From positions 96,001 through 160,000 of the forward strand of contig CAUVXB020000001.1 in the NCBI GenBank assembly GCA_963555825.3: DNA of 64,000 bases, given 5' to 3'. The number at the start of each line of letters is the position of its first letter. Position 1 is the first letter of the stretch. Source of the stretch: Alphaproteobacteria bacterium. Lineage in GTDB: Bacteria; Pseudomonadota; Alphaproteobacteria; JAAXGF01. Shown piece by piece: positions 1-64,000 of the stretch. The translations under genes and the position numbers were made by a program. The notes under the pieces were generated by a model. The model searched no databases, was not told where the DNA came from, and worked only from the letters and a program-made list of their open reading frames with translations.

Positions 1-2
1 TC

Positions 3-974
3 ATGGACGAGGTCGGCGCGCCGTGGCAGGACATGTCGGCGGCCGACGTGGTCGAGCGCATGCCCTTCATGCAGCTCGATTCGTATTGGCCGGCCAAGCG
101 CGCGGACGATCCGGCGTTCGGTGAGCCGACCGGCGAAACGGTGCCCGGCGCGGTGTTCTTCCCGTCGGGCGGCTACGTTACCGACCCGCAGCTCAGCGTG
201 CACAACCTGCAGCGCGCGGCCGAGGCCGTGGGCGCCGAATTCCGCTTTACCTGCGAGGTCGCCGGCATTGCGCAGGACGGCGGGCGCGTCGCCGGCATCA
301 CGCTGGCCGACGGCGAGACGCTCGCGTCGCCGGTCGTGCTCAACGCCTCTGGACCGCACTCGTTCAAGATCAACGAGATGGCCGGCGTCATCGAGGGCAT
401 GAACGTCAAGACGCGCGCGTTGCGCCACGAGGTCGCCCATGTGCCGGCGCCCGAGGGCGTCGATTTCGAGCGCGACGGCTGTGTGTTCTCCGACAGCGAC
501 ATCGGCGGCTATGCGCGCCCGGAACTCGGCAACCACATCCTGATCGGCAGCGAGGACCCACCCTGCGACGAGCGCGAATGGGTCGACCCCGACGACTTCA
601 ACCGCGACTTCACCGACCAGTGGCGCACCATGGCGATGCGGCTCGCCCAGCGCATCCCCGAGCTGCTGATCCCGAGCAAAATGAAGGGCGTGGTCGAGCT
701 CTACGACGTCACCGACGACTGGATTCCGATCTACGACAAGTCCGACTTACCGGGTTTCTACATGGCGGTCGGCACCAGCGGCAACCAGTTCAAGAACGCG
801 CCGATCGCCGGTGAGATGATGGCCGATCTGATCGAGGCCTGCGAGGCCGGCCGCGACCACGACGCCGACCCGATCGACTTCCACCTGAAGCACATCGACC
901 ACACCTTCAGCCTCGGTTTCTTCTCGCGCCGACGCGAGATCAACCCGGACAGCAGCTTCTCGGTGCTCGGCTAG
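3..974 (+). CDS. FAD-dependent oxidoreductase, DAO/sarcosine oxidase beta-like (5'-truncated by window edge)
   Basis: GYVTDPQL, VLNASGPHS, YDVTDDWIPI and GTSGNQFKNAP motifs typical of the C-terminal half of the DAO family. Confidence 0.8.
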   Translation: MDEVGAPWQDMSAADVVERMPFMQLDSYWPAKRADDPAFGEPTGETVPGAVFFPSGGYVTDPQLSVHNLQRAAEAVGAEFRFTCEVAGIAQDGGRVAGITLADGETLASPVVLNASGPHSFKINEMAGVIEGMNVKTRALRHEVAHVPAPEGVDFERDGCVFSDSDIGGYARPELGNHILIGSEDPPCDEREWVDPDDFNRDFTDQWRTMAMRLAQRIPELLIPSKMKGVVELYDVTDDWIPIYDKSDLPGFYMAVGTSGNQFKNAPIAGEMMADLIEACEAGRDHDADPIDFHLKHIDHTFSLGFFSRRREINPDSSFSVLG

Positions 975-1003
975 CGCATCCTGTCAGGAAAGGGTGTCGG
1001 CAA

Positions 1004-1180
1004 CTGGGCAGCCTCATCGAATCCATCAGACAACTAGTCTCCGGCAATAAGGTAGCGATCGCCGTCATCATCGGTGCCGCCGCCCTGGTGCCGATCTGGA
1101 TATTCGTCTGGCCCGAGCTCGGTCCCGTGCTGGGCGATATCTGGCAGAAGGTCCTTACCGGCCGTACTGTATCGATGTAG
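1004..1180 (+). CDS. Putative 58-aa small membrane protein (CTG start; not in ORF track)
   Basis: Manual translation (L/M)GSLIESIRQLVSGNKVAIAVIIGAAALVPIWIFVWPELGPVLGDIWQKVLTGRTVSM*; AGGAAAGGG upstream; one hydrophobic helix. Confidence 0.5.
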   Translation: MGSLIESIRQLVSGNKVAIAVIIGAAALVPIWIFVWPELGPVLGDIWQKVLTGRTVSM

Positions 1181-1242
1181 CTTCGACGGAACGTGCTCAA
1201 TCAGGCCAAACCCGTGGCGAAACTACTGATGTGCTCCCGGCT

Positions 1243-2307
1243 ATGACCGCGACCGCCTTTCTCACCCACCTGCTGTTCGGCGGGGCGCTGGCCGCCTGTT
1301 CGGCCGGGTTGACGCTCGTCATGATGCGCGCCGGCATCGCCGATGTCCCCAATGAGCGTTCGTCGCATGTGCTGCCGACACCCAAGGGCGGCGGCATCGC
1401 GGTGGCCGCGAGCTTCTTCCTCGGCGTCGTCGCGCTCTACCTTGTCAGTGACGTTGCGCGGCTGCCCGAGGCGCGCTTCATCGGCTTCATCGCCATCACC
1501 TTCGCCATCGTCGTCTTCGCGCTGATCGACGATCTGAAGGCCCTCAGGGCACGCACCAAGCTGGTCGCGCAACTCGTCGCCGCCGTGCTGTTCGCTCTGT
1601 TGGTCGCGCGCATCTCGCTGCCTGCCACAGGCGTGGTCACGTTGGGCATATTTAGTTATGTTATAACAATGATTTGGATAATTTTTTTCATAAACGCCTA
1701 TAACTTCATGGACGGCATCAACGGCATCGCCGGCGGGGCCGCGTTGATCGCCGCGGCCGGGCTCGCCGTGACCGCGATGGCGGCCGATGCGGCCTTCGTC
1801 TATCTCGCCTGCATCTCGCTGTTCGGCGCGGTGCTGGGGTTCTTCTTCTTCAACTTTCCGCGCGCCCGCATTTTCCTCGGCGATTCGGGCAGTCAGTTCC
1901 TCGGCTTCGTCTTCGCCGGGCTCGCGGTGATCGGCAGCGCGGCCGAGCCGGCCAAGGTCTCGATCTTCGTCGTGCCGATGATCTTCTACCCGTTCCTCTA
2001 TGACGTGACTGCCACGCTGCTGTTCCGCGCGGCGGGCGGCAAGAATATCTTCAAGGCGCATCGCGAGCATCACTACCAGCTGCTGGTCCGGCTCGGCGCC
2101 GCGCACGTTGCGGTCAGCAGCCTGTACTTCGCGCTCATCGCGGCCCACGGCCTCGCCGCGTTCATGCTGCAGGCCGCCGATCCGGCGACGCGCATCTATT
2201 GGCTCGCCGCGCCACTGCCGGCCTACCTTATCGCGACCTTCGTGCTGTATAAGAAGGCCAGCGCGGCCGGGCTGATCCGGTTCCGGCCGCCGGGCGACGA
2301 CGGGTGA
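1243..2307 (+). CDS. MraY/WecA-family polyprenyl-phosphate HexNAc-1-P transferase (Glycos_transf_4)
   Basis: DVPNERSSHxxPTPKGGG, IDD, NAYNFMDGING, IFLGDSGS and HREHHY motifs; multiple TM helices. Confidence 0.9.
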   Translation: MTATAFLTHLLFGGALAACSAGLTLVMMRAGIADVPNERSSHVLPTPKGGGIAVAASFFLGVVALYLVSDVARLPEARFIGFIAITFAIVVFALIDDLKALRARTKLVAQLVAAVLFALLVARISLPATGVVTLGIFSYVITMIWIIFFINAYNFMDGINGIAGGAALIAAAGLAVTAMAADAAFVYLACISLFGAVLGFFFFNFPRARIFLGDSGSQFLGFVFAGLAVIGSAAEPAKVSIFVVPMIFYPFLYDVTATLLFRAAGGKNIFKAHREHHYQLLVRLGAAHVAVSSLYFALIAAHGLAAFMLQAADPATRIYWLAAPLPAYLIATFVLYKKASAAGLIRFRPPGDDG

Positions 2308-2873
2308 CGGCGATGACGACGACGCTTCATCAGGCCGCAAGCGCGGCCGACATCGAGGCCGCACACGGGCTGTTCCTGGCCTATGCCGAATCGCTCGACT
2401 TCAGCCTGTGCTTCCAGGGCTTCGACGGCGAGCTCGCGCAATTGCCCGGCTATTATGCGCCGCCCACCGGGCGCGTGCTGCTCGCCCGTGTCGACGGCGA
2501 GCTCGCCGGCTGCATCGCGCTGCGCGACCTGGGCGAAGGCAATTGCGAGATGAAGCGGCTCTACGTCGATCCCGGATTCCGCGGTCTCGGCCTCGGCCGG
2601 AGGCTCGCCGAGGCGGTCATCGCCGAGGCGCGCGCAATCGGCTATGCGCGTATTCGGCTCGACACGCTGCCGTCGATGGTCTCGGCGCGCGCGCTCTATG
2701 ACTTGCTCGGTTTCACCGACATCTCGGCCTACTACCACAACCCGGTCGAGGGCGCGGCGTACAAGGAACTCGTCCTGCGTGACGGGCCGGCGGCCGGCGC
2801 GGCGCAGTCGGGCCTCGACCCTCATACCAAGGATCAGTCGGCGGCGCCAAGCCGTGGCGACGACGCGGCGTAG
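2304..2873 (+). CDS. GNAT N-acetyltransferase
   Basis: LCFQGFDGELAQLPGYY, CEMKRLYVDPGFRGLGLG, RLDTLPSM, LYDLLGF. Confidence 0.9.
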   Translation: MTAMTTTLHQAASAADIEAAHGLFLAYAESLDFSLCFQGFDGELAQLPGYYAPPTGRVLLARVDGELAGCIALRDLGEGNCEMKRLYVDPGFRGLGLGRRLAEAVIAEARAIGYARIRLDTLPSMVSARALYDLLGFTDISAYYHNPVEGAAYKELVLRDGPAAGAAQSGLDPHTKDQSAAPSRGDDAA

Positions 2874-3568
2874 CGGGGCGCCGGCAGCGCCGCGATCGGC
2901 GTCGCCTTGATCTCTTGGATCAGCTTGAGCCGAATCGCTTCGGCGAAATCGCGGTAATCGTCGGCGACGATGACGAAGGCGCCGACGCCGCCAATCACCG
3001 CGAGCCGGTAATATTCGTCGAGCGTCGGGTCCTCGTTGAGAATGGCGAGCCCGTTGACCGTGATGCCCGCCGCGACCGCGCGCGGCGTCGCGGTGACGAC
3101 GTAACCGCCCATGTTGTTGCGTCCGTCGCCCGAGACGTCGATCACCTTGCGCGCCGCCGAGACGCGCCCGAGCATGGCGATCGAAAAATCGATGGCGTGG
3201 CTGATCGCCGTGCCGCCCTCGTTCACCAGGCGTGGCGTGCGGTCGATCCTGCCGGCGATCAGCTCGGCGGTCGTTGGGCCGTGCACCTCGGTCCAATCGA
3301 ACGCCGGCACCTGGGCGTCGGGGCTCGCCCATTGGACCAGCGTGACCGCGATGCCGTTGGGCGCCGATGAGGCGATGGCGTCGTGTACCGCCGGGTGGCG
3401 AAAGGCCTCGGCCAGGCCGCGCATCTGAAGATTGAACTCCCAGGGTTGGACGCTCGACGAGGTGTCGACGGCCAGCACGATCGCGAGATCGACCCCATCG
3501 ACGGCGCGCACCGGGGCAGGGGCCGATAGCATCAAGGCGGCGAACAGGATGGGCACGAGGCGTGTCAT
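2834..3568 (-). CDS. DUF1194 (vWA-like) exported protein
   Basis: Signal peptide from ATG at 3568; MIDAS-like LAVDTSSSV, VIDVSGDGRNN, ITVNGLAI. Confidence 0.85.
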   Translation of the reverse strand: MTRLVPILFAALMLSAPAPVRAVDGVDLAIVLAVDTSSSVQPWEFNLQMRGLAEAFRHPAVHDAIASSAPNGIAVTLVQWASPDAQVPAFDWTEVHGPTTAELIAGRIDRTPRLVNEGGTAISHAIDFSIAMLGRVSAARKVIDVSGDGRNNMGGYVVTATPRAVAAGITVNGLAILNEDPTLDEYYRLAVIGGVGAFVIVADDYRDFAEAIRLKLIQEIKATPIAALPAPRYAASSPRLGAAD

Positions 3569-3630
3569 GGCGCCCAGCCTATCGCGCGGTCGGCGGCGCT
3601 GGATAGCGACAAGAATTGCCGTCGCCGTCT

Positions 3631-4959
3631 TCAAGCGCGCTCGATCGCCTGGTCGAGGTCGGCGATAATATCGTCGACGGTCTCGAGGCCGATCGAGACG
3701 CGCACGACATCGGGCCCGGCGCCGGCTGCCGCGCGCTGCTCGTCGCTGAGCTGGCGGTGCGTCGTCGAGGCCGGGTGCAGGATCAGGCTGCGCGTGTCGC
3801 CGATGTTGGCGAGATGCGAGAACAGCTCGCACGCCTCGACCACGCGAATGCCCGCCTCGTAGCCACCATCGACGCCGAAGGTAAAGACCGCGCCGGCGCC
3901 CTTGGGCAGGTACTTCTTGGCCAGTGCATGGTAGGGGTCGGACGGCAGCCCGGCGTAGGACACCCAGGCGACCTTGGGGTGCGCGGCGAGCCATTCGGCG
4001 ACCGTCTGGGCGTTGGCGCAATGGCGCTCCATGCGCAGCGGCAGGGTCTCGACGCCCTGCAGCAGAAAATAGGCGTTCATCGGCGACAGTGCCGGGCCGA
4101 AGTCGCGCAGCGTGACGGCGCGCGCCTTCATGGTGAAGCCGAAGTCGCCGAAGGTCTCGGCGAAGGTCAGGCCGTGGTAGCCCGGATCGGGCTCGGTCAT
4201 GGTTGGAAACTTGCCGCCCTGCCACCAGTCGAAGCGGCCCGATTCGACGACCATGCCGCCCATCGAGTTGCCGTGACCGCCGATGAACTTGGTCATCGAA
4301 TGGATGACGATGTCGGCGCCCCACTCGAAGGGCCGGCAGAGATACGGCGTCGCCATGGTGTTGTCGACGATCAGCGGCACGCCGTGGCGCCGGGCGATCG
4401 CACCGACCGCCTCGAGGTCGACGACGATGCCGCCCGGATTGGCCAGGCTCTCGACGAAGATCGCCTTGCATTTCGGTGTCATCGCGCGCTCGAAGTTTTC
4501 CGGATCGCCGGGGTCGACGAAATGGCAGGTCCAGCCCATGCGCTTGAAGGTGATGCCGAACTGGGTCAGCGAGCCGCCATACAGGCAGTTCGCCGAGACG
4601 AATTCGTCGCCCGGGTCCAAGAGCGTGGCGAAGGCGAGGAACTGGGCGGCGTGGCCCGTGGCCGAGGCAACCGCGGCGCGGCCGTCCTCGAGGCTCGCGA
4701 TGCGCTCCTCGAGCACCGCGACGGTCGGGTTGGTCATCCGCGAGTAGATGTAGCCGAAGGTCTGCAGATTGAACAGCGAGGCGGCGTGGTCGACGTCGTC
4801 GAAAACATAAGACGTCGTCTGAAAGATTGGCGTCGAGCGCGCGCCCGTGGTGGCGTCGGGTCGTGCGCCGGCGTGGATCGCGCGCGTCTCGATGCCGTAA
4901 TCACGCGGCGCCCCTTCGGCCGCCAGTGCCTCGTCCAGCGCGTCGTTGTCCTGGGTCAT
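3631..4959 (-). CDS. metY: O-acetylhomoserine aminocarboxypropyltransferase (sulfhydrylase)
   Basis: TPIFQTTSYVF, YSRMTNPT, HSMTKFIGGHG (PLP Lys), HLANIGDTRSLILHPASTTH. Confidence 0.9.
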   Translation of the reverse strand: MTQDNDALDEALAAEGAPRDYGIETRAIHAGARPDATTGARSTPIFQTTSYVFDDVDHAASLFNLQTFGYIYSRMTNPTVAVLEERIASLEDGRAAVASATGHAAQFLAFATLLDPGDEFVSANCLYGGSLTQFGITFKRMGWTCHFVDPGDPENFERAMTPKCKAIFVESLANPGGIVVDLEAVGAIARRHGVPLIVDNTMATPYLCRPFEWGADIVIHSMTKFIGGHGNSMGGMVVESGRFDWWQGGKFPTMTEPDPGYHGLTFAETFGDFGFTMKARAVTLRDFGPALSPMNAYFLLQGVETLPLRMERHCANAQTVAEWLAAHPKVAWVSYAGLPSDPYHALAKKYLPKGAGAVFTFGVDGGYEAGIRVVEACELFSHLANIGDTRSLILHPASTTHRQLSDEQRAAAGAGPDVVRVSIGLETVDDIIADLDQAIERA

Positions 4960-4960
4960 G

Positions 4961-5455
4961 TCAGATCGCCTTCTGGCGTTTCGACGAGATGATCTTCGAG
5001 TTGATGCCGCCCCAGCTCAGCTCGCCGGTCAAGCGGCCGTATTCGATCTTCGGGCAACGGTTCATGATCACGGTGAGGCCGGCCGCCTCGGCGCGCGCCG
5101 CGGCCGCGTCATTGCGCACGCCGAGCTGCATCCAGACCACCTCGATGCCCTTCTCGGCGGCCAGCTCGATGGCCTCGTCGGTGACCGTGCCGGCCGCCTC
5201 GGCGCCGCGGAAGATGTCGACCATCTGGAACCGGCCGGGCACGTCGGCGAGGCTGGCGTACACCGTTTGGCCGAGGATCTCGTCGCCGGCCGCCTTGGGA
5301 TTGACCGGCAGGACGTGGTAGCCCTTGTCCCGCAGGTACTTCATGGCGAAGAAGCTCGGCCGGTTCCAGTTTGCGCTGGCGCCGACCATGGCGAAGCTCC
5401 GACAGCGGCGCAGGATGTCGCGCAGCAGCGCGTCCGGGTAGTGGTCGTGCGCCAT
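4961..5455 (-). CDS. CoA-binding protein (YccU-like)
   Basis: MVGASANWNRPS, PVNP, MVDIFR, WMQLGV, MNRCPKIEY; start placed at ATG 5455. Confidence 0.9.
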   Translation of the reverse strand: MAHDHYPDALLRDILRRCRSFAMVGASANWNRPSFFAMKYLRDKGYHVLPVNPKAAGDEILGQTVYASLADVPGRFQMVDIFRGAEAAGTVTDEAIELAAEKGIEVVWMQLGVRNDAAAARAEAAGLTVIMNRCPKIEYGRLTGELSWGGINSKIISSKRQKAI

Positions 5456-5487
5456 GCGGCTAGCCCGGATTTCTCGCCATGGACAGG

Positions 5488-6291
5488 CTACTCGCCGCGC
5501 CACACCGGCGCGCGTTTTTCGATGAAGGCGTCGACGCCCTCGCCGGCATCGCGGGCGAGCATGTTGCGGGTCATCGTCTCGGACGCGTAATCGTAAGCCT
5601 CGGCGACGTCGAGCTCGAGCTGGTCGTAGAAGGCGCGCTTGCCCATGGCCATGGTGTAGGACGACTTGCTGGCGATCTTGGCGGCGAGCTCGGCCACCGC
5701 GGCATCCAGCTCCTCGGCCGGCACGGCGCGGTTGATCAGGCCCATACGCGCCGCGCTCGCGGCGTCGATCGCGTCGCCCGTCAGCAGCAACTCGAGCGCA
5801 TGCTTGCGCCCGACGTTGCGCGCCAGCGCGACCATCGGCGTCGTACAGAACAGCCCGATGTTGACCCCCGGTGTGGCGAACTGCGAACGATCCGAGGCGA
5901 TCGCCAGGTCGCAGGTGGCGACGAGCTGCAGTCCGGCGGCGCTGGCGACGCCGTCGACCTTGGCGATCACCGGCTGCGGCAACCCGGTGAGGCACTTCAT
6001 CATGTGGCTACAGGTGTCGAATACCCGCTGGAAGAATGCCGCGTCGTGATTCGCGCGCAGCTCCTTCAGGTCGTGCCCGGCGCAGAACCCTGGCGCGCTT
6101 GCCGCAACGACCACGACGCGCACGGCGCGGTCCTCGGCGATCGCGTCGAGTTCGCCCTGGAGCAGGCCCGTCAACTCGGTCGACAGGCTATTGCGCGCCG
6201 CGGGACGGTTGAGCGTCAGCGTCGCGACGCCGGCATCGTCGCTGCGCAGCATGATCGCGTCATCGGTCGCGGTATTGGCAAGGGCGCTCAT
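5488..6291 (-). CDS. Enoyl-CoA hydratase/isomerase
   Basis: LNRPAARNSLS, FCAGHDLKE, AAGLQLVATCDLA, TPGVNIGLFC. Confidence 0.9.
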   Translation of the reverse strand: MSALANTATDDAIMLRSDDAGVATLTLNRPAARNSLSTELTGLLQGELDAIAEDRAVRVVVVAASAPGFCAGHDLKELRANHDAAFFQRVFDTCSHMMKCLTGLPQPVIAKVDGVASAAGLQLVATCDLAIASDRSQFATPGVNIGLFCTTPMVALARNVGRKHALELLLTGDAIDAASAARMGLINRAVPAEELDAAVAELAAKIASKSSYTMAMGKRAFYDQLELDVAEAYDYASETMTRNMLARDAGEGVDAFIEKRAPVWRGE

Positions 6292-6421
6292 CGTAATCTC
6301 CCGGCACGGCCGCAAATTGCTGTGAGCGATGGTTTACCCCCGGGTGCGCCGCCGATCAAGTCTGCGCACATTGCCGCCCGGCGCGCCGGGCGATAAGCTC
6401 GGCGGCCGTTTGGAGGAAAAC

Positions 6422-6874
6422 ATGAGCGATCAAACCCCGGCCCGTATCACGGTCGAAGAGTTCGCGCGCCTGGCCGCCGAGAAGCTTCCGGTGGTCGCCC
6501 AGTTCGGCATCCTCTGCGAGCGCATCGAGGCGGGGCGGGTGTGGATGCGCATGCCGTGCGGCGACGGCGAACTGCTGCGCCCCGGCGGCACGGTTCACGG
6601 GCCGGCCATGATGACGCTCGCCGACGTCACCATGTACGTCGTCGTGTTGAGCCTGATCGGTCGGGTCGAGCTCGTCGTCACGACCAATCTGACGGCCAAC
6701 TTCCTGCGCCGCCCGGCGCCCGTCGACATGATCGCCGAGGGCCGCCTCCTGAAGCTCGGCAAGCGCCTCGCGGTCGGCGAGACCTCGCTCTACAGCGAGG
6801 GCGACGACGCGCCCGTCTGCCACGTCACCGCGACCTATTCGATCCCGCCGCGAGCGGACAATTCCGGTGCATAA
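6422..6874 (+). CDS. PaaI-family hotdog thioesterase
   Basis: RPGGTVHGPAMMTLAD, VTTNLTANFLR, LKLGKRLAVG. Confidence 0.9.
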   Translation: MSDQTPARITVEEFARLAAEKLPVVAQFGILCERIEAGRVWMRMPCGDGELLRPGGTVHGPAMMTLADVTMYVVVLSLIGRVELVVTTNLTANFLRRPAPVDMIAEGRLLKLGKRLAVGETSLYSEGDDAPVCHVTATYSIPPRADNSGA

Positions 6875-6925
6875 CAGCGCTTCGCCGAGGCGTCGGAGTG
6901 TGCACAGCGAACCCCGGAGGCATGG

Positions 6926-7156
6926 GTGAAGACGACGCGCTATTTCGACGAGCAGGTTCTCAGGAAGAGGCCGTATCTTCGGCGCGAGTGGTGCGCCATC
7001 GTAATTGAGAACCCGGTGCACCGGGAGGTTCAGCCGGATGGACGGGTGCGCTATTGGGGTTACGTCCCCGAGCTCGGCGAACGGGCGCTACGTGTGGTAA
7101 CATTAGAAGACGGCGAGACGGTCCATAACGCGTTTCTCGACCGCGACTTTGGTTAG
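6926..7156 (+). CDS. Small DUF4258/RelE-like putative toxin
   Basis: 76 aa ending LRVVTLEDGETVHNAFLDR; directly upstream of a DUF2283 gene. Confidence 0.6.
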   Translation: MKTTRYFDEQVLRKRPYLRREWCAIVIENPVHREVQPDGRVRYWGYVPELGERALRVVTLEDGETVHNAFLDRDFG

Positions 7157-7164
7157 AGGCGAAA

Positions 7165-7380
7165 ATGAAGCTGCATTATTACGCCGAGACGGACAGCCTT
7201 TACATCGAGCTCCAGGCGAACCCTGGGGTCGAAGCCCGGGAGATAGCACCTGATCTGGTCGTTGATTTCGACGCCGATGGTCACGTCGTCGGCATCGACA
7301 TCGACCATGCCTCCAAGCATCTCGACCTTTCGACCGTCGACACGGTCGATTTGCCTTTAATCGAGAGAGAGACCGCCTAG
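7165..7380 (+). CDS. DUF2283 protein (putative antitoxin)
   Basis: MKLHYYAETDSLYIEL...VVDFDADGHVVGIDI is the DUF2283 pattern. Confidence 0.8.
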   Translation: MKLHYYAETDSLYIELQANPGVEAREIAPDLVVDFDADGHVVGIDIDHASKHLDLSTVDTVDLPLIERETA

Positions 7381-7400
7381 CGGCACAACTCGGGTACGTA

Positions 7401-7432
7401 TACACTCGTGATCGCGTACACTCGTGATCGCG
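7401..7432. repeat. Perfect 16-bp tandem duplication TACACTCGTGATCGCG x2
   Basis: Directly visible at 7401-7416 and 7417-7432. Confidence 0.9.
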
Positions 7433-7597
7433 CGACGGCCCCGCCCGGCTCGGCGCGGTGATCCTCACGACGCTGACTGTTTACTTCACCATCGCGCCGC
7501 GGGCGGGGCGGTTGAAACACATTGCACTACTATAATACCGCAATCGTAATTTCTTGAAATTGTGTGGTTATTTTCGAATTAAACGTCGATTTACGCG

Positions 7598-7625
7598 TTG
7601 ACACGGAGATTTTCCGTGGCATACT
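7598..7625 (+). promoter_or_regulatory. Putative sigma70 promoter of rplM-rpsI
   Basis: TTGACA-N16-CATACT preceded by an AT-rich tract. Confidence 0.5.
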
Positions 7626-7681
7626 CCGCGCCTCCGCAAGCAACCCCCGGGGCCGCGCCGGAAACGGCGAAGGCGATCGAC

Positions 7682-8146
7682 ATGAAGACCTATTCAGCGA
7701 AGCCATCCGAGGTCGAGAAGAAGTGGTACGTGGTCGACGCCGAAGACGTCGTCCTCGGCCGTCTCGCCGCGGTCGTCGCGACGCGCCTGCGCGGCAAGCA
7801 CAAGACGACGTTCACGCCGCATATCGATTGCGGCGACAACATCATCATCGTCAACGCCGAGAAGGTGAAGACGACCGGCAACAAGCGGGACGGCAAGATT
7901 TACTATTGGCACACCGGCTATCCGGGCGGCATCAAGGAACGCACGTTGGGCGCCGTGCTCGACGGCAAGCATCCCGAGCGCGTGGTCATCAAGGCGATCG
8001 AGCGCATGATTTCGCGCAATCCGTTGGGCCACCGCCAGATGAAGAACCTGCACGTCTACGCCGGTGTCGATCACCCGCATGCCGCCCAGCAGCCCGAAGT
8101 GCTCGACGTCGGCGCGATGAACCCCAAGAACAAAAGGACCGCGTAA
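7682..8146 (+). CDS. rplM: 50S ribosomal protein L13
   Basis: [50 protein letters not shown]. Confidence 0.98.
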
Positions 8147-8149
8147 GCC

Positions 8150-8671
8150 ATGGCCGAGGAAACGCGCACGCTCACCGATCTCAAGGACCTGAAGAGCGCG
8201 GCTCCGGCGCCCGAGGCTGCGCCCGAGGCGCCGACCGAGGCGCCGACCGAGGAAGCCATCGCGCTCGAGCCCAAGATCGACGAACTGGGCCGCGCCTACG
8301 CGACCGGCAAGCGCAAGAACGCCATTGCGCGCGTCTGGATCAAGCGCGGTACGGGCCGGGTCACGGTCAACAACCGCGACATCCTGGTGAACTTCGCGCG
8401 TCCGGTCCTGCGCATGATCATCAACCAGCCATTCGAGGCGGTGAACCGGGCCGGCGAGTTTGACGTCTGGTGCACGGTGACCGGCGGTGGCCTGTCGGGC
8501 CAGGCGGGCGCGGTGCGCCACGGTATCTCGAAGGCGCTTGTGCTGTTCGAGCCGACAATCAGGCCCGCGTTGCGCGCCGGCGGCTTCCTGACCCGCGACG
8601 CGCGTGTCGTCGAGCGCAAGAAATACGGCAAGCGCAAGGCGCGCCGCAGCTTCCAGTTCTCGAAGCGGTAA
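8150..8671 (+). CDS. rpsI: 30S ribosomal protein S9 (APEA/APTE-repeat N-terminus)
   Basis: [47 protein letters not shown]. Confidence 0.98.
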
Positions 8672-8698
8672 TCCCCGGAAGGGCAATCCTGGTGTAAC

Positions 8699-8732
8699 AT
8701 CGGGCGCTCCGTCGGGGGCGCCCGATTTCGTT
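8699..8732 (+). terminator. Putative intrinsic terminator after rpsI
   Basis: ATCGGGCGCTC-loop-GGGCGCCCGAT stem followed by TTCGTT. Confidence 0.6.
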
Positions 8733-8757
8733 CCGGCACGGGAGATAAGGACAGGCG

Positions 8758-9705
8758 ATGACCGCGAAGGTTTTCATCGACGGCGAGGCGGGCACCACGG
8801 GCCTGCAAATCCGGGCGCGGCTCGAGGCGCGGGCCGATCTCGAACTGGTCAGCCTGCCCGACGACCAGCGCAAGGACGCCGCGCGCCGCGCCGCGGCGCT
8901 GAATTCGGTCGACCTGGTCATCCTCTGCCTGCCCGACGACGCCGCGCGCGAGGCGGTGGAGATGATCGATAACGCGGACGTCCGCGTGATCGACGCCTCG
9001 ACGGCGCACCGCACGGCCGACGGCTGGGTTTACGGCTTCCCGGAGTACGACGCGGGGCAGGCGGCGCTGATCGCCGGTGCGACGCGGGTCTCGAACCCCG
9101 GCTGCTACGCCCTCGCCTCGGTGGCGATCGTGCATCCACTCGTTGCCGCCGGTGTCTTGCCGGCCGACTGGCCGGTCACGATCAATGCGGTCTCGGGCTA
9201 TTCGGGCGGCGGCAAGGCGCTGATCCAGAGCTTCGAGGATCCCGCCGCGCCTGACCCGATCGACGGTGCCTTCCACGTCTACGGTCTCTCGCTCGAGCAC
9301 AAGCACGTGCCCGAGATTGCGCGCCGCGGCGGCCTCGCGAGACGGCCGCTGTTGATGCCCAGCGTCGGGCGTTTCCACCAAGGCATGATCGTGCAGGTGC
9401 CGCTACTTCTCGGCGCGCTGCCCGGTACGCCGACGCCCGCCGAGCTGCATGCGATCCTCGCCGATCACTATTGCGGCTGCCAATTCGTCACCGTCGCCGA
9501 GGAGTCGGCGAACCTCGCGCGGCTCGACCCGGAGAGCCTCAACGGCACCAATGAACTGCGTCTATACGTCTTCGGCAACGCCGAGCATGGCCAGGCGGTG
9601 ATCGCCGGCGTGCTCGACAACCTGGGCAAGGGCGCATCGGGCCAGGCGGTGCAGAACCTGAACCTGATGCTCGGCCTCGACGAAGCCGCCGGGCTCCGGC
9701 CGTGA
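8758..9705 (+). CDS. argC: N-acetyl-gamma-glutamyl-phosphate reductase (type 2)
   Basis: [49 protein letters not shown]. Confidence 0.95.
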
Positions 9706-10223
9706 CCGGCGGCGTCATCCTGCCCTATCAGGGGCGCACACCGCGCATCGCCGACGACGTCTTCGTCGCGCATGGCGCGGTGATCGTCGGCGACGTCGAG
9801 ATCGGCCCGCAGTCGAGCGTCTGGTTCAACTGCGTGCTGCGCGGCGACCTCAACGCCATCCGCGTCGGCGCGCGTAGCAACATCCAGGACGGCACCGTCG
9901 TCCACATCGACAGCCGGGAATTCTCGACCACGATCGGCGACGACGTGACGATCGGTCACATGGCGCTGATCCATGCCTGTACGCTCGAGGACCGCTGTTT
10001 CGTCGGCATGGGCGCGACGGTGATGGATGGCGCGGTCGTCGAGACCGGCGCAATGGTCGCCGCCGGCGCGCTGGTCACGCCGGGCAAGCGCGTGCCCTCC
10101 GGTGATTTGTGGGGCGGCCGCCCGGCGCGCCGCATGCGCGCGCTCACCGACGAGGACACCAGCCTCTTCGCCGAGATCGTCGACGGATACGTCCGCCTCG
10201 CCGCGAACTACGCTAGAGAATAA
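9702..10223 (+). CDS. Gamma carbonic anhydrase family protein (YrdA-like)
   Basis: Hexapeptide repeats; VLRGD, SNIQDG, TIGH, IHAC. Confidence 0.92.
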
Positions 10224-10339
10224 TCCGATCGATTGGAATCGGTCGGATTATGCCAGCCTGCGACCGCAGGCCGCCGCTTATGCGGCGAAAGCTTGCGCGG
10301 CGATTGAGCGCAGGCCATCTTTACCCAGTAAAGATGGCC
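10220..10339 (+). repeat. Four-hairpin intergenic repeat, family A, copy 1
   Basis: Shares core GCCAGCCYGCGACCGCRGGCCGCCG...GCGATTGARCGCAG and terminal hairpins with 16888-17013, 33480-33601, 44651-44829. Confidence 0.85.
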
Positions 10340-10456
10340 GGAAAAAATGGGTTAGGGGGTTAACCCCTAACCGCCCGCCCCAGGGGAGAGGCGGCCTTCA
10401 CGTTCCCGGGCGCTCACCCTTGATGCGACACCCATCGCAATTTTCGAGGCGGATTC

Positions 10457-10726
10457 ATGGAACAGGAAAAACCGCGGCCGGGATGGGTGCGGACATTCTT
10501 GGCGCTCGTCTTGCTGGTCATCGGGGTCGGTATATGGACTTCCGTTGTGACGGCTATGGGCGATCCTCCTTTATTGGGCGAGGTCGGCACACTGGCTATT
10601 TTTGCTGTAGTTTTCGTCGGATTTTTCCGTTCAAAATCATCTCCCGCGGCAAAAACCGACCCAACACCGTCTCGCCCCAACAACCCGACGGTTGTGCGAA
10701 AAACTCTGAGTTGGTGGAAAAAATGA
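10457..10726 (+). CDS. Hypothetical two-TM small membrane protein
   Basis: Two hydrophobic segments, GAGGCGGA upstream, lower GC than flanks. Confidence 0.6.
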   Translation: MEQEKPRPGWVRTFLALVLLVIGVGIWTSVVTAMGDPPLLGEVGTLAIFAVVFVGFFRSKSSPAAKTDPTPSRPNNPTVVRKTLSWWKK

Positions 10727-11066
10727 TGCGCGCCGGATTGTCCAAACCCTCGATTTCGCATGTTTTCCATTGGCGCTCGCGGCTGACTCAGGCACCGGCC
10801 GCGTGTACTCGGCGAATCGACGCGGCCATTGTGATATACTCAAGCGATGGAACGCTTCGCCCAAATTCCGAAGCCTCCGCCGGACCCGCCGCCCGAGCCG
10901 GTGCGCAAGCCCAACGGCGACCCTCCGGACGAGCCCGGCGAGTACCCACCAGTCCCACCGATGGAACCACCGCCCCCTGTTCCGCCGCCGCCGCCTTTTT
11001 GAGCGCGAGGGCAATCGACGACATCGACATATACCGCTCTGCCGCAGCGTCCATAGATTAGCGCGG

Positions 11067-11134
11067 CGACGAGGACGCCACCCTCTTCGCCGAGGTCGTC
11101 GACGGCTACGTCCGCCTCGCCGCGAACGATGCTA
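11067..11134 (+). repeat. Second copy of the gamma-CA 3' end (68 bp, 62/68 identical to 10148-10215)
   Basis: Manual alignment gives 6 mismatches and no indels. Confidence 0.9.
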
Positions 11135-13220
11135 ACCGACTGCCCAGGGGAACGGCGGCTCGAACGACGCGGGCACCTGCTCGATACGGAACGGCTGGTC
11201 GGCGACGTCCGGCCCGTCGAGCGCGCGGGCGGCTTCGTGGCCACCGAACACCGCCTCCGATAGCAGTGCCGGCGCCAGGCAATCGCCGACCGCCCTGACC
11301 GATTTGATGCCGGCCTTCGCATTCGCGTCCTCGTCGCCGACGAGGTCGTGGTAGAGCGTTTCGTTGGGACTGCGCATGGTGACCAGGATGACGCTCGAGG
11401 CATTCAGGAAACGGGCCGGTTCACCGTAGACTCCAGTCACCTCGACCTCGCTCTCGGAGATCGCCGCGAGATTGTGGTTGGCGAGAACGGCGACGCCCGA
11501 CGCGACCAGCCGCCGCTGGATCTCTGCCAGGTCCAGGGTGTAGAGCGTCCAGGGCGAGACCTGGGCGAGTGGCGTGACGATGGTGACGTCATGGCCTTCG
11601 CCGGCCAGCTTCTCGGCCAGGCAGCCGCCCATGACATAGGTATCGTCATCGAAGATCACGACCGGCGAACGGACCTCGGCGCCGGCCATGACATCGTCGG
11701 GTGTCAGCACGTGGTCCTGGGCATGGCCCTGGACCGGACGGAAATTATGCGCACCGACTCCGTCGCGCCGCCAGTGAGCGCCGGTCGCGACGATGACGTG
11801 CTCGAAGCCGAACTCGCGCACGTGATCGACGGTCAGCTCGCTTTCGCGGTAGACCGTGACGTTCGGCATCTTGTTGATTTGGCCGACGCGCCAGTCGCGC
11901 ACTCTGATCCATTCGGCGAGGCCGGGTAGGCGTGCAACGGCGATCAGGTGGCCGCCCAGCTCGCGCCCGGCTTCGGCCAGAGCGACCTCGTAGCCGCGTT
12001 GGCCGGCCGCGCGCGCCGCCTCGAGACCCGCCGGGCCGCTGCCGACGACCAGCACCCTGTCGCCGGAGCCCTTCTCGGGCACCGTCTCGGGGTGCCAGCC
12101 GCGGCGCCATTCCTCGGTCATCGTCGGGTTCTGAGTGCAGCGGATCGGCACGGTCAGCGAATTCGAGGCGAGGCAGATGTTGCAGCCGATGCATTCGCGG
12201 ATGTCCTCGGGTCGCCCTTCCTCGATCTTGCGCGGCAGGAACGGGTCGGCGATCGAGGGCCGCGCCGCGCCGATCAGGTCCAGCACGCCGCGCTTGATCA
12301 TCGAGACCATCGTGTCCGGGCTGGTGAAGCGACCGACCCCGACGACCGGCTTCGTGGTAAGCGACTTGACGAAGGCGATGCCGGGCTCTTCCCAGCCCTC
12401 CTTACGAAAGCGCGAGCCCAGCATGTCGTCGAAGCCGCCGACGTTGACGTCCCAGAGATCGGGCATCTCGGCCAGCATCTCGACCACGGCGCGGCCGTCT
12501 TCGGCGGTGATCGCATCGGGGCCGTATTGCTCGTCGACACAAAACCGGATCGCCACGGCGCAGGCGCCGTCGGCCTCCTCGCGGGTTTCCTCCAACACCT
12601 CGCGGAGCAGGCGGGCGCGGTTTTCGATGCTGCCACCATATTCGTCGCTGCGCTGGTTGATGCGCGGCGACAGGAAGTCGGTGAACACGGTCAGGCTATG
12701 GCCGACGTAGACATAGACGATGTCGAAGCCGGCCTCGACGGCGCGCCGCACGCCGCGACGATGCCAACGGCGCAAGGCGCGAATGTCGCTCTTGTCCATG
12801 GCGCGGCCCTGCGCCGGAAAGTCGCGCGGCTGCATGGGTCGCGGCGACGGTCCCATGGTCGGAATGCGCGTGTACGTGTTGTGGCCATACAGGCCGGCGT
12901 GCGCCAGCTCACAGCCGGCCAGCGCGCCGTGGCGATGTACCGCCTCGGTCATCAGCGCGTTGGTGCGCACGTCCTCGTCGGTCCACAGGCGCGCCGAGGC
13001 GGTCGGCGTCGTGTCGGCCGAGGGGTGGGACCGTGCACCACTCGGTGCACACCACGGCCCAGCCGCCTTCGGCCTTGATGCCGCGCATGGCCGCCTGGGT
13101 ATGCGGATACCGGTAGCCCGAGCCGTTGCAGTGGGGCACCTGGTAGAAGCGGTTCCTCGCCGTGACGGGACCGATCTTGACCGGTTCGAAGAGAATGTCG
13201 AAACGCGGATCCCTGGTCAT
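11132..13220 (-). pseudogene. Trimethylamine/dimethylamine/histamine dehydrogenase-like flavoenzyme with +1 frameshift near 13038
   Basis: NRFYQVPHCNG (FMN-linking Cys) in one frame; RECIGCNIC Fe-S motif and GSGPAG in another; deleting one C restores TVHPSADTTPTASARLW. Confidence 0.8.
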
Positions 13221-13316
13221 TGCCTTCTCCCTTCCCGGTCGTGCGCGCGCCTGTGACGGGTCGTGGGCACGATGATGGCGGTTGCGCCGCGAGCGTAGCA
13301 CAGCATCGCTCTGAAC

Positions 13317-13414
13317 TGTGACGACGGTCACAGTCTGGCCCTAAAATCGTCGATTTTGTGATGCATATCACAAACTTAAGGCTTGGAATCGCCCGGTTTG
13401 TGATGGCCGTCATA
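13317..13414. promoter_or_regulatory. Three CRP-family boxes (TGTGA-N6-TCACA)
   Basis: TGTGAcgacggTCACA at 13317, TGTGAtgcataTCACA at 13357, TGTGAtggccgTCATA at 13399. Confidence 0.7.
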
Positions 13415-13505
13415 GCGAATAATCGCGGAGTCAGGGATGGTGGTATCAGAGATTGAGGGCGGCCGGAGACAACGGCCCCCGAACGCGAAAAGGGAAGGTC
13501 GGCAG

Positions 13506-14000
13506 ATGTTTCGTCAGGTTCTGGTTCTTACGGCGGTTTTCGCAGGTGTCTGGGCGCTCGGCAGCGACGAGCCCGCAAGCGCCGATGTCGCGCATGCCGC
13601 CACCGCGACCCCCGCCGAGACGATTGCGGCGCAGCCGGCCGATCTTCCGAAGGTTCCCGTCCACATCGGTTATCACCGCGGCTACGACCGCGTCGTGTTC
13701 GTCTGGCCGTCGCCGGTCGACTACAGCGTGACGCGCAAGGGCGATTGGGTCGAGTTGCGCTTCACCAGCGCCGCCGACGTCGATCTTGCCGATTTGAACG
13801 CACATTTCTCGAACCATGTTGGCGCGGGCCAAGTGACGGTCGACGGCAAGAAGACCCGTGTGAGCCTTGCCATCGACCCGTCGCTGCGCCTGCGCCACTT
13901 CCGCTCGGGCACCAAGGTGGTGTTCGACATCTTGGTGCCGACCGCGCCGCGCACCCCGTCGGTCCAGCTCGCCGACGCCGGCGCGCCGGCGACCGACTGA
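13506..14000 (+). CDS. Exported hypothetical protein (AMIN-like beta domain)
   Basis: Signal peptide; HRGYDRVVFVW...LRHFRSGTKVVFDI. Confidence 0.65.
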   Translation: MFRQVLVLTAVFAGVWALGSDEPASADVAHAATATPAETIAAQPADLPKVPVHIGYHRGYDRVVFVWPSPVDYSVTRKGDWVELRFTSAADVDLADLNAHFSNHVGAGQVTVDGKKTRVSLAIDPSLRLRHFRSGTKVVFDILVPTAPRTPSVQLADAGAPATD

Positions 14001-14038
14001 TGCAGCGAGCCATGTCAGCCGAGAAACGGAGAACAGTC

Positions 14039-14224
14039 ATGCATGCCGACCTCACGAGCCACGACGACGCGGCCGACCACGTCCACGAATTCGCCGCCAG
14101 CCTGATCCAGACGCTGGGCCGCGAGGAAGCGGTCTGGATCTGCCGGTCGAACAGCTGGGACGGCGTGCTCAGGGTCATCGAGTCGCCCGTGGACTACGGC
14201 CCGGCAACGAAGGTCACACATTGA
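14039..14224 (+). CDS. Small hypothetical protein (61 aa)
   Basis: GGAGA RBS; MHADLTSH...LIQTLGREEAVWICRSNSWDGVLRVI; host-like codon use. Confidence 0.55.
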   Translation: MHADLTSHDDAADHVHEFAASLIQTLGREEAVWICRSNSWDGVLRVIESPVDYGPATKVTH

Positions 14225-14423
14225 TGCGCTTCATGATTTTGCCATCCGGCCGTTCCCCCGACGGCCGGCCGCGCGGACGGTCACACACCCCCGACTGATC
14301 CGCGCATCGCTCAACGTTCCGGCGTGATGGACCGCTTGAGATTCTCCCCTAGTATCACGCGATTTGAGTAGCTTCGGCGGCCGTCACCCCCGGCCGCCGA
14401 AGGCTTTTCTGGGGCGGGACAAC

Positions 14424-15350
14424 TCAGACGGGCGTGACCCGGAAACCGACCCGTGGGAAGTGGACGCAGACCTCGCCGACGCGGGCGTCGTTGCGCAGGA
14501 TCGAGATGGTCTCGCGGTCGACGCGGTGGACCGTGCCGGTCACCAGCGGATCGCCGCCGTCGACGTCGGGCACCACCGAGACCGCCATGCCGGGCGCCAG
14601 GCCCTGCGGGTCGTCGGCGTCGGCGCCTTCGGGCGTTTCGGTCGTCGCGGCGCGGGCGATGTCGAGTGCCTCGCCCGCCGTCATCTCGGACGGGCTGCCG
14701 TGGCCGATCGCGGCGACGCGCCGCTCCCACGCCTCCAACGCCGGGAACTGGCTCAACAGGCTGGGGCCGCCGTCCCAGCGACCGCGGATGAACCAGACCA
14801 GGTAATACGCCAGCGCGTCGGGCAGGCCGGGTTGATCGCCCAGGACAAAGCGCCGGCCGGTGGCGAGGCGATCGTCGATCCAGCCGAGCTGGGTGCGCAG
14901 CTGAGCGAGGATATGCGGCAGGTCGGCCTGGACGGCGGCGAAATCGGCGTCGGGGCCAAGATAGAGCCGGCCGCGGTCCTTGGCGAAGGCCTCGGGCAGC
15001 TGGTCGGCGGCGGCGCCGAGGACGAGCTTGACGGTGGTGTCGAACAGCGCGCCGTCGGTCCAGCGGCTGACGCCCCAAGCCATGCCCGCGGCATTGCCCG
15101 GGAAGAAGCTCGGCTCGGGGCAGCGCCGCTCGAGCTCGCGCAGGATGCATTGGCTGTCGCAATAGACGTCGGCGCCGGCCTGCAGCACCGGCGTTCGCCG
15201 GTAGCCGCCCGTCAGCGGCATCAATTCGGGCTTCGGTGGCAGGCGCGGGATCTCGACCGAACGCCAGGCGATCCGCTTGATGCCGAGCCCGACGCGCACC
15301 TTCTCCGATACCGGCGACTGCGGGTAGTGGTGCAGGATGATCTCGGTCAT
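14424..15350 (-). CDS. Glutathione S-transferase family protein
   Basis: LHHYPQSPVSEKVR, LTGGYRRTPVLQ, YCDSQCI, VHFPRVGF. Confidence 0.9.
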   Translation of the reverse strand: MTEIILHHYPQSPVSEKVRVGLGIKRIAWRSVEIPRLPPKPELMPLTGGYRRTPVLQAGADVYCDSQCILRELERRCPEPSFFPGNAAGMAWGVSRWTDGALFDTTVKLVLGAAADQLPEAFAKDRGRLYLGPDADFAAVQADLPHILAQLRTQLGWIDDRLATGRRFVLGDQPGLPDALAYYLVWFIRGRWDGGPSLLSQFPALEAWERRVAAIGHGSPSEMTAGEALDIARAATTETPEGADADDPQGLAPGMAVSVVPDVDGGDPLVTGTVHRVDRETISILRNDARVGEVCVHFPRVGFRVTPV

Positions 15351-15362
15351 GGCGGCGCTCGA

Positions 15363-16388
15363 CTAATAGCCGCGCGCGGCGTCGACTTTGTTGAGCAGCG
15401 GCTCGCCGGCCAACAATCGCCGCAGGTTCTCGAACAGCACGTCGAGCGTATAGGGGATGTAGCGATCGGTGTCGTCCGACGACATATGCGGCGTGATCAC
15501 CAGGTTGGGCACATCCCACATCGCTGAATCGGCGGGCAGGGGCTCGGGATCGGTGACGTCGAGGATGGCGCCGTCGATCTTCTTCCCGGTCAGCGCCTCG
15601 ACCAGCGCGTCGTTGTCGATCACCGCGCCGCGCCCCATGCTGATCAGCCCGGCGGTCGGCCTCATCAGCGCGAATTCAGCACGCCCCATCATGCCGCGCG
15701 TCTCGGCCGTCAGCGGCGCCGCGCAGAGCACGAAGTCGGCGCGCGGCAGCATCTCGTGCAGCCGGTCGGGTGTCGCCATCTCGTCGACCGCCTGGTGCGG
15801 CGCGCCGCTCGGGCGCACGCCGACGACATGCATGCCGAGCCGCTTGGCGGCGGCCGCGCCGGCGCCGCCCATGTTGCCGACGCCGACCACCAAGAGCGTC
15901 TTGCCGCCGACGTGGGTGGCATAGCTCTCGTCCCAGTCGTGCGCCTTCTGGCAGGTGATGAAATGCGGCAAGCGGTTGTTCAGCATGAGGATCGCCATGG
16001 CCATGAACTCACCCGCCTTCTCGGCGTGTGCGCCCGAGTTGTTGGTCAGCACGGCGCCGGCGGGCAGCCAGTCGAGCGGCATGATCTTCTCGGCGCCGGC
16101 GCCGGTCTGAAAGCAGAACTTGAGGCGCGGCGCGACCTCGGCCAGGCGATAGAGATTGGGACGCCATTCGGCCAGAACGGGGGTCGGCAGGACGATCACA
16201 TCGGCCGTCGGAACCGCGTCGTCGAAGCCTTCGAGGTCGTAACTGATCGTCGTCGTTGCGATGCGCTCGGCTACCTCGGGGTGGCGCTCGAGCGCACCGT
16301 CCATGCGCTCGCGCGTGACATGGTAGACGAGGTCCTGCGCGATGCGATTTTCGACATGGATGTGAAGGCCTTGCGATTGATCGGACAC
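15363..16388 (-). CDS. D-2-hydroxyacid dehydrogenase family protein
   Basis: VGVGNMG, PLTAETRG, GRGAVID, LDVTDPEPLP, ITPHMS. Confidence 0.9.
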   Translation of the reverse strand: MSDQSQGLHIHVENRIAQDLVYHVTRERMDGALERHPEVAERIATTTISYDLEGFDDAVPTADVIVLPTPVLAEWRPNLYRLAEVAPRLKFCFQTGAGAEKIMPLDWLPAGAVLTNNSGAHAEKAGEFMAMAILMLNNRLPHFITCQKAHDWDESYATHVGGKTLLVVGVGNMGGAGAAAAKRLGMHVVGVRPSGAPHQAVDEMATPDRLHEMLPRADFVLCAAPLTAETRGMMGRAEFALMRPTAGLISMGRGAVIDNDALVEALTGKKIDGAILDVTDPEPLPADSAMWDVPNLVITPHMSSDDTDRYIPYTLDVLFENLRRLLAGEPLLNKVDAARGY

Positions 16389-16529
16389 GTTTGGCGGTCT
16401 CCATATGGCTGGTTTTCGAGGCGCCGGGAGTGTGTCACGGGGCCGGGGCCGTGAAAAGGCGGTTTTGTCCGACGCGCGCGGCGACTACACTGCGCGGCCC
16501 AATTGAGCATTTGCCCGGAGGACAATCCC

Positions 16530-16877
16530 ATGAGCATCACCCGCCACGGCGTCGGCGCCCGCATGAGTCAGGCCGTCGTTCACGCCGGCACCGCCTATCT
16601 CGCCGGCCAGGTCGCCGACGACACCTCAGTCGGCGTCGCCGGCCAGACCGAACAGATCCTCGCCAAGATCGATGCACAATTGGCCGCCGCCGGCACCGAC
16701 AAGTCGAAGCTGTTGTCGGCCCAGCTCTGGATCACCGACATGGCGAGCTTCAACGAGATGAACGCGGTGTGGGATGCCTGGGTGGCGCCCGGCGAGACAC
16801 CGGCGCGCGCCTGCGTCGAGGCGCCGCTCGCCGCGCCCCAGTACCGGGTCGAAATCATGGTGACCGCGGCGGTCTAG
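16530..16877 (+). CDS. RidA/YoaB-family protein
   Basis: RMSQAVVH, YLAGQV, FNEMNAVWDAWV, PARACVEA, VEIMVTAA. Confidence 0.9.
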   Translation: MSITRHGVGARMSQAVVHAGTAYLAGQVADDTSVGVAGQTEQILAKIDAQLAAAGTDKSKLLSAQLWITDMASFNEMNAVWDAWVAPGETPARACVEAPLAAPQYRVEIMVTAAV

Positions 16878-16887
16878 TTCATTGTGC

Positions 16888-17013
16888 GGTCATCTTTACG
16901 CGTTGCGTAAAGATGACCTGCGCTCAATCGCCGCGCATGCTTCCGCCGAACGGTCGGCGGCCCGCGGTCGCGGGCTGGCATACTCCGATCGATAACAACC
17001 GATCGGAGTATGC
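16888..17013 (-). repeat. Four-hairpin intergenic repeat, family A, copy 2
   Basis: GGTCATCTTTACGC/GCGTAAAGATGACC and GCATACTCCGATCG/CGATCGGAGTATGC stems around the shared core; lies between convergent genes. Confidence 0.85.
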
Positions 17014-17014
17014 T

Positions 17015-17698
17015 CTATCTCAGCGCGTCGATCATCGCCTGGGCGGTGGCGACGGTGCCGAAGACGCCGTCGGCGCCCGCGATCATCGCCATCGCACGTT
17101 CGTGGGACGCCGCGGTGACCGCGCCGCAGCAGTCTTCGAGCACCACGCAGTCGTAGCCTCGGTCGAGCGCCTCGCGCAGGTTCGACTGGATGCAGCAGTT
17201 GGTCGTCACGCCGGTCAGCACCAGATTCTCGATGCCGCGCGCCTTGAGGTACGTGTCGATGCCGGTGGTGCCGAAGGCGCCATAGCCGTTCTTGTCGAAG
17301 ACCGCCTCTCCGTCGCGCGGCGCGAGCTCGGCGATGATGTCCCAGCACGCCTCGCCGGCGATCAGGCAGCGCCCCAACGGACCTTCGTCGCCGACCACGA
17401 CGGCATCGCCGGCCGCGCCGCGAAAGCGGCGGTGTGGCTGGACGTCGGACATGTCGGGCCGGAAGGTCTCGCGCGTGTGAACGACGGTGAAGCCGGCGTC
17501 GCGCATCGCGGCGAGCACGCGGCGGATCGGCTCGATCGGCGCGCGCAAGGGCGCCAGATCGAGGCCCATGCGGTCGATGTAGCCGCCCGCGCCGCAGAAG
17601 TCGGTTTGCATGTCGATGACGGCGAGCGCGGTGTTGCCGGGTTCGAGCCGGCCGCTCAGGGGGAACGGGTAGGGGGTCGACGCGACGGTCCTGGTCAT
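17015..17698 (-). CDS. Isochorismatase-family cysteine hydrolase (biuret hydrolase-like)
   Basis: IDMQTDFC, HTRE, DKNGYGAF, GVTTNCC (D-K-C triad). Confidence 0.85.
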   Translation of the reverse strand: MTRTVASTPYPFPLSGRLEPGNTALAVIDMQTDFCGAGGYIDRMGLDLAPLRAPIEPIRRVLAAMRDAGFTVVHTRETFRPDMSDVQPHRRFRGAAGDAVVVGDEGPLGRCLIAGEACWDIIAELAPRDGEAVFDKNGYGAFGTTGIDTYLKARGIENLVLTGVTTNCCIQSNLREALDRGYDCVVLEDCCGAVTAASHERAMAMIAGADGVFGTVATAQAMIDALR

Positions 17699-17767
17699 CG
17701 GCTCCTCACGGCACGGTCGGCGGGCGTCCCGGCGCATGCAGGCGCCGGTCCTTCACGAGGATGATAA

Positions 17768-18029
17768 TACCAAGGACCAGTGATAGAGACCCATAGAGAT
17801 CGCGTCCGCTTTTCGCCGGTGAGGTAAGGGAGCCGCGGGCGATGCAGCGCATCGGCTAGGCAACCTGGCGCCCGCCGGCGATAAGCGGACGCGACCCGAA
17901 GGGCGGCTTGCCGAGGCTCTCGGACGTCGTTGCGCCCGCCTCGCGATGCGCTGCATCGCCGCGACGGACGCGCCTAGCCGAAAACCACGGCAAGCCGTCT
18001 CTAGGGGCCTCTATCACTGGTCCTTGGTA
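17768..18029. mobile_element. MITE family B, copy 1 (262 bp, 32-bp TIRs, TAA duplication)
   Basis: TAA|TACCAAGGACCAGTGATAGAG...CTCTATCACTGGTCCTTGGTA|TAA; homologous to 62746-63025. Confidence 0.85.
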
Positions 18030-18075
18030 TAAAGCAGAATGAGGGTCGACGTGCCGCGTTACGCCTTTGCCGGCG

Positions 18076-18417
18076 TCACGCCATCGCCGGGTTGCAGCCG
18101 TACGGTTCGAACGCGATTTTATGGAGGCCGAGCAGGTCCCTGACCTCGGCGCGCCGGTCGTAGACGTCGGGGTTCAGCCGGACGTGAACATGCGTCGCGC
18201 CGCGCTGCTGAATCATGTAGAACTTGTAATTGTCGGCGTCGACATGCTTGCCCAGATCACCCTCGCCGACGAAGATGGGAACCCAGCGCCGGCTGCTGTC
18301 GAGGCGGGCGAATACAAAGTTTCCCTTCTGATTGGATTCGAACGAAATCGGCAGTTCGTAGACCTGGTAGGTATAGGTCTTTCTCGACGTTCCGATCCAA
18401 TTGCTCGTCATTGCCAT
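18076..18417 (-). CDS. Hypothetical protein
   Basis: 113-aa ORF with AAGGA RBS and protein-like composition; family not recognised. Confidence 0.65.
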   Translation of the reverse strand: MAMTSNWIGTSRKTYTYQVYELPISFESNQKGNFVFARLDSSRRWVPIFVGEGDLGKHVDADNYKFYMIQQRGATHVHVRLNPDVYDRRAEVRDLLGLHKIAFEPYGCNPAMA

Positions 18418-18609
18418 GGCGTATCCTTCATCCGACCGTGTGGCCCCGCGTCCCCAATCCTCGATTCTTGGTCCTTATCGATTGCCGTCGCTATTTGAGT
18501 ACCATTCGAGTGGGCCCGCCACAATCCGAGGAGATTCCCAATATAGTGTAGGGAAATCCCTAGATATCCGCGCGTTTCAGAGCCTTTTCGGCTGCATTCC
18601 GGCGTCCAA

Positions 18610-19347
18610 TCAGGGTCGCGCGGTGACACCACCATCGACGATCAACTCGGTGCCCGTGATGTAGGCTGCCCGGTCGGACAGCAGGAACAGGCAGGCGTTC
18701 GCCATGTCCTGCGTCGAGCCGACGCGGCCAAGCGGCACGTGGGCTGCCGTCGCGGCCTTCGCACCGGGGTGTTCGTCCCAGCGCGCCTGCATCGGCGAGT
18801 CGGTGCTGCCGGGCAGGATGGTATTGGAGCGGATGCCGTCGGCGCCGAACTGCACGGCGATCGACTTCGACAACGCGATCATGCCCGCCTTCGACGCCTG
18901 GTAGGCGTCTTGCGGCCTGTCGTCGCCGCGCAGCGCCTGGACCGACGAAAAATGCACCATCGCGCCGCCGCCCGCGGCGCGCATCGCCGGCACCGCGTGA
19001 CGCACCGTGTGGACCATCGATTTCAGGTTGATCGCCATGATGCGGTCCCACAGATCGAGGTCGATGTCGACCAACGATTGGTCGCGGCCGAACCACAACA
19101 CGCCGGCGGCGTTGACCAGATAGTCGAGCCGGCCGTGCGTCGCGACCGCGTCGGCCATCGCCTCGGCGACGAACGCCTCGTCGGTCAGATCGCCGGTCAG
19201 AACCAACGCGCCGTCGAGCCCTGCCGGGATGGGCTCGACGTCGACGGCCGTGACCCTGGCGCCCCGGGTCAGCAGGTCGCGCGCGATATTGCCGCCGATG
19301 CCGCCCGCCGCGCCGGTGACGAAAGCGGACTGTCCTTCGAAGCTCAT
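18610..19347 (-). CDS. SDR oxidoreductase
   Basis: TGAAGGIG, VNAAG, YQASK. Confidence 0.92.
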   Translation of the reverse strand: MSFEGQSAFVTGAAGGIGGNIARDLLTRGARVTAVDVEPIPAGLDGALVLTGDLTDEAFVAEAMADAVATHGRLDYLVNAAGVLWFGRDQSLVDIDLDLWDRIMAINLKSMVHTVRHAVPAMRAAGGGAMVHFSSVQALRGDDRPQDAYQASKAGMIALSKSIAVQFGADGIRSNTILPGSTDSPMQARWDEHPGAKAATAAHVPLGRVGSTQDMANACLFLLSDRAAYITGTELIVDGGVTARP

Positions 19348-19447
19348 GGCAATATCCCATTCGGTTGCGTGCCGATGTTGGCACGATTCGGTGCCCGATC
19401 CCAGGCTCGCCGGGTTAGACTCCGCTCCGGCAATCCGGGGAGTAATC

Positions 19448-20884
19448 ATGAGCGCCACGACGAAAATAGAAAACGCGTCCTGGGTCATCGCCTGGGACGG
19501 CGCGGCCGAAAGCCACGTCTACCTGCGCGACGCCGACGTGGTGTTCACCGGCGCCGACATCGATTTCGTCGGCACGGGCTACGGCGGTACGGCCGACACC
19601 GTGATCGACGGTGCCGGCCTGATGGTCATGCCCGGCCTGGTCGACATCCACGCGCACCCGGGCGACGAGCCCAAGAGCAAGGGCCTGTTCGAGGAGATGG
19701 GCAGCCCGATGCTGCACAACACCTCGCTGATCGAATACATGCCGCTGGTGCGCGGCGACCTCGATGGCGCAAACGCGGCGCTCGAATTCGCGCTTTGCGA
19801 GCTGCTCAAGAGCGGCTGCACGACGCTCTGCGACCTATCGGGCGTGCGTGAGGGCTGGCTCGACACGCTGGCCCGAAGCGGCATCCGCGGCTACGCGGCG
19901 CCGATGTTCCGTTCGGCCCGCTGGTATACGCCGAACGGCCATGAGCTCTGCTACGAGTGGGACGAGGACGCCGGCAAGCGGGCCTTCGCCGCGGCGCTCG
20001 AGGTGGTCGATGAGGCCGAGGCGCATGACTGCGGCCGGCTCAAGGGCATGATCTCGCCGGCCCAGATCGACACCTGCACCGCCGATCTCCTGAAGGACAG
20101 CGCGGCGGCCGCCAAGGAGCGCAGCATGCCGTGGACCGTGCACGCCTCGCAAAGCGTCGTCGAGTTCCGCGAGATGGTGCGGCGCCACGGCCAGACGCCG
20201 GTCGAATGGCTCGACGGATTGGGCCTCCTCGGCCCCGACAAGATCATCGCCCACGCGATCTTCGTCGACCACCATCCGTGGCTCGGCTGGCCGACCATGG
20301 ACGACCTCGACCGGCTCGGCGGCGCCGGCGCCAACATCGCGCACTGTCCGAGCAACTTCGTGCGCCGCGGCATCTTGCTTCAGGACTTCCGCGCCTATCG
20401 CGAGGCCGGCGTCACCATCGGGCTCGGCACCGATACCTTCCCGCACAACATGATCGATGAGATGCGCTGGGCGGTGACGCTGGCCAAGGTCGCGGCGGCC
20501 GACGTCCACGCGATCGGCGCCGGCGACGTACTCGACGCAGCGACGGTCGGTGGCGCACGGGCGCTTGGGCGCGACGACATCGGCCGGCTCAGCGCCGGCG
20601 CCAAGGCCGACATCGTGCTGGTCGATCTGGCGCATCCGTCGATGCTGCCGGTGCGCGACCCGCTGCGCAGCCTGATGTTCTCGGCGCTCGAGCGGCCGGT
20701 GCGCGACGTCTACGTCGACGGCGCGTTGGTCGTCAAGGACGGCGATTGCCTGACGCTGGACCACGCCGCCGCCGGCGCGCGCCTGCAAGCGGCGCAGGCC
20801 CGCGCGCTGGCCGGCGTCGCCGAGCGCGATTGGGCGGGCCGCTCGGCCAACGAGGCCTTCCCGCTGTCGCTGCCGGTGCGCTGA
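19448..20884 (+). CDS. Amidohydrolase (AtzA/MTA-SAH deaminase-like)
   Basis: PGLVDIHAH, HASQS, AHAIF, HCP, LGTD, GAKADIV. Confidence 0.9.
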   Translation: MSATTKIENASWVIAWDGAAESHVYLRDADVVFTGADIDFVGTGYGGTADTVIDGAGLMVMPGLVDIHAHPGDEPKSKGLFEEMGSPMLHNTSLIEYMPLVRGDLDGANAALEFALCELLKSGCTTLCDLSGVREGWLDTLARSGIRGYAAPMFRSARWYTPNGHELCYEWDEDAGKRAFAAALEVVDEAEAHDCGRLKGMISPAQIDTCTADLLKDSAAAAKERSMPWTVHASQSVVEFREMVRRHGQTPVEWLDGLGLLGPDKIIAHAIFVDHHPWLGWPTMDDLDRLGGAGANIAHCPSNFVRRGILLQDFRAYREAGVTIGLGTDTFPHNMIDEMRWAVTLAKVAAADVHAIGAGDVLDAATVGGARALGRDDIGRLSAGAKADIVLVDLAHPSMLPVRDPLRSLMFSALERPVRDVYVDGALVVKDGDCLTLDHAAAGARLQAAQARALAGVAERDWAGRSANEAFPLSLPVR

Positions 20885-21098
20885 GGGTGGCCCGGGTCCA
20901 ATCGACATTCAGTAATCGCGGGCCGTCTGTCGCCGACCCCGATAGAGAGCCGAAATCGGTCTTTAAAGGAGGGCCAGACCCTTTTTTAAACCATTGATTT
21001 TAAGCCATTTTAAAGGGGTCTGTATTTTAAACCGGATTTGATCTGCGGCGGCTCGATGAAGCGCCGCGAGCAGGGCTAATCGACAGGATCCCCCCACA

Positions 21099-21548
21099 CT
21101 ATTGTTTGGACTCGAGGGCAAAATCCAGCCCGCGCGTCTTGCCCCACCACACTTTACCCAAATACAGCCCGGGCTCGACTTCTCTGATCTCGTCTCGAAC
21201 CTTCTTGGCAAAGAACGAGGTCGTGGAGTAATCGATGACGATGGTGTCTTTGCCGTCCATCCAGCTCGCATCCCGATAGACCTTGGCCACGATGAAGGTG
21301 AGGCTGAAATAGGTGATCTTGTTGACGAGCACACCTGCGTCGGCGTCCGGCGCGAAAATGTCGAACACCTTACCTTGCCAAGCCAACAACCTCGTCAATG
21401 CGGCCACGCTCTTCGAGAACAAGGAGCCGGCCAGAATCGCCGTGCCTCGAGTATCGCCGTTGGGTAGCTCGCCGGCGGACGCATTCTTGTAGATATCGTC
21501 GAGCTCCTCTCGGGACATCTGCAGCCATTTCTTGATCCGGTCGTCCAT
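21099..21548 (-). CDS. Conserved-looking hypothetical protein, possibly beta-barrel; third gene of the peroxidase cassette
   Basis: WQGKVF...IDYS...RDEIREVEPGLYLGK; GGAGG RBS. Confidence 0.8.
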   Translation of the reverse strand: MDDRIKKWLQMSREELDDIYKNASAGELPNGDTRGTAILAGSLFSKSVAALTRLLAWQGKVFDIFAPDADAGVLVNKITYFSLTFIVAKVYRDASWMDGKDTIVIDYSTTSFFAKKVRDEIREVEPGLYLGKVWWGKTRGLDFALESKQ

Positions 21549-21589
21549 TGCAAAACCTCCCTATTTCTCGAGTTAGGCTATGTCCTTGA

Positions 21590-22675
21590 TTACAGTTGGG
21601 AGTTCTGTTGCGCGCGAAACTCCGCTATCTCGTCGTACAACTCCTTGCGAACACGATTCATCCCACCAAGCGGTTTGTGAGCGCTGAGTGCGTTCCATGG
21701 ATTGAAGCTCATTGCCTCGCACTCGGCCATCGAGTTTGCGCCTTGAAATTCCTGATCCTCCACGACGATCGTTGCTACCGTGGTAAATGGCGAAATGTCC
21801 TCGTCCCAGATCACCGATGCGTCCTCGATCGGCATGACTTCGGCATCGCTTTGAAACTGCACCATGAACGCGAAGCAAGCCGGTGCCCGTTGCAGATGGT
21901 TGGCCATGGCGCTGCTCAAATGACCCGCATCGGGCTCATCGGGTTGGTCGGTGGTTACGGTCGAGCACGACCTGAGCGAGTACTTCACTGCAGAGGTCGA
22001 ATCGTCGCCGTATCGGTAGGGTGTGGTGCTCCAATACCGAATATCGAAAGGGCTCGCCGGCGTGTCTCGTGCTTTGAACAGGATCCACAGAGACTTGGGG
22101 TGACTGAGAAAATACAGCCACCGCCGGTCGTCCGCGGTTGCCTCGATGAAGCTCAGAAAGTCCTCCGGCGTGGCGGCGAACAAAGCCGGATAGCTGTTGA
22201 ACAGAAAGTCCTGAGCCAGGGTCTCGCCGCCAGTGAGATCCGCATCGGTGATTTCGGGGATCTTCACCGAGAGTCCGCGAAGATCCTTCTCGCGATCGTC
22301 CTCCGTGCTGGCATTAGCAATTCGCAGGATGGCGGGATAGGTGGCAGGTTTCGAAAACAAGCCACGAGCGAGCTTCTCCGGCAGGGCGTCGGCCACCGTG
22401 AATGCCGCGTCGAAGCACCCCAGGCTTTTCGCTTGGTTGAAACGCTTTACGAGACCGTCGTTTTTCAGCCGCTCGAGACTCACCTCCTTGATCAGCCGGA
22501 TCATCTCGCGAGTCACTTCCGCCTCGTCCGGCTGTACGTACTCTTCTCCCAGACCCAGGTCGGGGCTGTCGCCGCAGCTCGCCACAAACAGCGTCAGTGC
22601 CAGCGCAAACGTTGAGCGCTGCAATCGGTGCAATAGTGTTGCGGGTGCAGCGCTGTATCGCTTCCGTGACGTCAT
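21590..22675 (-). CDS. Catalase-related small heme lipoprotein (AOS/HPL-like fold) with Gln at the distal His position
   Basis: Lipobox FVASC; RFNQAKSLGC aligns with catalase RxxHAK; RGLSVK, DFLFN, YWSTTPY, SFNPW, PLGGMNRVRKELY (proximal RxxxY); start codon uncertain. Confidence 0.8.
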   Translation of the reverse strand: MTSRKRYSAAPATLLHRLQRSTFALALTLFVASCGDSPDLGLGEEYVQPDEAEVTREMIRLIKEVSLERLKNDGLVKRFNQAKSLGCFDAAFTVADALPEKLARGLFSKPATYPAILRIANASTEDDREKDLRGLSVKIPEITDADLTGGETLAQDFLFNSYPALFAATPEDFLSFIEATADDRRWLYFLSHPKSLWILFKARDTPASPFDIRYWSTTPYRYGDDSTSAVKYSLRSCSTVTTDQPDEPDAGHLSSAMANHLQRAPACFAFMVQFQSDAEVMPIEDASVIWDEDISPFTTVATIVVEDQEFQGANSMAECEAMSFNPWNALSAHKPLGGMNRVRKELYDEIAEFRAQQNSQL

Positions 22676-22724
22676 TTTGTCTAGGTGGGTCACCGGGCTC
22701 ACTGCTGTATGGCTTGATCCGTCC

Positions 22725-25586
22725 TCATTGCACGTCCGCGAATGCGGGATCGGCCTCCGCGCCCTTGCGGGCGACCCACTGGAGCGAGTAATACTCACTG
22801 CGGTCACGTGCCCAGGGATCGAAGACGTTGATGACGGTCTCGAGCTCGTCCTCCAGCTCCGGGATGACGCGGAGCAGGATCCGTTTCAGGGGTGACACCT
22901 CCTGCTCGTGGCCGTTCGGTTCACCGTTCTCCATGACCGTGCCGTCGGGGCCGTTGTCGTTCACCCAGGCGAGGCCAAACGTGGAGTAGAACTCCGGCCG
23001 GAAGCTCGAGGTGTAAAAGCGGTCGCTGAACAATCGACGCGACGCGTTCAAGATGAATACCTGGAACTGGGTTTCCGAAATCGCATAGCCGTGGGGCCGC
23101 GTCGTTTCGGCGAGCCAACCGACCACCGTGTCCAGGTCCTCGATGTTGTCGACCTCGCTACCGTCCCGGTGCCCCAGGCAGTCGTTGATCGGCTCACCGT
23201 CGTCGTCGACCTGCGCCGCCGTGATGATGACCTTAGCGTTGCACTTGTGGGTGCCGTAGACCTCGCGCAGCAGCTTCACGAGATTCCTTTGATCGGCAAG
23301 CTCATTTTTCTCGGCGTCCGTGAGCGAACCTTCGCGCTTCCGCAGGCGCTCGTCGATGAAGTCGTCGAAGCTGGTCAGCGACTTCAGCCCGTATTGCCGG
23401 CGGAACTCGTTGAAGCGGGGAACGCCGCGTTCACGGTCCCGGAGGATGTCGAGCGCCACCACGTCCAGCTTCTCCGTGCCAATGCCTTTCAGGCGCTTCG
23501 GCATCTTCAGATTCTGCAGAAACTGCGGGTGATTCTGCAGCGCCAGCTGCCCCAGCCGCTGGCGCCCGAGACTGAGCCCCCAGTTGGCCATGCCGCCAGC
23601 GTGCATCGCTTCCGTCGCGTCGCCGCGGAACGTTTTGACGACGGGATCCTTGCGCGTGATGACGTTAGGATCGTTGCCCAAATCCCGGTACTCGATCAGA
23701 TCGGGCAGCAGGGCGTGCAAGCGGTAGACGGTGATGAACTCCTCGGGGAAGTTGAACGGCGAGCCGAAGTGGTTCACGCCGCCGTTCACGTCGTCCGGAA
23801 CCGTCAGGTCCCAGCCTTTCTTGGTGCTGCCCGTGCCGATGATTCCCGGCCCGGAGGCAAACACTGAGTACCATGAAGTCGCCTTGGACCCCTTTTCGGA
23901 CATGCCGAGTTTGTCGACGACTCTGGCGAGCGCCTTCTCGATCAGTGGATGACCCTTGACCAAGCCGTACCAGTTGGAATTCATGGCGGCATAGAGCGGT
24001 TCGTCGTACAGCAGCTGCGGGGTCCATTCGATGGTGTGAATCTTGGCGATTTCCGCCGCCACGACGAGCCGCGCGATCTCGAACAGCTCGTCGGCGCTCA
24101 CTTCCTTATATCTGATGACCTTGTCGGCGTTGTCCGGATCGCGGAGCCCGGAATCGTCGTTTGGCGTCTGCGCCGCCTGGCTCCGGAACGCGTCGACGAA
24201 GGCGTTGTGCTCGCGGACGAACAGGTTGTGAAAGAAGCTCAATCCAATCGTCCAGTTGTCCGGAAACGCGGTGGCTTCCTGGCCGACCCACTCGGGATTG
24301 ATGTAACAATCGGCGGGATCACCTTGACAGCTTTCGAACGTCGGAAGGTAACCGAACCTGTCCCCTCCGTTGGTCCGTCCGTCGACCGGCACCATCAAAA
24401 GCTTGGCGGGGTCCCCCGGATCCCGCCTGACGCGGCGGCGGGACCGTTCGTCATAGCCGTAGATCTGCGACGCGTCCCACCACGCCGTGACATAGTTTCG
24501 CGTGGTCTTGTGCGCCCGGGAAAGATACGTCTTGCCATTGTGCTCGAAGGTCTCCGGTTCGGTTTCATCGGCGAAGAGCGCCGGATCCATTCGATCGCCC
24601 GGGCGGCATCCGAGATCCGCGGTGGGGCACCCAACTTTCATCGGCTCCTTGTCAGTATCATTGCGGCCCTCGCTCAGATGTGAGAACCAGTCATGGTTCA
24701 TGAACTGGATCCAGAAGGCGGCCAGCACGTTGAAGAAGGGCGCTTTCTTGTAATCGCAGTTGGCATCCGTGAAATTGCCCTTCAGCCCCATGCCCTCGTT
24801 GCACTTTTCGAGATTATCCTGCACCCGGGTGAACAGCTTGCGGCTGATCACCTGCGGGTCCGGCTTCAACAGGTCGATGCGGTCTCCGTGTCGATTCTTG
24901 GTCAACTCGTCGTAGCCTAGCCGCGGGAACGTCTCCTCGAACTGGACATTCCTGGCGAAGACCTGGCCGGTGGAGCCCATGGCCGGGTTCTTCATGTCAT
25001 TGCAAATCCCGGTGAGGGTCCGATGGCGGATGAGCGGGCCTTCGCAGGTTTGCGCGCCGTCATCGTCGACGCCCAGGTCGGCGTATTCGGGATGATCCTT
25101 CGGCAGGCGCATCTCCGGCCACGTCTTCACCGTCTGCCCGTCGACACCGTCGCGTCCCGTGACGTAATCCTTGAACGTATAGTTGTCGAATAGATTAAAC
25201 TTGATGAGCTCGATCCGCTCGTACTCGAGATCCATCAGCGCGCCATCGATGCCGAATCCGTCTTTCAGGAAGTGCCGTAAGAAGCCGGTGAAGGCCAACC
25301 ACTCGCCCGATTTCGAGTCGTCGTCGGCCGCGGCCCAGTAGTTTGCCCAATCGACCCACGGGGTGCTCCGGAACGCGACGGCCTTGTCGTCGCCCCGGCA
25401 TCTCGCCGTGTCTTCCTGCACCTTACCCAGGAAGCGATGCTCTCTGGTTTTCGCGATGGGCCGGAATCCCCCCCACACCATGCTGGTACACGCGACATAA
25501 TCATACCCGGCCACGTTCGAGATACCGACGTAAAGCCCCAGAGCCACCACGATCGCCAACACGGCCAACGATGCTTTCCTAACCAT
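22725..25586 (-). CDS. Peroxidase-cyclooxygenase superfamily heme enzyme, alpha-dioxygenase-like, with N-terminal signal/anchor
   Basis: AAFWIQFMNHDW, TAWWDASQIYG, LFVREHN, IAKIHTIEWT, EEFITVYRLH, RDRERGVPRFNEFRR, ISETQF, ASRRLFSDRF. Confidence 0.88.
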   Translation of the reverse strand: MVRKASLAVLAIVVALGLYVGISNVAGYDYVACTSMVWGGFRPIAKTREHRFLGKVQEDTARCRGDDKAVAFRSTPWVDWANYWAAADDDSKSGEWLAFTGFLRHFLKDGFGIDGALMDLEYERIELIKFNLFDNYTFKDYVTGRDGVDGQTVKTWPEMRLPKDHPEYADLGVDDDGAQTCEGPLIRHRTLTGICNDMKNPAMGSTGQVFARNVQFEETFPRLGYDELTKNRHGDRIDLLKPDPQVISRKLFTRVQDNLEKCNEGMGLKGNFTDANCDYKKAPFFNVLAAFWIQFMNHDWFSHLSEGRNDTDKEPMKVGCPTADLGCRPGDRMDPALFADETEPETFEHNGKTYLSRAHKTTRNYVTAWWDASQIYGYDERSRRRVRRDPGDPAKLLMVPVDGRTNGGDRFGYLPTFESCQGDPADCYINPEWVGQEATAFPDNWTIGLSFFHNLFVREHNAFVDAFRSQAAQTPNDDSGLRDPDNADKVIRYKEVSADELFEIARLVVAAEIAKIHTIEWTPQLLYDEPLYAAMNSNWYGLVKGHPLIEKALARVVDKLGMSEKGSKATSWYSVFASGPGIIGTGSTKKGWDLTVPDDVNGGVNHFGSPFNFPEEFITVYRLHALLPDLIEYRDLGNDPNVITRKDPVVKTFRGDATEAMHAGGMANWGLSLGRQRLGQLALQNHPQFLQNLKMPKRLKGIGTEKLDVVALDILRDRERGVPRFNEFRRQYGLKSLTSFDDFIDERLRKREGSLTDAEKNELADQRNLVKLLREVYGTHKCNAKVIITAAQVDDDGEPINDCLGHRDGSEVDNIEDLDTVVGWLAETTRPHGYAISETQFQVFILNASRRLFSDRFYTSSFRPEFYSTFGLAWVNDNGPDGTVMENGEPNGHEQEVSPLKRILLRVIPELEDELETVINVFDPWARDRSEYYSLQWVARKGAEADPAFADVQ

Positions 25587-25965
25587 CGGACGTCCCTTCC
25601 CGATTGTCTTTTGCAGCGGCTCTTTTCACCCTTGTCTGTATGGCCTGGTGACGCGACGGGCGACGGATACGCCGGATCGGCCCATCCAGTTGTGCGCGTG
25701 CGATCCCGAAAACCTACTTTATGCAATTTTAAAGAGAAGACATCAAATTTTTTTCATGTCTTATGACTGACATTTCCCAGATAACCTCCAATTCCGTGGC
25801 AATCATACGAAGATTGCACCACCATTCGAGTTGTTTTTCCTCCGCAACCATCCGATCGCTTGATTTTGGTGGTTTGGCCGTATTCGGAAGCCCATTCGGC
25901 CAAATTGTTCGTCTCCCAGATACGCCTCTTCCGGCAAGGAGTACCTGGAAGGGCAGGTTTTCACG

Positions 25966-26085
25966 ACCGTCGCAACCGACGATGTCGAAGCCGTCCTTCC
26001 CGAAGGCGAAGCGGGCTTCGCCGCCGCAGACATGACAACGCGTCGGGGCGGGATGAACGCTCTCGTCGCCCGACGTTCGCGTCAT
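25966..26085 (-). pseudogene. Truncated N-terminus of a CxxC-containing (methyltransferase-like) gene at the cassette boundary
   Basis: RCHVCGGEARFAFGKDGFDIVGCDG in high-GC DNA, then abrupt shift to lower-GC non-coding DNA. Confidence 0.45.
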
Positions 26086-26129
26086 CCTCGGCGGCGTCGC
26101 CCGGCGGCCGGAGGGTCCGCAGGGACGCC

Positions 26130-27926
26130 CTACTCGGCGCGCACCTTGGCGTAGGTGCCGGGCGCGTCCTCGATCGGCGTCAGCTTGCCCTCGCCCGGCG
26201 TGCGCGCCGCGATCTTCTTGCCCGAGCGTTTGGCGTTCCAGCGCTTCCAGTCGGGCCACCACGAGCCGGGATGTTCGGTCGCGCCGGCCAGCCAGGCGTC
26301 GGGCGTTGTGGCGATCTCGTCGCTCGTCCAATGGCCGTATTTGTTGGCCGCCGGCGGATTGATCACGCCGGCGATATGGCCCGATGCGGCCAGTGTGAAG
26401 CGCACTGGCCCGCCGTAGAGCTGGGTCCCGGCATAGGTCGATTTCCACGGCGCGATATGGTCGTCGCGTGTCGACAGGAGATAGGCCGGTGTCGCGACCT
26501 TGCGCAGATCGATTGGCACGCCGGCGAGCGAGATGCCGCCCGGCTTCGAGAGCAGGTTCTCTTGGTACATCTTGCGCAGATAGAAACTGTGCATCGCGGC
26601 CGGCATGCGCGTCGTGTCGGCGTTCCAGTACAACAGGTCGAAGGGGAAGGTATCCTTGCCCATCAAGTAGTTGTGGACCACGAACGACCAGATCAGGTCG
26701 TTCGAGCGCAGCATGTTGAAAGACGTCGCCATCGCCGAGCCGTCGAGAAAACCATCGCGGTCCATGCGTTCCTCGAGCGAGGCGATCTGTTCCTCGTCGA
26801 TGAACACCTCGAGCTCGCCGACCTCGGCGAAGTCGACCAGGGTGACGAAGAAGGTCGCCGCCTTGATGCGGTCGTCACCGGTCTCGGCCATGTAGGCGAG
26901 CGTCGCGGCGAGCAGCGTGCCGCCCAGGCAATAGCCGATCGCCGTGACGTCGCGCTCGCCGGTCGCCTGCTCGATGGCGTCGAGCGCGGCGAGCGGGCCC
27001 TCGGCCATGTAGTCCTCGAACGTCTTGTGCGCGAGCTTTGCATCGGGGTTGACCCAGGAGACGACGAACACGGTGAAGCCCTGATCGGTCGCCCATTTGA
27101 TGAACGAGTTCTTCGGCTGCAGATCGAGGATATAGAACTTGTTGATCCACGGCGGCATGATCAGGAGGGGCCGTTTGTAGACGGTCTTCGTGGTCGGCTC
27201 GTATTGCAAGAGCTGCATCAGCTCGGTCTGGAAAACGACCTTGCCCGGCGTCGCGGCGACGTTCCTGCCGAGCTCGAAGGCATCGAGGTCGGTCATGCTG
27301 ATGCGCAGCTTGCCCTTGCCGCGCTCGAGATCGCCCAGCAGGTTGTTCAGGCCGCGCACGAGGTTTTCACCCTTGCTCTCGATGGTCGCCTTCAGCACCT
27401 CCGGATTGGTCATGACGAAGTTGCTTGGCGCCATCGCATCGACGAACTGGCGGGTGTAGAAATCGATTTTCTTGGCGGTCTTATCGTCGAGACCCGCGAC
27501 GTCGTTGACGGTCGACTGCATCCAGCGCGCGGTCAACAGATACGACTGCTTGATGAAATCGAAGACTTGATTCTCGCTCCAATCGTCGTGTTTGAAACGG
27601 CGGTCGCCGCGCTCCGGCGCGATGACGGGATCGCTCTCGCGACCCATCATGCGTTCCGCCGTGTGCTGCCACAGCGACATGTAGTCCTGCCACAGCGACA
27701 TCTGCGCTTGCATCATCTTCGCCGGGTCGGCCATCATCTTGGCGGTCAAATCGAGAAACGCCTTGCCGATGTTGAGTGGGTCGGCCATGCCGAATTGACC
27801 GTCCGCGCCCTGCCGCTCGAGGAATTCGCTCAGTATGCGTTGGCTGCGCGCCGCGATCTCGGCCATGTCGCCCGAGGTGTCGGTGGCGCCGTCCGCGGGC
27901 GGCTCGTGCGGCTGCTGATCGGCCAT
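26130..27926 (-). CDS. phaC: Class I poly(R)-hydroxyalkanoate synthase
   Basis: GDRRFK, PPWINKFYILDL, GYCLGG lipase box, DHIAPW, SGHIAGVINPP, APGTY. Confidence 0.96.
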   Translation of the reverse strand: MADQQPHEPPADGATDTSGDMAEIAARSQRILSEFLERQGADGQFGMADPLNIGKAFLDLTAKMMADPAKMMQAQMSLWQDYMSLWQHTAERMMGRESDPVIAPERGDRRFKHDDWSENQVFDFIKQSYLLTARWMQSTVNDVAGLDDKTAKKIDFYTRQFVDAMAPSNFVMTNPEVLKATIESKGENLVRGLNNLLGDLERGKGKLRISMTDLDAFELGRNVAATPGKVVFQTELMQLLQYEPTTKTVYKRPLLIMPPWINKFYILDLQPKNSFIKWATDQGFTVFVVSWVNPDAKLAHKTFEDYMAEGPLAALDAIEQATGERDVTAIGYCLGGTLLAATLAYMAETGDDRIKAATFFVTLVDFAEVGELEVFIDEEQIASLEERMDRDGFLDGSAMATSFNMLRSNDLIWSFVVHNYLMGKDTFPFDLLYWNADTTRMPAAMHSFYLRKMYQENLLSKPGGISLAGVPIDLRKVATPAYLLSTRDDHIAPWKSTYAGTQLYGGPVRFTLAASGHIAGVINPPAANKYGHWTSDEIATTPDAWLAGATEHPGSWWPDWKRWNAKRSGKKIAARTPGEGKLTPIEDAPGTYAKVRAE

Positions 27927-28111
27927 AAATTCCCCTCTTGGGCTAGGCGGTGGTCCGGTACGCCGCCGGGCGGCGCCTCGGTTCTTTATGCGGGGCGGTA
28001 AATCAGGTAATGTTCGCCGACGCAAGGGATAATATGATAATAGAGCCCGAGCTTTCCAAGGCGCGGCACGCATTGGATGGTTTCACGATATACTGGGAGC
28101 GACGAGTCATT

Positions 28112-29341
28112 ATGCAAGGGCCCGGCAACAACACCTTAGACCGCGACGGCGGCACCGCGGTTTGGCGCGCGATTCTGATCGGCGCCGGCGCGCTCGCGCT
28201 CGCGGGCTGCACCTCGGTACCCGATTATGCCAACCCGGTAGAATGGTACCACGGCGTCGTCGATACTTTCGACGATGAGGCCGCGACCGATGTCGCCGCG
28301 CCGCAGCCGGTGCCTGGCGCGGACGAGCCCTATCCCAACCTGTCCGAGGTACCCGTTGCGCCGCCGCGCGAAATGTCGGTCGCCGAGATGGATACCGTCG
28401 CCGAGGGCCTGATCGCCGATCGCGAGAATGCGCGCTATACGGACGAGGAAATCCGCCGACAGGGCGACGAGACGACGACGCTCGCCGCGCCCGAGGTAAC
28501 GGCGCCGGTCGTCATGGCTGAAGCGGTGCCTCCGGCCGCGACCGTCATCATGGAGCCGGCGCCCGGGGAACGCGCTCAGGTGCCCGAGGCGCCGCCGATG
28601 CCGCCGGCCCAAACTTCGGCCGATGCCTGGCCGCAGGCGGCGCTGCAGCCGGCCGCCGGCATCGAGCAGCCGGCCATGCCGAGCCCGACCTACCAAAATA
28701 CCGCAGCGGCAATCCCGGCCTACAGTCCGACGCCTGTCGCAGTCCCGTCGCCCGTTTATACGCCGGCGTCCGCGCCGGTCTATCAGCCGACGGCGCCGGC
28801 CGACGTCAAGCGGTCGTTTAGCAATTACTTCTCGGCGTCGGGGCCGGCGGCCGTTGCGCCGCCGCCCAGCCAGAGCCAAATCGCCATGGCCGGCGCCGGC
28901 TCGGTGCCGCTGGGCACGCCGATTGCCGGCGGCATCACCCCGGCGCAAAGCATCACCGACTACAGTTCGCTGCGCGCCGGCGCCTCGGTCCGCGCCGCCG
29001 TGGTCATCTTCCGCTCCGGTTCGGCCAAGCTATCGGGCGAGGGGCGCAAGGCGTTGCGCGAAGTCGCCAGGCTCTACAAGGAGGGCGGCGGCCGCAGCGT
29101 CCGTGTCATCGGCCATGCCTCGAACCGGACGCGCGAGATGTCGGCCGAGAAGCATGCGCTGGTCAATTTCGACGTTTCGTTGAGGCGCGCACACACCGTT
29201 GCCGATGAGTTGATCCGCTTGGGCGTGCCGGCCCAAATCTTGTATATCGGCGCGGTCTCGGACACCGAGCCTGTGTACTTCGAATGGATGCCATCCGGCG
29301 AGGCGGGCAATCGCCGGGCCGAAGTCTTCATCGAATTCTAG
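28112..29341 (+). CDS. OmpA-family lipoprotein with Pro/Ala-rich linker
   Basis: Lipobox LAGC; C-terminal VIGHAS...SLRRA...NRRAEVF. Confidence 0.85.
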   Translation: MQGPGNNTLDRDGGTAVWRAILIGAGALALAGCTSVPDYANPVEWYHGVVDTFDDEAATDVAAPQPVPGADEPYPNLSEVPVAPPREMSVAEMDTVAEGLIADRENARYTDEEIRRQGDETTTLAAPEVTAPVVMAEAVPPAATVIMEPAPGERAQVPEAPPMPPAQTSADAWPQAALQPAAGIEQPAMPSPTYQNTAAAIPAYSPTPVAVPSPVYTPASAPVYQPTAPADVKRSFSNYFSASGPAAVAPPPSQSQIAMAGAGSVPLGTPIAGGITPAQSITDYSSLRAGASVRAAVVIFRSGSAKLSGEGRKALREVARLYKEGGGRSVRVIGHASNRTREMSAEKHALVNFDVSLRRAHTVADELIRLGVPAQILYIGAVSDTEPVYFEWMPSGEAGNRRAEVFIEF

Positions 29342-29342
29342 G

Positions 29343-30635
29343 ATGAGCGTGCCGTTGCGCGTTGGCGTCGCCGGCCTTGGCACGGTGGGCGTGGGCACAC
29401 TCGAACTGCTCGCCGAGAACGCCGATCTCATCGCCGAGTGCTGCGGTCGCCGCATCGAGGTGACGGCGGTCTCGTCGCGCGAGCGAGACCGTGAGCGCGG
29501 CGTTGACATCGGCGATATGACTTGGCACGACGACGCGGTGGCGCTGGCCGGCGACCCCGACGTCGACGCCGTCGTCGAGTTGATCGGCGGATCCGACGGC
29601 GTTGCGCTCGATCTCAGCCGCGCGGCATTGGCCGGCGGCAAATCGCTGGTTACCGCCAACAAGGCGATGGTTGCGCACCACGGCGCCGAACTCGCCGTCG
29701 CCGCCGAGGCGGCCGGCGCCGCGCTTGGCTACGAAGCCGCCGTCGCCGGCGGCATTCCGATCATCAAGGCGCTGCGCGAGGGTCTCGCCGCCAATCGCGT
29801 TCGGCGCGTCTTCGGCATTCTCAACGGCACCTGCAACTATATTCTGAGCGCCATGCGGGACGGCGGCCGCGACTTCGCCGAGGTGCTCGCCGAGGCCCAG
29901 GAACTGGGCTTCGCCGAGGCCGACCCGAGCTTCGACATCGATGGCGTCGACACCGCGCATAAGCTGGCCATCCTGGCGAGCGTCGCGTTCGGCTGCCCGG
30001 TCAACTTCGACGCCATTCATATCGAGGGTATCCGCCATGTCACGGCGCTCGATATCGATTACGCCGCGGAGCTGGGATTCGACATCAAGCTGCTCGGCGT
30101 CGCCGCGCTGACCGAGCGCGGCCTCGAGCAGCGCGTTCATCCCTGCATGGTAGCGAAGGACTCGCCGATCGCCCATGTCGACGGCTCGTTCAATGCCATC
30201 GACGTCGATGTCGACTTTGCCGACCGGACCATGTTCGTCGGACGCGGCGCGGGTGCTGGCCCGACGGCATCGGCGGTGGTCGCCGATCTCATCGATATCG
30301 CGCGCGGCCAACGCCTGCCGGTGTTCGGCAAGCCCGCCGAAGCGCTCCAACCGATCGCGGCCGCGGCGATGGAGAACCACAAGGGCGCGTACTACATCCG
30401 CCTGATGGTGATCGACCGTCCCGGCGTCATGGCCGACGTCACCGCCGCGTTGCGCGACGAGCAGGTGTCGGTCGAGGCGTTGCTGCAGCGCGGCCGCAAC
30501 CCGGGCGACGTCGTGCCCGTGGTGCTGACCACGCACGAGACCGAGGAGGCGGCGATGCGGCGCACTCTGGCGCGCATTGCCGAGCTCGACGCCGTACAAG
30601 AGGCGCCACGCATGATTAGAATAGAACGACTGTAG
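29343..30635 (+). CDS. hom: Homoserine dehydrogenase
   Basis: GLGTVG, VTANKA, EAAVAGGIP, GILNGTCNYIL, GAGAGPTASAV; C-terminal ACT domain. Confidence 0.97.
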   Translation: MSVPLRVGVAGLGTVGVGTLELLAENADLIAECCGRRIEVTAVSSRERDRERGVDIGDMTWHDDAVALAGDPDVDAVVELIGGSDGVALDLSRAALAGGKSLVTANKAMVAHHGAELAVAAEAAGAALGYEAAVAGGIPIIKALREGLAANRVRRVFGILNGTCNYILSAMRDGGRDFAEVLAEAQELGFAEADPSFDIDGVDTAHKLAILASVAFGCPVNFDAIHIEGIRHVTALDIDYAAELGFDIKLLGVAALTERGLEQRVHPCMVAKDSPIAHVDGSFNAIDVDVDFADRTMFVGRGAGAGPTASAVVADLIDIARGQRLPVFGKPAEALQPIAAAAMENHKGAYYIRLMVIDRPGVMADVTAALRDEQVSVEALLQRGRNPGDVVPVVLTTHETEEAAMRRTLARIAELDAVQEAPRMIRIERL

Positions 30636-30652
30636 GCAAGGGGAGGACGAAC

Positions 30653-31642
30653 ATGGCCGAGGCGCGCAGTCTTGACCGCAATCTGGCGCTCGAAGCGGTG
30701 CGCGTGTCCGAGGCGGCGGCAATCGCCTGCTGGGACTGGATGGGCCGCGGCGATGAACACGCCGCCGACCAGGCGGCGGTCGACGCCATGCGCACTGCGC
30801 TCAACGGCCTCGACATCGAGGGCACCGTGGTAATCGGCGAGGGCGAACGCGACGAAGCGCCGATGCTCTTCATCGGCGAGAAGGTCGGCACCGGGCGCGG
30901 ACCCAAGGTCGACATCGCGCTCGATCCGCTCGAGGGCACGACGATATGCGCGACCGGCGGCAGTAACGCGCTCGCCGTGCTGGCGATGGCCGAGGACGGT
31001 GGCTTCCTGCACGCGCCCGACGTCTATATGGACAAAATCGCGGTCGGCGGCGGCCTGCCCGACGGCGTCGTCGACCTGGACGAAACACCCGGCGCCAACC
31101 TCGCCAATCTGGCGTGCGCCAAGGGCTGCGACGTCTCGGATCTGGTCGTCATGATCCTCAACCGGCCGCGTCATGCCGAGCTGATTGCCAAGTCGCGCGA
31201 GGCCGGCGCGCGCATCCGTCTGATCCAGGACGGCGATGTCGCCGGCGTCATCGCGACGACGCGGCCCGAAACCGGTATCGATATGTACGCCGGCATCGGC
31301 GGCGCGCCCGAAGGCGTGCTGGCGGCTGCCGCGCTGCAATGCGTCGGCGGCCAGATGATGGGCCGGCTGGTGTTCAACATGGACGAGCAGCGTGAGCGCG
31401 CGCGCCAGATGAGCGACGCCGACATCGACCGTAAACTCTTGCTCGACGACTTGGCGCACGGCGACATCATGTTCGCGGCGACCGGGGTTACCGGGGGCTG
31501 GATGCTTGACGGCGTCCAACATCTGCCCGGGGCGGTAACCACCCAGTCGATGGTCATGCGCTCGAAGACCGGGACGATCCGGGTGATCGAGGCAACGCAC
31601 AACCTGCGTCGCAAATCGATCCCCGAGAACGCCAGCGGCTAG
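30653..31642 (+). CDS. glpX: Class II fructose-1,6-bisphosphatase
   Basis: VIGEGERDEAPML, DPLEGT, APDVYM, DGDV, FAATGVT. Confidence 0.97.
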   Translation: MAEARSLDRNLALEAVRVSEAAAIACWDWMGRGDEHAADQAAVDAMRTALNGLDIEGTVVIGEGERDEAPMLFIGEKVGTGRGPKVDIALDPLEGTTICATGGSNALAVLAMAEDGGFLHAPDVYMDKIAVGGGLPDGVVDLDETPGANLANLACAKGCDVSDLVVMILNRPRHAELIAKSREAGARIRLIQDGDVAGVIATTRPETGIDMYAGIGGAPEGVLAAAALQCVGGQMMGRLVFNMDEQRERARQMSDADIDRKLLLDDLAHGDIMFAATGVTGGWMLDGVQHLPGAVTTQSMVMRSKTGTIRVIEATHNLRRKSIPENASG

Positions 31643-31655
31643 ACCGGACCGGCGA

Positions 31656-33422
31656 ATGGACGCCGTCCTCGGTGTCGAGCGCTCGGCCACCGGGCGACGG
31701 TGGCGTCCCCGGCTCGCCGACGCGCGGGCCGCATTGGCGCTCGCCCAGCGGCTCGACCTGCCCGAAATCGTCGGCCGCGTGCTCGCCGCGCGCGGCGTCG
31801 ACGCCGACGGCGCCGAGGCCTTCCTCAACCCCAGCCTGAGGGCGCTGCTGCCCGACCCGTCGCGGCTCGCCGACATGGACGTCGCCGTCGCGCGTCTCAA
31901 GCGTGCGGTCGAGGGCGGCGAGACGATCGCCGTGTTCGGTGACTACGACGTCGACGGTGCCACCGCGGCGGCGCTGCTGAAGCGCTATTTGACGGCGGTC
32001 GGCGCGGCGGCGCGGATCTACGTGCCCGACCGACTGAGCGAGGGCTACGGGCCGAATGCGCCGGCGCTCAAGCGCCTCATGGACGAAGGCGCGGCGGTCG
32101 TCGTCACCGTCGACTGCGGCATCTCGGCCCACGCGCCGCTCGCCGAGGCCGCCGAGGCCGGACTCGACGTCATCGTCGTCGATCATCACGTCGCGACCCC
32201 CGAGCTGCCGGCGGCCGTGGCGGTGGTCGACCCCAACCGGCTCGACGATACTTCGGGCTGCGGCCAGCTCGCCGCGGTCGGCGTCGCCTTCCTGGTCGCC
32301 GTCGGCCTCAACCGGGCGCTGCGTTCCGCGGGTTGGTTCGCAGAGCGACCCGAGCCGGACCTGCGCCAGTGGCTCGACCTGGTGGCGCTCGGCACGGTCT
32401 GCGACATGGTGCCGCTGACCGGCGTCAATCGGGCGTTGGTGACGCGCGGCCTCGAGGTGATGGCGCGGCGGAGCAACCTTGGCCTCGCGACGCTCGCCGA
32501 CGTCGCCGGCGTGAACGAGACGCCGGGCGCCTATCACGCGGGGTTCATCCTCGGGCCGCGTATCAACGCTGGCGGCCGCGTCGGCAAGTCCGACCTCGGC
32601 GCGCGACTCTTGACCACCGAGGACGCCGATGTGGCGATCGAGCTGGCGCACCGGCTCGAGGCGCTCAACGCCGAGCGGCGCGCTATCGAGGCCGGTGTCG
32701 AGGCCGCCGCGCTCGGCCAGATCGAGGACGCCGGCGGCGCGCCGACGCCGATCGCCTTCGTGGTCGGCGCGGGCTGGCACCCGGGCGTCGTCGGCATCGT
32801 CGCGAGCCGCATCGTCAATCGCTACCACTGTCCGGCCTTCGTCATCTCGGTCGCCGACGGCATCGGCAAGGGCTCGGCGCGCTCGATCCCCGGCGTCGAC
32901 CTGGGCGCCGCGGTGATCGCCGCCAACCAGGCCGGCCTGCTGGTCAACGGCGGCGGCCATCCGGCGGCCGCCGGCCTGACCGTCGAGGCCGGGCGAATCG
33001 ACGAACTGCGCGATTTCCTCATCGAGCGCTTGGCGGCGCAGATTGCGGCGCAGGATACCGGGCCCAGCCTCGGCCTCGACGGCGCCATCGTGGCCGGTGC
33101 CGCGACCACCGAGCTGGTCGACGTGCTGCAGCGCATCGGCCCGTTCGGCATCGGCAATGCCGAGCCGCGTTTCGCCGTCGCCAACGGCCGCGTCGTCCAC
33201 GCCGCCGTCGTCGGCGAACGTCACGTGCGCTGCACTCTGGCCGACGAGAGCGGCGCGCGGCTTGGCGGCATCGCGTTTCGCAGCGTCGACACGCCGGTCG
33301 GTGCGGCGCTGCTGAGCGCGGCGGGCGCGCCGCTTCACGTCGCCGGTCACCTGCGCGCCGACAACTGGCGCGGCCGCGAGCGCGTCCAACTCATCATCGA
33401 GGATGTCGCCAAGGCCGTGTGA
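31656..33422 (+). CDS. recJ: ssDNA exonuclease RecJ
   Basis: GDYDVDG, TVDCG, DHH, GPRINAGGR, GSARS, GGGH. Confidence 0.97.
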   Translation: MDAVLGVERSATGRRWRPRLADARAALALAQRLDLPEIVGRVLAARGVDADGAEAFLNPSLRALLPDPSRLADMDVAVARLKRAVEGGETIAVFGDYDVDGATAAALLKRYLTAVGAAARIYVPDRLSEGYGPNAPALKRLMDEGAAVVVTVDCGISAHAPLAEAAEAGLDVIVVDHHVATPELPAAVAVVDPNRLDDTSGCGQLAAVGVAFLVAVGLNRALRSAGWFAERPEPDLRQWLDLVALGTVCDMVPLTGVNRALVTRGLEVMARRSNLGLATLADVAGVNETPGAYHAGFILGPRINAGGRVGKSDLGARLLTTEDADVAIELAHRLEALNAERRAIEAGVEAAALGQIEDAGGAPTPIAFVVGAGWHPGVVGIVASRIVNRYHCPAFVISVADGIGKGSARSIPGVDLGAAVIAANQAGLLVNGGGHPAAAGLTVEAGRIDELRDFLIERLAAQIAAQDTGPSLGLDGAIVAGAATTELVDVLQRIGPFGIGNAEPRFAVANGRVVHAAVVGERHVRCTLADESGARLGGIAFRSVDTPVGAALLSAAGAPLHVAGHLRADNWRGRERVQLIIEDVAKAV

Positions 33423-33479
33423 CGGCCCCGGAAGCACTTGATTTCTGCGTTTAGTCATTTTAAGTCTCACGCGGTCTTT

Positions 33480-33601
33480 GCGTCATCCGAACGAATCGTC
33501 TCGTTCGGATGACGCCAGCCCGCGACCGCGGGCCGCCGCTTATGCGGCGAGAGCCTGCGTGGCGATTGAACGCAGTTCGCCTTTACGACGTAAAGGTGAA
33601 C
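33480..33601 (+). repeat. Four-hairpin intergenic repeat, family A, copy 3 (just upstream of tRNA-Glu)
   Basis: GCGTCATCCGAACGA/TCGTTCGGATGACGC and GTTCGCCTTTACG/CGTAAAGGTGAAC stems plus the shared core. Confidence 0.85.
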
Positions 33602-33616
33602 GGGAGGTGGTCTATC

Positions 33617-33692
33617 GTCCCCTTCGTCTAGAGGTTTAGGACACCACTCTTTCAAGGTGGAGACACGGGTTCGATTCCCGTAGGGGATACCA
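33617..33692 (+). tRNA. tRNA-Glu(TTC)
   Basis: Cloverleaf GTCCCCT...AGGGGAT-A-CCA; anticodon loop CTTTCAA; GGTTCGATT T-arm. Confidence 0.97.
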
Positions 33693-33793
33693 CCCACAAT
33701 GGTTGTGGTTTAATTCACTTAAGTTCTTGATTGTCAATCGGTTACGATCCGAAAATCCTTCCCACAGAGTTGGCCGCAACGTTGGAACGGACC

Positions 33794-33893
33794 ATGACCA
33801 AGAAGACTCCCAATCTTCGCCGCCGAGGCGGGCGCTTTTACTATCGACAGCGGGTCCCAACGGACCTTCGAGGTCGTTTCGTCGCGTCGGAAG
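33794..33893 (+). pseudogene. Truncated integrase N-terminus (DUF6538-like)
   Basis: MTKKTPNLRRRGGRFYYRQRVPTDLR cut by the IS3 left end, ~100 bp from the tRNA 3' end. Confidence 0.7.
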
Positions 33894-35230
33894 TGAGCTG
33901 GTCCCAGAAATTCGGACAGGGAGCTAAGGTGTATTCCACCGGCTAATGGAGGAATACGGGATGACGGCACGACGACGGTTTACGGCGGAGTTCAAGGCCC
34001 GGGTGGCGCTGGAAGCGCTGCGGGGCGACAAGACGATCCAGGAGCTCGCGGCCAAGCACAAGGTGCATCCGAACCAGGTAAGCACATGGAAGCGCCAGGC
34101 GGTGGACGGTCTTGGCGAGGTATTCTCGAACGGTGTGGACCGCGTCCGTCGGGATCATGAATCAGAGATCCACGGCCTCCATGCCAAGATCGGCGAGCTG
34201 ACGGTGGAACGGGATTTTTTGGCCGGCGGGCTCAAGCGATGAGCCGGGGGGAGCGCAAGGCGATGATCGGGCGCGACGCTGCCGACCTGAGCTTGGGCCG
34301 TCAATGCCGCCTGCTTTCGATCAGCCGGTCCGCGTTCTATTACGCGCCGAAGGGCGAGAGCCCGGAGAACCTGGCCCTGATGCGCCGCATCGACGGGTTG
34401 TTCATGAAGCATCCGTTTTACGGCAGCCGTCAGATGGTCCGCCAGTTGCGGCGCGAGGGGATCGCGGTAGGCCGTCATCGGGTGCGGCGCTTGATGCGGC
34501 TGATGGGCCTCGAGGCGATCTATCAGGCGCCGAGAACCAGCACGCCGCACCCGGCGCACCGAGTGTATCCCTATCTGCTCAAGGGGATGGTGATCGAGCG
34601 GCCCAATCGGGTCTGGTGCGCCGACATCACCTACATCCCCGTCCAGCACGGCTTCCTGTACCTGGTCGCGATCATGGACTGGGCGACCCGCCACGTTCTG
34701 TCCTGGCGGTTGTCGAACACCATGGACGCCTCCTTCTGCATCGAGGCGTTGAACGACGCGCTGGCCAGATACGCCACGCCGGAGATCTTCAACACCGACC
34801 AGAGCAGCCAGTTCACCAGTCTCGACTTCACCGGCGCGCTCAAGGACGCGGGCGTTACAATCTCAATGGACGGTCGGGGCCGCTGCATGGACAACATCTT
34901 CATCGAGCGCCTCTGGCGGTCGCTCAAGTACGAGGCGGTCTACCTGCACGAACTGACGGACGGCTTCAAGGCCGAACGGGTCATCGGCGAGTGGATCAGC
35001 TTCTACAATACAGAGCGGCCCCATTCGTCCCTCGACGGTCAAACGCCGGCGGAAGCCTACGGCGCCGGGCAGCCTGTGGATATGATGGATAAGCCTGACG
35101 GCTTACCCACATCCCCACAGGCTCAACAGCAACAACAGGATGTGATAAACAGGATTTTGGCAGCATGATCAGACAGCGGAATACACCTTAACTGCGCTGC
35201 CAACCTGTCCAACAATGTGGGACCACCTCA
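33894..35230 (+). mobile_element. IS3-family element (orfA 33961-34242, orfB 34239-35168)
   Basis: 26-bp imperfect TIRs TGAGCTGGTCCC.../...GGGACCACCTCA; WCADITY and DNIFIERLWRSLKYE; no flanking duplication. Confidence 0.95.
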
Positions 35231-35258
35231 GTAACCGGGTTCACGAGGCCCAGACAAC

Positions 35259-36678
35259 TGTATCGCACCCGGTTCCTTGGACACAAGTTTGTCTCATGCG
35301 GCGGGCCTGAGTGACATCGCGGTGTGCCACGCCTGACGAGCTTGAGCGGGGCTCAGGTAGCCGTTCTTCTCCACGATCCACTGGGCATTGTACTGTTCGA
35401 CGAACCCGCGGACGGCGTTCCGCAGCTCCGCGATGTTGCGGTAGATGCGGCCATGGATGATCTGTTCCTTGAGCGTGCGATTGAACCTCTCGGCGACGCC
35501 GTTGGTCTGGGGCTGTTCGACGAAGGCGTAGGACGGCTGGATGCCCCAGAACTTGATCTGGTTGGTGAAGTGGTCCGACAGATACTGGGAGCCGTGATCC
35601 ATCCGCAAGGCCAGCCCCCGCGCCGCACCGGCGGAGGTCGAGGCATACAGCCTCGCAAGCCCCATGGAGATCGGCTGAAGGGCGGCGAAGCGGTCGCCTC
35701 GCTTGCACACATGCCAGCCGACGCACTCGGCGTTCCAATGCTCGATGGCGGTGAATATCCAGCCCCAGCCGTCGTCCACCGTGAACACCCGAACGCCGTC
35801 CGTGCCCCACATGAGGTTGGGGGCATGGGTGATGATCTCACCGACATGGGGATTTCCGCCACGGCGGCGGCAGCGATGGGGCGAGAGCAGGTTGTTCTCG
35901 CGCATCACCCGGAGCCCCCGCTTGCGGGAAACACGGATGCCACGACAGACCCGAAGCCGAGCCCAGACCTTGCGGTGTCCCTCGCCCTCCCAGGGGGATG
36001 CCTCCAGGTCGGCCTCGATGGCCACCAGCAGAGCCTCGTCCGAGATCGAGGGCTTCGGTCCCCGGCGCTTTGCTGGTGGGCGCTCAGCGGTGGCCTGCTG
36101 CCGGGATTTCATGGCGTAGAACGAGGAACGGGCAAAACCCCAGGCCGCACAGACCCGCTGGAGGCCGTAGGCCAAACCCGTGCCGGGAGAGGTGGCGGCA
36201 CTCATCGCCGCGACCTCCGCCGCCCCAAAGGGCCGGACGTCTCCGTCTTGGCCTCCAGCAGTTCCACCTGCATGATCAACTCCCCGATCCGCTTCATGGC
36301 GATGTCCAGTTCCGCCTTCACCGGATCGCCCTTGCGTTCCTTGAGCGAGGCATCGATCCCGGCGATCGCCTTCTCACGCCACTGCTCGAGCCGGAAAATC
36401 TCCACGCCCAACTGCCGCGACAAAAGTTCCACCGGCTCGCCACGCAAAAGCCGCAGGGCAACCTCACGCTTGCGCGTCACCGTCCACCGCTGGCCAAGTC
36501 CCAGCGGGCCTGCCGGCGAAACCTGGCCCGGGGAAAACGTGGACGAGCCAAGCTCGCCCTCGTTTACCACAGGCCCATCAACAGCAACTTTGTTCTCAAA
36601 ATTGTCGGTCATGTTCCGGTCCTCCTTGGACACTTCGATTAAGCCAATTCTGTGTCCAAGGAAATCGGGTCCGACTCA
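35259..36678 (-). mobile_element. IS3/IS481-like two-ORF element, copy 1 (1420 bp), 15-bp target duplication
   Basis: orfA 36202-36633, orfB 35294-36205 with rve DDE; flanked by CGAGGCCCAGACAAC at 35244-35258 and 36679-36693. Confidence 0.93.
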
Positions 36679-36885
36679 CGAGGCCCAGACAACGAACAAT
36701 TTGGGGGTAAATTTTCATGTGTGTAAACCTTCGTCTTATCTATTTTGGGTTGCTGACTTTCACGATGGTGATTCCGTCCGGATGGGGTTGGGCACAGGAA
36801 CAATCCGCAGAAACCAGTGAACCGCCTAAGCCGCCCCCAGATGAATTCGTTTGGGAGTCTGAGGATCTTACTCGAGCTGATGTAA

Positions 36886-37816
36886 GAGCCCGGCCGGGAA
36901 TGAATTGTTTGATTTCAAAGCCTTGCGATCCTTCGTGTGAGGAGTTGGATGCTTGCGATCATGAGCCAGGCCTCGGCGCTGGCGATGGTGGCCTCGAAGT
37001 CTTTGGCGAGACGGCGGTTGCGACCGAGCCAGGCAAAGGTGCGCTCCACCACCCAACGCCGGGGCAGGACCTTGAAGCCCGTCACGTCGTCGCTTCGCTT
37101 GACGATCTCCAGCGTCCACTGGCCGATCTTTTCCAGCGCCTTGCCGAGTTTCGGTCCGGCGTAGGCGCCATCGGCGAAGACGTGGCGCAGCCAGGGGAAG
37201 GCCCATCGGATCGAGGCGAGCAGCGGCGGCGCGCCGTCGCGGTCCTGGATATGGGCGGCGTGAACCATGCCGGCGACGAGCCGCCCGCCGGTGTCGGTGA
37301 GGATATGGCGCTTGCGCCCCTTAACCAACTTGCCGGCGTCGAACCCGCGCGGGCCGCCGCTTTCCGTGGTTTTCACCGACTGGCTGTCGATCACACCGGC
37401 GGACGGGCTGGCCTCTCGGCCCTCGGCCTCGCGCGCGCGCATGAGCAGCTCGTGGTTGATCCCGTTCAGCGTCGCCTCGGTGCGCCAAGCGTAGAAGTAC
37501 TCCTGGACCGTGCTCTTCGGCGGAAAGTCCTTCGGCAACATCCGCCACTGGCAACCCGTGCGCGCCATGTACAGGATCGCGTTCACCACCTCGCGCAGGT
37601 CCGTCGTTCGCGGGCGTCCCAGCCGTTTGCATGGCGGCAGCAGCGGGCCGAGCACGCCCCACTCCGCCTCGGTAAGATCGCTTGCATAGCGCAGCCCCTT
37701 GCGCTCATATTTGGGTCGAGTGGTCTCGGTCCACATCTTGTGCCTCCATCGCTGTTCAACCACAACGAAGGAAACACAAGTGACTGATTCCACTCAACTC
37801 TTATTCGGCCGGACTC
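36886..37816 (-). mobile_element. IS5-family (IS1031-like) element; transposase 36915-37736
   Basis: YASDLTEAEW, RTGCQWRMLP, IDSQSVK, KGRKRH, RWVVERTFAW; GAGCCCGGCCG/CGGCCGGACTC ends; TAA duplication. Confidence 0.95.
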
Positions 37817-38235
37817 TAAGAGTCTTAGAATTCGATTCTCTCGGCGACGATGCCTCTCTGTTCAGCATATCAAAACACAAACAAATTTTCAAAGAGATGG
37901 TATTTGCAACTGCAGACAATGAAGATTCCAATTGTTCGAGGCAACTAGTCCAGGCAATTTACCTCCAGGACATCGGGCATTTCTTTGACGCCAACGCCCA
38001 TTTCGACAATTGCACCTTCGATGGAAGCATCGACTACATCGAGAGTTTACTGGGTGAAGCGGACGACTTGGTTAAGAGTGCTCATACGCACCGCGATGGA
38101 GGCCAGTACAGGAGAGGCGGGACAGCCGTGGCAGAGGCGATGACAAGGCTTGGTCAGGTGTTGCACGCAGTTCAGGATTTCTACGCCCACAGCAATTATG
38201 TCGATCTCATGGACGAGTGGGAGACAGCCTATGAC

Positions 38236-41044
38236 GAGCTATAACCGAATCTTGTGTACGGCGTTGAAATGAAGGCGGCGTATCCTGGTGATTGTTGATG
38301 TCACCACTTGAGCTAAGCCAAGGAAGGATACGCCATGAAAGAGAATACCGTTGTTGCTTTTCAAAACCCATCTGATTTTCAGAAAGATCCGTTGACGGAA
38401 GTCCTACAAGCTGGAGCTCGCGATGAGTCGGACCCGATTTCCTTGGACACAGAATTGGCTTAATCGAAGTGTCCAAGGAGGACCGGAACATGACCGACAA
38501 TTTTGAGAACAAAGTTGCTGTTGATGGGCCTGTGGTAAACGAGGGCGAGCTTGGCTCGTCCACGTTTTCCCCGGGCCAGGTTTCGCCGGCAGGCCCGCTG
38601 GGACTTGGCCAGCGGTGGACGGTGACGCGCAAGCGTGAGGTTGCCCTGCGGCTTTTGCGTGGCGAGCCGGTGGAACTTTTGTCGCGGCAGTTGGGCGTGG
38701 AGATTTTCCGGCTCGAGCAGTGGCGTGAGAAGGCGATCGCCGGGATCGATGCCTCGCTCAAGGAACGCAAGGGCGATCCGGTGAAGGCGGAACTGGACAT
38801 CGCCATGAAGCGGATCGGGGAGTTGATCATGCAGGTGGAACTGCTGGAGGCCAAGACGGAGACGTCCGGCCCTTTGGGGCGGCGGAGGTCGCGGCGATGA
38901 GTGCCGCCACCTCTCCCGGCACGGGTTTGGCCTACGGCCTCCAGCGGGTCTGTGCGGCCTGGGGTTTTGCCCGTTCCTCGTTCTACGCCATGAAATCCCG
39001 GCAGCAGGCCACCGCTGAGCGCCCACCAGCAAAGCGCCGGGGACCGAAGCCCTCGATCTCGGACGAGGCTCTGCTGGTGGCCATCGAGGCCGACCTGGAG
39101 GCATCCCCCTGGGAGGGCGAGGGACACCGCAAGGTCTGGGCTCGGCTTCGGGTCTGTCGTGGCATCCGTGTTTCCCGCAAGCGGGGGCTCCGGGTGATGC
39201 GCGAGAACAACCTGCTCTCGCCCCATCGCTGCCGCCGCCGTGGCGGAAATCCCCATGTCGGTGAGATCATCACCCATGCCCCCAACCTCATGTGGGGCAC
39301 GGACGGCGTTCGGGTGTTCACGGTGGACGACGGCTGGGGCTGGATATTCACCGCCATCGAGCATTGGAACGCCGAGTGCGTCGGCTGGCATGTGTGCAAG
39401 CGAGGCGACCGCTTCGCCGCCCTTCAGCCGATCTCCATGGGGCTTGCGAGGCTGTATGCCTCGACCTCCGCCGGTGCGGCGCGGGGGCTGGCCTTGCGGA
39501 TGGATCACGGCTCCCAGTATCTGTCGGACCACTTCACCAACCAGATCAAGTTCTGGGGCATCCAGCCGTCCTACGCCTTCGTCGAACAGCCCCAGACCAA
39601 CGGCGTCGCCGAGAGGTTCAATCGCACGCTCAAGGAACAGATCATCCATGGCCGCATCTACCGCAACATCGCGGAGCTGCGGAACGCCGTCCGCGGGTTC
39701 GTCGAACAGTACAATGCCCAGTGGATCGTGGAGAAGAACGGCTACCTGAGCCCCGCTCAAGCTCGTCAGGCGTGGCACACCGCGATGTCACTCAGGCCCG
39801 CCGCATGAGACAAACTTGTGTCCAAGGAACCGGGTGCGATACAGCTGGAGCTCGCGAGTTGTTGGCCCAAGCCGTTGAGGCCGAGGTCTCCGTGTTTTTG
39901 GGTAGCCATGCGGCGCTTGTTGACGCCGCCGGCCGCCGCCGGGTTGTCCGCAATGGATATCTGCCGGAACGCTTCATCCAGACCGGGATCGGCCCGGTGA
40001 GCGTGCGCCAACCCCGTGTGCGGGACCGGGGGGACGGCGCCATCCGCTTCACGTCGGCGATCCTGCCGCGCTATCTGCGCCGCGCCAAGAGCCTGGAAGA
40101 CCTTTTGCCATGGCTGTATCTGAAGGGCATTTCCACCGGCGACTTCGGGGAAGCCTTGGCGGCGCTCCTGGGGAGCTCCGCGCCGGGGCTTTCGGCCTCC
40201 ACGATCACCCGGCTGAAAGAGGTCTGGGGGGTTGAGGCGGAGCGCTGGCAACGGCGCGACCTCACGGCCAAGCGCTACGTCTATTTCTGGGTGGACGGCA
40301 TCTATTTCAGCGCCCGCATGGAGGAAGAGAAGCAGTGCATCCTGGTGATCGTCGGGGCCACGGACAAGGGACAGAAGGAACTGATCGCCATCGCCGACGG
40401 CTATCGCGAAAGTGAGCAGTCCTGGCTCGAAGTTCTGCTCGATCTCAAGCGGCGCGGCCTTGAAATGGGTCCGCAACTGGCGCTCGGCGACGGCGCGCTC
40501 GGCTTCTGGAAGGCGCTCCGCCAAGTCTACCCAGGCGCCCGCGAGCAACGCTGCTGGGTTCACAAGACGGGCAACGTCTTGAACAAGCTGCCCAAGGGTC
40601 TGCAAAAGAAAGCCAAGGGGCGCCTGCAAGACATCTGGATGGCCGAAACCAGGAAGGATGCCGAGAGCGCCTTCGACTTCTTCCTGGAAGCCTACGGGCC
40701 GAAGTACGACAAGGCCGCGGCCTGCCTGGCCAAGGACCGCGACGTCCTGCTGACGTTCTACGACTTCCCCGCCGAGCACTGGAAGCATGTACGCACGACC
40801 AACCCCATCGAGAGCACGTTCGCCACGGTTCGTCTGCGCACCTACCGGACCAAGGGCTGCCTGTCGCGCAAGACGGCGATGGCCATGGTCTTCAAACTAT
40901 GCCAGTGCGCTCAGAGAAAATGGAGAAAACTCGATGGATCGAACCATCTCGCCGAGATCATTCGCGGCGTCAAATTCGTAGATGGAGAACGCCAGGATCG
41001 CGCCGCCGCATGATCAGCCCATACACAACTTTTGACAATAGCTC
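38236..41044 (+). mobile_element. IS256-family element (1375 bp native), transposase 38335-41013 interrupted by a nested IS
   Basis: GAGCTAT.../...ATAGCTC ends; 9-bp duplication GCCTATGAC; RNGY, WVDGIY, GDGALGFW, QRCWVHK, TTNPIES. Confidence 0.95.
38424..39843 (+). mobile_element. IS3/IS481-like two-ORF element, copy 2 (1420 bp), 14-bp target duplication, nested in IS256
   Basis: Translations identical to copy 1; GCTGGAGCTCGCGA at 38410-38423 and 39844-39857. Confidence 0.93.
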
Positions 41045-41608
41045 GCCTATGACAATATCGACCCCATCCAATTATGGAATGCCAGTGGGCGGACGAAAAT
41101 CCAGGGTCTTATCCGACGAGGGCTGGTCAGTGGTACGGTGGCTTGGCAGCCAACGCAAAATGTATGCCCAGACGGCACGCCGAGCCATGGCGATTTAAAT
41201 AAGGATTCAGATGACGGTAGCCCCGGTATCGGTCGATGGAAAGGGTTGAATAAGCACGGGCTCGCATTCGAATTGGCTATGTGCTCTTCGGAATTATTTC
41301 TGAAAGATGCGTTTAACAGGTGGCCGCTTCTTGTCGAAATTTGCAAGCGGGGCGTCATTTACAGGGTATACTCTGATAGGCGGGTCCCTTAATTATCGGG
41401 TTGGGCGGTAACTGCGCTGCATCCAACGCAACGCAAGATAATCGAGGCTTGGCGGCGTGGCAGGTTCGATGCGCGGGAATCAGTGAATTCGGGGACAGTG
41501 TAGACGTCCAACGCGAGGTTCGTGTGGGTCGCTGGGCGACCACACTTGGACGACGGAGACATATTCAACCCCAGGCGGATAGGCTCCACGATTGGGGTCG
41601 TTGTGTTA

Positions 41609-42783
41609 TACCAGTGAGCGCCTGAATTGACTCTCGGGATATTCATTGATGGCGGATGATGGCGGATTGTGATTCTATGGTCTCCCACCAGATGTGGGGG
41701 ATGTCATGGGATCAGCACTCAAGATACGGGATGATTTGACGCCTTTGGAGCTTCGGCGCTGGGCTCGCGTGGAATCGTACGGTCGAGCGGCGGCGCGGGC
41801 CTATGGGATCGCGAATGCTTTGGAGGAGATGCCCCGGGCTGATGCCGCGCGGCTTGCGGGGATGGATCGCCAAACGCTTCGCGACGCGGTTGTTCGTTAC
41901 AATGCAAAGGGATTGGAGGGGCTTCACGACCGTCCAAAGGGCTACTCGCCGCGGCGGCTGACGGCAGACGAGGAAGCGGCGCTGGCGGCGGTCATCATCG
42001 CCGGGCCGGAGCCTGAGCGCGACGGGGTTTGCGCCTGGACCCGGGCCGATCTGTGCCGCTGGCTGGAGGAGCGCTTCGCCAAGACCTACCACCCCTCGAG
42101 CATGACCCGGGTTCTACGGCGGATGGGATTTTCCCGCCAGAAGGCGCGCCCGAGCCACCCGCGAAGGGACGCCGAAGCGCAGGAGCGCTTCAAAAAAGGG
42201 GGCTTCGCGACATCCTGAAGGCGACCGCCGCGGCGCATCCCGACAAGCGCCTACAGCTGTGGTTTCAGGATGAAGCGCGCGTCGGCAACAAGGGCCGGGT
42301 GTGTCACCGGTGGTGGCGCAGGGGCGAGCGTGCCCCCGGGACGCGTCAAATCGGCTACCAGTGGGCCTACATCTTCTCCGCCGTGCGCCCGGACACCGGC
42401 GACGACGTCACCCTGGTGATGCCGAGCGTCAACGCCAAGGTCATGGACCTGTTTCTCGCACACTTCGCCGATACCCTGGACCAGGATGCGCACGCCGTCA
42501 TGATGTGCGACGGCGCCGGTTGGCACGACGAGCGCGCCCTCACCGTCCCCGACAACGTCACCTTGGCGCTGTTGCCGCCTTACAGTCCCGAACTCAACCC
42601 CGTCGAGCGGGTTTGGCTCTACCTACGCGAACGCTTCCTATCGCTCCGCGTCCTCGACGACACCGAGGCCATCATCGACGCCTGTTGCCAAGCATGGATC
42701 GACCTCATCGCAGAACCGGATCGTATGCGAACCCTCTGCGCCTATCCATGGATCATGAAGGTGATTTCATAGGCTCACTGGTA
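41609..42783 (+). mobile_element. IS630-family element with frameshifted transposase (41706-42772)
   Basis: TTA|TACCAGTGAGC...GCTCACTGGTA|TTA; slippery AAAAAAGGGGG at ~42192; FQDEAR, DGAGWH, PYSPELNPVE. Confidence 0.93.
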
Positions 42784-42791
42784 TTAGTCGG

Positions 42792-42970
42792 CTACGTGTG
42801 GACGGCCCTGGATTGGCAAGATTTGTTTTGACCGTGATGCAAGTTGGACGGGTGAGGCTATGTGTTCGGCCTGTATGTGCGATACGACGATCGCTGTCCC
42901 AAATGCGATCTGCGAATTGGATCCCAACTACAAGCACGTGCTCGGGGCACTCTAGCGACCACATCGGCAG
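42792..42970 (-). other. Possible orphan non-coding end of an IS110/IS1111-type element
   Basis: CTACGTGTGGACGGCCC...TTGGCAAG...ATGTGTTCGGCCTG resembles, from recall, alphaproteobacterial IS1111-group right ends; no transposase nearby. Confidence 0.4.
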
Positions 42971-43490
42971 CGAGTATGGCTGCGAGGCGATGCTCCATCC
43001 AGGAACCTCCGTGAGCGCCGAGGTTAGCGAAGACCAGGGAAAAAATATGCGCGAGGAATATTGTCGGGGTGTCGGGTAATGGCTGAGGCTGCTCAAATAC
43101 TAATATGATGGCCCGAATTCGTGGTGGTCTCGAAATCCGTACAAATTGAAATTGAATGAAATCAATGTCATTGGAAAATACCGATTTCGGAAGATTTGCC
43201 GATTCAGGCTCAAAATCGATGATTCGGGAGTTTTTTAACAACTTCGGCTATTGGCTAACATCCGGCAAGTGACACTGCAAACCCCTTCTTTGCTTGGAAT
43301 GAGAAGTAGCCTAGCCGAGGTTGCGGTATCGGCGTTTCCCGTCCACTCGAAATCGGACGTTGAGAACGAGTTTGCTCAATTTGTCCGGATGCCCAGTTGC
43401 TGCCAATGATTCGCGAAACATCCTGTGGGATGCGATTTCGATATCTAGCCGGGCGTGTCGAGACAAGGCGACGCACAGAGCCGTGGCAGG

Positions 43491-43572
43491 CGGACGGGTG
43501 CGGACGGCGGCGGACGGCACCGCGAATTTACGTAAGCCTTTGATATTGCTTTCTGACGGACGGCGCGGACGG
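43491..43572. repeat. Five CGGACGG heptamers around an AT-rich core
   Basis: Copies at 43491, 43501, 43511, 43557 and 43566. Confidence 0.7.
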
Positions 43573-43718
43573 CAGATTATTTCTAGAGTCCTGAAGGGTG
43601 TGTGGATGTTTAGGGGGGTCGGGGGCCGGATTGCGTTCAGTTGCTTACCCTATGCTTACCTGGCTGGCCAGTGTTATATAGGCGGATTGGCGCAGTGCCG
43701 CTAAATCGTTGAAAAGAT

Positions 43719-43805
43719 TGGTGCCCGCGGAGGGAGTCGAACCCCCAACCCCTTGCGGGGAACGGATTTTAAGTCCGTCGTGTCTACCAGTTCCACCACG
43801 CGGGC
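43719..43805 (-). tRNA. tRNA-Leu(TAA)
   Basis: Reverse complement GCCCGCG...ACGGA-CTTAAAA-TCCGT, long variable arm, GGTTCGACT, CGCGGGC-A-CCA. Confidence 0.97.
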
Positions 43806-43845
43806 GTGGCCGCCGAGTTTAGCACGTTGCCAATCTGAACGCGTC

Positions 43846-44607
43846 TCAGGTCTTTGCGTCCTCGATGTAGGGGTTGCCGCCGAGCGCGGCTAACGCCGCA
43901 ACCAAATCGCTCGCCGCGGCGTCGAGTTGCGTCCCGTCGGTGCCGCGCAGCACCAGTTTCACGCCGAAGCTGCCCGAGTGGTAATAGGGATAGCTGCCGA
44001 TCGTGACGCCGTCGAAGCGGTCCTGGACTTGCGTTAGCGTCTCGGCGATGGTGCCTTCGCCGAGATCGACGGCGACCGAGCGTTCGCCGAGCGGCGCGCC
44101 GCCGGTCAGCAGATGGGTCATGCCGTCGAACATGGCCTGCATGATCTTGGGCACGCCGGCGAAGACGAAGACGTTCTCGAGGCGGAAGCCGGGCGCGCCG
44201 GAGACCGGGTTCTCGATCAGGCTGGCATGCTCGGGCGTATCGGCCATCGAGAGCCGCGCCTCGTTGACCTCGAGACCGCTGCGCGAATAGGACGCCAGCA
44301 GAATCTCGACGGCTTCGGGGTTGCGGATCAACTTCTGGCCGAACGCCTTTGCGATCGACGCGGCGGTGATGTCGTCGTGGGTCGGGCCGATGCCGCCCGT
44401 GGTGAAGACGTAATCGAAGGCGGCGCGGCACGCGTTGACCGCGTCGACGATGGCGTCCTCGTCGTCGGCCACGACGCGCACCTCGTTCAGCCGGACGCCC
44501 AACTCGTTCAGGCGCCTGCCGAGAAAGGCGAGGTTGGCGTCGCGCGTACGGCCCGAGAGAATCTCGTCGCCGATGATGATCAGCGCGGCGGTGACGGTGC
44601 GTGACAT
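43846..44607 (-). CDS. Molybdopterin-binding CinA-like protein
   Basis: IIGDEILSGRTRDAN, TTGGIGPTHDDIT, IGSYP. Confidence 0.92.
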   Translation of the reverse strand: MSRTVTAALIIIGDEILSGRTRDANLAFLGRRLNELGVRLNEVRVVADDEDAIVDAVNACRAAFDYVFTTGGIGPTHDDITAASIAKAFGQKLIRNPEAVEILLASYSRSGLEVNEARLSMADTPEHASLIENPVSGAPGFRLENVFVFAGVPKIMQAMFDGMTHLLTGGAPLGERSVAVDLGEGTIAETLTQVQDRFDGVTIGSYPYYHSGSFGVKLVLRGTDGTQLDAAASDLVAALAALGGNPYIEDAKT

Positions 44608-44650
44608 GGTCCCTCGATCACGGTCGGTGGTGGATGATAGCGTAAGTTAC

Positions 44651-44829
44651 GGTCACCTTCACTTCGTGAAGATGACCTGCGCTCAATCGCCGCGCATGCC
44701 AATCTTTATCCCACAAGGTCATTCTTTATCCCACAAGGACTGGCCGAACGGTCGGCGGCCCCCCTCTTGTCCCAATAGGATTGGCGCGGGCTGGCAGAAG
44801 CCGACTGAGATCAATCGGCCGGATCATGC
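44651..44829 (-). repeat. Four-hairpin intergenic repeat, family A, copy 4 (expanded variant)
   Basis: GGTCACCTTCAC/GTGAAGATGACC then TGCGCTCAATCGCCGCGCATGC as in copy 2; contains a 2x20-bp tandem insert. Confidence 0.8.
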
Positions 44830-44851
44830 AATAACGCGAGCGCGCTACGGC

Positions 44852-46342
44852 TCAATCGACTTCGTCGACGCGGAACAGGTTGTAGAGCGCGCGCCGCCGC
44901 TCGTCGAGCGCGCGGTTGAACAGCTTGTTGACTGTTGTCTCGGGCCGCGCCTGCCACTCGGCGCTGGCGCGTCCGAGCGCGTCGTCGAGCATCCATTTGT
45001 GGTCGAAGCGTTGGCCGACGAGTGTCGCGACCGCCGCGCGCTGGCCCTCGGTCAGTGAACCCTTGCCGAGTTGGGCGAGCGTGGCGACATCGATCTCCAG
45101 CCGGTCGATCTCGGCGAGGCGGACGAGATCGTCGCGCTGATCGCCCGTTATACCGGTCACCTCGGCGAGCGCGTCGGTGAAGCGCGCGGCCGAGGCGAAG
45201 CGTCGGCCGGTCAGGCCGCCGAGCCTCGCGGTGTCGATCCCCTGCGTCGCGGCGCGCGCCAGCACCGGCGCCGAGATCTCGTACGCGACCGGACGGAAGA
45301 CCTGTTGGTTGAACACGTTCTGCAGGAAGAACAGGGCGACGAAGCACATCACGCCGGCGATCAACGGCGTCGCCGCCCAGCCCGCCGCGATGCCGCCTAG
45401 CAGGCGATAGTTGATGCCACGGCCGCCCTTCATGAGCCCGATGCCGATGACCGCGCCGATCACCGCCTGCGAGCTGGAGACCGGCACCAGCGGGATGGTC
45501 GGCAGCCCGCCGCGCGCCAGCAGGTGCTCGATCCCCTGCGAGGCGAACAGGAACAGCACGATCGAATGCGACACGACGACGACGAAGGCGGCAACCGGCG
45601 AGAGCGGCGCGAGGTCGCGACCGACGGTCAGCATGACGCGCTTCGAATAGGTGAAGACGCCGACGGCGATGGCGATGCCGCCCAACAGGAAAAGCTGATG
45701 CGCCGAGGATATCGCGAACAGGTCGCCGACGCTGAACGCGGTGAACGGCGAGACCGGCACGAAGACGCCCATCACGTTGGCGATGTTGTTGGCGCCCAGA
45801 CTGTACGCGCCAAAGGCGCCGGCCAGGATCAGCCCGGTGCGGGTATAGGCGTCGACGCGCAGTAGATGAAGCTTGGCGACGCGCAGGGCGCCGGTAACGA
45901 CGCGATAGAGGCCGGCGCCGATGACCCCGGCGAGGACCGGGCAGATCACCCAGGTCGCCATCAGGGTGATCAGGGTGCCGGCGTCGGTCAGCGATTCCGA
46001 GAACAGGTTCCAGCCGACGATGGCGCCGACGATGGCCTGCGTCGTCGAGACCGGCAGGCTCGCCTTGGTCATCAGATAGACCGTCAGCGCCGCGGCGAGC
46101 GCGACCATGAAGGCACCCGGCATGATATTGATCGAGCCGAGTTTGCCCAGCGTGTGCGCCGCGCCGCCGCCCGAAATGACGGCGCCGAGGATGACGAAGA
46201 CGCTGCAGATCAACGCCGCGGTGGTGAAGCGCACCATGCGCGTGCCGACCGCGGTGCCGAACACGTTGGCCGCGTCGTTGGCGCCCAGCGACCAACCGAG
46301 GAACAGCCCGCTCGACAGGAAAACGAGGATCGCGACGTCCAT
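44852..46342 (-). CDS. PiT-family inorganic phosphate transporter with C-terminal extension
   Basis: GANDAAN and GANNIAN signatures, PVSTTQ, PVSSSQ. Confidence 0.92.
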   Translation of the reverse strand: MDVAILVFLSSGLFLGWSLGANDAANVFGTAVGTRMVRFTTAALICSVFVILGAVISGGGAAHTLGKLGSINIMPGAFMVALAAALTVYLMTKASLPVSTTQAIVGAIVGWNLFSESLTDAGTLITLMATWVICPVLAGVIGAGLYRVVTGALRVAKLHLLRVDAYTRTGLILAGAFGAYSLGANNIANVMGVFVPVSPFTAFSVGDLFAISSAHQLFLLGGIAIAVGVFTYSKRVMLTVGRDLAPLSPVAAFVVVVSHSIVLFLFASQGIEHLLARGGLPTIPLVPVSSSQAVIGAVIGIGLMKGGRGINYRLLGGIAAGWAATPLIAGVMCFVALFFLQNVFNQQVFRPVAYEISAPVLARAATQGIDTARLGGLTGRRFASAARFTDALAEVTGITGDQRDDLVRLAEIDRLEIDVATLAQLGKGSLTEGQRAAVATLVGQRFDHKWMLDDALGRASAEWQARPETTVNKLFNRALDERRRALYNLFRVDEVD

Positions 46343-46364
46343 GGTGAGAATTCCGGGCTGGCGC

Positions 46365-47015
46365 TCAGGTCGAGCGCTTGATGGCGTAAATCGCCAGCCG
46401 GTCGGCGACGTCCTCGGCGGTGTCGGCGATGTTGTCGATATGCTCGACGAAATTTCGCAGCTGTGCCTTGCGCGCGAGTTCGAGATCGCCGGCGAAGATC
46501 GCCATCTTGAGGCGGGTCGAGATCTTGTCGCCCTCCTTCTCGTAGAACAATACCTTGTGCATATGGTCCGAGACCGACTCGGCGTCGCGGAAAAAGGCGC
46601 GCGCCGCCATGACGAGCTGTTCGACGGCAGCCACCGCGCTGTCCACGAGGTTGTTGTATCCGGCGTGGAATTCGGCCGGGATTTCTGGTTTCTCGATGGC
46701 GAACTGCCACATCGGGCCTTCGCATTTGTTGAGGATCTGGTCCATGTTCTCCAGGAGCCCCAGCACGTCGCCGCGCGATTCGGGAATAAGCGTCTGGGCG
46801 TAAAGCTTGCGCTCGATCTGGCGACGCAGCGTATCGCCCCGGCTCTCGATCTCGTTGACTTGCTTGAGCTTATCCTCGAAGGCGGCGGTATCGCCGTCGA
46901 GGTAGTTGCCGATGCCCAGCTTGAACGTCAGCGCGCCGTCGCCGACCTTGTCGAAGAACTCGTCGATCTGACCCTCGAGCTCGCGCGTCTTGCTGAAGAT
47001 TGCCGTTCGTTTCAT
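46365..47015 (-). CDS. DUF47 (PhoU-like) Pit accessory protein
   Basis: ESRGD and EKEGD repeats, IADTAEDVAD; directly upstream of PiT. Confidence 0.9.
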   Translation of the reverse strand: MKRTAIFSKTRELEGQIDEFFDKVGDGALTFKLGIGNYLDGDTAAFEDKLKQVNEIESRGDTLRRQIERKLYAQTLIPESRGDVLGLLENMDQILNKCEGPMWQFAIEKPEIPAEFHAGYNNLVDSAVAAVEQLVMAARAFFRDAESVSDHMHKVLFYEKEGDKISTRLKMAIFAGDLELARKAQLRNFVEHIDNIADTAEDVADRLAIYAIKRST

Positions 47016-47036
47016 GACCACTCCTTTCGCGCTATT

Positions 47037-48431
47037 CTACACCGTGGCCTGCGTTTCGGCGAGGCAGGCCTCGAGAATGTCGAGCGCGGCGTCCATCTCG
47101 TCCCGGGTGATGACCAGGGGCGGCGTCAGCGTCAGCACGTTGCCCATCGAGAGCTTGAAGTTGAGCCCGCGCGACAGTGAATTGTAGAGCACCGACTCGG
47201 CGGCGTCGTAGGCCGGCGTCTTGGCCGCGCGGTCGCTGACCAGCTCGATACCGATCAAGAGCCCCTTGCCGCGCACATCGCCGATCAGTGGGTAGCGCGC
47301 GCGCATGTCGGCGAGACGCGCGCGAGCATACGCCCCGACCTCGCTAGCGTTCTCGACCAGGCCCTCGTCCTCGATGATCTCGATCGTGGTCAGCGCCGCG
47401 CGCGCCAGCACGGGGTTCTTCTCGTGGGTGTAGTGGCCGATCGCGTAGTCGTTTGCAACGTCGAGCTCGGGCCGCGCGATAACCGCGGCGACCGGCACGA
47501 CGCCGCCGCCGAGCGACTTGCCGGTGACCAGGATGTCGGGCGCGACGTCGAAATGCTCGCACGAGAACATGCGCCCGGTCTTGCCGAGACCGGTCGGGAT
47601 CTCGTCGAAGATCAGCAGCGCACCGTGATCGTCGCAGGCCTTGCGCACCTCTTGCCAGAAGCCCGGCGGCGGCACGTAGGGCACCGCGCGCATCGGCTCG
47701 GCGACCACCGCCGCGACGTCGCCCTCCTTCTCGAGCACGTAGCGCACGAAGCTCGCGCAGGTCATGCGGCAGGTCTCGAGATCGGGCTGGCCGTCGATGT
47801 CGGCGTAGCCGTATGGGCAGCGGTAGCAGGTATACGGCGCGACATGCTCGGCGCCGGGCAGCAGCGGGCCGATCGGACCGGAGTGAAAGATCGCCTCGCC
47901 GCCGACGCTGGCGCCGCCGAATCCGGCGCCGTGGAACGAGTCCCAGAACGAGACGGTCTTGAAGCGCCCGGTCGCGAAGCGCGCGATCTTGAGCGCGATG
48001 TCGATGGCGTCCGAGCCCGACGGCGCGAACAGCACCTTCTCGAGCGGCGCCGGCGTGATATCGATCAGCTTGCGCGCCAGCGCCAAGGCGGGCTCGGCCG
48101 TGAAGCGGCGCGGCGCGAATGGCAGCGTGTCGAGCTGGTCCTTGATGGCGGCGATCAGGCGCGGGTGGCCATAGCCGATGTGGTGCACGCTGTTGCCGTG
48201 GAAGTCCATGTAACGCCGGCCCGAGGCGTCCTCGATCCAGATACCCTCGGCCTTGACCACGGCGTCGAGGCAGGGCGACGACAGCGACTGGCCGAAGAAC
48301 AGCCGCGCGTCCTCCTCGACCAGGGCGCGCGACGCCGGGTCGAGTTGGGCATTCGCCCAGGCGCGTCGTTCGGGCGAGCGATTGCTCTCGCCCTCGAGGC
48401 GGCCCAGGTTGGTTGCCGTCGATCGCGTCAT
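47037..48431 (-). CDS. pbfA: Class III PLP enzyme, (R)-1-hydroxy-2-aminoethylphosphonate ammonia-lyase-like
   Basis: EGESNRSPERRAW, QSLSSPCL, MDFHGNSVH, WDSFHGA, GHYTHEKNP match my recollection of the PbfA subfamily. Confidence 0.7.
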   Translation of the reverse strand: MTRSTATNLGRLEGESNRSPERRAWANAQLDPASRALVEEDARLFFGQSLSSPCLDAVVKAEGIWIEDASGRRYMDFHGNSVHHIGYGHPRLIAAIKDQLDTLPFAPRRFTAEPALALARKLIDITPAPLEKVLFAPSGSDAIDIALKIARFATGRFKTVSFWDSFHGAGFGGASVGGEAIFHSGPIGPLLPGAEHVAPYTCYRCPYGYADIDGQPDLETCRMTCASFVRYVLEKEGDVAAVVAEPMRAVPYVPPPGFWQEVRKACDDHGALLIFDEIPTGLGKTGRMFSCEHFDVAPDILVTGKSLGGGVVPVAAVIARPELDVANDYAIGHYTHEKNPVLARAALTTIEIIEDEGLVENASEVGAYARARLADMRARYPLIGDVRGKGLLIGIELVSDRAAKTPAYDAAESVLYNSLSRGLNFKLSMGNVLTLTPPLVITRDEMDAALDILEACLAETQATV

Positions 48432-48720
48432 CGCAATTTTACCCCCGCGCCCCGGCTGCCGAACGAGGTTCGCGCCACGGGGCGCCGCTATCGCCTTTGT
48501 GGCGACCCGTCGATGATGTGTTTGGGCGCGCATCGGCACCGTTGGTTGAGGATCGCCGACAATTGCGCCATAAGCAAATTAGAATTATCTGAAATCACTA
48601 TTAAGCGTACTTATGATCCAAAATTTCCATGACTTGCGGGCCACGCTGGCACGACTCGCCGCCCGCTAGTGTTTCGCACCGGGTTGCGCTACACTTTCGG
48701 GATAAATGGGGGATCGCGCC

Positions 48721-51480
48721 ATGAGACGCGTGCTGATTGCCGCCGCGCTGACCCTCAGTATCGCCGGAACCGCGGCGGCTAGTGCTAATTCCGATCTTGC
48801 GGCGTCGAAGGGTCAAGCCGCACCCGACGTCGACGCGCAGGTTCTTTGGCTCGCGCAAGCGGACGGGCCGACGATCAAGGTGCCGGAGCGTATCGACACC
48901 GATCAGGACACGGTTGACTTCATCGGAAAAGTCGACGGTGTTGGCGAAGTGACGCTGACGGCCAACGGCATCCCCATCCCCCTGGCGGCGGATGGCGAAT
49001 TCCGAATCCGGCAACAGGTGCCGGTGGGGCGCAGCCGGCTGCTCCTGGTCGCCGAGGATTCGCGCGGTGGGCGGGTCGAGTAAAAGATATTCGTCCGGCG
49101 CTCCGCCGCCGCGGCCCTGACCGTCGACTTCGGCAGCTATTACGCGCTTGTCATCGGCAATAATGACTATCGGTACCTTACGGACCTGAACACCGCGGTC
49201 GTCGACGCACACGCCGTGGCGGCGTTGCTCGACGAGCACTATGGCTTTTCGGTCGAGACGTTGATCAACGCGACCCGCTACGACGTCCTCTCCGCGCTGA
49301 CGAAAATGCGCGCCACGCTCATGGAAAGCGACAATCTCCTGATTTATTACGCCGGCCACGGCAACCTCGACGTCGACTCGGACGAGGGCTACTGGCTGCC
49401 GGTCGATGCCGAGCCCGACAACCCGGTCAACTGGATCTCGAACACCACGATCACCTCGCAGCTCAGGGCGATCAGCGCGAAGCACGTGCTCGTGGTCGCC
49501 GACTCGTGCTACTCAGGCAAGCTTACGCGGAGCGTCGCGGCGAGCCTGCGGACCGGCGTGGAACGCACCGCATGGCTCGCGCGGATGACGGTGCGCCGCT
49601 CGCGCACGGCGCTCACATCGGGCGGCCTCGAACCGGTACTAGACGCCGGCAGCGACGGCCATTCGGTGTTCGCGCGCGTGTTCCTTGACGTCCTCGCGAC
49701 CAACGACGAGGTGCTCGACGGCCAATCGCTGTTCGATGCCATCAAGCGGCCCGTCGTCCTCAACGCCGACCAGACGCCGGAGTACGCCGACGTACGCAAA
49801 GCGGGGCATGATGGGGGCGATTTCCTGTTCGTGCCCGTCAACCTGGCGCCACTCATTACCGCGCCACCGACCACGATCATGGCGCAGCCGGACGCCGCGC
49901 CGTCGACAATGCCCGTCCCGGATAGCGGGGCGAGCGAGCGCTTGTTCTGGGAGTCGATCAAGGACAGCGATGACCCGGAGATGTTCGAGGCCTACTTGCA
50001 GGAGTTCCCGAACGGTAAGTTTACGTCACTGGCGCGACTGAAGCGGAACAAGCTGGAAAAGGCGGCGAAGGAGGAGACGCAGACCGCGTTGGTAGTGCCG
50101 CCGCCCGAGCCCGAGACCGAGCCCGGCGTCATCGAGATGGACGCCACCTTCGTCGCGCTCAAGACCTCAAACCTGCGCGACGAGCCGACCGCCCGGTCCG
50201 AGCGCGTCGGCCGGCTGAAGCGCGATTCGCCGGTCGCCGTTACCGGCAAGGTGAAGGACGAGAACTGGTACCGTATCGAGTACGAGGGTCGTACGGCGTA
50301 TGTCTACGGCACGCTGATCGCCGAGGTCGATCCCGCCGCCCTCGACGCCTGGGGCGGGGTCGTCGACACCTCGGACGCCGACGAGATCATCGATTTCCTC
50401 GACGAGTATCCCGACAGCATATTCACCGATCGGGCCGAAACGAAGCTCGCCGCCCTGACCACCGAGAGCGGCGGCGCAACCGGATCCGAAACGCAAACGC
50501 CCGTTGTCGCCACCCCCTCCACGGGCGCGAACGCCGCCGAGATGGCGTTTTGGGACTCGATCAAGGACAGCGACGAACCGGCCGACTACCGGGCTTACCT
50601 CCAAGCGTATCCCGGGGGGTGGTTCGCCGAGCTTGCGCGCGTGCGGGCGGAAAGGCCGTCGTCGACCCAGCTCGCTGCGCTGCCGTCGCAGGAGACGGAA
50701 GCGGTCACACGCCCGAAGCGGAGCGGACGGGTCATCAACGTGCAACCGATCCGCGACTTCCGCGGTCTGTCGAAGCCGATCCTTACCGATATCGTGCGCA
50801 ATGCGCTGCGGGCCGTGCCCAATGCGGTCGTGATCAGCGAGCAGCCGGGCGGTGACGACGACGTCGTGGTGTCGGGATCGGTGCTCAAGTTCGACCAGCG
50901 CCAGGAGCCCAATCCCGACTATCAGGCAGGGCAGATAGCCGCGGCGTTTTTCGGCGGATTGGCGGCGGCGGTGACCGCCAACATCCCGCCGTCGCACACT
51001 CTCATCGACGTCGAGGTCTTGATCTCGGCGCAAGACGCCGCGACGGGCGAGACGTTCTCGGAAAGCGGCTACGCCAATGTGAAGGCCGATTCGCGCTATG
51101 TGAACGCCACCCAGGCCGGCTTCGACGCCTTGCAGACGGCGGTCATCCAGGCCGCCAAGCGTGTCGTCATCCGGCTGACCGGCGGGCAGCCGCAGCAGCA
51201 GGTGACGGCCGCCGAGATTCGCGACGACGCCAATCTGAGACGCGAGATCAGACGCTTCTATAACAAGCAGAAGATCTGGAAGACCAAGGGATCGAAGAAC
51301 CGACCCACCGAGATGTCCGAGATCTACAACATCAGCCTGGCCTCAGAGTCCGGAAATCTCATCAAGCTCGATGTTCGGTATCGCTGGCAGCTGCAGGACA
51401 TGCAGGCCGGCAAGAATGCTAACGGCATCGCCACGGTCGAGAGGTCCGGTCCGTCATTCAGGGTGCTGGACTTTCAGTAG
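48721..51480 (+). pseudogene. Exported caspase-like (peptidase C14) multidomain protein with in-frame TAA at 49081-49083
   Basis: Signal peptide and Ig-like part continue in frame past the stop into YALVIGNNDY, YYAGHG, VADSCYSG; SH3-like domain and FWxSIKDS repeats follow. Confidence 0.8.
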
Positions 51481-51502
51481 CCCGCGGCTCTCCGCCGCCC
51501 CA

Positions 51503-51976
51503 CTAATATCCGGTTGTCACCTCGAGCAGGATGTTGTCGGGGTCGCGCAGGTAGACCGAGCCGCCGCCGTCGAAGCGATGCAGGTCGTGGCTGATCGCCT
51601 TCGCTTCGAGCGTCGCGACGAGCGCGTCAAGCTGATCGGCGGTCGCCTTGAGCGCGACGTGGTGCATGCTGCCGATGCCGCGCTTGGTCGGCGCCGGCCC
51701 GTGCTCGGGGAAGTCGAAGAAGGCGAGTTGGTTGCCGCCGCCCATGTCGAGGAAGATATGCGTCGAGGTCGGGTCGTCGTGGTTGGTGATGACGTTGACC
51801 AGGCGCATGCCCATGACCTCGGTGTAGAAGCGGATGGTCGTGTCCATGTCCGTGCAGATCAGCGCCAGATGGTCGACGCCGCCAGTGGCAACGGGTTGCC
51901 CTGTTGATTCCGACAGGTAGCGCGCTTTGAGCGCTTCGCGTCGCGCCAGATATTCGCTCGGCTCGGTCATTGTCAT
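51503..51976 (-). CDS. VOC/glyoxalase family protein
   Basis: GVDHLAL, RFYTEVMGM, MHHVAL, SVYLRDPDNILLE. Confidence 0.9.
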   Translation of the reverse strand: MTMTEPSEYLARREALKARYLSESTGQPVATGGVDHLALICTDMDTTIRFYTEVMGMRLVNVITNHDDPTSTHIFLDMGGGNQLAFFDFPEHGPAPTKRGIGSMHHVALKATADQLDALVATLEAKAISHDLHRFDGGGSVYLRDPDNILLEVTTGY

Positions 51977-52099
51977 GCTCCCTTGCGCCGCTCCGTCGAA
52001 CCACAAGGTGCCCGTTGCGGGCCGTCGGTTCAATAGCCGCGTGGTTGGCGCCGCGCGGTCGTGATATCCTGGACGGCGGAATAGGGTAGGGAGGATACC

Positions 52100-53020
52100 A
52101 TGGGCGAGGGCGTGGCCTTCGTCGACGGCGCCTATATCGACGCCGACGACGCCAAACTGTCGATCTTCGACCTCGGTTTCATCCGTTCCGACGTCGTCTA
52201 CGACGTGGTGTCGACGTGGAAGGGCCTGTTCTTCCGGCTCGACGACCACATCGCGCGCTTTGGGCGGAGCTGCCAGGGTATCCGCATCGAATGCCCGTAT
52301 TCGGGCGACGAGATCAAGCGCATCGTCGCCGAATGCACGCACCGCGCGGGTCTCGAGGACGCCTATGTCAAGATGTTCATAACGCGCGGCCGTTTCGCCT
52401 CGCCATCGAACCGCGACATCCGGACCTGTATCCCGACTTTCATGGCCTACGCGGTCCCCTATGTCTGGATCGCGAGGCCCGAGAAGCAGGACCGCGGCCT
52501 TCATCTGGTCATCGCCGAGCGACAGCGCATCCCCGATGAATCAGTCGACCAGCGCTACAAGAATTTTCACTGGGGCGACTTGACGGGCGGCGTCTTCGAG
52601 GCGCTCGACGCGGGCGCCGACAACGCCGTCTTGTGCACGCCGTCGGGCCTGCTCGCCGAGGGTCCGGGCTTCAACGTCTTCGTCATCAAGGATGGCTCGC
52701 TGGCGACGCCGCGCCGCAACATGCTCGAAGGCATCACGCGCCAGACCGTGTTCGACCTCGCTGCCGAGATCGGCGTGCCGGCCGAGGCCGCCGACCTGCC
52801 GCCCGGGGCGCTCCGCGAGGCCGACGAGGCGTTCATCTGCTCGACCGCGGGCGGCATCATGCCGGTCGGCCGGGTCGACGACCGCGTCTTCCGCGACGGC
52901 GGGCCGGGACCGATCAGCACGCGGCTGCGCGAACTCTACTGGCAGAAGCGCGAGGCCGGCTGGCTCGGCACCCCGATCACCGAGCTTCTGGGCGACGACG
53001 CGGTGGCGCAGACCGCGTGA
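52100..53020 (+). CDS. Fold-type IV aminotransferase, (R)-selective amine transaminase-like
   Basis: DLGFIRSDVVYDV, FFRLDDH, KNFHWGDLT, EGPGFN, LEGITR, STAGG. Confidence 0.85.
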   Translation: MGEGVAFVDGAYIDADDAKLSIFDLGFIRSDVVYDVVSTWKGLFFRLDDHIARFGRSCQGIRIECPYSGDEIKRIVAECTHRAGLEDAYVKMFITRGRFASPSNRDIRTCIPTFMAYAVPYVWIARPEKQDRGLHLVIAERQRIPDESVDQRYKNFHWGDLTGGVFEALDAGADNAVLCTPSGLLAEGPGFNVFVIKDGSLATPRRNMLEGITRQTVFDLAAEIGVPAEAADLPPGALREADEAFICSTAGGIMPVGRVDDRVFRDGGPGPISTRLRELYWQKREAGWLGTPITELLGDDAVAQTA

Positions 53021-53131
53021 GGCGGCGGCGCGGCGGCGTCGCCGGTCGCGGAAAATCATCCGATCATGCGATCCAACGCGCATTCGAAGTCGATGTTCCT
53101 GGTCGGTGTCGCGTTAATCGTGACGGTCCCT

Positions 53132-55542
53132 TTACCGAGCCATGGCGACGACCTCGATCTCGACCACCATGTCCTCGAAGGCGAGGTAGGGCAAGGGTAT
53201 GCCGGTCGAGGCCGGGCCGGGCTCGGTGAAACTTGCTGAGCGGATGCGCAGGTTTTCGTGCAGCGCATCGGCGCCGCAGCCGGCAGTATAGAAGGCGCCG
53301 ACCTTGACGACGTCGTCGAGCTCGGCGCCGAACAGGGCCAGCACCTTGGCGATGTTGTCCATCGAGGTCCTGGTCTGGGCGACCATGTCGCCCGGGTCGA
53401 TGACTGCGGCCTCGGGCGTCAGCGAGACTTGACCGCCGACATAGATCATGTTGCCGCATTTGAGGCCGTGTTTGTAGGGCAGGTGGGTCGGCCAGTCCCA
53501 GTGACCCTCGGGCCAGGCATGCTCGCGCGGCAGGCGTTCGCCGTCCTCGCCCCGCATGGCGATGATCTCCATGCGCGCCATCAGGCCCTCGGGCACGAAC
53601 CCGGGTACCGGCAGGCCGGTTGCCGCTGGGCCGGGCTCGCTGAAGAAGCCCGCCCGCACCTTCGCCGCGTCTTGCCACTCGGCCGCGGTACCACCGGCGG
53701 CGTAGTACATGCGAAAGCGGACCGCGTCGTCGTGGTCGGCGCCCAATTCGGCGAGCACCGCGCCGATGTTACGCAGCAGAAGCTCGCTCTGGCCCAGGAT
53801 GTCGCCTGGCGCGACCACGGCGCCCGAGGCGTCGCGCGCCGACTGGCCAGAGACGAAAATCATCTCGCCGCAGCGCGCGCCGTGGACGAAGGGTGCGGGC
53901 AACGGCGCCAGGCCGTCTGGGTTGGCCGTGGTGCGCGCGAGCCGTTCGCCGCCGGAGCCCCGCATGGCCGTGGCCTCGATCTCGACCAACATGCCCTGGT
54001 AGGCGAGATAGGGCAGCGATACGGCGGTGATCGCAGGCGCCGCGCCGTCCGGCAGCGCCGCACCGACGCTGGCCAGGAAGGCGTCCTCGTCGACGCTGCC
54101 GTCGTTGGCGTAGAAGGCGGTGAGCATGACCACGTCGGCGAGGTCGGCGCCGAAGCCCTCTAGTGTCCCGATTCCGAAGTTCGCATGATTTTCGCCTGCT
54201 GTTCAGCGATTTCGATTGTTCGGAGGCAGAAGCGCTGGATGGCGCCGAGGATGTCATCGGCGGATTTGGTCCATTTGAAGGGTTTGGGGTTCTGGTTTGT
54301 CGTGTCGATGTAGTCGAGGATGGTGCGCTCCAACTCCTTGGTGGAGCGATGGACGCCGCGCCTGATCTGCTTGTCGGTCAGCAGCCCGAACCAGCGCTCG
54401 ACCTGGTTCAGCCAGGAGGCGCTGGTGGGTGTGAAATGGGCCTGCCAGCGCGGCCGTTTGGCGAACCAGTCGCGGATCGCCTTGGTCTTGTGGGTCCCGT
54501 AGTTGTCCATGACGATGTGGATGTCGAGATCAGCAGGGACGTTCGCCTCGACGAGGTCGAGGAATTTGCGGAACTCTCGGGCCCGATGGCGCGGGAAACA
54601 TTTGCCGATGATCTCTCCCGTGGCGATGTCGAGGGCCGCGAAGAGAGAGGTCGTGCCGTGGCGCTTGTAGTCGTGGCTGCGCCGCTCCGCCTGCCCGGGG
54701 CGCATCGGCAAGAGGGGCTGGGAACGGTCCAGGGCCTGGATCTGGCTCTTTTCGTCGACACAGAGAACCAGGGCACGATCCGGCGGCGCCAAATACAGAC
54801 CGACGATGTCGCGGACCTTCTCCACGAAGAAGGGATCGCTCGACAGCTTGAAGGTCTCCGAGCGATGCGGCTGCAAGCCGAAGGCCCGCCAGATGCGATG
54901 AATGGTCGAGGGCGCGTGGCCGCTCGCCCGCGCCATCGAGCGAAGGCTCCAATGGGTCGCGTCCGGCGGCGTCTCTTCCAGCGTCAGCCGGACCGCTTCC
55001 GCGATGGCGTCATCGCCGATTTGACGCGGCGCGCCGGGGCGGGGTTCGTCGTACAGACCGTCGAGGCCCTCCGCCGCATAGCGGCGACGCCACTTGCCCA
55101 CGGTGTCCGCGCTCGCCTCGAGACGAACGGCGATCTCCTTGTTCTCCAACCCTTCCGCCGCCGCCAAGACGATCCGAGCCCGCCGCGCAAGCCCCTGCGA
55201 CGTCTTGCGACGACGAGACAGCGCCTCCAATTCGGCGCGCTCGTCATCGCTCAAAGAGATCGTCACCGCCACTCTCGCCATCAATCGCGCCTCCTAAAAA
55301 CAAATAGAGACATAATCATATCAATTTATCGATCAGGACACTAGCACCCGGCCCATGTATGCCATGACCTCGCCCGTCTGGGTCTCGAGATCGCCCGAAT
55401 GGCGAACGTTACCCGCCGAATCGAGATCGACCTGGCCGCCGACGAAGATCATCTCGCCACAACGCAGCCCGTGCTTGTGCGACAGGTGGATCTGCCAATC
55501 CCAGTGCCCCTCGGGCCATGAGTGCGTGCGCGCCAACGTCAT
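53132..55542 (-). pseudogene. Triple-RidA-domain protein (409 aa reconstructed) interrupted by IS630
   Basis: Excision restores [17 protein letters not shown]; three MI(F/Y)V(G/S)GQ...EI repeats. Confidence 0.85.
54163..55341 (-). mobile_element. IS630-family element; transposase 54160-55284
   Basis: TA|GTGTCC...GGACAC|TA in a CTAG target; [26 protein letters not shown]. Confidence 0.95.
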
Positions 55543-55634
55543 GTTTCGTCCTCCCGATGCTCCTGAAACACGAAAATCGTCCCGGATGGGCCGCTCGGTG
55601 TCGTCCGTTCGATCACGCTCTCGCGATAGAAGCC

Positions 55635-55796
55635 CTAGGCCGGCTTCTCCTCGGTGGTGTCGTCGGGTGACGCCACGTCGCGTGATTTACGGGCCCTGGC
55701 GCAGGCGCAGGCGGCGGTCGCGCCGATCGCGATGCCGATGACGATGCCCTTGGCGAGCGCCGCGGCGGCGACGGCGGGAAGCAGCAACAGGCGCAT
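55635..55796 (-). CDS. Putative 53-aa small membrane protein (not in ORF track)
   Basis: AGGAGG RBS; MRLLLLPAVAAAALAKGIVIGIAIGATAACACARARKSRDVASPDDTTEEKPA*. Confidence 0.6.
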   Translation of the reverse strand: MRLLLLPAVAAAALAKGIVIGIAIGATAACACARARKSRDVASPDDTTEEKPA

Positions 55797-55917
55797 GGGA
55801 TGAACCTCCTGTCGGTGTCTGGGTGTCAGCGCCGACCATCGTGGCCCCTGTAGCGTGGTCGTGGCAAGCTAGGTCTTGTCGCGGTCGACAATGGCCGCAT
55901 TCAGATAGGAGGGCACG

Positions 55918-56211
55918 ATGGCAACCTTCATCGGGTTGGTGAACTACACAGACCAAGGCATCCGTTCGGTCAAGGACGCCATCGAGCGCGCCGGCGCGGC
56001 GCGCCAGACGCTGGCCGATATGGGTGGCGAGTTCCGCGATTATTTCCTCACCATGGGGGCGCATGATTTCGTCATCATCTTCGACGCGCCGAGCGATCGG
56101 GTGGCGGCGACGTTTCTGCTCGGCCTCGGCCAGGCCGGCAACGTGCGGACGACGACGCTCAAGGCGTTCACCGAAGCCGAGTTCCACGACATCGTCGCCG
56201 ATCTGCCCTAA
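55918..56211 (+). CDS. GYD domain protein
   Basis: YTDQGIRSVKD, TMGAHD, GNVRTTTLKAF. Confidence 0.88.
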   Translation: MATFIGLVNYTDQGIRSVKDAIERAGAARQTLADMGGEFRDYFLTMGAHDFVIIFDAPSDRVAATFLLGLGQAGNVRTTTLKAFTEAEFHDIVADLP

Positions 56212-57681
56212 CAGCCCGTTGACGAATTCTTCCCTGGACGAAGTCGGCATGGTCTGATTCTCTGGTGTCCTGGCCTGAAGGGGGGTTCGCTGATGGCGAT
56301 GGGACAGCAGAAGGATCGTCAGGGGGACTTGATGGTGAGCTGGTCGGAGATGCCGCGCTCGCCAGGTCATGTATTTTACGACCGCCTGCAGTTGGTACTG
56401 ATCGAGGGCGGCTTCGACGGCTTCGCCGAGGCGGTCTGCCAGCCCTATTACGCGGCCAGGATGGGGGCGCCTTCGGTGCCACCCGGGCGCTACTTCCGTA
56501 TGCACCTGGTGGGCTACTTCGAGGGTATCGACTCTGAGCGTGGGCTGGAGTGGCGGTGCTCGGATTCCCTGTCGCTACGGGAGTTCCTGCTGTTGGAGAG
56601 GCGGGAACGGGTGCCGGACCATTCCTGGCTGTCACGGACCCGCGCGCGCCTGCCCCATGAAGTCCACACGGCGGTGTTTGACTGGGTCCTGGCGCTGATC
56701 GCCGAGGCGGGTCTGGTGAAGGGCGAGCGCATCGGGGTGGATGCCTCGACCATGGAGGCCAACGCGGCGCTGCGCAACATCGTGCGGAGGGACACGGGCG
56801 AGGGTTACCGGGGGATGCTGGAGCGCTTGGCCCAGGAGAGCGGTATCGAGACACCCACGGCTGAGGACCTGGCGCGTCTGGACCGCAAGCGCAAGGGCAA
56901 GAAGCTCTCGAACCAGGACTGGGTTTCCAGGAGCGACCCCGAGGCCAAGATCGCCAAGATGAAGGACGGCACCACGCACCTGGCCTACAAGCCCGAGCAC
57001 GCGGTGGATCTGGACACCGGCGCGGTGGTGGCGGCGGAGCTGCACCCGGCCGACGAGGGCGATACGACAACGCTTCCCAAGACCCTGGCGGCGGCCGAGG
57101 CAAACCTCGAGGCGGTGGATGTGGCGCCGACGGCCGAAGATCCGGCCGAATGTGTGACCGATAAGGGCTACCACTCACGGTTGGTCTTGAAGGCGCTCGA
57201 CGACGGCCCCTGGAAGAGCCGGATCTCCGAGCCCAAGCAGAAGGGTTTTGCGCGCTGGCACGGAGATGATGCGGCTCGCCGGGCGGTCACCAACAACCGG
57301 ACCCGGCTGTTATCGGGGGTGGCCAGGGAAGCCTTCAAGCTGCGCGCCGAGATCGTCGAGCGCTCCTTTGCCCACAACCTCGATCGCGGCGGTATGCGCC
57401 GGACCTGGCTTCGGGGCCGCGAGAACGTGCACAAGCGATACCTGCTTCACGTCGCCGGCCACAACCTATCGTTGCTGATGCGCCAACTCATCGGCGCCGG
57501 CACCCCGAAGGAGGCCGTGGCGGGCGGAATTGGCGCCTTGTTCGTGCTTGTTACGCCCGCTGGAGCCGTCCTGGTCGTTCAGATCGTCCTCATCGTCTCG
57601 GAGGATGGCGAAACCGCCTTCGCCGCGATATGCTTCGCCGTGGCGTGAAACCCGGTCAATGACGCCTTTTTCAACGGGCTG
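56212..57681 (+). mobile_element. IS5/IS1182-like element; transposase 56293-57648
   Basis: CTAA|CAGCCCGTTGA...TCAACGGGCTG|CTAA; VPDHSWLSR, VDASTMEANA, TDKGY, VERSFAH. Confidence 0.9.
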
Positions 57682-57760
57682 CTAAGCGGCCCTGGTCGGC
57701 GTCGCGCGGCGGCCTATTTTAGCTTCAAGGCCGTCTTCGGGCCGTCGACGGAGGCAGACT

Positions 57761-58120
57761 ATGCATCGATACGTCCTCGCCGCCGCGCTGGCGCTGTCAG
57801 TCGCGCGCCCGGCCGCGGCCGAGTTCGCCGACGCGATCAAGGCCTACGACCAGGGCGACTACGCGACGACCTTCGCGGTAACGCGGCCGCTCGCCGAACG
57901 TGGCGATGCGGACGCGCAGTACATGCTCGGCTTTCTCTACGAGCGCGGCGAGGGGGTCGCGCGTGATCTGACCCGCGCGTATGCCTGGTACGGCTTGGCG
58001 GCGCGCCAAAGCGACGCCTTCGCGGCGCAAGCGCTGGCGGAACTTGCGCGGCGCATGAGCGCCGCGGAAATCGCCGAGGCCGAAGCGTTCGCGCGCGCTA
58101 TCGCACCCGCCGGCGACTAG
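57761..58120 (+). CDS. Exported Sel1-repeat protein
   Basis: Signal peptide; AERGDADAQYMLGFLYERGEGV. Confidence 0.88.
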   Translation: MHRYVLAAALALSVARPAAAEFADAIKAYDQGDYATTFAVTRPLAERGDADAQYMLGFLYERGEGVARDLTRAYAWYGLAARQSDAFAAQALAELARRMSAAEIAEAEAFARAIAPAGD

Positions 58121-60606
58121 CCGGTGCCGTCGGCCGAGATCTGGCGGATACCGAAATTGCCCTTCGGCGTGATGATCGAGAGACCGGCGAAGGGATCGCG
58201 CAGCCGGCTGTCGAGCGTCTCGAGCACCAGCACGCCGTCGACCAGCACCGACATCGTGCCGTCGGTCGCGCGCCGCCATTCGAGGTCGTGAATGCGGCCG
58301 TCCTCGAGCCCGACGTCGAGGGTCTGCTTCGCGATGGTCGCCGAGCCGCGCGAGGAGACCCGCAACAACTTGATCTTTGAATTTTTGCCCGCGACGTAGA
58401 CGAGGCGGTAGCCGATCGCGCGGTCGTTGCCCTGATAGGGACCGATCGAGAGTCTTCCCGGTTTGCCCGGCTTGCGCAGCGACGCCAAATGGACCTTGAT
58501 CACGAAGGCGTTGGTGATCGGCACGCGAAGATAGATTTCGGAACTTGTCGCCGACGCGGTTTCGTTGGCTCCGTCGCCGCCCGGTTGCTTGAGGATCTCG
58601 CCGAGGATGGCGCCGAGCAACTGCTTCGCGCTGTCGTCTTTTTTCGTGGTCGCCGCTTTCTTGGGCGGTTTGAACCTTGCCTATCCGGTTTACACCCACA
58701 CCCACTAGGGCTAGAATGGGCGCAAACCGGATATAGGGGAGCGCGCCATGGATGTTCTCGACCGCGCCGATCTCCCATTCCCGCATTCGCTACCCGAGTT
58801 CCAGCGACTTTTCCCCGATGATGCGGCCTGCGCCGCCTACCTGGAGAAAGCCCGCTGGGGAGACGGCTTTGCCTGCCCGCACTGCGGCACGGCGGGAGAG
58901 CCGTTCCACTTTGAAAACCGCCCTGGCGTCCTGCGCTGCCGCAAGTGCCGCCAGAACACCGGGCTGACGGTGGGAACAGTGATGGAGCGTAGCCACACTC
59001 CGCTGAACGTCTGGTTCTGGGCCGCTTATCTGGTCGCCAGTCAGACGCCCGGCATGTCCGCCGTGCAGTTTCAGCGGCAACTTGGTCTTTCGCGCTACGA
59101 GACGGCCTTTCAAATTCTCCACAAGCTCCGCTCGGGCATGGTGCGGCCCAACCAAGACAGGATCGGTGGACAGCCCAAGAACCATGTTGAGGTGGACGAA
59201 ACCTGGGTTGGCGGGCGAACGCGTGGGGAAGGCCGTGGTGTTCACCACAAGGTTCTCGTCTCCTGTGCCATCGAGGTGCGTCATCGAAAGCCGGGCACCA
59301 AGCTCGACAACCGGAAAGACGGACGCTATGCCGGACGCGTTCGGCTCGCCGTCGTGCTCGACCGTAGCGCCGAGTCGCTCTGTGGGTTCGTCGAGAGCAC
59401 CGTCGCGCCGGGATCGCTGATCGTTACTGACGATTGGAGCGGCTATGCTGGCCTCGGTAAGCGCGGCTATGAGCACTTCGCTGTTGCCGAGTGTGGTGAT
59501 CCAGAGGTTGCCGAGCAATACCTGCCGATCATCCATCTGGTTTTCGCCAACCTGAAGACGTGGCTGATCGGTATCCACCACGGCGTTAGCCACCAGCACC
59601 TACAAGCCTACCTCAACGAGTTCACCTTCCGCTTCAACAGGCGGTTCTACCCGTTCAACGCCTTCCGCTCATTGCTCGGCATCGCGGGCGACACCTCTGC
59701 TCCAACCTATGCCGAGCTTTACTCGGGAGAGTGGCGGCACCCTACATGTAGCGGTCATGGGCGTTAACCGGATAGGCAAGGTTTGAACCAGACGTGCAGT
59801 CCAAGATCGGCCTCGACCTGGAAATTACCCGTGGCGACTCGCCACGCCGGGGCCCTGTCGAAGTCGCCGTCCCGGAAATCGTCCGAGAACAGCGCCACGG
59901 GCCACGGCCAGTCGTAGCGCTGGATCAGGTCGCGCAGCTGCGCGATGACAGAGCGGTCGGCCGCGCGTGTGCGCTCGGCTTCGTCGGTGATGCCGCGCAA
60001 TTCGTCGAGCGCGGCGGCGAGTTTGGCCGCGTCGTCGTCGGGCGCCAATTCGGCGGCGCTCGGCGCCGGCGTCGCGCCGGTCTCGGCTTCGGCCATTTCC
60101 TCGGACGGCGTGGTCAGGTCCGTGAGTGTCGCAGCGCGTTGCTCAGCGGTCTCGACCTCCTGCTTGCTCAGCAATTTCGAGACCAGATTGCGCGCCGAGG
60201 CGGCCTCGGAATGACCGTTGGTGTCGGCCACATCGTACCAGGCGTAGGCCTCGACCATGTCCTTCTCGACACCGGCGCCGTAGCGGTACAGCGTACCCAA
60301 GTTGAACTGCGCCTGGGCATTGCCCTGCTTGGCGGCCTTGGCGTACCACAACGCGGCTTCCTTGTAGTCGCGTTTGACGCCTTGGCCATTCTGGTGCATG
60401 ACGCCCATGATGACCTGAGATTCGTCATGACCCGCCTCGGCGATCGGTCCGCAGATGTTCAGTGCCGAGAGGTAATCGCCGTCGTTGTAGGCGCGCTCGC
60501 AACGGAACGCATCGTACGGATCGACCGCGGCCCGAGCGGCCGAGACGACGGCCGTCCCGACGGCGAGAACCGCGCCAAGGGCTAAGTATGTCTGTATGCG
60601 GCGCAT
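58117..60606 (-). pseudogene. Exported Sel1-repeat protein (458 aa reconstructed) interrupted by IS1595
   Basis: Excision restores LHVWFKPPKKAATTKKDDSAKQLLGAIL. Confidence 0.85.
58676..59780 (+). mobile_element. IS1595-family element; transposase 58748-59767
   Basis: CPHC/CRKC zinc ribbon, VEVDETW, TDDW, YLNEFTFRFNRR; TIR CTTGCCTATCCGGTT; 8-bp duplication GTTTGAAC. Confidence 0.95.
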
Positions 60607-60704
60607 GCCATTCTCCCTGGATGTTTCTGGTCAGCGTAGCGTCTGGGTCGTACCGTGTCACGCGCCGCGGCCGCGCCACGGGTCTGGCGGTAGGGGGAGG
60701 GACG

Positions 60705-61502
60705 ATGACTGACGACGGCGGAATCCACGTGCAGCCGCTCGAAAGCACGGTCGCCGTGCTGACCGGGGGCACTTCCGGCATGGGCTTGGAAAGCGCGGCG
60801 CAGCTCGCCGAGGCCGGCGTTCCGGCGATCGTCGTCAACGGCCGCGACGCCGCGCGCGGCGCGGCGGCCGTCGAGGCGGTTCGCGCCCGGGCGCCCGGCG
60901 CCGACGTTCGGTTCATCGCCGCCGACGTGACCGACGCGCGGCAAGCCGCGGCGCTGGTCGAGCAAGCCGTTGCCGAATTCGGCCGCCTCGACCTGCTGGT
61001 CAACGCGGCGGGCGGCGACTTTCCGCCCAAGCTGTTCCACCAGACCGACGCCGGGGAATTTGCGCCGTTGCTCAGCCATATCATGATGGGCGCGCTCTAT
61101 TGCAGCCGCGCGGCGTTGCCGGCGATGACGCGGCAGCGCGGCGGCGCGATCGTCAACATCGCCTCCGACGCGGCCAAGGTGGCGACGCCGGGCGAGGCGG
61201 TGATCGGCGCGGCCATGGCGGGCCTCGCCATGTTCACCCGGACGCTCGCCATCGAGGCCAAGCGCATCGGCGTCCGCGTCAACTGTCTGACGCCGTCGAT
61301 CGTCGGCGGCACCCGGTCGTATGACATGCTGATGGCCGACGCCTTCAGCGCCCGGCTGTTCGACAAGGCCATCAAGGCGGCGCGCCTCGGCGTCGTGACG
61401 CCGGCCGATATCGCACCGATGATCGTCTATCTGGCATCGCCCGCGGCGGCGCGGCTGACCGGCCAGACGATCAGCATCAATGGCGGCATCTCGGCCGGCT
61501 GA
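60705..61502 (+). CDS. SDR oxidoreductase (atypical, no YxxxK)
   Basis: TGGTSGMG, VNAAG, NIASDAAK; EAVIGAAM replaces YxxxK. Confidence 0.85.
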   Translation: MTDDGGIHVQPLESTVAVLTGGTSGMGLESAAQLAEAGVPAIVVNGRDAARGAAAVEAVRARAPGADVRFIAADVTDARQAAALVEQAVAEFGRLDLLVNAAGGDFPPKLFHQTDAGEFAPLLSHIMMGALYCSRAALPAMTRQRGGAIVNIASDAAKVATPGEAVIGAAMAGLAMFTRTLAIEAKRIGVRVNCLTPSIVGGTRSYDMLMADAFSARLFDKAIKAARLGVVTPADIAPMIVYLASPAAARLTGQTISINGGISAG

Positions 61503-61505
61503 GCG

Positions 61506-62702
61506 ATGGCCGCGCATCATACAGGCGGCGCGCGCGAGGTCTTCGCGGCGTTCCTCAAGCTGGGGCTGACCTCGTTCGGTGGTCCGGTCGCCCATATCGG
61601 TTACTTTCGTGAGGAATTCGTCGACCGGCGCGGTTGGCTCGACGATCGTGACTACGCCGATATGGTGGCGCTCAGCCAGTTCCTGCCCGGCCCGGCGAGC
61701 AGCCAAGTCGGCATGGCGATCGGCGCGGCGCGCGCCGGGCTGGCCGGTGCATTCGCCGCCTGGCTCGGTTTTACGCTGCCTTCGGCGATCGCCATGGTGC
61801 TGTTCGCGATCGGCGTCACGCGTTTCGCCGGCGGCGCCGACGCCGGCTGGCTCGATGGCCTCAAGGTGGTCGCCGTCGCGGTCGTCGCGCGCGCCGTCTG
61901 GTCCATGGCCCGGAGCCTGTGTCCCGACCGGCCGCGCGCCGCGCTCGCGGTCGGCGCCGCGCTCGTCGTGCTCGCCTGGCCGGGCACGCCGGGCCAGCTC
62001 CTCGCCATCCTCGGCGGCGGCCTGATCGGCTGGGCGTGGCTGCGTGGCGCGCAGGAGGCGGTGCCGTCGACGCTCGGCATCGTGCTCGATCGGCGCGTAT
62101 CCATCACGTTCCTCGTCCTGTTCGTCGTGCTGCTGATCGCCTTGCCGGTCGCGGCGAGCCTGTGGTCGAACCAATCGTTGGCGCTGACCGACAGCTTCTA
62201 CCGCTCGGGCGCGCTGGTGTTCGGCGGCGGCCACGTCATCCTGCCCTTGCTGCAGGCCGAGGTCGTGCCGCCCGGCCTGATCGACCGCGACGGCTTTCTG
62301 GCCGGTTACGGCGCGGCGCAGGCGGTGCCCGGGCCGCTGTTCACATTCTCGGCCTATCTCGGCGCAATGATCGATCCGCGCGCCGGTGGCTGGCCGATGG
62401 CGGCGCTGTGCCTGATCGCCGCCTTCCTGCCCTCGTTCCTGCTCGTCGTCGGTGCGCTACCGTTCTGGGAAGTGTTGCGCCGCCACGCCGCCGTGCAGTC
62501 GGCCATGCGTGGCGTCAACGCCGCGGTCGTCGGACTGTTGCTCGCCGCGCTCTACGATCCGGTGTGGACCGGCGCAATCCACGGGCCGGGCGATTTCGCG
62601 CTCGCCATCGCCGCCTTCGCGCTGCTCGCGCTGGCCAAGTTGCCGCCCTGGCTGGTCGTCATCGGCTGCGGGCTGGCCGGCGCCGTGATCGCGGCGGCTT
62701 GA
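61506..62702 (+). CDS. chrA: Chromate efflux transporter
   Basis: LGLTSFGGPVAH, QFLPGPASSQ, VFGGGHV, AQAVPGP. Confidence 0.93.
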   Translation: MAAHHTGGAREVFAAFLKLGLTSFGGPVAHIGYFREEFVDRRGWLDDRDYADMVALSQFLPGPASSQVGMAIGAARAGLAGAFAAWLGFTLPSAIAMVLFAIGVTRFAGGADAGWLDGLKVVAVAVVARAVWSMARSLCPDRPRAALAVGAALVVLAWPGTPGQLLAILGGGLIGWAWLRGAQEAVPSTLGIVLDRRVSITFLVLFVVLLIALPVAASLWSNQSLALTDSFYRSGALVFGGGHVILPLLQAEVVPPGLIDRDGFLAGYGAAQAVPGPLFTFSAYLGAMIDPRAGGWPMAALCLIAAFLPSFLLVVGALPFWEVLRRHAAVQSAMRGVNAAVVGLLLAALYDPVWTGAIHGPGDFALAIAAFALLALAKLPPWLVVIGCGLAGAVIAAA

Positions 62703-62745
62703 CGCCGGCTGGCCGCGCGGTCCAGGATTCGGGCAACAGAGTTAA

Positions 62746-63025
62746 TACCAAGGAGCAGTGATAAAGGCCCCTAGAGATCGCGTCCGCTTTTCGCCGGTGA
62801 GGTAAGGGAGCCGCGGGCGATGCAGCGCATCGGCTAGGCAACCTGGCGCCCTCCGGCGATAAGCGGCCGCGACCCGAAGGGCGGCTTCCCGAGGCTCTCG
62901 CCCGCTATCAGACTGGCGGACGTCGTTGCACCCGTCTTGCGATGCGCTGCATCGCCGCAACGGGCGCGCCTAGCCGAGAACCACGGGAAGCCGTCTCTAT
63001 GGGCCTTTATCACTGTTCCTTGGTA
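62746..63025. mobile_element. MITE family B, copy 2 (280 bp)
   Basis: TAA|TACCAAGGAGCAGTGATAAAG...CTTTATCACTGTTCCTTGGTA|TAA; carries an 18-bp insert relative to copy 1. Confidence 0.85.
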
Positions 63026-63055
63026 TAAGTCACGACGATCGCGGAGGTATGCGCC

Positions 63056-63409
63056 ATGGACGCGCCGGTTCTTTACATGGTCAAGGTCTGGGTCTCGCCC
63101 GACGGCGGCAGTGGCTACCTGCGCTGGCTCGAGCACAAGCACATGGCCGAGGTGATCGCCGAGCCCGGCTTCCTATGGGCCCGCAAGGTTCATCTCGATC
63201 AGGTCGACGACAAGGGCTGGGAAGGCTATCTGCTGATCTACGGACTCGAATCGCGCGATGCGTTAGAGGCCTATCTGAAGAGCGACGCGCGCGAGCGGTT
63301 CTGGCATGAGCTCGAACCGCTCAACGCGGTGCACCGCGCCGAGCGTTTCCATGGATCGGTCGACTTCGCCATCGAAAGCGAATCCGAGGCGCCGCCGATC
63401 CAGCTCTGA
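63056..63409 (+). CDS. DUF4286/EthD-like dimeric alpha-beta barrel protein
   Basis: WLEHKHMAEVIAEPGF, YGLESRDALEAYL; GGAGG RBS. Confidence 0.7.
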   Translation: MDAPVLYMVKVWVSPDGGSGYLRWLEHKHMAEVIAEPGFLWARKVHLDQVDDKGWEGYLLIYGLESRDALEAYLKSDARERFWHELEPLNAVHRAERFHGSVDFAIESESEAPPIQL

Positions 63410-63525
63410 CGCTACACACGGGCGTGAACGGGCCGTTCGAGGGGTTGTTTCACCGTCGGCGAGCGACCATCATGTAGTTCGACCAGTGGGGATGGTCAGA
63501 CGTGAAACCAACGGGCGGTCGCACG

Positions 63526-64000
63526 ATGCCTTCGATTTTTCGCAAATTCATCCCTTTGATGGCGGTATTCGCCGTGGCGGCGATCGGATCGCCGGCCGGC
63601 GCGGCGCCCAAGGCCGAGCTGTGGGAGCGCTGGACGGCGCATGACCCGGCGGCGACCGCGACCATCGACCACGGCAGGTGGGAGCGCTTCGTCAAGACTT
63701 ACGTCACGGCCAGCCCCGACGGCGTCAAGCGGCTGGCGTACTCGCGCGTCAGCGCCGCCGATCGCGCCGCGCTCGACGACTACATCGACAGGCTCGCCGC
63801 GTTCGAAATCAGCCGCTACGGCCGCGACGAGCAGCTCGCGTACTGGATCAACCTATACAACGCGCTCACCATCGCGGTCGTGCTCGACCATTATCCGGTC
63901 AAGAGCATCCTCGACATCGCCATCTCGCCCGGCCTGTTCTCGATCGGGCCGTGGGGCAAGAAGCTGGTCACGGTCGATGGCGAGGCGCTCAGCCTCGACG
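63526..64000 (+). CDS. DUF547 exported protein (runs off window)
   Basis: Signal peptide, IDHGRW, QLAYWINLYNALTI, YPVKSI. Confidence 0.85.
   Translation, partial: MPSIFRKFIPLMAVFAVAAIGSPAGAAPKAELWERWTAHDPAATATIDHGRWERFVKTYVTASPDGVKRLAYSRVSAADRAALDDYIDRLAAFEISRYGRDEQLAYWINLYNALTIAVVLDHYPVKSILDIAISPGLFSIGPWGKKLVTVDGEALSLD

Follow-up and report, generated by a model that had tools for sequence, protein, structure and literature searches.

The locus at positions 21099-25586 of the window, i.e. of the whole stretch of 64,000 nucleotides that was analysed, comprises three intact, co-oriented genes on the minus strand, as obtained by calling open reading frames on this DNA; the genes and associated features are compiled in Table 1. 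The longest reading frame of gene 2 (21590-22807, 405 aa) opens at an upstream GTG, but a start at ATG 22675 or at GTG 22696 (368 aa, the start used in database entry P0124) is more likely. The gap between genes 1 and 2 then amounts to 49 nt (ATG 22675) or 28 nt (GTG 22696), and that between genes 2 and 3 to 41 nt, close to the spacing of about 40-50 bp given in an earlier note on this DNA. A Shine-Dalgarno sequence, GGGAGG, lies ahead of gene 3. The inverted repeat beyond gene 3 is a possible bidirectional terminator that would close the module; this terminator-like site is a consensus match only, with two sites found versus 5.4 expected in shuffles. A site search of the 543-bp region upstream of gene 1 returned no sigma-70-like site.

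Table 1. Features of the three-gene locus, in positions of the window
Feature	Positions	Strand	Description
Gene 1 (P0001)	22725..25586	-	953 aa, ATG; predicted exported α-dioxygenase-like haem protein, An_peroxidase family
Signal peptide or N-terminal membrane anchor (predicted), gene 1 residues 1-26	25509..25586	-	MVRK, then hydrophobic stretch
N-terminal domain, gene 1 residues ~27-185	25032..25508	-	conserved in homologues; Cys33/Cys63 pair
Catalytic haem dioxygenase/peroxidase domain with inserts, gene 1 residues 186-925	22812..25031	-	from alignments; His298, His517, Tyr621, His624
Gene 2	21590..22675	-	361 aa from ATG 22675; catalase-related haemoprotein, predicted lipoprotein
Lipoprotein signal peptide of gene 2 (predicted)	22574..22675	-	ends in lipobox ...ALALTLFVAS-Cys34
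Gene 3 (P0003)	21099..21548	-	149 aa, ATG; helices and calycin-type β-barrel, predicted
Inverted repeat with T/A runs	20962..20990	.	between gene 3 and convergent amidohydrolase gene; terminator-like site
Non-coding region upstream of trio	25587..26129	-	543 bp, partly AT-rich; presumed promoter region

The product of gene 1 matches the Pfam family An_peroxidase (PF03098) from residue 189 onwards (E 9.7e-64). Its best PDB matches in a phmmer search are the α-dioxygenases (α-DOX) of rice (4kvj, E 1.1e-55, and 4kvl) and Arabidopsis (4hhr, E 1.5e-50), all three within E 1e-55 to 1e-50, whereas lacto- and myeloperoxidases come next at E 3e-5 or weaker; no cyclooxygenase is present among the 11 PDB matches at E ≤ 0.001. 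Because of this separation, the proposal of the earlier note that the protein is α-DOX-like, and not an ordinary peroxidase, is supported by sequence comparison. Residues 186-925 align at 30% identity (E 3e-82) with a 584-aa 'peroxidase family protein' encoded on a Calothrix plasmid. All of the α-DOX motifs named in the earlier note are in place: WIQFMNHDW, AKIHTIEWT, EEFITVYRLH and ASRRLFSDRF align with the matching positions of the rice enzyme (phmmer), and AKIHTIEWT and ASRRLF align with Calothrix motifs as well.

In the numbering of the rice enzyme, His298 corresponds to the distal histidine H157 (kept in 72/72 homologues), His624 to the proximal histidine H382 (71/72), Tyr621, by alignment, to the catalytic tyrosine Y379 (71/72), and His517, Trp521 and Thr522 to H311, W315 and T316. 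His517 is kept in 72/72 homologues and the pair Arg850/Arg851 in 71/72, such that the named active-site residues, including the carboxylate-binding His/Arg with the Arg559 equivalent, are conserved in 71-72 of the 72 sequences. Tyr621 aligns with a tyrosine in 4kvj and with a phenylalanine in 4kvl, which we take to be the Y379F mutant. The roles of the distal and proximal histidines, the tyrosine, His311 and Arg559 (carboxylate binding), Trp315 and Thr316 in α-DOX are described in PMC8720084.

The N-terminus of gene 1 is hydrophobic (MVRKASLAVLAIVVALGLYVGISNVAG), and its homologues mostly begin with signal-peptide or lipobox-like sequences, as judged by eye, some of the reading frames being over-extended or cut. 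About 185 residues precede the catalytic domain. The N-terminal domain (residues ~27-185) carries the motif RFLGKV...CRGG...PWVDWANYW and has no Pfam match; its Cys33 is kept in 69/72 and Cys63 in 71/72 aligned homologues. Relative to the 584-aa Calothrix α-DOX-like protein, inserts carry Cys262/277, 320/327 and 782/803, so that the signal or anchor, the long N-terminal extension and the Cys-bearing inserts described in the earlier note are all recognizable. Ten of the twelve cysteines are kept in at least 69/72 aligned homologues, forming five conserved pairs; since these pairs, together with the signal/anchor, imply export, gene 1 is predicted to be an exported protein. Members of this ~950-aa family, several thousand in the databases, share 57-68% identity across Pseudomonadota, Acidobacteriota, Thermodesulfobacteriota, Nitrospirota and other phyla. 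The earlier note knew of no such system described in Alphaproteobacteria. No published characterization of the exported α-DOX-type family was found in the literature, but α-DOX homologues in Proteobacteria had already been pointed out from sequence in PMC8720084.

It can be argued that gene 1 does not act on free fatty acids but on another kind of substrate, such as acyl chains within lipids of the membrane or outer membrane, lipopeptides or aromatics. The module would then remodel the envelope or make a secondary metabolite instead of classical oxylipins. The ~330 extra residues, counting the conserved N-terminal domain and the inserts, the predicted export, and the GMC oxidoreductase and large cytochrome-c-like genes that neighbour some clusters elsewhere would suit such a role. 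We nevertheless consider it improbable, as the carboxylate-binding His/Arg pair of α-DOX is conserved and phospholipase neighbours suggest the release of free fatty acids.

Gene 2 was described early on as a catalase-fold lipoprotein, and the profile search of the PDB agrees, with the coral allene oxide synthase (AOS) structures 1u5u (E 3.9e-11) and 3DY5 (E 6.1e-10) and MAP_2744c (3e4w, E 1e-8) ahead of the catalases (E 4e-6 and weaker); comparison with a true catalase by hhalign gave a probability of 94.9% (E 4.4e-8, 271 columns). In this protein Gln81 takes the place of the distal histidine, where RFNQAK aligns with RVVHAK of catalase. Glutamine occupies the position in at least 90% of the rows of the gene 2 family alignment (A2), in contrast to the histidine found there in the alignments of all catalases and the coral AOS compared. 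Among the 24 copies of the gene 2 family (CAT1) adjacent to α-DOX-like genes, 19 contain R[FV]NQxK; the other five missed this pattern, and the only one of them inspected, L015, reads RFNQPV. Other residues of the haem site are kept: Asn160, the distal asparagine, is nearly invariant in A2 (FNSYP aligning with GNNTP of catalase), Arg343 and the proximal Tyr347 are invariant in 23/23 rows (RKELY aligning with RVFSY), and the RxxxY motif, i.e. the proximal tyrosine with an arginine four residues earlier, is found in 24/24 adjacent copies. By the lipobox rule the signal is of the lipoprotein type, and gene 2 is thus predicted to be a lipoprotein; a cysteine follows the hydrophobic stretch at the same column in 15 of the 21 CAT1 sequences in A2, by a visual count. 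Approximately 9 of the 24 adjacent copies, the one in the window included in the 24, are without an export signal. The earlier note had cast gene 2 as an AOS- or hydroperoxide lyase-type partner. To judge from its active-site residues it is not a canonical enzyme of either kind, and such chemistry cannot simply be assumed, because the distal histidine is a glutamine; a role in hydroperoxide cleavage is putative and unproven.

Gene 3 is, as first described, a small protein of no recognizable family, without a sequence match in Pfam, NCBIfam or the PDB. An assignment as GXWXG/DUF4334 (PF14231/PF14232), which came from a feature-space lead of 0.87 in Atlas only, was rejected, no Pfam family being matched at E ≤ 1. 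The AlphaFold2 model, built on an alignment of 86 rows (pLDDT 84.0, pTM 0.80), predicts eight long strands after N-terminal helices in the manner of a calycin-type up-and-down barrel. Its closest structure is 4mve (Z 13.6, rmsd 3.3 Å, 130/149 residues aligned, 18% identity; Foldseek E 1.4e-4), followed by designed barrels, lipocalins and avidins at Z 6-9, with bile-acid-binding proteins also among the lower-ranked neighbours; apoM and FABP are matched by Foldseek at E ~0.02. No signal peptide was found in the sequence. Some homologues are fusions with P450 or with RoxA-like cytochromes that are anchored in the membrane, and in the fused or long forms the small domain lies on the cytoplasmic side of the membrane anchor, where gene 3 likewise appears to work. 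As a consequence, the pathway would not be wholly extracytoplasmic: the location proposed in the earlier note agrees with the export signals of genes 1 and 2 in the window, but fits neither gene 3 nor the CAT1 copies without a signal. The gene 3-type protein is as tightly tied to other haem-enzyme modules as to the α-DOX-like gene, or more so, and also occurs in clusters without an α-DOX-like gene (G182, G192, G021).

The databases contain over 1000 homologues for every one of the three proteins, and the recurrence of their gene order elsewhere therefore places the trio far beyond chance. The objection that the three genes might not co-occur in other bacteria fails, because the full trio is found in the same order in 18 of the 67 loci from other phyla that count as informative, having 2 kb or more of downstream sequence (75 loci in all). 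As in the window, CAT1 lies directly downstream of the α-DOX-like gene in 23/67 loci, and a member of the gene 3 family is found no more than 1.5 kb downstream in 21/67; the partner families are absent from 22/75 loci, five of which have less than 900 bp downstream. Lipoxygenase (6), P450 (8), patatin (7) and Tle1-like lipase (7) genes are neighbours among the 75 loci, so the family fits lipid chemistry. Clusters elsewhere that bear the trio usually also hold DyP-like, RoxA-like, P450, lipoxygenase or phospholipase genes.

A different explanation is a surface or periplasmic peroxide defence in which gene 1 is an ordinary haem peroxidase, gene 2 a peroxidase or catalase substitute against H2O2 or lipid hydroperoxides, and gene 3 unrelated or accessory. 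Genes 1 and 2 do belong to the peroxidase and catalase superfamilies, a DyP-like peroxidase gene adjoins in 21/75 loci, and no PF00199 catalase was detected in the host genome at E ≤ 0.001, while control genomes did match. On the other hand, gene 2 is without the distal histidine required for catalase turnover, the fatty-acid and tyrosyl-radical residues of α-DOX (the tyrosine and the equivalents of His311, Thr316 and Arg559) are conserved in 71-72 of the 72 homologues of gene 1, and lipoxygenase and phospholipases are found nearby, all of which makes a defence system of this kind unlikely.

The window module may be truncated, because all 18 loci that bear the trio elsewhere contain more than these three genes. 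Further genes always come after the small protein: either a 434-aa protein with, in most cases and contig reach permitting, DyP-like and CAT3 genes, or a RoxA-like pair. One may hence ask whether the trio is a decaying remnant, i.e. what is left of a larger cluster gained by horizontal transfer (α-DOX-like, CAT1, small protein, 434-aa, DyP-like, CAT3, lipase) whose pathway is incomplete here. Its G+C fraction of 0.555-0.62, in 1-kb intervals within 21000-26000, versus ~0.68 in the flanks is in keeping with this, as are the occurrence of the α-DOX-like family in 0/12 genomes of the same family and 1/300 other genomes of the class, and a host genome in which the queries used found no DyP-like, 434-aa, second CAT or LOX gene. 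Against decay, the three reading frames are intact and keep the family-invariant residues, near-identical copies (gene 3 at 93-99%) are present on other contigs and in several sequencing studies, and a related strain (95-99%) in sediment runs retains all three genes. Parts of gene 1 are also covered by contigs from RNA libraries whose sequence is that of the window, one of them spanning the junction of genes 1 and 2; as DNA carry-over is possible in such libraries, these contigs give a weak hint that the trio is transcribed. Taken together, a remnant in decay has a low probability.

The trio is best read as a module for fatty-acid oxygenation, and we hold it somewhat probable that its three genes represent, in minimal form and probably after horizontal acquisition, a lipid-oxidation module that is widespread in bacteria. 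What was observed is the families to which the proteins belong, the conservation of residues, the export signals, the predicted fold and the co-occurrence of the genes; which substrate is used, what is formed from it, in which order the reactions run and what gene 3 does are what we infer. Gene 1, presumably exported and stabilized by disulfides, would employ its haem and a tyrosyl radical at Tyr621 in the oxygenation of free fatty acids, with His517 and Arg851 holding the carboxylate, most likely giving a 2-hydroperoxy fatty acid and, from it, the one-carbon-shorter aldehyde and CO2. Gene 2, a putative haem-tyrosinate protein with a catalase fold and a lipid anchor, would most likely take the unstable hydroperoxide or peracid-like product onward by reduction or rearrangement, in a chemistry that would have to differ from that of catalase and coral AOS because glutamine replaces the distal histidine. 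On the cytoplasmic side, gene 3 most likely binds a hydrophobic substrate or product, and may be a carrier or sensing subunit common to several lipid-oxidizing haem enzymes. A simple three-step channel is unlikely, since the predictions put genes 1 and 2 outside the cytoplasm but gene 3 within it.

A wider reading, possible in our view but doubtful, would make the exported ~950-aa α-DOX-like family the hub of many bacterial envelope lipid-oxidation systems: a mosaic of haem-enzyme modules (distal Gln/Asn catalase-like, DyP-like, tandem RoxA-like, P450, lipoxygenase), fed by phospholipases and sharing a dedicated cytoplasmic calycin subunit, in which the catalase-like enzymes without the histidine would run a new haem-tyrosinate reaction on α-hydroperoxy acids and the products would serve as new signals of the oxylipin or aldehyde type or modify the envelope. 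Bacterial oxylipin biology rests on few systems, namely cyanobacterial LOX/10S-DOX with catalase-related partners, cyanobacterial α-DOX and the Pseudomonas diol synthase, and α-DOX enzymes are of applied interest for fatty aldehyde production. The exported α-DOX-type family is strongly conserved in many phyla and repeatedly tied to lipid-oxidizing haem enzymes and phospholipases. As its smallest version, with three genes, the trio in the window is a convenient entry point. It could help to establish what the dioxygenase consumes and makes, which reaction a catalase fold performs once its catalytic histidine is a glutamine, and how the new calycin family, which also occurs in fusions with P450 and RoxA-like enzymes, functions. 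A search of the literature returned no enzymology for any member of the three families.

With the plant α-DOX (rice 4KVJ/4KVK, Arabidopsis 4HHR/4HHS) and the cyanobacterial CalDOX and LepDOX, gene 1 has in common the An_peroxidase fold family, the distal and proximal histidines, the catalytic tyrosine, the HTI(D/E)WT motif and the Arg-Arg pair. It departs from these characterized enzymes (~580-650 aa, without a signal peptide), to which it is ~30% identical, by its 953 residues, which include a signal/anchor, an N-terminal domain of 185 aa, inserts and five cysteine pairs; plant α-DOX are monotopic membrane proteins according to PMC8720084. The closest structural match of gene 3, Tcur_1030 of Thermomonospora curvata (4MVE), is an uncharacterized structural-genomics protein for which no papers were found. 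The oleate diol synthase of Pseudomonas aeruginosa (PA2077/PA2078) is, according to PMC5155153, a periplasmic oxylipin pathway acting on free fatty acids; unlike genes 1 and 2, its enzymes belong to the di-haem cytochrome c peroxidase family, an unrelated fold. The best solved relatives of gene 2, the coral AOS domain (1U5U; AOS-lipoxygenase fusion 3DY5) and MAP_2744c (3E4W), are small haemoproteins with a catalase core, from which gene 2 is set apart by its distal glutamine, its predicted lipoprotein signal and an α-DOX-like partner instead of a lipoxygenase. The pairing of a haem dioxygenase with a catalase-related enzyme is already known from Nostoc punctiforme, whose linoleate 10S-DOX works with a separately encoded catalase-related hydroperoxide lyase, as stated in PMC13049297. 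Like that pair, the trio combines a haem dioxygenase of the peroxidase-cyclooxygenase superfamily with a catalase-related haemoprotein in separate genes, but its dioxygenase is α-DOX-like and not 10S-DOX-like, gene 2 carries the distal glutamine, both proteins bear export signals, and a third, calycin-type gene is added.

Three intact open reading frames lie side by side on the minus strand between positions 21099 and 25586 of the window, confirming the co-oriented neighbors of the earlier note. The gaps between them are short, 28-49 nt between genes 1 and 2 and 41 nt between genes 2 and 3. Gene 1 encodes an alpha-dioxygenase (alpha-DOX)-like protein (P0001), gene 2 a catalase-related lipoprotein candidate (CAT1), and gene 3 a small protein (P0003). 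The 368-aa start of CAT1 is the one used in database entry P0124; a 405-aa reading from GTG 22807 is unlikely, as it overlaps gene 1. A non-coding stretch of 543 bp, partly AT-rich, precedes gene 1, and a promoter scan of 20700-26300 returned no sigma-70-like site. The trio is flanked by an SDR gene and a convergent amidohydrolase gene on one side, and on the opposite side by genes for PhaC and an OmpA-family protein, all of which look unrelated to it.

Features of the three-gene locus and its borders (positions within the window)
Feature	Position	Strand	Description
Gene 1 (P0001)	22725-25586	minus	ORF, 953 aa
Gene 2 (CAT1)	21590-22675/22696	minus	ORF, 361 or 368 aa, depending on the start chosen
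Gene 3 (P0003)	21099-21548	minus	ORF, 149 aa; GGGAGG ribosome-binding site ahead
AT-rich stretch, gene 1 upstream region	25720-25900		minus-strand view
Inverted repeat	20962-20990		possible end of the module

The earlier assignment of the 953-aa protein to the alpha-DOX type is borne out by its best structural matches and its active-site residues. Pfam places it in An_peroxidase (E 9.7e-64), and its only strong PDB matches are alpha-dioxygenases, those of rice (4kvj, 1.1e-55) and Arabidopsis (4hhr, 1.5e-50); lacto- and myeloperoxidases follow with values of 3e-5 or weaker, and its 11 PDB matches include no cyclooxygenase. In the printed alignments, His298 corresponds to the distal His, His517/Trp521/Thr522 to rice H311/W315/T316, Tyr621 to the catalytic Tyr of alpha-DOX (entry 4kvl has Phe at the same position), His624 to the proximal His, and Arg850/Arg851 to R558/R559. 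The active-site positions are kept in 71-72 of 72 rows of a MAFFT alignment composed of the window protein and 71 homologues from the retrieved loci, each 850 aa or longer. In alpha-DOX, such residues serve as tyrosyl radical, as haem ligands and in carboxylate binding, according to PMC8720084. As a rival reading, a gene 1 substrate other than a fatty acid appears improbable.

Pairwise alignment with a 584-aa 'peroxidase family protein' encoded on a plasmid of Calothrix sp. PCC 6303, which may be the characterised CalDOX (30% identity, E 3e-82), places the catalytic domain of P0001 at residues 186-925, broken by several inserts. Ten of its 12 cysteines are shared by 69 or more of 72 homologues and, judged by position, look like five pairs (33/63, 181/195, 262/277, 320/327, 782/803). 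The N-terminus has a hydrophobic segment right after MVRK. Those of the homologues are, by eye, mostly signal-peptide or lipobox-like, so that P0001 is probably exported, or anchored facing outward.

The CAT1 protein of the window has no Pfam match, but its relatives go by the name 'catalase family protein', and PF00199 is present in some of them. A profile of 23 family members matched coral allene oxide synthase (1u5u, 3.9e-11), the allene oxide synthase-lipoxygenase fusion (3dy5, 6.1e-10) and MAP_2744c (3e4w, 1e-8) in the PDB, true catalases coming after that. Alignment by hhalign with a bona fide catalase of a related genome (probability 94.9%, E 4.4e-8, 271 columns) paired RFNQAK with RVVHAK, FNSYP with GNNTP, and RKELY with RVFSY, so that CAT1 retains the proximal Arg/Tyr haem-ligand pair and the distal Asn, with the distal His replaced by Gln. 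Arg343 and Tyr347 are invariant in the family alignment, where 90% or more of the rows have Gln81. Among the 24 copies directly 3' of a dioxygenase-like gene, the window included, 19 show R[FV]NQxK and all 24 RxxxY; one of the five exceptions, at locus L015, reads RFNQPV. In the paralogue CAT3 (about 30% identity), the distal-His position is taken by Asn (RGGNTK).

The earlier description of gene 2 as a catalase-fold lipoprotein is upheld as regards catalase homology and, for the window, the predicted lipobox, the signal peptide closing in LFVAS-Cys; a lipobox-like Cys occupies the same alignment column in 15 of the 21 CAT1 rows (by eye). Of the 24 adjacent copies, about 9 lack any signal. A search for catalase PF00199 in the window's own genome (99% complete) gave nothing at E <= 0.001, and the same search matched six control genomes. 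As a rival reading of the locus, a peroxide-defence pair is unlikely.

P0003 matched nothing in Pfam or NCBIfam, nor in the PDB by phmmer, and the family profile reached only chance-level values in the PDB (best E 0.8-1.5). The family is large nonetheless, with 1469 of 1493 candidates at E <= 0.001 and 818 representatives matched at the 50%-identity level. AF2 on the single sequence gave pLDDT 40.6; with an 86-row alignment the values rose to pLDDT 84.0 and pTM 0.80. The structure prediction proposed in the earlier note thereby yielded an eight-stranded barrel preceded by N-terminal helices, nearest to 4mve. This entry, Tcur_1030, is the sole clear structural relative of the predicted model (VIA-align: Z 13.6, rmsd 3.3 Å, 130 residues aligned, 18% identity, runner-up Z 9.3; Foldseek: E 1.4e-4, TM 0.60, no other match at E <= 0.001). 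The lower-ranked neighbors of the model (designed barrels, apoM, fatty-acid/bile-acid binding proteins, lipocalins, avidins) indicate the fold class only.

P0003 has no signal peptide. At the start of its long forms (261-274 aa; loci L015, L017, L022, L066) stands a single hydrophobic helix, with basic residues next to it on the C-terminal side. In P0407 and P0441 the small-barrel domain is N-terminal to a RoxA-like cytochrome c domain, and inspection of the P0407 sequence places one transmembrane helix between the two. As c-type cytochrome domains mature outside the cytoplasm, we infer that the small barrel resides on the cytoplasmic side. In the P450 P0432 the domain forms the C-terminus, and in P0377 it appears, by eye, to be joined to a relative of a 434-aa membrane protein. 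Consequently, the extracytoplasmic pathway of the earlier note is supported for gene 1 (predicted signal/anchor) and gene 2 (predicted lipobox), but probably not for gene 3.

The neighborhood survey covered 80 loci related to P0001, in which ORFs were called and clustered; a close homologue is present at 75. The counts leave out L036, L064 and L082, whose peroxidase ORF is cut by the contig end and escaped calling, and L080 and L081 were kept apart as an outgroup family of 32% identity. At the 67 loci where 2 kb or more of downstream sequence is available, CAT1 directly follows the alpha-DOX-like gene in 23, the small protein lies no more than 1.5 kb downstream in 21, and the full trio recurs in the window's order in 18. 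Within 10 kb, the 75 loci hold the small protein in 33 cases, catalase-like proteins of CAT1/CAT3 size in 29, DyP-like proteins in 21, RoxA-like proteins in 14 (usually as a tandem pair), GMC oxidoreductases in 9, P450s in 8, patatins and Tle1-like lipases in 7 each, and lipoxygenases in 6. Twenty-two loci have none of these partner families, five of them with less than 900 bp downstream.

Trio loci usually extend into the 434-aa protein, a DyP-like protein and CAT3, followed by a lipase or patatin, and in two loci the extension consists of two RoxA-like genes; none of the 18 is a trio only. The extended operon, in the order alpha-DOX-like/CAT1/small barrel/434-aa/DyP-like/CAT3, occurs at L006 (12877-19948), L016, L019, L035, L038, L042, L045, L048, L058, L060, L065, L068 and L070, closing with a Tle1-like lipase or patatin in L006, L019, L048 and L065. 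Its 434-aa protein is a membrane protein with no Pfam match, which single-linkage ORF clustering had grouped as catalase-like and BLAST shows not to be so; the DyP-like protein (about 508 aa) has weak Pfam matches only. Searches of the window's own genome turned up neither a DyP-like protein nor a 434-aa protein nor a second CAT1-like one. As a rival reading, a truncated remnant is given a low probability.

Tandem pairs of membrane-anchored RoxA-like di-haem cytochromes c accompany the alpha-DOX-like gene at L015 (13907-18164), L017, L022, L066, L073, L078, L007 and L004, and in four loci the pair is followed by the long small barrel (261-274 aa) with its N-terminal transmembrane helix. Two alpha-DOX-like copies in single assemblies, on separate contigs of a Bryobacteraceae MAG (L008, L011) and on one contig of a Thermoanaerobaculia MAG (L054, L056), suggest paralogy within genomes. 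In a FastTree phylogeny of the 75 peroxidase rows, most trio-plus-DyP-like loci fall into one clade of 25 rows from Gammaproteobacteria and Desulfobulbales; the window protein sits near the base, beside alphaproteobacterial copies linked to lipoxygenase (deep-branch supports 82-91, unstarred). The lipoxygenase Pfam model matched neither the window's own genome nor any control genome, so this negative carries no weight.

P0001 gave at least 3303 matches at E <= 0.001 among 8000 candidates scored, the best 120 being 64-87% identical and drawn from many phyla. The family is rare in the lineage to which the window belongs: none of 12 same-family genomes has it, and 1 of 300 others drawn from the class does. 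Since GC drops to 0.555-0.62 in 1-kb windows within 21000-26000, versus about 0.68 outside, and the three-gene family is missing from all 12 same-family genomes searched, the trio resembles a small island gained by horizontal transfer, set between the genes for the amidohydrolase and PhaC. A plasmid collection contained no copy of the gene 1 family, only short, distant alpha-DOX-like genes (27-31% identity). On the mobilizable Calothrix plasmid pCAL6303.01 (L088, 4842-11590), the 584-aa alpha-DOX-like gene has a GMC oxidoreductase and a patatin-like phospholipase a few genes away, partner families that also accompany the 950-aa family.

The small-protein profile matched 5 of the 300 class genomes, none of which has the peroxidase, and three of the five were examined. 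G182 carries c32 (a large cytochrome-c-like protein), GMC, small protein, 434-aa protein, DyP-like and CAT3, and its small-protein region has no alpha-DOX-like gene; the cluster lies at about 2815-11620 of L095 (G182:C108:9000-24000). This sub-module can therefore stand alone. G192 combines the small protein with the 434-aa and DyP-like proteins, and in G021 a long form of the small protein precedes two RoxA-like genes. Thus, the small protein is an accessory common to several haem-enzyme modules, not a dedicated dioxygenase partner.

Twenty public sequencing runs contain the stretch in whole or in part, four of which were compared with the window. Two of the four are RNA-Seq metatranscriptomes, with contigs that agree exactly with the window across parts of gene 1; one of these contigs, 463 nt long, spans the junction of genes 1 and 2 (22559-23021). 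In two sediment runs a related variant (95-99%) covers all three genes, with one contig bridging genes 2 and 3. The RNA runs X18 and X19 leave parts of the stretch uncovered, gaps that are not evidence of silence, and the RNA-library contigs hint at expression without proving transcription.

The oxylipin system of the earlier note, whose underlying observation is confirmed, is supported in part. The best reading of the trio, with the balance tipping modestly in its favor, is a fatty-acid oxygenation module. An exported alpha-DOX-type dioxygenase (gene 1) would start the oxygenation, a lipid-anchored haem-tyrosinate partner (gene 2) would take over the unstable product, and the lipid would be bound by a calycin subunit in the cytoplasm (gene 3). 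Searches of the open-access literature turned up no paper on the exported 950-aa family, on the catalase-like family with distal Gln, on that of the small barrel, or on the clusters these families form. PMC8720084 notes alpha-DOX homologues in Proteobacteria, Acidobacteria and Bacteroidetes from InterPro searches, and names only cyanobacterial enzymes as characterised among the bacterial ones. The closest precedent of the trio is the pair of 10S-DOX and catalase-related lyase in Nostoc (PMC13049297), and among periplasmic systems the Pseudomonas diol synthase comes nearest (PMC5155153).
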